Positions 1-64,000 of a DNA stretch of 64,000 nucleotides are shown piece after piece (the stretch's first letter is position 1; every line of letters starts with the position of its first letter). The stretch is from contig NW_019218039.1 of NCBI RefSeq assembly GCF_002571385.2, positions 278,225 to 342,224 of the forward strand, given 5' to 3'. The DNA is from Stylophora pistillata. Taxonomy: Eukaryota. The notes beneath the pieces were generated by a model that searched no databases, was not told where the DNA came from, and was given only the letters and a program-made list of their open reading frames with translations. The position numbers were made by a program, and so were the translations under genes.

Positions 1-231
1 TTTCCCTCTTCCGCTCCAGAAAAGGGTGTAACCTTCTCCGGGTTCCACAACGGATACTTCCTCAGCAAAGTGCACCTCCCTGAGGGCTGCAATGTCCACG
101 TTAAGCCTAGAAAGTTCTCTGGCCACAAGAGCAGAGCGTCTCTGTGGACGAGCGCCGTCGTCCGAGTGTAGCATGGTGCGTACATTCCAGCATGCTATTT
201 TCAAGCATTTCTTCGTTTGTTTGGTACCGCA
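1..231 (-). mobile_element. RTE-clade LINE, N-terminus of the AP-endonuclease (continues off the window)
   Basis: Minus-strand translation LKIACWNVRTML...RPQRRSALVARELSRLNVDIAALREVHF...GYTLFWSG matches the RTE/BovB-type APE start. Its 5' region probably resumes at 1376-1560 and 2130-2760. Confidence 0.8.
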
Positions 232-1375
232 TAGCCTGTGAAGCAAGCCCTGGGGGAGAGGAGGGGGGTTGGGGCAAGCGGAGTGTGCGGAGGGGAGAGG
301 GAGGGCTTGCCACAGACCCCCACTAACCAACGAAATTTTTGATCTCGTATAGACGAAAAATTCCCATTCGGTGAGAGCAGCAAGTTGTCAATCAACCCTC
401 GAACTAAACAGTGTTCGTGGCGACTACCTTTTAGAAAATGGCGGACGACGGTGATTTCGAGAGGTTCTGCCCTCAAGAATCGATGTTGAAGTAGAATATT
501 TGTGGCAGTCATCCACTTATTCAAGCTCAGGGCCTTGATAAGAATGGCGTCTCCATTCTCAGACTTGCCCTTAACCACAACATTGCAAAGCCGATGGACG
601 TTGGATCCAAATCATCAATGTTTAAATTTGTATCCATTGCTAAAGTTGAGGGTTGTCCTTTCATCAGCGAGTCAAACAACGCTTCCCTGCTAGATGTAGG
701 TTTTGCATGTGCCGGGGAGCGGACACGAAAGCTCTTTCTACCTGGACTTTTTCCTGTCGGTGTTGAGAACTTTCATTTCGATGAAACATCATGGGAATCC
801 GAGCATTAAGAAGCAGCGTTATTCAACAATTCATAAAACTGGCAAAAACTGTTAGCTTTTCTTGCACAAGGAAGGCATATAATTTGAGATATGTGCGACT
901 TATTTTCGAAGTGAAAACCGACAGTTCGAAGGCGATCGTCGAAGACACACTGAAATTCTTCCCTTTGACTCTGATTAAAAATGTTTACAAGACTCTCTAG
1001 GCCACTTCCAAATTTAATTCTTAAATCTACTCCACAAAACCGGCAAAGTACGTCTTCTGGATTAACCTTTGGCTTTCTCCCTCTCTTAGAGTTTGATACC
1101 AGATTCTCCTTGTCGTCTGACATTTCTTACTCACGTAGAGCAAGTTTTATTTGTTGTTTTGACATTTTTCATGGGTCATTGAGTCTCGCTAATGTCGTTT
1201 TCTGATTGGTTAATTTTAAGAGGCGCTGATTGACATATGCAAGACGATATGAATATGAAAATAGGGGGCGTTTCGTTAGTTAGTGGGGGTGTATGGCAAG
1301 CCCCCCCTCTCTCCTCTGCACATTCCGCTTCCCCCAATCCCCCCTCCTTTCCCCCAGGGCTTGCTTTGCAGGCTA
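232..1375. mobile_element. Non-autonomous TIR DNA transposon (TAGCCTG...CAGGCTA ends, about 105-bp TIRs, 8-bp TSD) inserted in the RTE LINE
   Basis: 232-335 is the imperfect reverse complement of about 1271-1375. GTACCGCA flanks both ends (224-231 and 1376-1383). Confidence 0.85.
806..1123 (-). pseudogene. ZAD/zf-AD-like C4 zinc-finger ORF remnant inside the TIR element
   Basis: CRFC...(about 55 aa)...ICLPC spacing, preceded by the basic motif KRGRKPK. Confidence 0.5.
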
Positions 1376-1559
1376 GTACCGCATGGAGAGATGACCTGTT
1401 GGCAGCAGTGAGCCAACCAGGTTGAGTGAGGGAAGCTGTTTTTGGGTCACCTTTTCTAGACCCGTCTCCATGGGGAGCAAGCAGCGCTGTCCCTAAAGAG
1501 GGCTGGTTAGTTGTCTTGGGCAAAACCGGATGATACTACTGTTCATCAGTATGGTCTTC

Positions 1560-2131
1560 CACATCAGCTTGTAATGTTCATAAGCTACAATATGTTCAAA
1601 ATTTTGCCGCCCGCATTATTTGCAATGTAAGGAAGTACGATCATATTTCTTCCACGTTAAGGAATCCATGCTGGCTGCTGGTAAAATGAATCCTGTACTA
1701 TCGTGACGCTACCTCATCATTCAAATGTAAAACGGGCCTAGCGCCTGAATATTTGACATCCGAGCTTGTAACAAGAGGCAGCGTATCTGGGCGTATAACG
1801 AGGAACTTTCAACAACTCAACATTCTCCTTTTTAAAACTACAACAGGTCAGAGGACCTTTTATTGTAGAAGTGTAGCCATCTGGAATAAACTTGACTCTA
1901 GATTTGAAACTATGTGAGAAACCAGCTTCTTTTAAGAGAGCTTTGAAAAGGCATCTCCTGAATGATTTTTTATTTCAATAACCATTCTATTCTTAAAGTT
2001 ATAAGTAACTTATATTGTATTTAACGTGTTATTATTTAGTTTTGTATGTATAGTATCAAGTGGGTAAATTATGTAATTGTTTACTGAAAAGCCCCAGAAG
2101 GGGATGTGTTCAATAAAATGTATGTATGTAT
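1560..2131 (+). mobile_element. 3' fragment of a CR1/L2-type LINE
   Basis: Translation KLQYVQNFAARIICNVRKYDHIS; ends in AATAAAA followed by a (TGTA)n tail. Confidence 0.7.
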
Positions 2132-2989
2132 TTATGATGCCGTTGCCTTGATTCGACAGTCAAACGACCCTTGGCAAGGACCGCCCACATGGAGGATTGG
2201 AACTGCAGGTTCCAGTGCCATCTTGAATGTGCTGTTTTTGCCCCTCCCTCATCGTTGTAGGACTTTTCTCCTTCCCGTCTGTGCTGGTTGCTTGAAGTGA
2301 GAATCAGCAAGCGCAGACCAATTTCCACTCTTTAGGCCCAGGGACACTCTGCAGTGGCTTAGCAGACTGAGATGGCTGTGGCGACCTCAAGGCTGTAGGT
2401 TTTAGCTGAGAGTTACCCTCTCTTAGACACTGCCGGCTAAGGCGGACGAACTGCATCTGCCCGTGATTTGAAATCAATGTATTCCCTCATCTAGATGGAC
2501 TGTTCTCCCGAGCTGTTGAGCCCCGTCTGCCCGGAGCAAAAACTGGTTTGGAGGCACCAGTCAACTGCCTTAGCCCCTTCTCTCTGTCTGTAGAAACATG
2601 TTTCGCCGGGCTAAGGACTTGCTGCACGAGAAGGCCAGGGAGTTGGACTTCAGTTGGCAGTGGCTCCGTAGGAGCACACCATGGGAGGATGTTATAGGGA
2701 GGTGGGAGCTCGTCCCCACAACCCACCCCTGGCTATGCACTAGACACTGAATGAAAGCATGATGTGTAGTTAGGAACATAGCATGGTCTTTACAAGAGGA
2801 TAATGAAAAAAGGAAAAATTTTTCCGTTTCTAAAAATCCTTCCTTGTGATTCACGCTTACGATGCAAAGCGTTACTGATATACAGAAACCGGATTTAGTT
2901 TTGGACTGGTTGCCAATGGTAACTGTCAAACTGCAAAGCAAATAGATTGATTGTGTTCTAAATATGAAATAAAATTTAAAGGGTTGAAA

Positions 2990-4215
2990 ACGCAACGTCA
3001 TTTTCCATTCACATCTTTTGTGTTTGGGATCCAGCTCCAATACAAGATCACGGATCTGGATGTTGTCTCGAACGCAAAACCACTTGTTTCTTGGTAACAA
3101 GTTTGGGATGAAATACTTCATTCAACTTCTCCAGAAATCAGTGATTCTTTTTTGTGTGCTTCGGAGTAATTGTCGCGAATTGGTTCTTTCCTCTGGTTCT
3201 GGCTGTGGCGGTGGATTGTGATGGCCTAGAAGAAGGTCGTTTGGAGTGATCGGTGGAACTTCTCAGATATCGTCGCAACTGCATTATAGCGGTTGTCTGT
3301 TGACCAGGTAGGTAACTTCTGACAAGAATGTTCTCCATTGTTCTTCGGAATAGGCTTGGTTCTTTCAAGTGGCATTAAGTGCTTGTCTGACCGACTTAAT
3401 CAGGGTCTCAACAAGTCCGTTTTGGTGACTTACATGTGGTGTGTTCTACTCCCATCTGAACTCACAGCCAAACGTAATAAAGAGGACACTACTGCCAAAA
3501 TCTTTTTCTGGCCTCGTGTATTAAATTCTTGTAGCCACGATGCCCACGTCGTTCATGGAGAACATGCAGAAGCAACTTCAAACGGGTGGTCTTGTGGTTA
3601 AGATAATAGGCTTTCTGAACTTTTCAGGGAGGGATCTGACATCTTCAAGTCAACCATGTGCACAGAGAAGGCCATCTTCACCCTTCTTTGCCACCAGTTT
3701 CTTATCCAAACTCCCTTCGTCGACGTGAAATTGACCCAACTTCAGAAGACATGCCTCGGCAGCCCTCAGTTCCTGAACTGAAATGGGTCCTGACCTCAGG
3801 TTAATTTTCCAAGCATTGCGAATAAAACGACAGACATAGGCAAGAGTTCTCTGTATCTATGAGTACGTAGAACATGTTTTCAGCAAATGTGAATGGATAG
3901 GATTTTCTTCAAATTCAGGCTGATCTAGTTCAGGGCATACTTCTGCAAAGGCACTGATGTTCACTGGCTTTCTTCTCTTTCTAAAACGTTTTCTTCTCTT
4001 TTAATCCTTCGGGGTTGTCCACATGAGCGTTAACTTGGGTGTGGTCTTGAAAGCTGGGCCACTTTTCCTCTGGCAACTCTAGGAATGATGGTCCTTCTGA
4101 CCACTTCATGAGATGATTAAGATGGATTCCTCTCGTTAGAGCATCTGGAGGGTTATGGTTAGTCTTGATGTAGCGAATTTGGTCTGCCCCAATTGACTCT
4201 TGAAAAGTGTTATAA
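2990..4215 (-). mobile_element. BEL/Pao LTR retrotransposon fragment (end of RNase H, integrase, DUF5641-like C-terminus), degenerate
   Basis: NPPDALTRG...KWSEGPSFL and FWRS.MKYFIPNLLPRNKW...DLVLELDP motifs, with stops and frameshifts. Confidence 0.75.
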
Positions 4216-5068
4216 TGCTGTAATTGTTTGTTAAGTTCAGGTTTGATCTTATTTATATATAAAAAGCTTCTTTGAATTTTTAATGAATTGAGTTAGCAGA
4301 ATCCAGAATACTAAAACAAGAAGGGGAGTATTTGTTCTTACAAGAAGNNNNNNNNNNNNNNNNNNNNNNNNNNNNNNNNNNNNNNNNNNNNNNNNNNNNN
4401 NNNNNNNNNNNNNNNNNNNNNNNNNNNNNNNNNNNNNNNNNNNNNNNNNNNNNNNNNNNNNNNNNNNNNNNNNNNNNNNNNNNNNNNNNNNNNNNNNNNN
4501 NNNNNNNNNNNNNNNNNNNNNNNNNNNNNNNNNNNNNNNNNNNNNNNNNNNNNNNNNNNNNNNNNNNNNNNNNNNNNNNNNNNNNNNNNNNNNNNNNNNN
4601 NNNNNNNNNNNNNNNNNNNNNNNNNNNNNNNNNNNNNNNNNNNNNNNNNNNNNNNNNNNNNNNNNNNNNNNNNNNNNNNNNNNNNNNNNNNNNNNNNNNN
4701 NNNNNNNNNNNNNNNNNNNNNNNNNNNNNNNNNNNNNNNNNNNNNNNNNNNNNNNNNNNNNNNNNNNNNNNNNNNNNNNNNNNNNNNNNNNNNNNNNNNN
4801 NNNNNNNNNNNNNNNNNNNNNNNNNNNNNNNNNNNNNNNNNNNNNNNNNNNNNNNNNNNNNNNNNNNNNNNNNNNNNNNNNNNNNNNNNNNNNNNNNNNN
4901 NNNNNNNNNNNNNNNNNNNNNNNNNNNNNNNNNNNNNNNNNNNNNNNNNNNNNNNNNNNNNNNNNNNNNNNNNNNNNNNNNNNNNNNNNNNNNNNNNNNN
5001 NNNNNNNNNNNNNNNNNNNNNNNNNNNNNNNNNNNNNNNNNNNNNNNNNNNNNNNNNNNNAATAAAAA

Positions 5069-5086
5069 ATATATATATATATATAT
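5069..5086. repeat. (TA)n microsatellite, left flank of the retrozyme array
   Basis: ATATAT run directly abutting the first 245-bp unit. Confidence 0.9.
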
Positions 5087-5278
5087 AGCTCTTTGGCATA
5101 CAAAGCTTTGCTTTCATGTCCAAATTGAGCACTCTATCTAGGATGAGTCATTGCCGTTGCAATTGCGCATGCTCGCTGGTTTACTCTAGTTTGAGCACTC
5201 TGGCATGGCTTAGACGATACCACAAAGGTTGGGTCGTTTGGGGTGACCGTCTCGGTTCTCCCCCATCCTAGCATTAGC

Positions 5279-5324
5279 ACTGCACTGATGAGGCCCAGAA
5301 GGCCGAAACAGTACTGTCTGCAGT
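5279..5324 (+). ncRNA. Type I hammerhead ribozyme, copy 1 (repeats every 245 bp; copies 1-6 intact)
   Basis: Stem I ACTGCA (5279-5284)/TGCAGT (5319-5324); core CTGATGA 5285-5291; stem II GGCC-CAGAA-GGCC; GAAA 5305-5308; palindromic stem III ACAGTACTGT; cleavage triplet GTC, with the cut predicted after 5318. Confidence 0.93.
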
Positions 5325-6748
5325 TAGATATAGCTCTTTGGCATACAAAGCTTTGCTTTCATGTCCAAATTGAGCACTCTATCTAGGATGAGTCATTGCC
5401 GTTGCAATTGCGCATGCTCGCTGGTTTACTCTAGTTTGAGCACTCTGGCATGGCTTAGACGATACCACAAAGGTTGGGTCGTTTGGGGTGACCGTCTCGG
5501 TTCTCCCCCATCCTAGCATTAGCACTGCACTGATGAGGCCCAGAAGGCCGAAACAGTACTGTCTGCAGTTAGATATAGCTCTTTGGCATACAAAGCTTTG
5601 CTTTCATGTCCAAATTGAGCACTCTATCTAGGATGAGTCATTGCCGTTGCAATTGCGCATGCTCGCTGGTTTACTCTAGTTTGAGCACTCTGGCATGGCT
5701 TAGACGATACCACAAAGGTTGGGTCGTTTGGGGTGACCGTCTCGGTTCTCCCCCATCCTAGCATTAGCACTGCACTGATGAGGCCCAGAAGGCCGAAACA
5801 GTACTGTCTGCAGTTAGATATAGCTCTTTGGCATACAAAGCTTTGCTTTCATGTCCAAATTGAGCACTCTATCTAGGATGAGTCATTGCCGTTGCAATTG
5901 CGCATGCTCGCTGGTTTACTCTAGTTTGAGCACTCTGGCATGGCTTAGACGATACCACAAAGGTTGGGTCGTTTGGGGTGACCGTCTCGGTTCTCCCCCA
6001 TCCTAGCATTAGCACTGCACTGATGAGGCCCAGAAGGCCGAAACAGTACTGTCTGCAGTTAGATATAGCTCTTTGGCATACAAAGCTTTGCTTTCATGTC
6101 CAAATTGAGCACTCTATCTAGGATGAGTCATTGCCGTTGCAATTGCGCATGCTCGCTGGTTTACTCTAGTTTGAGCACTCTGGCATGGCTTAGACGATAC
6201 CACAAAGGTTGGGTCGTTTGGGGTGACCGTCTCGGTTCTCCCCCATCCTAGCATTAGCACTGCACTGATGAGGCCCAGAAGGCCGAAACAGTACTGTCTG
6301 CAGTTAGATATAGCTCTTTGGCATACAAAGCTTTGCTTTCATGTCCAAATCGAGCACTCTATCTAGGATGAGTCATTGCCGTTGCAATTGCGCATGCTCG
6401 CTGGTTTACTCTAGTTTGAGCACTCTGGCATGGCTTAGACGATACCACAAAGGTTGGGTCGTTTGGGGTGACCGTCTCGGTTCTCCCCCATCCTAGCATT
6501 AGCACTGCACTGATGAGGCCCAGAAGGCCGAAACAGTACTGTCTGCAGTTAGATATAGCTCTTTGGCATACAAAGCTTTGCTTTCATGTCCAAATTGAGC
6601 ACTCTATCTAGGATGAGTCATTGCCGTTGCAATTGCGCATGCTCGCTGGTTTACTCTAGTTTGAGCACTCTGGCATGGCTTAGACGATACCACAAAGGTT
6701 GGGTCGTTTGGGGTGACCGTCTCGGTTCTCCCCCATCCTAGCATTAGC

Positions 6749-6794
6749 ACTGCACTGATAAGGCCCAGAAGGCCGAAACAGTACTGTCTGCAGT
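6749..6794 (+). ncRNA. Hammerhead copy 7 with core mutation G8A (CTGATAA), probably inactive
   Basis: Position 6760 is A instead of G while C3 is retained, breaking the C3-G8 tertiary pair. Confidence 0.75.
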
Positions 6795-6797
6795 TAG

Positions 6798-6834
<37 letters not shown>

Positions 6835-6895
6835 TTAGATATATATAATGTGCATGGAATATAATATGCACATTATATATATAATGTGCATTGAA
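6798..6895. repeat. (TA)n microsatellite and short palindromes (TGCACATTA-(TA)n-TAATGTGCA)
   Basis: Read directly; a paralogous tract lies at 13881-13968. Confidence 0.85.
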
Positions 6896-6899
6896 GATT

Positions 6900-9800
6900 A
6901 TAATAAGTATTAATTATATGAAGAAAATTAAATATAACCCTATATAAAACTATTTACAAATAAGTACATAGAATAAAATATAATAAAAAGCTAATCTAAA
7001 AAAGTGAGACTTTAAGGAGCTCTTGAATTTTGACAGGTGTCTCTCGTTACAAAGCTCCTTAGGGAGGCTGTTCTAGAGTCTTGGTGCTGCAGGAGAAAAT
7101 GCACGATCACCTAATGTTTTCAAAGTTCTTTTCGGTTGTGACAACAGAAGTCCTCTATTTGATCTAAGGTTATAACCACTATTCTCTTTAATAGTAATTA
7201 ACTCTCTCAAATATGTAGGGGCAAGTCGATGGAGTGCCTCAAAAGTCATTAGAACTACTTTAAATTCGATTCTGAATTTTACAGGAAGCCAGTGTAGAGA
7301 TCTTAGAACTGGTGTCATATGGTCAAACCTTGGTATATTGAAAATCAATCTTGCTGCTGAATTCTGAAGGCGCTGTAACTTGTTAACATACTTTAGGGGC
7401 AGTCCACATAGAATGCTGTCACAGTAATCAATACGCCCAATTATTAGTGCGTGAATTAATGATTGTGTTGCCTCATGACTTAAGTATTTCCTAATACGCC
7501 TTACATTAATTAAATGGTAATATGCAGCCTTACATGTGTGATTTATATGAGCATGCATGCTCATGTTGTCATCAAACCAAGATCCTAAATTTTTCACAGA
7601 GGAAACTGAAGATACACAGGTATCACCTATCTTATTAGAGCTAAAATGGACCTTTGACAACTGCTGCCGTGTCCCTATAACCATAAATTCTGACTTCCTA
7701 TCATTGATCTTAAGCTTGTCCCTTAACATCCACGCTTGTATGTCAAGTATGGGGATAGGAGGATAGGATAGGATAGATAGTTTATTCACCTTAAAAAACT
7801 TGCACCCAAGAGCTGAATTGCGATAAGGTTTACAAATGCAAAATTTGCAACTTACTAAAATAATTAATTACAACTAATTAGTTAATTTACTAATTAAAAA
7901 ATGTTACAGAATGACAAATTCACAAGCATGCGTCGAATTCCTATGTAAAATAAGAAACAAAATAATATCTAATTATCATCTACAATAAACGTAACTTAAA
8001 AGAAAACTATTGTTGCACCTTTCAGTTTTACATCTCGGACAAAATATAGAATATATGTTCTTTGTTCTCTCAGATAGTAGCCAGGTTGGTATTTGCTTGG
8101 AAGTAGTTTATGAAGACTGTGAGATTGATTTATCACATATTTCATTGAACAACTTTGCCACGATTGCCTCTCTTCTATTATACAGCGTTAAAAGTCCATC
8201 TGCCTGGTGCAGATTCTGGCTTAAATGCCAAATGTAGTTGCGTATCATCAGCTTATGTATGGACACTAGGAAGGTACTTACCAACCGCTTCAAACAATTT
8301 GCTCGCATAAATTGTGAACAATAGCGGTCCCAAGCATGACTCTTGGGGAACGCCTTCTTGAGGATCAAAAGCATCTGCGCAGTATGCATTGAGTGAAATC
8401 CACTGAATGTGCCCATAGAGGTATGAAGAAAACCACCTCAATGCAGTCCCTCTTATTCCAAAGCTAGATTTGAGGCGGAACAATAGCACAGATAGAGATA
8501 GATCGATAGATGGCTTTATTCAAAAACTTCGCAACCAAAGGGCTGAGCTATGTTATTGTTACAATACTAAGTAAAGATATATATAAAAAATGACCCAAAA
8601 AATTACAAAATGTATTTGTGTGAAAATTAATCTATACCTGTATATATATGTAAGTGTATAAAAGACAAGTTAAATAATCAGATATTTTACATAATTACAT
8701 GTTCATAATTAAGATAATTTTAATTATAAAACGGTGCTAGCCTTCCTCGCATTGTTATTAATAAAACCTAGTTGTGTTCTTTTAGTTAAAAACTTGGCGA
8801 TAGAGAGTGGTCTACGGTGTCAAATACTGCGCTAAGATCGAGTAACACTCATAATACAACATGGTGACTATTCATAGACACCAGAATGTCATTTTGTATC
8901 TTTAGAAACGCTGTCTCTGTGCTATAGCCCTTTCTGTAAGCAGACTGCAATACGGGGTAGAGATCGTGATAGGACAAATGAGCATGCATCTGATAAAACA
9001 CTGCAAGTTCTACAAGTTTTGAGATATACTGAAGATTGCAAACTGGTCGAAAATTGTTGAAGTCATTCACCCCCGCTTTCCTACATCTTGGATCAACAAG
9101 TGCCTCCTTCCAGACATCGGGAAAATGACCTGCTGGTAAGAATGAATTTATCATTGTGGTTATCACGAGTAGCAAATTCTCAAGGGATTCGAGAACCAAT
9201 TTTGTCGGCAAGGGGTCAAGACCACAATGTTTCTTTGATGATCGTTTTATGAGATCTTGTATGTCATTTCCAGAAAGAGGCTTGAACGATGAGAGTGCAC
9301 GTGCATCATCCACAACGGGATCCTCTGAGATTACCTCTACGTTTGTCCCAGCCATGGTATCTATGTAGTCGCGGATTCTTACTATCTTGTTCCCAAAAGA
9401 CCTCCCAATATCATTGACCAATAACGATTTATCTTCATAGTCAGGAAATCATAGCGAGTCATTCTTTCCCAGAAGCCTTTTAGAGGCGTGAAATTGCCTC
9501 TCTTGGTCACTAATATTCTCCTCTACAAAACTTGTGAAGAATTTTCGTTTCGCCTCACTCAGAAGATAAATTGCATGATTGCTTCTCTTATTGAATATCT
9601 GAAGGTCAGCATCGCTCCTGGTTTTTCTCCATTTCCTTTCGGCTTTTTTGTGCAAGATCTTGGCATTGTGTATATCCTCTCTGTACCGCGGCACCGTATG
9701 CCTGGACATAACAGTCTTCGTTTTTACCGGGGCATCTAAATCGAGGATCTTAGAGTCTTGTTATGATTCAAAGCTAGGTTATCACACTCCAGAGGACCAG

Positions 9801-11200
9801 GAGTATTCATGCTTGGCCTTGCAACAGCATCTTTACACAAAGGTGACTCAGCTAAGTCATGCGGAAACGAAACCGCATCAATTGATTTGATCCTGTGATA
9901 CTTCACTTTGACTGTGATAGAAGGCTTCCGTGACTGCAAATTACACAAGATTGCAGCATGGTCTGACAAATAACGATCAACAAATGGGGGTCCTCGAATA
10001 ACCTCTTCTGCTAGACGGGTGATTATGGGATCTAAAGTATGGCCCTGAACGTGCGTAGGACCTTTTCACATGTTACTGTGAACCGAGAGAGTCCAAAAGA
10101 TCTAGAAAATTCCGTGCATCTGCATCGCATGGATCATCCACATGAATATACATGTCACCAACTCTTAAGAGTTGCTCCTGCAATAGAAGAATGGACTCCA
10201 TATATTGGGCGAACTCCGCACAAAAAGTCGTAATTGTGACAGGATGATCTTCTGAATAAGGGGACCGATAAACAATCACAATCCGAAACTTTTTTGTAGA
10301 ACATCCGCTGACCAGCCATTCTGAATATTCAAAAGATTCATGGTCGCCTCCATCATTGAGCAAATCTCTAAACATCATTCCAGTTCTACCTCCACGTCGA
10401 CCAATCCTGTTGTGATCAAGAAACTTATACCATTTGGACAAAGCTCAGCCCGCACAGCAGCATCTTCTTCGTTCAGCCAACTCTCAGTAAATGTCAGTAA
10501 ATCAGCCTTACAATCACAGACTTAATCGAATGTATCAGAAGTCTTGTTCCGCACCGAGCAAGTACTTAAACAACCCAGTAACAAAGTCTGTCGTCGATTT
10601 CCAGGGACGGCAGTAGAACAGCTGATCTTGATTAAATTCCTAATGTTGCATGACAATCCTTTTGCTTGTTGTTTTCCTTTTTTTCCACCCCACTTGACGA
10701 CCGTGTTGATAATTCTTCAGGTTCTGGATACAATTTAAACACAAGATCTCCAATCAACAATGCCATCTAATACTCCGTTGATGAAGGAATCTGTCTTTAT
10801 CAAATTTAACAATAGACACTGCCAAAGCCGCATCACTCAAATCAGCGCTATTGTTCTTGTTAACAATGCCATACGCATCCAACCAAAAGTACATTCGAGA
10901 TCCCTTCGATAAATTCGCTTCTCCTGCTGCATAGAGAAAACCTTTTTCGGTTCAGGATTGGCCTCCAACTTCTTGATAGCTTTAAAAGGCCTCCTGTGCA
11001 TCTTGGTTCCAGTAAAAACCATCCAAAATAACCGAAACCTTGGAGCAGCCAAAACTGCTTCCAATCCTCATTACCATTTTTTCATGTTTTATGTTTTAAT
11101 TGTACTTACAATTCTGTATTCCTTTCACGAAGTAAACCTTGTATTCATGTTACGATTCTTGCTCTGTACTTAGAGACTATTGACGAGATAGCGTCCCCTC
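6900..11200 (-). mobile_element. Near full-length degenerate CR1/L2-clade LINE (APE + RT), copy A
   Basis: APE motifs (LLTFTESWL, IVIVYRSPY, GDMYIHVD, SDHAAI) at 9740-10640. RT motifs (NFRPVCNL, QSAYRKGYSTETA, GVPQESCLGPLLF, YADD, LHWLPVKFRI) at 7070-9420. Two short foreign LINE-tail insertions at about 7750-8190 and 8490-8800. Confidence 0.85.
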
Positions 11201-11239
11201 TGTAGTTTCGAAGTGGGCGTTCTCTTTTATTAGAGATAT

Positions 11240-12131
11240 GCCCCTAGGGATGTTACATAACTAGACAGGGACTAAAAATAATTTCCTGCAAAACACTCCC
11301 TCTCCACTGCGGAAATTGTATCACATTACTTTGTGATTAGATTGAGCAACAATACGCATTTATAGCAACATTTGTAGTTGCTTATGTTTCATTACTTAGT
11401 TCTTCCTTCATAGCAATTAAGCAATGTTTATGGATTGGTCGATCATAAACTGAAGTTGCAGTTTTGATTCTAACTTTTCTCACAAGACCATCTGCTGCCG
11501 CATATGTAAGAAGGACCAGTCGAAGCTTCTATGTTCTTCTCGGAGTCGGTTCCAGTTCTAACACCAAATCTCTCTCATGGAGGTTTTCTCTCGGTCTGTA
11601 CCATTTGTTTCTGGGCAACCAAATTAGGTTCAAAATATTTTACCCAACACTTGCAGAACTCTTGAACCCGCATTTCTGTGCTTCTCGTGAGGTGCCGCAG
11701 ATTCACTGTTCTGGAGCAGGGGCAGAAAATGGTGGCCAATAAGAAGGTCGTTTGGCATAACAGGAGGGCTTTACCAGATTCCATCTCAACTGGAATGAAG
11801 AGGTCGACTGTTTATTAAATATGTCACTTGTGCAATATGTGTTCTCCACTGTTTCTCTGTGAATGACTGATTCTTGGAACAGACGTCCAACACTTGCCTC
11901 ACGGATTTAATAAAACTTTTGACTACTCCATTCCGATGGCTTGCACGAGGTACATTCCATTCGCACTTGAATGTGCATGAAAATGCATTTGACAAGACAC
12001 TCTGAATTCTGGGAATATCCCAGTCTTGCATTACTTCTCTTAAATATTGTTGTGCCCCAACAAAGTTTGTTCTGCAATCTGACCAACAGTTAATAGGTTG
12101 GCCTCTGAATGATGGAAATCTTCGAAATTCC
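11240..12131 (-). mobile_element. BEL/Pao integrase C-terminus, PPT and start of 3' LTR, copy A
   Basis: WSDCRTNFVGA...EWNVPRASHRNG...INSRPL; PPT GGAGAGGGAG followed by TGTTTTGCAGG on the minus strand near 11296. Confidence 0.75.
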
Positions 12132-35096: not shown

Positions 35097-36300
35097 TTAC
35101 AAATCGTCTCGTAGCTCCAGGTGCTGTCTCAGTGAACCGTGGGGAATTTCGCATAAGAACATAATAGTAACGTCCAAGTGTTCAAAAGATGTAAACTTAG
35201 GACGTGCATTCTTTACATTGTTGAAAACTCTCTGAAAAAGCAATGCAATACCTCCACCTTTGGCGTTTTCTCTCGCGATTGGAATAACTTTGAAATCTGT
35301 TTGTGAATTTAAAATTTCAGCGAGTGAAGTATTATTCTCATTGCTCACCAGCCAGGTTTCAGTGACTACAAAAATATCTAGTTTACTAGATGAGATGATG
35401 TCACATACTGATGCAGATCTCTTTTGCAGAGACTGAGCATTCCAGAGCACAAGTTGAATTTTATTTGCTGTCACCTTTTCTTGACTGTGTGTGATTTTTA
35501 TTTTGGTTAAGTTGCTCGGATTCCCCGGTTGTATACGATTAGTTGGATATCTGTTGGGAGTAATACGAACAGAGATTCGACTTTCATTTTACATTATTTC
35601 ATGAATATTTCTATTGCTTAGGTTTCCAGTCAGTCTCAAGCCAGGTTGAGTGGGCCTTAGTAGAACCTGTTCACTTTGTCTGACATAACATAAGTTATTC
35701 AAGTTTGCACCTTCAATGAATTATGCTAATAAACTGTAAAACTTCATTCCGGCATCGTATGGCAGAGATTTGTCGATGTTCAGATCGTAGAGATAATCCT
35801 TCATATATTCCTCGTGTTCGCAATATCTGACTATCTTTCAAAAGGTAAAAGAGGTCATCAGGAATGGAGTATTTCGTTCTCAAGTTTAGAAGCTGACCCC
35901 TTGAATAATTATGCAACGTTGAAATCCGTTGAGGAGTTTTATCATTTCTTAAGACCTCCAGACCTGGATTAGCTTCAACATCCATTTTTATCGTGAGATC
36001 TGTGTAGAAAAGTCTGCTAGGAAGTACCAGAGTGGTAGTTCCATGTTTGCCTACTTTAATTACGGGCAAATTCTGTCGTAGGTTTGTCTGAACTCCGGCG
36101 TGCCTGCTTGTTATTCGAAAGTTGATGTAATAAAATCGAACTAAACAGTGTTGTTAATGGTGGAGATCATATAGAGACCTGCATGCATGTCCTCTGTTGA
36201 TAGATGCTATTAACTTCCAAGCCATTTGATCCACTTAGTAGCAGAAAACAGCAGAAACCAAATGATAAAAGGAGATTGAAGAGGACGCTTAAGCGACGTG
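35097..36300 (-). mobile_element. 5' part of a CR1/L2 LINE (APE N-terminus)
   Basis: LWNAQSL...DIFVVTETWL...R..AKGGGIALL; upstream DVEANPG (2A-like) motif. Confidence 0.7.
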
Positions 36301-37221
36301 CAGCCATGCCCTTTAACAAACTTGTAGGCTCTCTTTCATGCATGATAATTTTTCTCTGAAATTGCGCCTAACTTATAAGGGAAAGCACAACTTATAATGA
36401 ATTGCACCCAATAACGTATCAGAAGGTGAAACAAAATTTGTATTAAACACCTTCTATTTAGTGCGATAATTACATCCCAGTACAGTTAACACTAGGAATG
36501 CTACAGGTTGACTTGGGACAAGTGTGTTAGGTGTTTAGCTGTTAGGTATTTGCACAATGATAGGTCTTCGAACAATTCAGGGTAAGTTTCATTTTGCAAC
36601 TTCTAATTTACCACATGGAATAAGAATGATATCACATAATCTTCTTGATGACACCCCACCCCCATGTAAAAACGTTTTCTCAAAAACTTTCACATCCACT
36701 GACTGTTTTAGAAATAGCTTTTGGTTTGAAAACGCATCTTTTGGACAAAGGGATCAGTCCTGGATCATGTTAAAACTCTTGGCACTATCTTCCTCTCAAG
36801 CTAGTATTTCGTAAAAAAATGTTTAGCTCCAGTTCCTTCTTAAATTAAGAAGAAGAGAGGTCTTTTGTGGATGACTGTCAAGTCTGCTATGATTTGGTTT
36901 TTGAATTCAGGGTTAGTAGTAGCCATTTGGACAAAGACGTTTTTGAGACAACAAGTTTAAATACGTTACCTGAAAGAACGTGATTTATTTATTGATTAAT
37001 TACAATTTAATGGCGATACTGATAACATGGTTTAAAGAGAAGATTAGTAAGAAATATATAAAAGGAATGAAAAGGCCCTGAGGATGGTCAGCAAAAGAGT
37101 CTTAAGTCTCCATACTAGGCAGACCACCTAATAAAAAGAAAAAGAGAAATAAAAAAAAATCAAAACAACTAAACTGGATGAAATATTTCTCGAAGTTAAA
37201 GAATCCCCTACTCCCATTTTA

Positions 37222-37893
37222 CAGTCAAACTAAGTGAAGCGTACCCCTCAGGATTACGTTAATGATTTGATTATTTGAATATTGAACCTGCTAATTGTTT
37301 CAGGAGCGCAATAACGAATTGAATATTTGAACATGGAACCTGCTAACCGTTTCAAGAATGCAATAATGGATTGATTATTTGAATATTGAACCCGATAGCC
37401 GTATTCGTTTTGAAAAGGCGCGGATCATTGTTCAAATCAGAAGTCCATTTCTGATTGGATTAGGCAAACACGTATTGATGGATGGGAACTATTTCAACAT
37501 GGTGTCAGACATGGGGGGGAAAGGTGAGCGCGAGTGTTGCGTAGAACTTCTTGTAAATGTTGTAAATGGAATGTTATCGAGAGCTTTTTTTGCCTATTTA
37601 CATCTTGACGNNNNNNNNNNNNNNNNNNNNNNNNNNNNNNNNNNNNNNNNNNNNNNNNNNNNNNNNNNNNNNNNNNNNNNNNNNNNNNNNNNNNNNNNNN
37701 NNNNNNNNNNNNNNNNNNNNNNNNNNNNNNNNNNNNNNNNNNNNNNNNNNNNNNNNNNNNNNNNNNNNNNNNNNNNNNNNNNNNNNNNNNNNNNNNNNNN
37801 NNNNNNNNNNNNNNNNNNNNNNNNNNNNNNNNNNNNNNNNNNNATCAATTCATTAATTTAATCTTGAGGGGTACGCTTAACTTAGTTTGACTG
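37222..37893. mobile_element. Tc1/mariner(pogo)-type MITE with TA TSD, spanning a gap
   Basis: TA|CAGTCAAACTAAGTGAAGCGTACCCCTCAGGATTA ... TAATCTTGAGGGGTACGCTTAACTTAGTTTGACTG|TA. Confidence 0.8.
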
Positions 37894-37899
37894 TAAAGC

Positions 37900-39775
37900 C
37901 AGAGATGCTAGAAGCATTATGAGTTGACAGTGACAGCATGTTCAACATGTCAACTATCTTATTAAAATAGCTATGCTTAAAAATATCAGTCCTAGCACAA
38001 TATTTCATCGAAGTCAGATCGTCCTTTCTCCTCAAGGGGCATCTCTCTGAATGTGAATAAAATTCAATAAAAGAGGATATGTCTGTTTTAATATACCCAT
38101 TAGGGACTTTATAAAAAAAAACAGTACATCAAACAAGAAATGCCTGTCCTCCAACGATAACAAGTTTAGTTTTTCTTTGCAAATTTGATAGTCCTTATCA
38201 GTTTTTAGGATAAACTTGGAAGCTCTTTGTTGAATCCTTTCCAATTTGTTTCTAGTAGTTGTAAAAGGTGACCAGACAATAGTGCAATACATTGGGACGT
38301 TACCAAGGCACAGTAAGAAAGTTCTTAGGGTGTTAACATCTTTCAGACCTTTACAGGTTCTTTAATCTTTAATAAGTGTACTCCTAAGACAGGAAAAAAA
38401 CTATACTTGGAGTTAAAACTAATATCGTAAAAAAAATAATACTTTCATAACAGTGGCACTAAGTAATGAGCAACAATCAGTTAGAGCTCTTGATATAAAT
38501 ATGATCCTATAAATTACAAATAAATAAATATAAAAACAACAATAAAAGATATGGAATATATAAATATAGCTATAATATCACGGACTATTCCTAAACTAAA
38601 AGATGAAAGCAATTGATAGATGTTAATTAAATGACTAGATGGCTGCAAGAGCAATTGCCTTAAACTCGTTTAAGTGAACATCTTCACTGATAGGTAGATT
38701 GTGCCATAATACTATTGTCCTTGGGTAAAAAGAAAACTTGTACACATTAGTTGATACTCTGATTTTGCGGAAAAGATAACTGTTCAGTAATCTGGTAGCT
38801 CTTATTATTTCTTGAATTTCGGGAGGGAAATTAATACCCACATGATCCATTGAGATATTGTAAAACATACTAGATTGAAGGAGTCGGCGATTTTCAAGGG
38901 AGTCCCAACCAAGGTGTTCAATCATTGGGGTAACTTGGCTAAATCTTCAATAGTCGTTAAATACAAATCTTGCTGCTCGGCGTTGAACCGTCTCAATTTG
39001 GGTGATGTTCTGTTTGGTGAAAGGATTCCAGGCACAACAGACATATTCAAGTTTCGGGCGAACCAACGTACGATAGGCTGTATCTTTGACTTTGTTATCA
39101 CATCCACTTAGGATGCGATGGAGAAGCCCAAGCGTAGAATTTGCCTTGCTGCAGATGTTGTTGACATGCTCATTCCAGCAGAGATTATCTGTCACTGTGA
39201 TTCCGAGGTACTTTGCTGAGGAAACTTTAGGCGTGATATGGCCACCTAAAGAATATTGGAACGTAAATGGAATTTTCTTGCAAGTTATACCGAGTCGATG
39301 ACACTTCTTGATATTAAAATTTAATTGCTAAGTGGTTGACCAGAGCAGTAATAAATCAAGATCATCCTGCATAGACCAACAATCCTGAGGACTATTGATT
39401 TTTCTGTAGAGGATGCAATCATATGCAAAGAGGCAATTCTTTAATAGGGCCAAGAATTTTGTTAGCCTTGCTACATAAATTATCAGCATGGGCATTCCAG
39501 GACAGAGACATCAGACCAAGATCACAGAATTCGGACGTTTCTTCCAGAGAGCTCCCATTCAACTTACGGTCAAAATAAAAAGGCATAATTTTCTTTGTGA
39601 TATGCAGCAATTTGCATTTCTTTACATTAAAGTCAATCAGATTTCGCTGACTCCAAATACATAGGTTATCCAGGTCAGATTTAGAACCTTGTTGAAGTGA
39701 TGGACAGGTTACCACTTCAGATGTTTTACAATCGTCTGCATACAATGCAGTTGAGTTCCCGGGCATAACCACTTC
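37900..39775 (-). mobile_element. Two nested CR1-type LINE RT 3' fragments
   Basis: YADDCK, KANKILG and KLERIQQRASKFI (outer element); YRTLVRPKLEY...VQRRAARFV...SFYPRTI..W (inner element, about 38500-39420). Confidence 0.75.
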
Positions 39776-39781
39776 ATGCAT

Positions 39782-40040
39782 CGAAGGCAGCATGGTCGAG
39801 TGGTCAGCGTGTCGGACTTGCAATCCACCGCTCCCGGGTTCAAGTCCCGCCCTGGCCACTACTTAGATCTGTTTAACGGTAGCCCCGAGTTTCGAATCCT
39901 CGGCCATGCTTGTAATATAGCCAACTGGTTTGCCTTCGGCCAGTTGGGATTCTTAACAACGTTATTTTCAATTTGAATCATTTGTTTCAGTTGTTTGGTG
40001 GAAAACCTGTAAACTAGCTTTCAGCTAAGTGTTTCTCCTT
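39782..40040 (+). mobile_element. tRNA-derived SINE (second family)
   Basis: Box A TGGTCGAGTGG and box B GGTTCAAGTCC; the body recurs at 41155-41290. Confidence 0.8.
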
Positions 40041-41154
40041 CTTACTTTGATTGTGATTCCTCGTTTTGTGAAGTAAGTTAGGATTTAAAATTTAGTTTAA
40101 GCGAAAGTTGCTTACGACATCGTTGTACCGTTAAGTATAAATCGTATTTTACCTTTGTCTTGTAACCTTTGAGTCGTGTGAAATGTATTTATATCGGATT
40201 ATTTACACGATCATATTTGTAATTTGTTTGTACTTTTAAATTAGTTCTGTTAGGAACATTTGACTAGTTTATTGCGTCAGTGTCTTGTGTCGCGATGGGA
40301 TATCTTACTTTTCACCACTGAAAATATGAACGGGATTGATTATCGATCTTTTCTTCTTTTTCGTAATGATTTGTTCAGGTCACTCCACAGTAACCTCTTG
40401 AGCCTTTTTTGTTTCTTGGAAAACAAATTTCGTTTTGAGAAAAACCGCAAAAAGCAGTGCCATGACAAGAGGGGTGGTTTCGTAGACAAAGAGAGCGGTT
40501 TCTTGGGCAAAAAAACCCAGAAGGTTTGCAATGGTTTGATGCTTTTACACATGAAGTATTCAACTTAGGATTGCAGGTTTAAACCAATCGCAAGTAAGAT
40601 AAATTAGAATAGCAGTTCAATAGGGATTTTTAAGGAAATCGTGACGACGACGGCCGCAAAAAGAAATAATAAAAGATCTAATGATAAACTGAATTAAAGC
40701 TCTGCAAGCGCGTTTTTGTCGAAGCACGNNNNNNNNNNNNNNNNNNNNNNNNNNNNNNNNNNNNNNNNNNNNNNNNNNNNNNNNNNNNNNNNNNNNNNNN
40801 NNNNNNNNNNNNNNNNNNNNNNNNNNNNNNNNNNNNNNNNNNNNNNNNNNNNNNNNNNNNNNNNNNNNNNNNNNNNNNNNNNNNNNNNNNNNNNNNNNNN
40901 NNNNNNNNNNNNNNNNNNNNNNNNNNNNNNNNNNNNNNNNNNNNNNNNNNNNNNNNNNNNNNNNNNNNNNNNNNNNNNNNNNNNNNNNNNNNNNNNNNNN
41001 NNNNNNNNNNNNNNNNNNNNNNNNNNNNNNNNNNNNNNNNNNNNNNNNNNNNNNNNNNNNNNNNNNNNNNNNNNNNNNNNNNNNNNNNNNNNNNNNNNNN
41101 NNNNNNNNNNNNNNNNNNNNNNNNNNNNNNNNNNNNNNNNNNNNNNNNNNNNNN

Positions 41155-41289
41155 TAATATAGCCAACTGGTTTGCCTTCGGCCAGTTGGGATTCTTAACA
41201 ACGTTATTTTCAATTTGAATCATTTGTTTAAGTTGTTTCGTGGAAAACCTGTAAAGTAGCTTCTAGCTAAGTGTTTCTCCACGTTAAAC

Positions 41290-41358
<69 letters not shown>
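41155..41358 (+). mobile_element. 3' part of the same SINE family with a long (ATT)n tail
   Basis: Near identity to 39913-40038, followed by (ATT)n at 41293-41358. Confidence 0.8.
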
Positions 41359-41359
<1 letters not shown>

Positions 41360-44300
41360 GCAAATCGCTTATGAATATCACAAAAAAATAATGGCCCGAG
41401 TAAGGAACCCTGTGGCAGACCAGATGGATTGGCGCACCAGGTAGAACCCTGTCCATCTGTTACGTGCACGAATGACCAACAAATGTCCGCTAACAAAGCA
41501 TATATGAAAATAGACTCCCGAGTACGATAGATGGCACGCAAAAAAAATGTAACAACAAGCAGTTACCTATTTTAACTATTATTTAATTCGTTTTACATGT
41601 CTAATTTACTTAGGTTAAAGATTAAGTTAAGCAGTTCATAAAGCAGGCTTACCATCCTTCATGCCGTGTTAGTGTTCGTCGTCTTGATCAACTTCCAATT
41701 CCAACATCCGCCAACTGAAGACCACAGCGCCTGCCTTTCTTGATTTATCGCATTCTTTCCTTGTACACAAACTATTCCGGAGGACTCCATGGTAAACTCT
41801 GTATTCTCTATCCTCTTCCTCTGTCGACTATCGTCTTTTTCATCTCTTTCTTCTCTCCGGATATCGCAAGGTCAAAAGGTCATATCAAATTCGTCATATC
41901 ATAGCTTCCAAAAGTTCAGTCAGCAAGCCAAGAGGGTAAGCTCTCGGGCAAATCTCTTTTGTACTTCTTCCAAGCCAGCTTTTATACATTTACTTTAGTT
42001 ATCTAGAACGTTCTATTACTATTTATAGCGTATTACAAGTCGTACTATTTTTGGAAACTGCTGAGTCACATGAAAGAAGTTTCTGGAATATTACAGATTA
42101 TAGATAATTCAAGAAAAGTCTGGGATTGCGTGACAGATTCAGTGAAATTAATTCGATCCTCGTAACACATCTATGACGACTCTTCGCTCTCTGTCGCTCA
42201 AGTAATTCTCAAACCATTTATGTAACGTACCAGATATGCCAAAAGTACACAGCTTCTGTAGGAGGAGATCATGTGATACTCTGTCAAATGCCTTCAAAGT
42301 TTAAAAATACGGCATTCACCTACAATCCATCATCCAATGCCTTTGTCCACTGATTGGAAGGTGAGGTAAATTTCTCAGCCTTTGTCCCCAACGAAGCTCA
42401 TAAGGTTGCATATTTTTTCCTTCTCAGTGCATTTGCTGAGTGGTCCTATAAATGTGAATTCATAGTGTTGGTAAAATCTCTCCCATTCTTCTGCTCAGGT
42501 CCGTAGCGGTCCAGTTCATTCTTGGCTAGTTGAACGACGAATTGGCGTATCCTTCAGCCTTCTTGTTGTGTTTGGTTTTATTACAGTGGCGCTCGTAATC
42601 TGTCACTTCCGACTCCCTTGGGAGTCCGAGGTTTTGCCGGTCACATGACTTTTGGCTGGAATCGCCATGTGCTCGGGTTTGCGGATGTTTGTTTCGTTTT
42701 TTATCCATTGAAGAGAGTTTTAAAAAGGGCGTTATTGTGTCTTTCGTTGGCTTAAGCGAACGGTTCGGTGAGTTAATATTTGTTTTTTTTGTCGTTCAGG
42801 CAGGTATTTGGAGTTTGTTGCCTTCTTTGTTTGTTATTTTCAGAAAACCTTACTTTCACTTTCATTGACCGAGGCCGTGCGGCCAATGTATGAGCTCGAG
42901 TTTTCGACGTTCGTTTGAGATAAATAAACACAGTACTACGGTACCAAAATAATCCCACTTTTGACACCCAAGTTACATATTCATGACACAGACGCCATGT
43001 TGCATGCGGTTCAATGTGATTGTAAAGGTATTAAAAGGCTGTGCACCAATAACCAGAAAATTACATTCCCTCAACAACCTGTTGTGAAATGCAGTATCCT
43101 CTGACAAGAACAGAAATTCATGTTGATAAATCGTCAATCTCTGCAACATTTTGTCACTTGAGAGCCTAGGTAAGTTCTCCACTGTTCATGGTACACAACT
43201 TGGTGTGACTAGTGGGCCCCACAGCCTAAACCTTCTTTCAAAATTAGCTCACCTGATGTTTTGGTAGCCATTGGCTTTACACAATTTAAACTAAACCGAT
43301 GAGAATCATGCAATTGAAGCTCCACATTGCCAAGCTCGGGACACAAATAACAAACTCTCTGTTTCATAGCCATCCAGCTTCTTCCAGTCCTCCATTGAGA
43401 ACTTCCTCTCTTCCCCCTCTGCTTTAAACATGAAGGTTTGTAGGGCTTCGTCATTTAGTTACTATCCATTCTTTTCCAGCAGAGCTGAGAGCACACCTCA
43501 CACGGTTCAGATTTGGTGCCCCCAGATTCCAACCATATGGCTAGCAGAGGGATTGTTAAGTTTAACTTTCGTCTGCATCGTAATTTTCTTTCAGCATTTC
43601 TGCCTTCACTTCGTCTTGGTTTATCCCAGCTAATGCATTCTTTAGATCTCTTCATGCTTTGATGAGGTTAGAACCATTGTCACTGTGCATAGGGCGAGGA
43701 AGCTCAATGGTGTTAGCTACCTCCAAGTGAATAGCTCTTGTGACTAGGCATGTGAATAGTACTCTGTACCTCTAGATTTCCTTTTGTCATGTGCCAAGAC
43801 CCACTTCACAGCATGAGAAAGGAGAGCTGGCTGTTGACCTATCTGCTGGGAGGTCAACCATTTTTGTACCCTTGCTCTGAGCCTCCTGCATGTGATGCAA
43901 TCAAAGATTAGTTTGAAGAAAAATGAGCTACTGTCTATGATCCAGTAACCAGAGAAATGGATTTTGTTTAATGTAATTCGCTTTCCTTGATTTAGAGTCT
44001 TCTAATGAAAGAGTCAGCAAGCTTGCTGATATATCTCTGTCCTGGCAGGACAACGGGGTGCTTTATGTCTTGAGATACACTTGCTTGCTTGATGTGTTGG
44101 CTACATTGTCTCAATCTAGGAATGGGTGCAGATAGGAGAGAGGACTGACTCCTTTAGGTTCCTCTATCCTACACTCCGGATGTCTTCTCCAAGGGCTTCA
44201 CACTTTGGATTCAAGGGTGTTGATTTTGTTATTTCTTCCTTGAAGGTTTCTTTTTGTCATGATTTCTTGTTCTGCTGTGCTTAATTCTTTTACGTTAGCC

Positions 44301-44519
44301 AAATTGTGCCTACATGCTACAGGCCATCTCTTCGCCTCTTTCATATTCGTCGATCTTTTATGACTCATGTCAGTTAGGATCCTTGGATACGGCTAGGGCA
44401 TGCTTTGCTTTAGATCAGCTCAAGATATATTCCAGGCATTGAAGCTGGGTCACAGGGTCACACAGTTGCTGACATTGTTGATGAGATATGGGTTACTGAA
44501 TACGAGGCACTTAATGCCT

Positions 44520-45622
44520 CAAGAGCAGTGCAGACCAGGAAGTCCACCGGCCCTGATGAAATACCCAACGTGGTCTTAAAGGTGTTTGCTCCTGAGCTCA
44601 CCTCAGTTCTCGTGGATCTGTACAACGCTTCTCTTCGTGAAGGTTATCTCCCTTCCCTGCTCAAGCGTGCTATTGTGAGGCCCCTGCCGAAACAAACCCC
44701 TGCTAAGATGATAGAAGATGACACCAGGCCCATGTCGCTTACCTCCCAGATGGCGAAGCTTATGGAAGGGTTTACCTTAAGAAGAATCCTTCCGGATGTG
44801 ATGTGCGAACTGGACCCGAAACAGTTCACAGTTGCTGGCAAGTCAACATGCCATGCAATTTGCTGCCTCCTTCACCTCGCCTACGAGACTCTGGACAGTG
44901 GGAACTGCTGGGTTAGGTTCTTCTTTGCGGATTTCTGAAAGGGCTTTGATCTGATAGATCATAACATTCTGTTAATGAAGCTTAAATCCCTTAATTTACA
45001 CCCCTGCTCAGTTAAATGCCTAGCCGCCATTTTACTTGAGAGATCGTAATGTGTAAGGATATCTGATTCATCGTCTCCTTGTCTCCACCTTAACGGGGGA
45101 ATTCCTCAAGGGACAAATTGGAGTCCACTTCTGTTCGCCATTATGGTCAATGAGCTAGTCAAAGATTGGGGCCCTAGAGGCAAATACATGGACGACCTCA
45201 CAGTGATGGAGGTTGTTCCTCGGAACTCGCCGTCAGTCATGGATTACATTATAAATTCTATTCAGGCACTTGCCTCAGATAATAATGTCTCAACCCCAAG
45301 AAATGTAAATCTATGGCGCTATAATAGTGTCGTCTGCCCTCCCCTGGTAAGCAGCGGATCTGTAATTGAGTGAGTCAAGTCGTTTAAATTTCTTGGGGTT
45401 TATTTTTCAAGCGACTTGACATGGGGGGAGCACAGAGACTATATAGTTAAGAAGGCCAAGCACAGGCTATATGCCATCAGAACGCTCAAATGCTGTGGAG
45501 TGTCCCAAGCTGACATTTTCGGGGCGCACTGCACGCTCATTAGGCCTCTTCAGGAATATGCGACACCTACATTCACCAATCTTCCACAGTACTTGTTGCA
45601 GGCCCTAGAAGAGGTCCAGAGT
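44520..45622 (+). mobile_element. LINE RT fragment (L2/Rex-Babar/Crack-like)
   Basis: KSTGPDEIP...RPMSLTS...DF*KGFDLIDH...GIPQGT...YMDD...TLIRPLQEY. Confidence 0.8.
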
Positions 45623-45769
45623 CCGTTTACTAGGTAACACAAGAATTCCACTGTTTCTCAATTCCTCACAACAGGATGGAGACTTTGGTGCCAATGACAA
45701 ACAGTACCTTGTTATCACAGGGTGAAACCTCACTCCAGTTGCACTGCTTGAAAACATTTTTTTATGTTG

Positions 45770-46290
45770 CTACCAAAATAACTCTATGAATGGAGTCATT
45801 CTAGCACTGGTTTCCCCCAGAATTGATGTCAGATCCTTGCTGAGCTCATGGCCAACCTCGATGATGGAATTCTTTATTTCAGCCTTCATCTCATTCAACT
45901 TTCGCTCAAGTTCTGCACACTTTAATCTTTGCATCTGGAGTGTGAGTTTAATTATCCCAGGTGGTGTTTGGGATACTGGAGAGTTGATGTGAGCAGGCTC
46001 TGATAATTTTTTCAGCTTTGATCTATTTGTTTTGTCGACTGCATGAGTATATTTGGAGCAAGACATACACAGCTAGTTACTGTCTTCACACAGAAGTTCA
46101 CACCCTTAGCATGCCAGTACTGTTTACTTGGGAATGGTTCTTCTTCCTTCAAGTGATCCACAAACTTTGGAATGACATGCTGTATCACATCACTACATGT
46201 TGAAGGTTCAACACCAGGGCAAATAAAAAACCTCTCCATATCCTTGACAAGGTTAGAAAGAGACACATGGTTATAAACAGCAGTCACTCA
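45770..46290 (-). pseudogene. Possible P-element-type transposase upstream region fragment
   Basis: ICPGV...HVIP...C..C, a coiled coil, then MTPFIELFW; recognised only by resemblance. Confidence 0.35.
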
Positions 46291-46399
46291 TGTGAGTGAC
46301 TGCTGTAAGCTCTGTTGAGACAGTATCAAGGCAAGGAACAAATCGATCTTCAAATCATGTTAGAAGCCTTGTTCACATGAACAAATGGAGTGATGCAAC

Positions 46400-48290
46400 A
46401 CCGAATTACCTCGTGTGGGATATTGTAGTTAAATTCAAACCAGGTCTGGCATATGATCAAAAATGAAATATATGGGTAGTAATATATGGTTGTAAAGGGT
46501 ATCATAACGACATACCGGTTGAATTTTGGGATAAGTGGTATTCGTTGTTCGATAGCAAACTGTACATTTATCCACCAATGTTTTTAAATAATGAACTGTC
46601 GTCGGCTAGGAATCCAATGACTAAGAAATACGTTGATATATTCAAACATCTTTGCAAACAAAACACTAAGGCAAGTAAAACAGAATTAACGAATGAAACA
46701 AAAAAGATTTGGTACAGAGGGAAACTAGCACATTATAATAAATCAAGAGTATTGTTTTACATTAATGGAACATCGGACTGTAAAAGCAAGGTGTCTCAGC
46801 TGTAATGTTGATTTCACATTGAATTCAAGCGATAACGGAAAACTAATAGTCAATAATTCTGGTTTGTACCTTGTCACATTCATCGATGGCGTAAAAAGTA
46901 TACATTTGTTACATCTCAAGTTCGTTCTGGATAAACCATTCATGTCTACTAGCAATGGCGTTATGATTGTACTTCCAAACACTAAAAATTCTTGGGTAAC
47001 AATAGCCAAGACAGCAATGTTATATTTCCAAGTAAACACATCGCTGACACTGGAGACAGATAATAGTAATATGATTCTCGATGGATTAGATTTCAGTTAT
47101 ATCATGATAGCCAAACAAGATTAATCTATCTAATATTTATATGATTGGGAAAAAGAAGGATATATTCAATTGGATTCAAATATCAAGTAAACTGACTGAA
47201 GACCAAATTGAAGAGTCAAAGACTTATTTTAAGGTTTATCATCGTAAATGTTGGGCTTATAAAAAGTTAATGAAACGATTAAAAAAATCAAGCTAATCGG
47301 TAACTCTGTCTCTAATGTTTGCAACAGGAAGTGTGGCTTCTGCTTTCGCTACAGGAGGTATTTCAGTAGTTGCAATATCAACAATCTCTGTTCTTATCCA
47401 GAGATTCGCGGCTCATAAAAACCTCGATTTAAATATTCAGAGTTGTACCTATGCTTACCAAAGCTATCAACACTTGTTCATAAGTATCAAAAATGCATTG
47501 AGAGGCGGTGAATGTGACATTGATTCGTTAGGACAAATGATGCGCTACGTCGATGACATAGTTACTGATCTAGCACCTGATGCTGATAAATTATAACGCC
47601 GTATTTCTTGATTGATGATTGAATTGATTTCATCTCCGACGAAATTTTGTATTTGAGCCCAATACTGCTCATATCATTCAATAGCCTTGTTTGATTTTGA
47701 AGTTTGTATTTTTTTTGGTGATAAATTCATCATATTAATTAGCTTACCAATGATAAACTTTTTCGATATCATTCGTTTACTTGTACTGTTTATTTGAGGT
47801 TGAACTTTTTTAATGAGATCAAAGACTTTTATAATTTTTTCGATTTGGTTTCTGGATATTTGAATGCGGGTTTCATCACAAACATCATAGATTACATTAT
47901 CCACATGGTATTTTCTGATATAGACTGATTTTCTGCTGGATTTATACCGGTTTTCATAGAAATCAAAGAACTTGGTATTATGTTTGAAATATTTACCCGG
48001 GACTTGTCCACAATTAATACAAACAAAGAAACCATTTTTTTAAACGAATATTTTGATTCTCACAGCATGTTTCTTCAACGGGTTTATTTTCTTGGATAAC
48101 TTCATCACAGAAAGGACAGTTATATCTTTCTACTTCTATTAAGGCATCATGTAATTCTTTATTACAATTCATACTTTTATAAGATGATTTGTTAGATTTG
48201 GTCTTGTGGTCTTTGGTTAGATTTTACAATTCAGTTTTGTTCATACTTTGCATGATCATTTTTTCAGATCATTTTCAAAAGATTCAAACA
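46400..48290. mobile_element. Polinton/Maverick-like (midsize dsDNA virus) endogenous fragment
   Basis: AT-rich, intronless, closely packed ORF remnants on both strands, including a VLTF3-like gene. Confidence 0.55.
47595..48260 (-). pseudogene. Poxvirus A2L/VLTF3-like late transcription factor, disrupted
   Basis: CPFC...CCENQN/NGFFVCINCGQV zinc ribbon, then RKSVYIRKYHVDNVI...IIKVFDLI...KRMISKKFII.KL...SKS.K...YEQYWAQI. One frameshift (about 48040) and in-frame stops. Confidence 0.6.
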
Positions 48291-48319
48291 CCCCAATTAC
48301 TATACTACTCAAAAATCAT

Positions 48320-64000: not shown

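What the first reader, a model, noticed from the sequence alone, without database searches (positions are those of the whole stretch)
5086..6797. Seven-copy hammerhead-ribozyme (retrozyme) array, predicted to yield 245-nt self-cleaved monomers or circular RNAs
Seen: 7 x 245-bp non-coding units, nearly identical, each with a complete type I hammerhead core (ACTGCA-CTGATGA-GGCC/GGCC-GAAAC-AGTACT-GTC^TGCAGT), sitting in (TA)n. Other complementary segments suggest a compact fold: CTAGGATG at 5138 with CATCCTAG at 5264, and the hairpins GGGGTGACCG-TCT-CGGTTCTCCCC and CTTTG-GCATA-CAAAG. Known: tandem hammerhead-bearing units of this size are non-LTR retrozymes, reported in metazoans including corals, and they yield small circRNAs. 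Inference: a read-through transcript would be cut after 5318, 5563, 5808, 6053, 6298 and 6543, releasing five unit-length monomers. The near identity implies recent rolling-circle-type reverse transcription of a circular template.
Basis: partly seen in the sequence, partly recalled or inferred. Interest (0 to 1): 0.9.

Follow-up and report, generated by a model that had tools for sequence, protein, structure and literature searches.

The report
Coral hammerhead retrozyme tandem array
This is a real array of seven 245-bp non-coding repeats, each with a self-cutting hammerhead ribozyme; it belongs to the retrozyme family already described and tested in stony corals, so it is a good example of a known mobile element, not a new kind.

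Summary
Window 5080-6800 holds 7.0 head-to-tail copies of a 245-bp non-coding unit at 99% identity, between two (TA)n tracts.

- **Ribozymes:** six copies carry an intact type I hammerhead. The seventh has G8>A in the CUGAUGA box (window 6760) and is probably inactive.
- **Family:** this is the published stony-coral non-LTR retrozyme (Cervera & de la Pena 2020, PMC7229834). Their tested Acropora hammerhead differs from this one only in loop 2. Their degenerate coral primer matches all seven units exactly.
- **Genome-wide counts:** 671 intact hammerheads of this type, about 212 array ends and 445 internal junctions.
- **Insertion pattern:** arrays share one fixed 3' end (cut site + TGCAGTTAG + TTA + (TA)n) and have variable 5' truncation. 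Some carry inverted partial copies. This is a target-primed reverse-transcription signature.
- **Neighbours:** arrays lie next to elements with a GIY-YIG-like domain far more often than chance. Full-length relatives of that domain elsewhere carry reverse-transcriptase motifs, as Penelope-like elements do.
- **Template:** near identity within the array does not prove rolling-circle copying of a monomer circle. Units are just as identical between loci, and some arrays share ordered variant units.
- **Expression:** supported only by RNA-seq contigs. Circularity is untested.
- **Earlier notes:** first-stage notes on other windows of this genome had already flagged such arrays.

The parts
5070..5087 (.). 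(TA)9 tract at the 5' junction, preceded by AATAAAAAA and an N run (4348-5060)
   Evidence: Sequence read; N runs listed.
5088..5318 (+). 5'-truncated first unit (unit positions 15-245; homology may begin at 5080-5083 inside the TA tract), with intact hammerhead 5279-5324 cutting after 5318
5319..5563 (+). Full unit 1; hammerhead 5524-5569, cut after 5563
   Evidence: This unit is 100% identical to units on more than 40 other contigs.
5564..5808 (+). Full unit 2; hammerhead 5769-5814, cut after 5808
5809..6053 (+). Full unit 3; hammerhead 6014-6059, cut after 6053
6054..6298 (+). Full unit 4; hammerhead 6259-6304, cut after 6298
6299..6543 (+). Full unit 5, with private T>C at 6351 (unit position 53); hammerhead 6504-6549, cut after 6543
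6544..6788 (+). Full unit 6 (last); its hammerhead 6749-6794 has G8>A at 6760 (CUGAUAA) and is probably inactive
   Evidence: It is not matched by the 46-nt pattern at up to 3 mismatches.
6789..6800 (+). Family-wide fixed 3' terminus: unit positions 1-9 (TGCAGTTAG) followed by TTA instead of the internal ATA
   Evidence: Exactly this end occurs 190 times in the genome. In the listing, 97 of 100 non-internal continuations begin TTA. The form expected from the internal junction occurs only twice.
6799..6829 (.). 3' (TA)n tract (about 15 repeats)
   Evidence: All 24 arrays with the canonical terminus are followed by TA-rich sequence, usually (TA)n, of varying length.

Best explanation
This is a genomic copy of a non-autonomous, non-LTR retrozyme of the stony-coral family.

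RNA level. A read-through transcript of the array folds a type I hammerhead in every unit:
- helix I is ACUGCA/UGCAGU;
- the core is CUGAUGA;
- helix II is GGCC-CAGAA-GGCC;
- then GAAA, and a 3-bp helix III with a GUAC loop;
- cleavage follows GUC.
The six intact ribozymes would cut after 5318, 5563, 5808, 6053, 6298 and 6543. [quoted passage not shown] By analogy with the tested Acropora element, a host tRNA ligase closes these into circles. This step is inferred, not shown here.

DNA level. The family spreads by target-primed reverse transcription at (TA)n tracts. Synthesis begins at one fixed point 9-12 nt past the cut site, runs through one to about ten units, and stops at variable positions. 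This is inferred from the insertion architecture. The most likely enzyme source is a family encoding a GIY-YIG-like endonuclease domain; only truncated copies of it were read next to the arrays, and full-length (about 700 aa) relatives from other sources carry reverse-transcriptase motifs upstream of that domain, as Penelope-like elements do. Its copies share the same insertion signatures and sit next to the arrays. This too is inferred.
For: Array and motif:
- Tandem array of 7.0 x 245 bp at 99% identity.
- All hammerhead core positions are present in six units. Helices I and II appear in the folds.

Homology to the published family:
- The published, experimentally self-cleaving A. millepora hammerhead matches with 3 mismatches, all in loop 2.
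- The published degenerate coral-retrozyme primer matches all seven units exactly.
- The paper reports 225- and 245-nt variants.

Non-coding and dispersed:
- GC is 49% and the longest stop-free stretch is 74 codons.
- The genome holds 671 intact hammerheads, 445 internal junctions and 190-212 array ends.

Insertion signature:
- 24 of 29 arrays examined end at the same terminus.
- 25 readable 5' junctions fall at 18 different phases.
- Inverted copies lie head-to-head or tail-to-tail at L040, L001 and L048.

Candidate helper:
- GIY-YIG-like domains lie within 3 kb of 7 of 20 array loci, against 0.25-0.8 hits expected across all the flanks.
- The 3' UTR of that element has a fixed 3' end, variable 5' starts and head-to-head pairs.
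- Full-length relatives of about 700 aa carry FDIKDFYPSI and YRDD reverse-transcriptase motifs upstream of the endonuclease domain.

Expression:
- The unit is present at high word depth in poly(A) RNA-seq contigs of several studies, including a 397-nt contig that extends 215 nt upstream past the first base after a cut site.
Against: - Rfam gives only sub-threshold hammerhead hits (22.9 bits, gathering score 52).
- No covariation support for the overall fold could be obtained, because the copies are too alike.
- RNA evidence comes from contigs only. It gives no strand, no ends and no proof of circles, and DNA carry-over is not formally excluded.
- Transcription of this particular locus cannot be told apart from its identical copies elsewhere.
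- The helper identity rests on association and on motifs read by eye. Pfam finds no RT domain and only a weak GIY-YIG hit. The structure model was too poor to use.
- Sequence similarity between the retrozyme and the element's 3' UTR is limited to a 12-20-nt motif of marginal significance.
Confidence: 0.88

Rival explanations
1. Arrays are made only by rolling-circle reverse transcription of a monomeric 245-nt circular RNA.
For: - Most arrays are internally homogeneous.
- A single AU-rich stretch in the unit (positions 7-15) could pair with a nicked (TA)n target and fix the start point.
- Circles are abundant in A. millepora.
Against: - The 3' terminus differs from the circular junction in a constant way: TTAG+TTA in 190 or more cases against 2 for TTAG+ATATATA.
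- Four loci share the unit order A-B-A-3' with different 5' ends; their readable flanks differ, apart from related inverted element 3' ends downstream of two of them.
- L033 reads C-C-A-A-A-A and L043 reads B'-B'-A x8. L018 alternates a variant every second unit.
- These patterns need dimeric circles, in-register template switching, or linear multimeric templates that carry the tail.
- Identity within arrays is no higher than identity between loci.
Confidence: 0.3
2. It is an ordinary satellite or minisatellite amplified at the DNA level (slippage, unequal crossing-over, segmental duplication), and the hammerhead is a passive relic.
For: - The window contains a 7-kb tandem segmental duplication next to the array, so DNA-level duplication does act here.
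- Some variant patterns (L036) fit gene conversion or unequal exchange.
Against: - About 200 dispersed arrays have unrelated flanks, one common 3' end and variable 5' truncation.
- The hammerhead core is unchanged even in copies only 80-85% identical overall.
- The family homologue is catalytically active and highly expressed.
Confidence: 0.03
3. The array is not an independent element. It is the tandem terminal repeat (pLTR) of a Penelope-like element whose body is hidden in the adjacent N run.
For: - Penelope-like elements form partial tandems with hammerheads in their terminal repeats.
- A Penelope-like fragment occupies the paralogous site at 12450-13885.
- At L039 and L046 an element 3' UTR is fused directly to a retrozyme array.
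Against: - Most arrays examined have no coding sequence within 3 kb (13 of 20 loci).
- The unit has no open frame.
- Unit and element 3' UTR share only a short motif.
- The element's own hammerhead-like motif has a different sequence.
Confidence: 0.05
4. The family is mobilised by a LINE-type reverse transcriptase, not by the Penelope-like element.
For: - Fixed 3' ends, simple-repeat tails and 5' truncation are also typical of LINE-driven SINEs (general knowledge).
- The literature leaves LINEs open as a helper.
Against: - Inverted head-to-head copies and a (TA)n target bias are described for Penelope-like elements.
- The same features are seen for the neighbouring element here.
- The physical association is at least 10-fold above chance.
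- No LINE was looked for, so this rival is not excluded.
Confidence: 0.08

Closest known systems
Acropora millepora non-LTR retrozyme, 225/245-nt variants (Cervera & de la Pena, NAR 2020, PMC7229834)
   Same: - Tandem units of about 245 bp.
- Hammerhead identical in core, helix I, helix II stem and helix III.
- The same first 23 nt after the cut site.
- The same conserved central block, hit exactly by the published degenerate primer.
- A hairpin at the same place whose sequence differs but whose pairing is kept (read by eye).
   Different: - Loop 2 is CAGAA here and AGAAA there.
- The variable arms differ.
- Nothing was measured for this species.
- The held text of that paper does not describe the fixed terminus, the 5' truncation or the (TA)n tail.
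Newt and axolotl satellite-2-type retrozymes (HHR_Amex1)
   Same: Type I hammerhead in tandem repeats of 330-350 bp, expressed as linear and circular RNA. The loop of helix III is palindromic.
   Different: The amphibian motif has a 1-bp helix III and needs to act as a dimer. The coral motif has a 3-bp helix III, and its Acropora homologue cleaves fast from a construct that carries a single ribozyme.
Hammerheads in the terminal repeats of Penelope-like elements
   Same: Type I topology. They sit in tandem or inverted insertions with 5' truncation, and some clades have a (TA)n bias. The neighbouring element here has a motif with the same layout.
   Different: Those elements encode an RT and a GIY-YIG endonuclease, while the retrozyme unit encodes nothing. 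Their hammerheads are usually minimal variants.
Plant LTR retrozymes
   Same: Non-autonomous elements with hammerhead processing and a circular RNA intermediate.
   Different: They have type III hammerheads, LTRs, a primer-binding site, a polypurine tract, 4-bp target duplications, 600-800-nt circles and Gypsy helpers. None of these is present here.

Membership tests
Hammerhead ribozyme, type I | Conserved core: CUGANGA, GAAA, and cleavage after a UH triplet | tested here: met
   CUGAUGA, GAAA and GUC are present in six units. The seventh has CUGAUAA.
Hammerhead ribozyme, type I | Three helices around the core, with helix I open and helices II and III capped by loops | tested here: met
   Helix I (6 bp) and helix II (4 bp) are predicted in the folds. 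Helix III (A-U, C-G, A-U with a GUAC loop) was read from the sequence.
Hammerhead ribozyme, type I | Score at or above the Rfam gathering threshold | tested here: not met
   There was no hit at the gathering threshold. The best was Hammerhead_HH9 at 22.9 bits against 52, E 0.01 per unit.
Hammerhead ribozyme, type I | Site-specific self-cleavage | not testable with these tools
   The A. millepora homologue, which differs only in loop 2, cleaves at about 0.8 per min.
Metazoan non-LTR retrozyme | Head-to-tail repeats of 150-450 bp, each with a type I hammerhead | tested here: met
Metazoan non-LTR retrozyme | Non-coding, GC below 50%, no LTR, primer-binding site or polypurine tract | tested here: met
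   GC is 49% and the longest stop-free stretch is 74 codons. No terminal repeats other than the units themselves.
Metazoan non-LTR retrozyme | Many dispersed copies (mobility) | tested here: met
   671 hammerheads and 190-212 array ends on many contigs. Flanks are unrelated.
Metazoan non-LTR retrozyme | Expressed as unit-length linear and circular RNA | tested here: inconclusive
   The unit is held by poly(A) RNA-seq contigs of several studies. Contigs cannot show ends, strand or circles.
Metazoan non-LTR retrozyme | Sequence homology to the published stony-coral family | tested here: met
   against sequences printed.
Penelope-like element (array as part of one) | ORF for RT plus GIY-YIG endonuclease belonging to the repeated unit | tested here: not met
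   No open frame in the array. 13 of 20 array loci have no endonuclease-like sequence within 3 kb.
Plant LTR retrozyme | Type III hammerheads in LTRs, a primer-binding site, a polypurine tract, and 4-bp target duplications | tested here: not met
   The topology is type I and there are no LTRs.
Plain satellite DNA | Amplification in place, without insertion signatures | tested here: not met
   Common 3' terminus, variable 5' truncation and inverted copies at dispersed loci.

The most novel reading that the evidence does not exclude
The insertion architecture of this family may give direct genomic evidence on how animal retrozymes move.
- Reverse transcription would start at one fixed point just past the ribozyme cut site, at (TA)n tracts.
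- The enzyme would come from a Pfam-invisible family whose full-length relatives (about 700 aa) combine RT motifs with a GIY-YIG-like domain (Penelope-like, perhaps the Hydra clade). Its copies are fused to, or lie tail-to-tail with, the arrays.
- The templates could be multimeric, whether dimeric circles or linear tailed transcripts, and not only the monomeric circle that the literature assumes.
Probability: 0.4. Interest if true: 0.6.

Novelty: already known. Interest (0 to 1): 0.33.

Why it matters
Retrozymes are among the most abundant sources of small circular RNA in animals, yet how they are copied back into DNA is still a hypothesis. This array adds nothing new as a kind.

The family in this genome is young: hundreds of identical units. 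That keeps insertion junctions readable. They show a fixed start, (TA)n association, 5' truncation, inverted copies and close linkage to one retroelement family. These are testable clues to the helper enzyme and to the nature of the template.

There is also a practical point. These arrays coincide with assembly gaps, so their copy numbers in short-read coral assemblies are unreliable.

Tried and rejected
- **Rfam:** no hammerhead at gathering thresholds. There were only sub-threshold HH9 hits, and none at all for the hammerhead-like motifs of the neighbouring element.
- **Covariation:** tested on ten family variants for the whole-unit fold and indistinguishable from shuffles. The fold rests on energy alone (z -2.1 circular, -3.2 linear).
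- **Retrozyme versus element 3' UTR:** local alignment found only a short shared motif. It was reached by 5, 16 and 14 of 300 shuffles, so homology is not established.
- **The endonuclease-like ORF:**
  - Pfam gave nothing, or GIY-YIG at E 0.038 below cut-off.
  - The PDB sequence search was uninformative.
  - The AlphaFold model had pLDDT 40 and was not used for fold search.
- **Reads:** only Logan contigs were available, so cleavage ends, strand and circles could not be examined. The 3' flank was skipped as repetitive, so it cannot serve as a silent control.
- **Genome letters:** Empty paralogous sites and more junctions could not be fetched.
- **Published 224-nt construct:** Only its 46-nt hammerhead and one primer were used as patterns.
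- **Assembly artefact:** considered and rejected as an explanation for the array as such. It stays open for the copy number.

Full report
**Observation.** Reading window 4800-7100 and running Tandem Repeats Finder shows a 245-bp unit repeated 7.0 times from about 5083 to 6802, with 99% matches and no indels. Aligned in the register of the predicted cut site, there are six full units (starting at 5319, 5564, 5809, 6054, 6299 and 6544). They are preceded by a 5'-truncated unit that is certain from 5088. Only two positions differ among the copies: T>C at 6351 and G>A at 6760. (TA)9 lies at 5070-5087 and a TA tract of about 15 repeats at 6799-6829. An N run (4348-5060) ends 20 bp upstream. Many sister arrays also abut N runs, so 'seven' is an assembly estimate.

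**The ribozyme.** Each unit reads ACUGCA - CUGAUGA - GGCC CAGAA GGCC - GAAA - C A GUAC U G - UC^ - UGCAGU.
- This gives the full type I layout: a 6-bp open helix I, the CUGAUGA box, a 4-bp helix II with a 5-nt loop, GAAA, a 3-bp helix III (A-U, C-G, A-U) with a GUAC loop, and cleavage after C17 of GUC.
- Cleavage falls after 5318 and every 245 nt thereafter.
- RNAfold recovers helices I and II.
- The last copy has CUGAUAA (G8>A at 6760). From general knowledge of hammerhead catalysis, G8 is an essential core residue, so this copy is probably inactive.
- Rfam does not call the motif: there is nothing at gathering thresholds and only Hammerhead_HH9 at 22.9 bits against 52. The identification therefore rests on the motif itself and on homology.

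**Family identity.** Cervera and de la Pena (NAR 2020, PMC7229834) describe tandem 220-245-bp repeats with canonical type I hammerheads in Acropora millepora, with 225- and 245-nt variants.
- A cloned copy self-cleaves at about 0.8 per min.
- Unit-size linear and circular RNAs appear on northern blots.
- Related sequences occur in 12 stony corals.
- Their supplement prints the cloned construct and the degenerate 'Coral_Rtz' primers.
- The 46-nt hammerhead of that construct matches six of the seven units here with three mismatches, all in loop 2, with 0 matches in 100 shuffles.
- The reverse complement of primer 108R matches all seven units without mismatch.
- By eye, the first 23 nt after the cut site are identical. 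The GGGG...CCCC hairpin here corresponds to a hairpin of different sequence but the same shape in the Acropora clone.
- RNA runs that hold the unit are labelled coral metagenome.
- This is therefore a member of a published, experimentally characterised family.
- The palindromic loop of helix III noted by another first-stage note is real. However, the paper reports efficient cleavage from a construct with a single ribozyme and contrasts this with amphibian motifs that need dimers.

**Distribution.** The 398-Mb assembly holds units 100% identical to unit 1 on more than 40 contigs.
- It has 671 intact hammerheads of this type.
- It has 445 internal junctions.
- It has 190 ends reading ...ACTGTC TGCAGTTAG TTATATA, or 212 ends of any non-internal kind.
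- That is roughly 200 arrays averaging about three ribozymes each. Reversed-pattern controls gave zero.
- A 244-bp variant forms arrays of its own.

**Insertion architecture.** I oriented 29 arrays from 24 loci.
- Twenty-four end identically, nine bases past the cut site, followed by TTA and TA-rich sequence, usually (TA)n, of variable length. One further array has a near-canonical end.
- The internal (circular) junction continues ATATAGC instead, so the terminus differs from it by one base (A10>T, or equivalently a GTTA duplication).
- Genome-wide the observed form outnumbers the expected TTAG+ATATATA by 190 to 2. In the listing, 97 of 100 ends start TTA, and two carry three GTTA repeats.
- The 5' ends are variable: 25 junctions not next to N runs fall at 18 different phases. 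Eight lie in the unit's own TA-rich stretch (phases 4-11) and four at phase 77.
- About ten 5' flanks are TA-rich, so a (TA)n tract in the target is likely.
- Inverted partial copies occur. At L040 two copies lie tail-to-tail across one (TA)27 tract, and one of them is joined head-to-head to a 9.4-unit array. Similar joints occur at L001 and L048.
- Fixed 3' end, 5' truncation, inverted copies and a microsatellite target are the signatures described for Penelope-like elements.

**Template.** That argument fails, because units are just as identical between loci. The variant patterns say more.
- Four loci (L031, L038, L042, L047) share the order A - B - A - 3' end, where B is the 244-nt variant.
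- Their 5' truncation points differ. Their readable flanks differ too, apart from related inverted 3' ends of the neighbouring element downstream of L038 and L042.
- L018 alternates a marker every second unit.
- L033 reads C-C-A-A-A-A, and L043 reads B'-B' followed by eight A.
- A monomeric circle cannot give these patterns.
- Dimeric circles, in-register template switching, or linear multi-unit transcripts carrying the tail all can.
- The constant one-base difference at the terminus also fits inheritance from tailed linear masters. A site-specific start on a circle with a systematic quirk is not excluded.
- I leave this open, at roughly equal odds.

**Candidate helper.** A first-stage note on this window pointed to 13831-13881.
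- The window contains a 7-kb tandem duplication: 6813-12132 matches 13881-19201 at 95%, and 4043-4347 matches 12142-12449.
- At the same (TA)n site, copy 1 carries the retrozyme array. Copy 2 carries a 5'-truncated element (12450-13885).
- That element has an ORF ending in a CxxC-linker plus a GIY-YIG-like domain (12955-13443). An inverted piece lies upstream (12531-12737), and the 3' UTR ends in (AT)n.
- The UTR has 39 genomic matches with fixed 3' ends, variable 5' starts and head-to-head pairs.
- The domain has at least 906 candidate copies in the genome.
- HMMER against 1.8 billion representatives finds 7,529 relatives. Full-length proteins of about 700 aa carry FDIKDFYPSI and YRDD motifs upstream. 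Read by eye, that is a reverse transcriptase followed by the endonuclease, the Penelope-like architecture.
- Pfam sees neither domain convincingly, and the structure model was unusable.
- Such domains lie within 3 kb of 7 of 20 array loci, against 0.25-0.8 hits expected across all the flanks.
- They lie tail-to-tail across the (TA)n at L038, L042, L043 and L049, or are fused head-to-tail to the array at L039 and L046.
- An RNA-seq contig also joins such a UTR end to the retrozyme.
- Sequence similarity between unit and UTR is only a short ATTGAGCACT-type motif of marginal significance.
- The literature proposes Penelope-like elements as helpers from co-occurrence, and from homology in Xenopus. 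The physical linkage seen here agrees with and extends that proposal, but it is association, not proof.

**Expression and fold.** Eighteen runs from eight studies hold at least half of the unit's sampled words, six of them on record as poly(A) RNA-seq.
- Laid contigs cover the unit at word depths of hundreds to thousands. One is a 397-nt contig that extends 215 nt upstream past the first base after a cut site.
- Contigs cannot show ends, strand or circularity. This locus cannot be told apart from its identical copies.
- The unit folds into a branched structure that leaves the hammerhead free. The energy is -83.7 kcal/mol linear (z -3.2) and -76.8 circular (z -2.1).
- Covariation could not be tested meaningfully.

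**Verdict.** The element is already known as a kind and as a family. Earlier first-stage notes had flagged sister arrays on other windows of this genome.

What may be worth a specialist's attention is the unusually clean insertion record of this young family. It bears on the unsolved question of how animal retrozymes are reverse-transcribed and by which enzyme.

Noticed in passing
window 12450-13885: 5'-truncated Penelope-like retroelement. It has an inverted RT-like piece (12531-12737, minus strand), a C-terminal CxxC plus GIY-YIG-like ORF (12955-13443, plus strand), and a 3' UTR ending ...CATTATAG + (AT)n. It sits at the site paralogous to the retrozyme array.
   Followed up: partly
window 4043-19201: A roughly 7-kb tandem segmental duplication: 6813-12132 matches 13881-19201 at 95.3%, and 4043-4347 matches 12142-12449 at 98.7%. 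The two copies carry different elements at the same (TA)n tract.
   Followed up: partly
proteins P0046, P0103: [quoted passage not shown] They have no significant Pfam match. This is a very large family (7,529 representatives at E<=0.001) that profile libraries miss.
   Followed up: partly
L039 2101-2150 and window 33470-33542 (minus strand): A tRNA-like piece almost identical to the window's tRNA gene (47.6 bits) lies directly upstream of a truncated Penelope-like endonuclease ORF. Other first-stage notes mention tRNA-headed elements in this genome.
   Followed up: no
L039 2638-2682: The 3' UTR of a Penelope-like copy has a hammerhead-shaped motif (CUGAUGA, GUGG-GCGA-CCAC, GAAA, 3-bp helix III, GUA^) with the same layout as the retrozyme ribozyme. 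Rfam gives no hit at E<=1.
   Followed up: partly
window 6820-6902 and 13887-13950: AT-rich palindromic repeats (ATGCACAT...ATGTGCAT) just downstream of the (TA)n tract give sub-threshold microRNA-family hits (mir-2001 36 bits against 74). These are most likely low-complexity hairpins.
   Followed up: no
G000 C15, C32, C53, C71, C84, C110, C111: Arrays with a 244-bp period, that is the B variant of the unit, form their own arrays. Mixed A/B arrays also exist.
   Followed up: partly
L042 and L049 (minus-strand array), 3' flanks: Two loci share 99.5% identical sequence downstream of the (TA)n (an inverted Penelope-like 3' end) and the same (TA)n length. Their retrozyme arrays differ, at 2.2 and 1.0 units. 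This is either a composite that was duplicated or repeated hits on one target.
   Followed up: partly

What the first reader, a model, noticed from the sequence alone, without database searches (positions are those of the whole stretch)
5305..5318. Palindromic stem III suggests cleavage as a double (dimeric) hammerhead
Seen: the stem III region ACAGTACTGT is a perfect 10-nt palindrome, leaving only a strained 2-4-nt loop in a monomer. Known: minimal type I hammerheads, such as those of newt satellite 2 and ASBVd, cleave as double hammerheads in which two cores share an extended stem III. Inference: the tandem arrangement is functionally required, so multimeric transcripts cut efficiently while a released monomeric circle resists re-cutting.
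Basis: partly seen in the sequence, partly recalled or inferred. Interest (0 to 1): 0.7.

Follow-up and report, generated by a model that had tools for sequence, protein, structure and literature searches.

The report
Coral retrozyme ribozyme: pairing optional
The palindrome is real and sits in the self-cutting RNA motif of a known coral mobile repeat (seven 245-base copies here); two neighbouring motifs are predicted to be able to pair up and cut as a twin, but a single copy likely cuts well alone, so the proposed need for tandem copies is probably wrong and the element is ordinary.

Summary
Observation confirmed with a coordinate fix: ACAGTACTGT is at 5308-5317, in each of seven 245-bp units (5083-6797) of a coral non-LTR retrozyme inserted in a (TA)n tract. 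The same hammerhead core, helix II and helix III are printed for two coral retrozymes (Cervera 2016). The monomer helix III is 3 bp plus a GUAC tetraloop, one pair longer than the newt-type helix, and the loop 1/loop 2 contact nucleotides are present, so it is canonical, not minimal. Folding models favour the double hammerhead over two monomers by about 6 kcal/mol, and palindromic helix III is a family trait (38 of 45 mostly coral hits versus 2 of 54 phage hits), so dimer cleavage is likely possible. The dimer idea itself has been in print since 1988/2011/2014. Side result: a Hydra-clade Penelope element in this window shares the (TA)n target and a ~26-nt hairpin motif with the retrozyme, a candidate mobiliser.

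The parts
5083..6797 (+). Tandem array of exactly 7.0 units of 245 bp (non-LTR retrozyme); units differ at only 2 positions (T>C 6351, G>A 6760)
5279..5324 (+). Type I hammerhead of unit 1 (stem I 5279-5284/5319-5324; core 5285-5291; stem II 5292-5304; GAAA 5305-5308; C17 = 5318); repeated every 245 nt
5308..5317 (+). Palindromic helix III: 3 bp + GUAC tetraloop as monomer, 10-bp shared helix as double hammerhead
5275..5328 (+). Helix I internal loop (U5325-A-G-A : U-A-G-C5278) and loop 2 C5296...A5300, the positions matching the Schistosoma loop 1/loop 2 contact (U1, C8, 3' A)
   Evidence: sequence compared with PMC2632901 passages; U after stem I in 20 of 23 six-nt-class hits
6755..6761 (+). 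Core of unit 7 with G8>A (CUGAUAA), predicted inactive; units 6+7 form a natural monomer/dimer diagnostic
   Evidence: role of G8 from established hammerhead chemistry
5166..5202 (+). Hairpin motif in the retrozyme body shared with the tail of the Penelope-like element at 13826-13856
5070..5087 (.). (TA)n tract at the left end of the array (an N gap, 4348-5060, lies just upstream)
6798..6829 (.). (TA)n tract at the right end, 9 nt after the last cleavage site
12528..13880 (+). 5'-inverted, decayed Hydra-type Penelope-like element (RT-thumb piece on - strand 12528-12737; endonuclease ORF 12934-13443 with CxCx5C; hammerhead at 13733; ends in (TA)n): candidate mobilising family

Best explanation
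The palindrome is helix III of a canonical type I hammerhead in a seven-copy coral non-LTR retrozyme; each ribozyme likely folds and cuts on its own as it leaves the polymerase, and the palindrome is predicted to add an optional double-hammerhead route in multimeric RNA rather than a required one. Shown here: array, ribozyme anatomy, fixed 3' end at a (TA)n tract, identity of the ribozyme with published coral retrozymes. From published work on the family: read-through transcripts are cut to ~225-245-nt monomers, circularised probably by an RtcB-type ligase, and reverse-transcribed by an autonomous element into tandem copies. Inferred: in the single ribozyme the weak 3-bp helix III competes with a misfold in which the palindrome's 5' half (5309-5312) pairs with the start of the core (5284-5287); the loop 1/loop 2 tertiary contact and Mg2+ would pay the ~4.5 kcal/mol; in a multimer the 10-bp shared helix removes that misfold and can rescue slow folders. 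The symmetric helix III is probably inherited from, and still compatible with, the dimer-cleaving hammerheads of Penelope-like elements.
For: Ribozyme text identical to Pseudodiploria strigosa (243 nt) and, as far as the scrambled PDF text shows, Acropora digitifera (229 nt) retrozymes in Cervera 2016 Additional file 11; window unit 80.4% identical over 250 nt to L130, which matches that P. strigosa text by eye; unit length equals the 245-bp A. millepora variant; monomeric A. millepora clone kobs ~0.8/min, near-complete in 5 min; review by the same group: most invertebrate type I HHRs self-cleave efficiently as monomers. Axolotl palindromic monomers cleaved poorly in the same assay, so intermolecular rescue is not automatic there. 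Helix III one pair longer than the AGCU class; model gap to the active fold 4.5 kcal/mol (family median 4.5, n=14) versus 6.1 (n=41) for that class. Double form predicted 6-7 kcal/mol better than two monomers. Palindrome-breaking variants exist: 2 of 20 family loci (AGTTCT, AGTACC), T5312C in contigs of runs X15 and X17, and the same ACAG-nn-CTGT helix has centres tt, ac, ta, tg in four Hydra-clade elements.
Against: I could not see the sequence of the A. millepora clone that was assayed (figure; supplement unreadable), so its identity with this helix III is inferred from the congener. Concentration-independence was not reported in the text I read, so intermolecular dimers through the 10-bp palindrome (-13.4 kcal/mol) are not excluded. 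Nearest-neighbour folding gives the monomer helix III a probability near 0 and the misfold 0.9 or more, far worse than phage type I hammerheads (median gap 0.7, n=52). Axolotl HHR_Amex2 has the same 2-bp-plus-tetraloop class of helix III yet needed the dimer (attributed to a weak helix II). The palindrome is kept in 16 of 20 family loci, 18 of 20 counting a G.U variant, across corals whose unit bodies are ~80% alike; the breaking variants may be dead copies.
Confidence: 0.7

Rival explanations
1. One reading: the ribozyme is an obligate double hammerhead; tandem copies are needed for cutting and the released circle is inert for lack of a partner.
For: Double form close to the free ensemble (3.4 kcal/mol for two cores) while a monomer is 4.5-4.9 away; palindrome conserved within the family and, with different sequence (AGCU, GCGC, GUAC), between families; precedent in newt, axolotl and PLE ribozymes.
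Against: Published monomeric coral clone cleaves at ~0.8/min; tertiary-contact nucleotides present; helix III longer than newt type; two ribozymes are needed anyway to release a monomer, which explains tandem structure without dimer catalysis.
Confidence: 0.12
2. The palindrome has no present role in dimers: it is a relic of a Penelope ancestor or a by-product of a favoured tetraloop, kept by the general slow evolution of the ribozyme and by array homogenisation.
For: Whole ribozyme, not only helix III, is nearly invariant in the 20 family loci (stem I 5' strand 19 of 20), so conservation is not specific to the palindrome; no compensatory change within the family; Hydra-clade relatives vary the two central bases freely.
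Against: Between-family covariation of the loop keeps symmetry; the predicted gain of the double form is large.
Confidence: 0.25
3. [quoted passage not shown]
For: Predicted pairing 5284-5287 with 5309-5312 at probability 0.9 or more in the circle and in linear monomers; the published model needs some unexplained block for metazoan circles.
Against: Secondary-structure programs ignore the tertiary core and commonly misfold hammerheads (own knowledge); the gap is the same in circle (4.7) and linear monomer (4.5-4.9), so it gives no circle-specific switch; coral extracts hold ~50% linear RNA, more than mussel.
Confidence: 0.15

Closest known systems
Coral non-LTR retrozymes (Acropora millepora 225/245 bp; A. 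digitifera 229 nt; Pseudodiploria strigosa 243 nt; Cervera 2016 PMC4918200, Cervera & de la Pena 2020 PMC7229834)
   Same: Same ribozyme sequence, same unit size, homologous body, tandem array, GC 49%, no coding capacity, self-paired monomer (z -3.15)
   Different: This copy's body is ~80% identical to the P. strigosa-type loci; one ribozyme carries G8A; (TA)n targeting with a fixed 3' end is not described in the main text I read
Newt satellite 2 / axolotl HHR_Amex1 double hammerheads
   Same: Type I, tandem repeat, palindromic helix III able to form a shared helix
   Different: Those have one pair (beyond 15.1-16.1) plus tetraloop and cleave poorly as monomers; this has two
Avocado sunblotch viroid hammerheads
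   Same: Weak helix III, double-hammerhead precedent
   Different: Infectious RNA with no clearly delimited helices I and II; not a genomic tandem repeat
Hammerheads of Hydra-clade Penelope-like elements (Craig 2021, PMC8557442)
   Same: ACAG-nn-CTGT helix III in 4 of the listed families, (TA)n insertion, type I topology
   Different: Longer helix II, no canonical CA..A loop 2, part of a protein-coding element
Schistosoma mansoni hammerhead (canonical type I)
   Same: 6-bp stem I, 4-bp stem II, C...A loop 2, U and C of internal loop 1
   Different: 5-nt rather than 6-nt loop 2; GUAC rather than GCGC symmetric centre

Membership tests
Metazoan non-LTR retrozyme | Tandem repeats of 150-450 bp each with a type I hammerhead | tested here: met
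   7.0 x 245 bp, 7 ribozymes, 6 with intact core
Metazoan non-LTR retrozyme | No protein coding, no LTR structure, GC below 50% | tested here: met
   longest stop-free run 74 codons; GC 0.49; no terminal repeats other than the units
Metazoan non-LTR retrozyme | Homology to published coral retrozymes | tested here: met
   ribozyme and body segments match Additional file 11 text by eye; 80.4% over 250 nt to L130
Metazoan non-LTR retrozyme | Highly self-paired monomer | tested here: met
   -83.7 kcal/mol, z -3.15, 1 of 200 shuffles as good
Metazoan non-LTR retrozyme | Expressed as linear and circular RNA | tested here: inconclusive
   present in contigs of RNA runs (6 on record as RNA among 20 holders; 2 laid) but contigs cannot show strand, ends or circularity, and head-to-tail joints also exist in DNA
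Metazoan non-LTR retrozyme | Target-site duplication / dispersed retrotransposed copies | tested here: inconclusive
   TSD cannot be read in (TA)n next to an N gap; relatives show a fixed 3' end and variable 5' truncation
Canonical type I hammerhead | Core CUGANGA/GAAA/NUH, 6-bp helix I, 4-bp helix II | tested here: met
   (Rfam HH9 match 22.9 bits, below the gathering score of 52)
Canonical type I hammerhead | Loop 1 U and pyrimidine, loop 2 3' A | tested here: met
   U5325, C5278, A5300 by sequence against PMC2632901 passages; contact itself not modelled
Canonical type I hammerhead | Self-cleavage | not testable with these tools
   published for an A. millepora family member
Obligate double hammerhead (newt/axolotl/minimal PLE type) | Self-complementary helix III | tested here: met
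Obligate double hammerhead (newt/axolotl/minimal PLE type) | Helix III too short for a monomer (at most 1 pair beyond 15.1-16.1) | tested here: not met
   2 further pairs plus tetraloop; class described as invertebrate type
Obligate double hammerhead (newt/axolotl/minimal PLE type) | Poor monomer, efficient dimer cleavage | not testable with these tools
   published family monomer is fast; no dimer rate published in what I read
Hydra-clade PLE (element at 12.5-13.9 kb) | C-terminal endonuclease with CxCx5C linker, hammerhead in tail, (TA)n insertion | tested here: met
   protein pieces resemble Hydra-1/2_Amil by eye; Pfam gave no match; no tree built

The most novel reading that the evidence does not exclude
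This coral retrozyme family is the non-autonomous passenger of (TA)n-targeting Hydra-clade Penelope elements, recognised through a shared ~26-nt hairpin, and its symmetric helix III is a two-mode switch inherited from them: self-blocked by core pairing in the circle, released by double-hammerhead pairing in multimers. The window then holds the passenger, a driver copy and a natural G8A test pair side by side.
Probability: 0.3. Interest if true: 0.5.

Novelty: new member of a known kind. Interest (0 to 1): 0.2.

Why it matters
The dimer question is old and, for this coral family, largely answered in favour of monomer competence, so the finding as written adds little. What could matter is narrower: (1) units 6+7 give a ready-made one-gel test of single versus double hammerhead cleavage, and of how animal retrozyme circles avoid re-cutting, a point the 2020 paper leaves open; (2) the autonomous partner of invertebrate retrozymes is proposed (PLEs) but, in the papers I read, not pinned to a clade or a cis signal in corals; shared (TA)n targeting, a fixed 3' end and a shared hairpin point to Hydra-clade PLEs.

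Tried and rejected
Whole-window Rfam scan at gathering thresholds finds only a tRNA; the hammerhead appears only at E 0.003. No genome is held for this window, so copy number and genome-wide variants could not be counted. Full-text search for the ribozyme sequence in papers: 0 hits. The supplement of PMC7229834 and the Lunse 2017 paper could not be read; bioRxiv supplements are closed; they may hold the assayed coral sequence and dimer data. Search for relatives of the PLE endonuclease in viral contigs: none confirmed. Pfam did not recognise the PLE pieces. The first run of the motif test had L236 in the wrong orientation and was redone. The automated extra-hammerhead search missed the upstream PLE-type ribozymes of L195 and L196 seen by eye. 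Contig depth across the cleavage site was not used: it is no measure of RNA ends. Fisher tests are not cited as probabilities because the loci are related. Treating the palindrome as significant by itself was rejected. Earlier scan notes: none by place, sequence or words. Rejected readings: viroid-like infectious RNA (genomic array in DNA runs); minimal PLE-type ribozyme (canonical helices and loops); plain satellite without function (ribozyme conserved while body diverges ~20%).

Full report
1. Observation. The decamer ACAGTACTGT lies at 5308-5317, not 5305-5318, and recurs every 245 nt seven times. Tandem Repeats Finder gives 7.0 copies of 245 bp; in register the array runs 5083-6797, with only two differences among units, T>C at 6351 and G>A at 6760. 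It is flanked by (TA)n on both sides and an N gap lies 22 nt to the left. The palindrome is helix III of a type I hammerhead: stem I 5279-5284/5319-5324, CUGAUGA 5285-5291, four-pair stem II with loop CAGAA, GAAA, GUC with cleavage expected after C5318. By itself a 10-nt palindrome is common here: 20.6% of 2000 shuffled units have one and the unit has a second.

2. What the element is. Twenty of the 24 listed runs hold the stretch; those with a readable label are coral metagenomes, a metagenome, or one coded organism. Additional file 11 of Cervera 2016 (PMC4918200; supplement text read) prints the same core, helix II and helix III for Pseudodiploria strigosa (243 nt) and, in scrambled pieces, Acropora digitifera (229 nt), with body segments that match this unit by eye. 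A metagenome scan for canonical short-helix-III hammerheads returned 120 loci from 8 of 64 parts of the collection; 20 carry this ribozyme, and L130 aligns to the unit at 80.4% over 250 nt. Cervera & de la Pena 2020 (PMC7229834; parts 1-4 of 6 read, figures and supplement not seen) describe A. millepora units of about 225 and 245 bp, expressed as linear and circular RNA. The unit has GC 0.49, no stop-free run over 74 codons and folds better than 199 of 200 shuffles. It is a member of the coral non-LTR retrozyme family.

3. Monomer or dimer. For the dimer: the double hammerhead is a nested structure, and in a two-ribozyme transcript (5083-5590) its constrained ensemble energy is -184.8 against -178.6 kcal/mol for two monomers and -188.2 unconstrained at 37 C (-229.1, -221.7, -233.9 at 25 C). 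In the single ribozyme the program puts helix III near probability 0 and instead pairs 5284-5287 with 5309-5312 at 0.9 or more. The gap to the active fold is 4.5 kcal/mol, against medians of 6.1 (41 AGCU-class hammerheads) and 0.7 (52 phage hammerheads with long helix III). Perfectly palindromic helix III occurs in 38 of 45 distinct metagenome hammerheads with stem I of 5 pairs or more (35 of them AGCU-type) but in 2 of 54 from the phage scan (124 loci, 14 of 64 parts); loci failing the stem I filter were dropped, the two patterns differed, and the sequences are related. The same trait and the same dimer reading are in Perreault 2011 Fig. S8 (passages and figure text) and Cervera & de la Pena 2014 (parts 1-2 of 4), which also states the 'multimer cuts, circle resists' model.

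Against a requirement: the monomer helix is three pairs plus a tetraloop (+1.3 kcal/mol, against +2.4 for the one-pair-shorter AGCU class), the class the 2020 paper calls 'similar to invertebrate HHRs'. The nucleotides of the Schistosoma-type loop contact are in place (U5325, C5278, C5296:A5300; PMC2632901 passages), so it is not minimal. A monomeric A. millepora clone cleaved at about 0.8/min, almost fully in 5 min, whereas axolotl monomers gave 6% and 22% in an hour and needed dimers; the group's review repeats that most invertebrate motifs cleave efficiently as monomers (PMC7761336 passages). Even newt motifs have a single-motif mode (PMC6155905 passages; the 1988 and 1991 originals not read). 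Within the family 16 of 20 loci keep AGTACT, 2 have a G.U variant, 1 breaks a pair and 1 breaks only the loop symmetry; no compensatory change was seen. In 4 laid runs (of 24 listed) A5310G reaches 6% of summed contig depth in X7 and the symmetry-breaking T5312C 5% in X15 and 11% in X17; these cannot be phased, may be dead copies or other elements, and 17 rows were not shown. Four Hydra-clade PLE families have the same ACAG-nn-CTGT helix with centres tt, ac, ta, tg (PMC8557442 supplement part 2 of 59). Remaining loopholes: the assayed clone's sequence was not seen, concentration-independence is not reported in the text read, and axolotl HHR_Amex2, with a similar helix III but weak helix II, did need the dimer.

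On the circle: the gap to the active fold is 4.7 kcal/mol in the circular monomer, no larger than in the linear one; the 2020 paper says metazoan circles are predicted to leave the ribozyme free and must be blocked by something else. So lack of a partner is not shown to protect the circle; the predicted core misfold is a lead only.

4. How it likely works. Read-through transcription of the array; each ribozyme folds locally and cuts after C17 (inferred from family data); double pairing between neighbours is an optional, thermodynamically favoured rescue (predicted); monomers are ligated by a host RtcB-type enzyme (published for axolotl and mussel); circles are copied by an autonomous element into tandem cDNA. 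Tandem copies are needed to release a monomer regardless of dimer catalysis.

5. The likely mobiliser (side result). In relatives the 3' end is fixed a few bases after stem I: 13 of 20 loci run into TA-rich sequence, 2 continue into the next unit, 5 other; (TA)4 follows within 60 nt in 12 of 20 against 0 of 86 AGCU-class loci; 57 contigs of X7 leave the unit at 5332 into (TA)n. 5' ends vary. At 12.5-13.9 kb the window holds a decayed PLE with a CxCx5C linker, a hammerhead at 13733 and a (TA)n end, the marks of the Hydra clade, nearly all of which insert in (TA)n (PMC8557442 section 11); Pfam did not recognise it and no tree was built. It ends in the same TA tract, in a 95%-identical duplicate of the flank, where the array ends. 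Its tail shares a hairpin motif with the retrozyme body: scores 41 and 42 for L236 and L147 (0 of 500 shuffles), 29 for the window unit (2 of 500; 0 of 111 other window stretches), and 24-27 for six other copies (7 to 70 of 500); the motif was found by eye first, so these are post hoc. PLE-type sequence flanks 3 of 20 family loci by the automated hammerhead test (0 of 86 controls) and L196 by eye. Shared targets alone could explain the co-location. A PLE origin of animal retrozymes is already argued for Xenopus (bioRxiv 10.64898/2026.07.22.740005, parts 1-3 of 5). I saw no report of this clade-level link or motif in searches for hammerhead+Acropora, retrozyme+Penelope+microsatellite or the sequence; unseen supplements may hold it.

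6. Verdict. Real feature, known family, known idea; the strong claim (dimer required) is unlikely (about 0.12), the weak claim (dimer possible) likely. Interest 0.2. The most useful leftovers are the natural unit 6+7 test and the Hydra-PLE lead.

Noticed in passing
window 12528-13880: Decayed, 5'-inverted Hydra-type Penelope-like element with its own hammerhead at 13733, ending in (TA)n; its tail (13826-13856) shares a hairpin motif with the retrozyme body (local score 41-42 for L236, L147 against shuffle maximum 28, 0 of 500; window unit 29, 2 of 500; weaker in 6 other copies tested).
   Followed up: partly
window 6813-12132 vs 13881-19201; 4043-4347 vs 12142-12449: 5.3-kb duplication at 95% identity, joined at a single N (12141): probably two haplotypes or a segmental duplication. 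The retrozyme array ends in the same (TA)n tract where the PLE ends in the other copy, which lacks the array.
   Followed up: partly
L195:1-643 (+), L196 (- strand, upstream of the match), L147, L163: Four of 20 family loci lie next to Hydra-type PLE sequence; in L195 and L196 a PLE 3' end is followed directly by a 5'-truncated retrozyme (nested insertion at a shared target or template switch).
   Followed up: partly
L147, L156, L167, L196: Four 5'-truncated copies begin at the same hairpin of the unit, suggesting a reverse-transcription stop there (by eye).
   Followed up: no
86 loci among L125-L244: A second, more numerous class of hammerheads from the same metagenome scan has the newt-type helix III (one pair plus AGCU loop), no (TA)n association (0 of 86) and no published dimer test that I saw; better candidates for obligate double hammerheads than this family.
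   Followed up: partly
window 6760: G8>A in the core of the last ribozyme; could be real decay or an assembly error.
   Followed up: no
L074:401-1473: Phage contig with four near-identical type I hammerheads, each followed by a ribosome-binding site and a short ORF.
   Followed up: no
window 33393-33692: Inverted repeat of about 300 bp containing the only Rfam hit, a tRNA-like sequence at 33470-33542 (-); its arms recur at 60182-60233.
   Followed up: no
window 21859-22139 and 27025-27298: Two 20-bp minisatellite arrays in inverted orientation about 5 kb apart, like the ends of a DNA transposon.
   Followed up: no
window 61277-62112 vs 62969-63804: 836-bp direct duplication (98.7%) on both sides of an N gap; likely an assembly artefact.
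   Followed up: no
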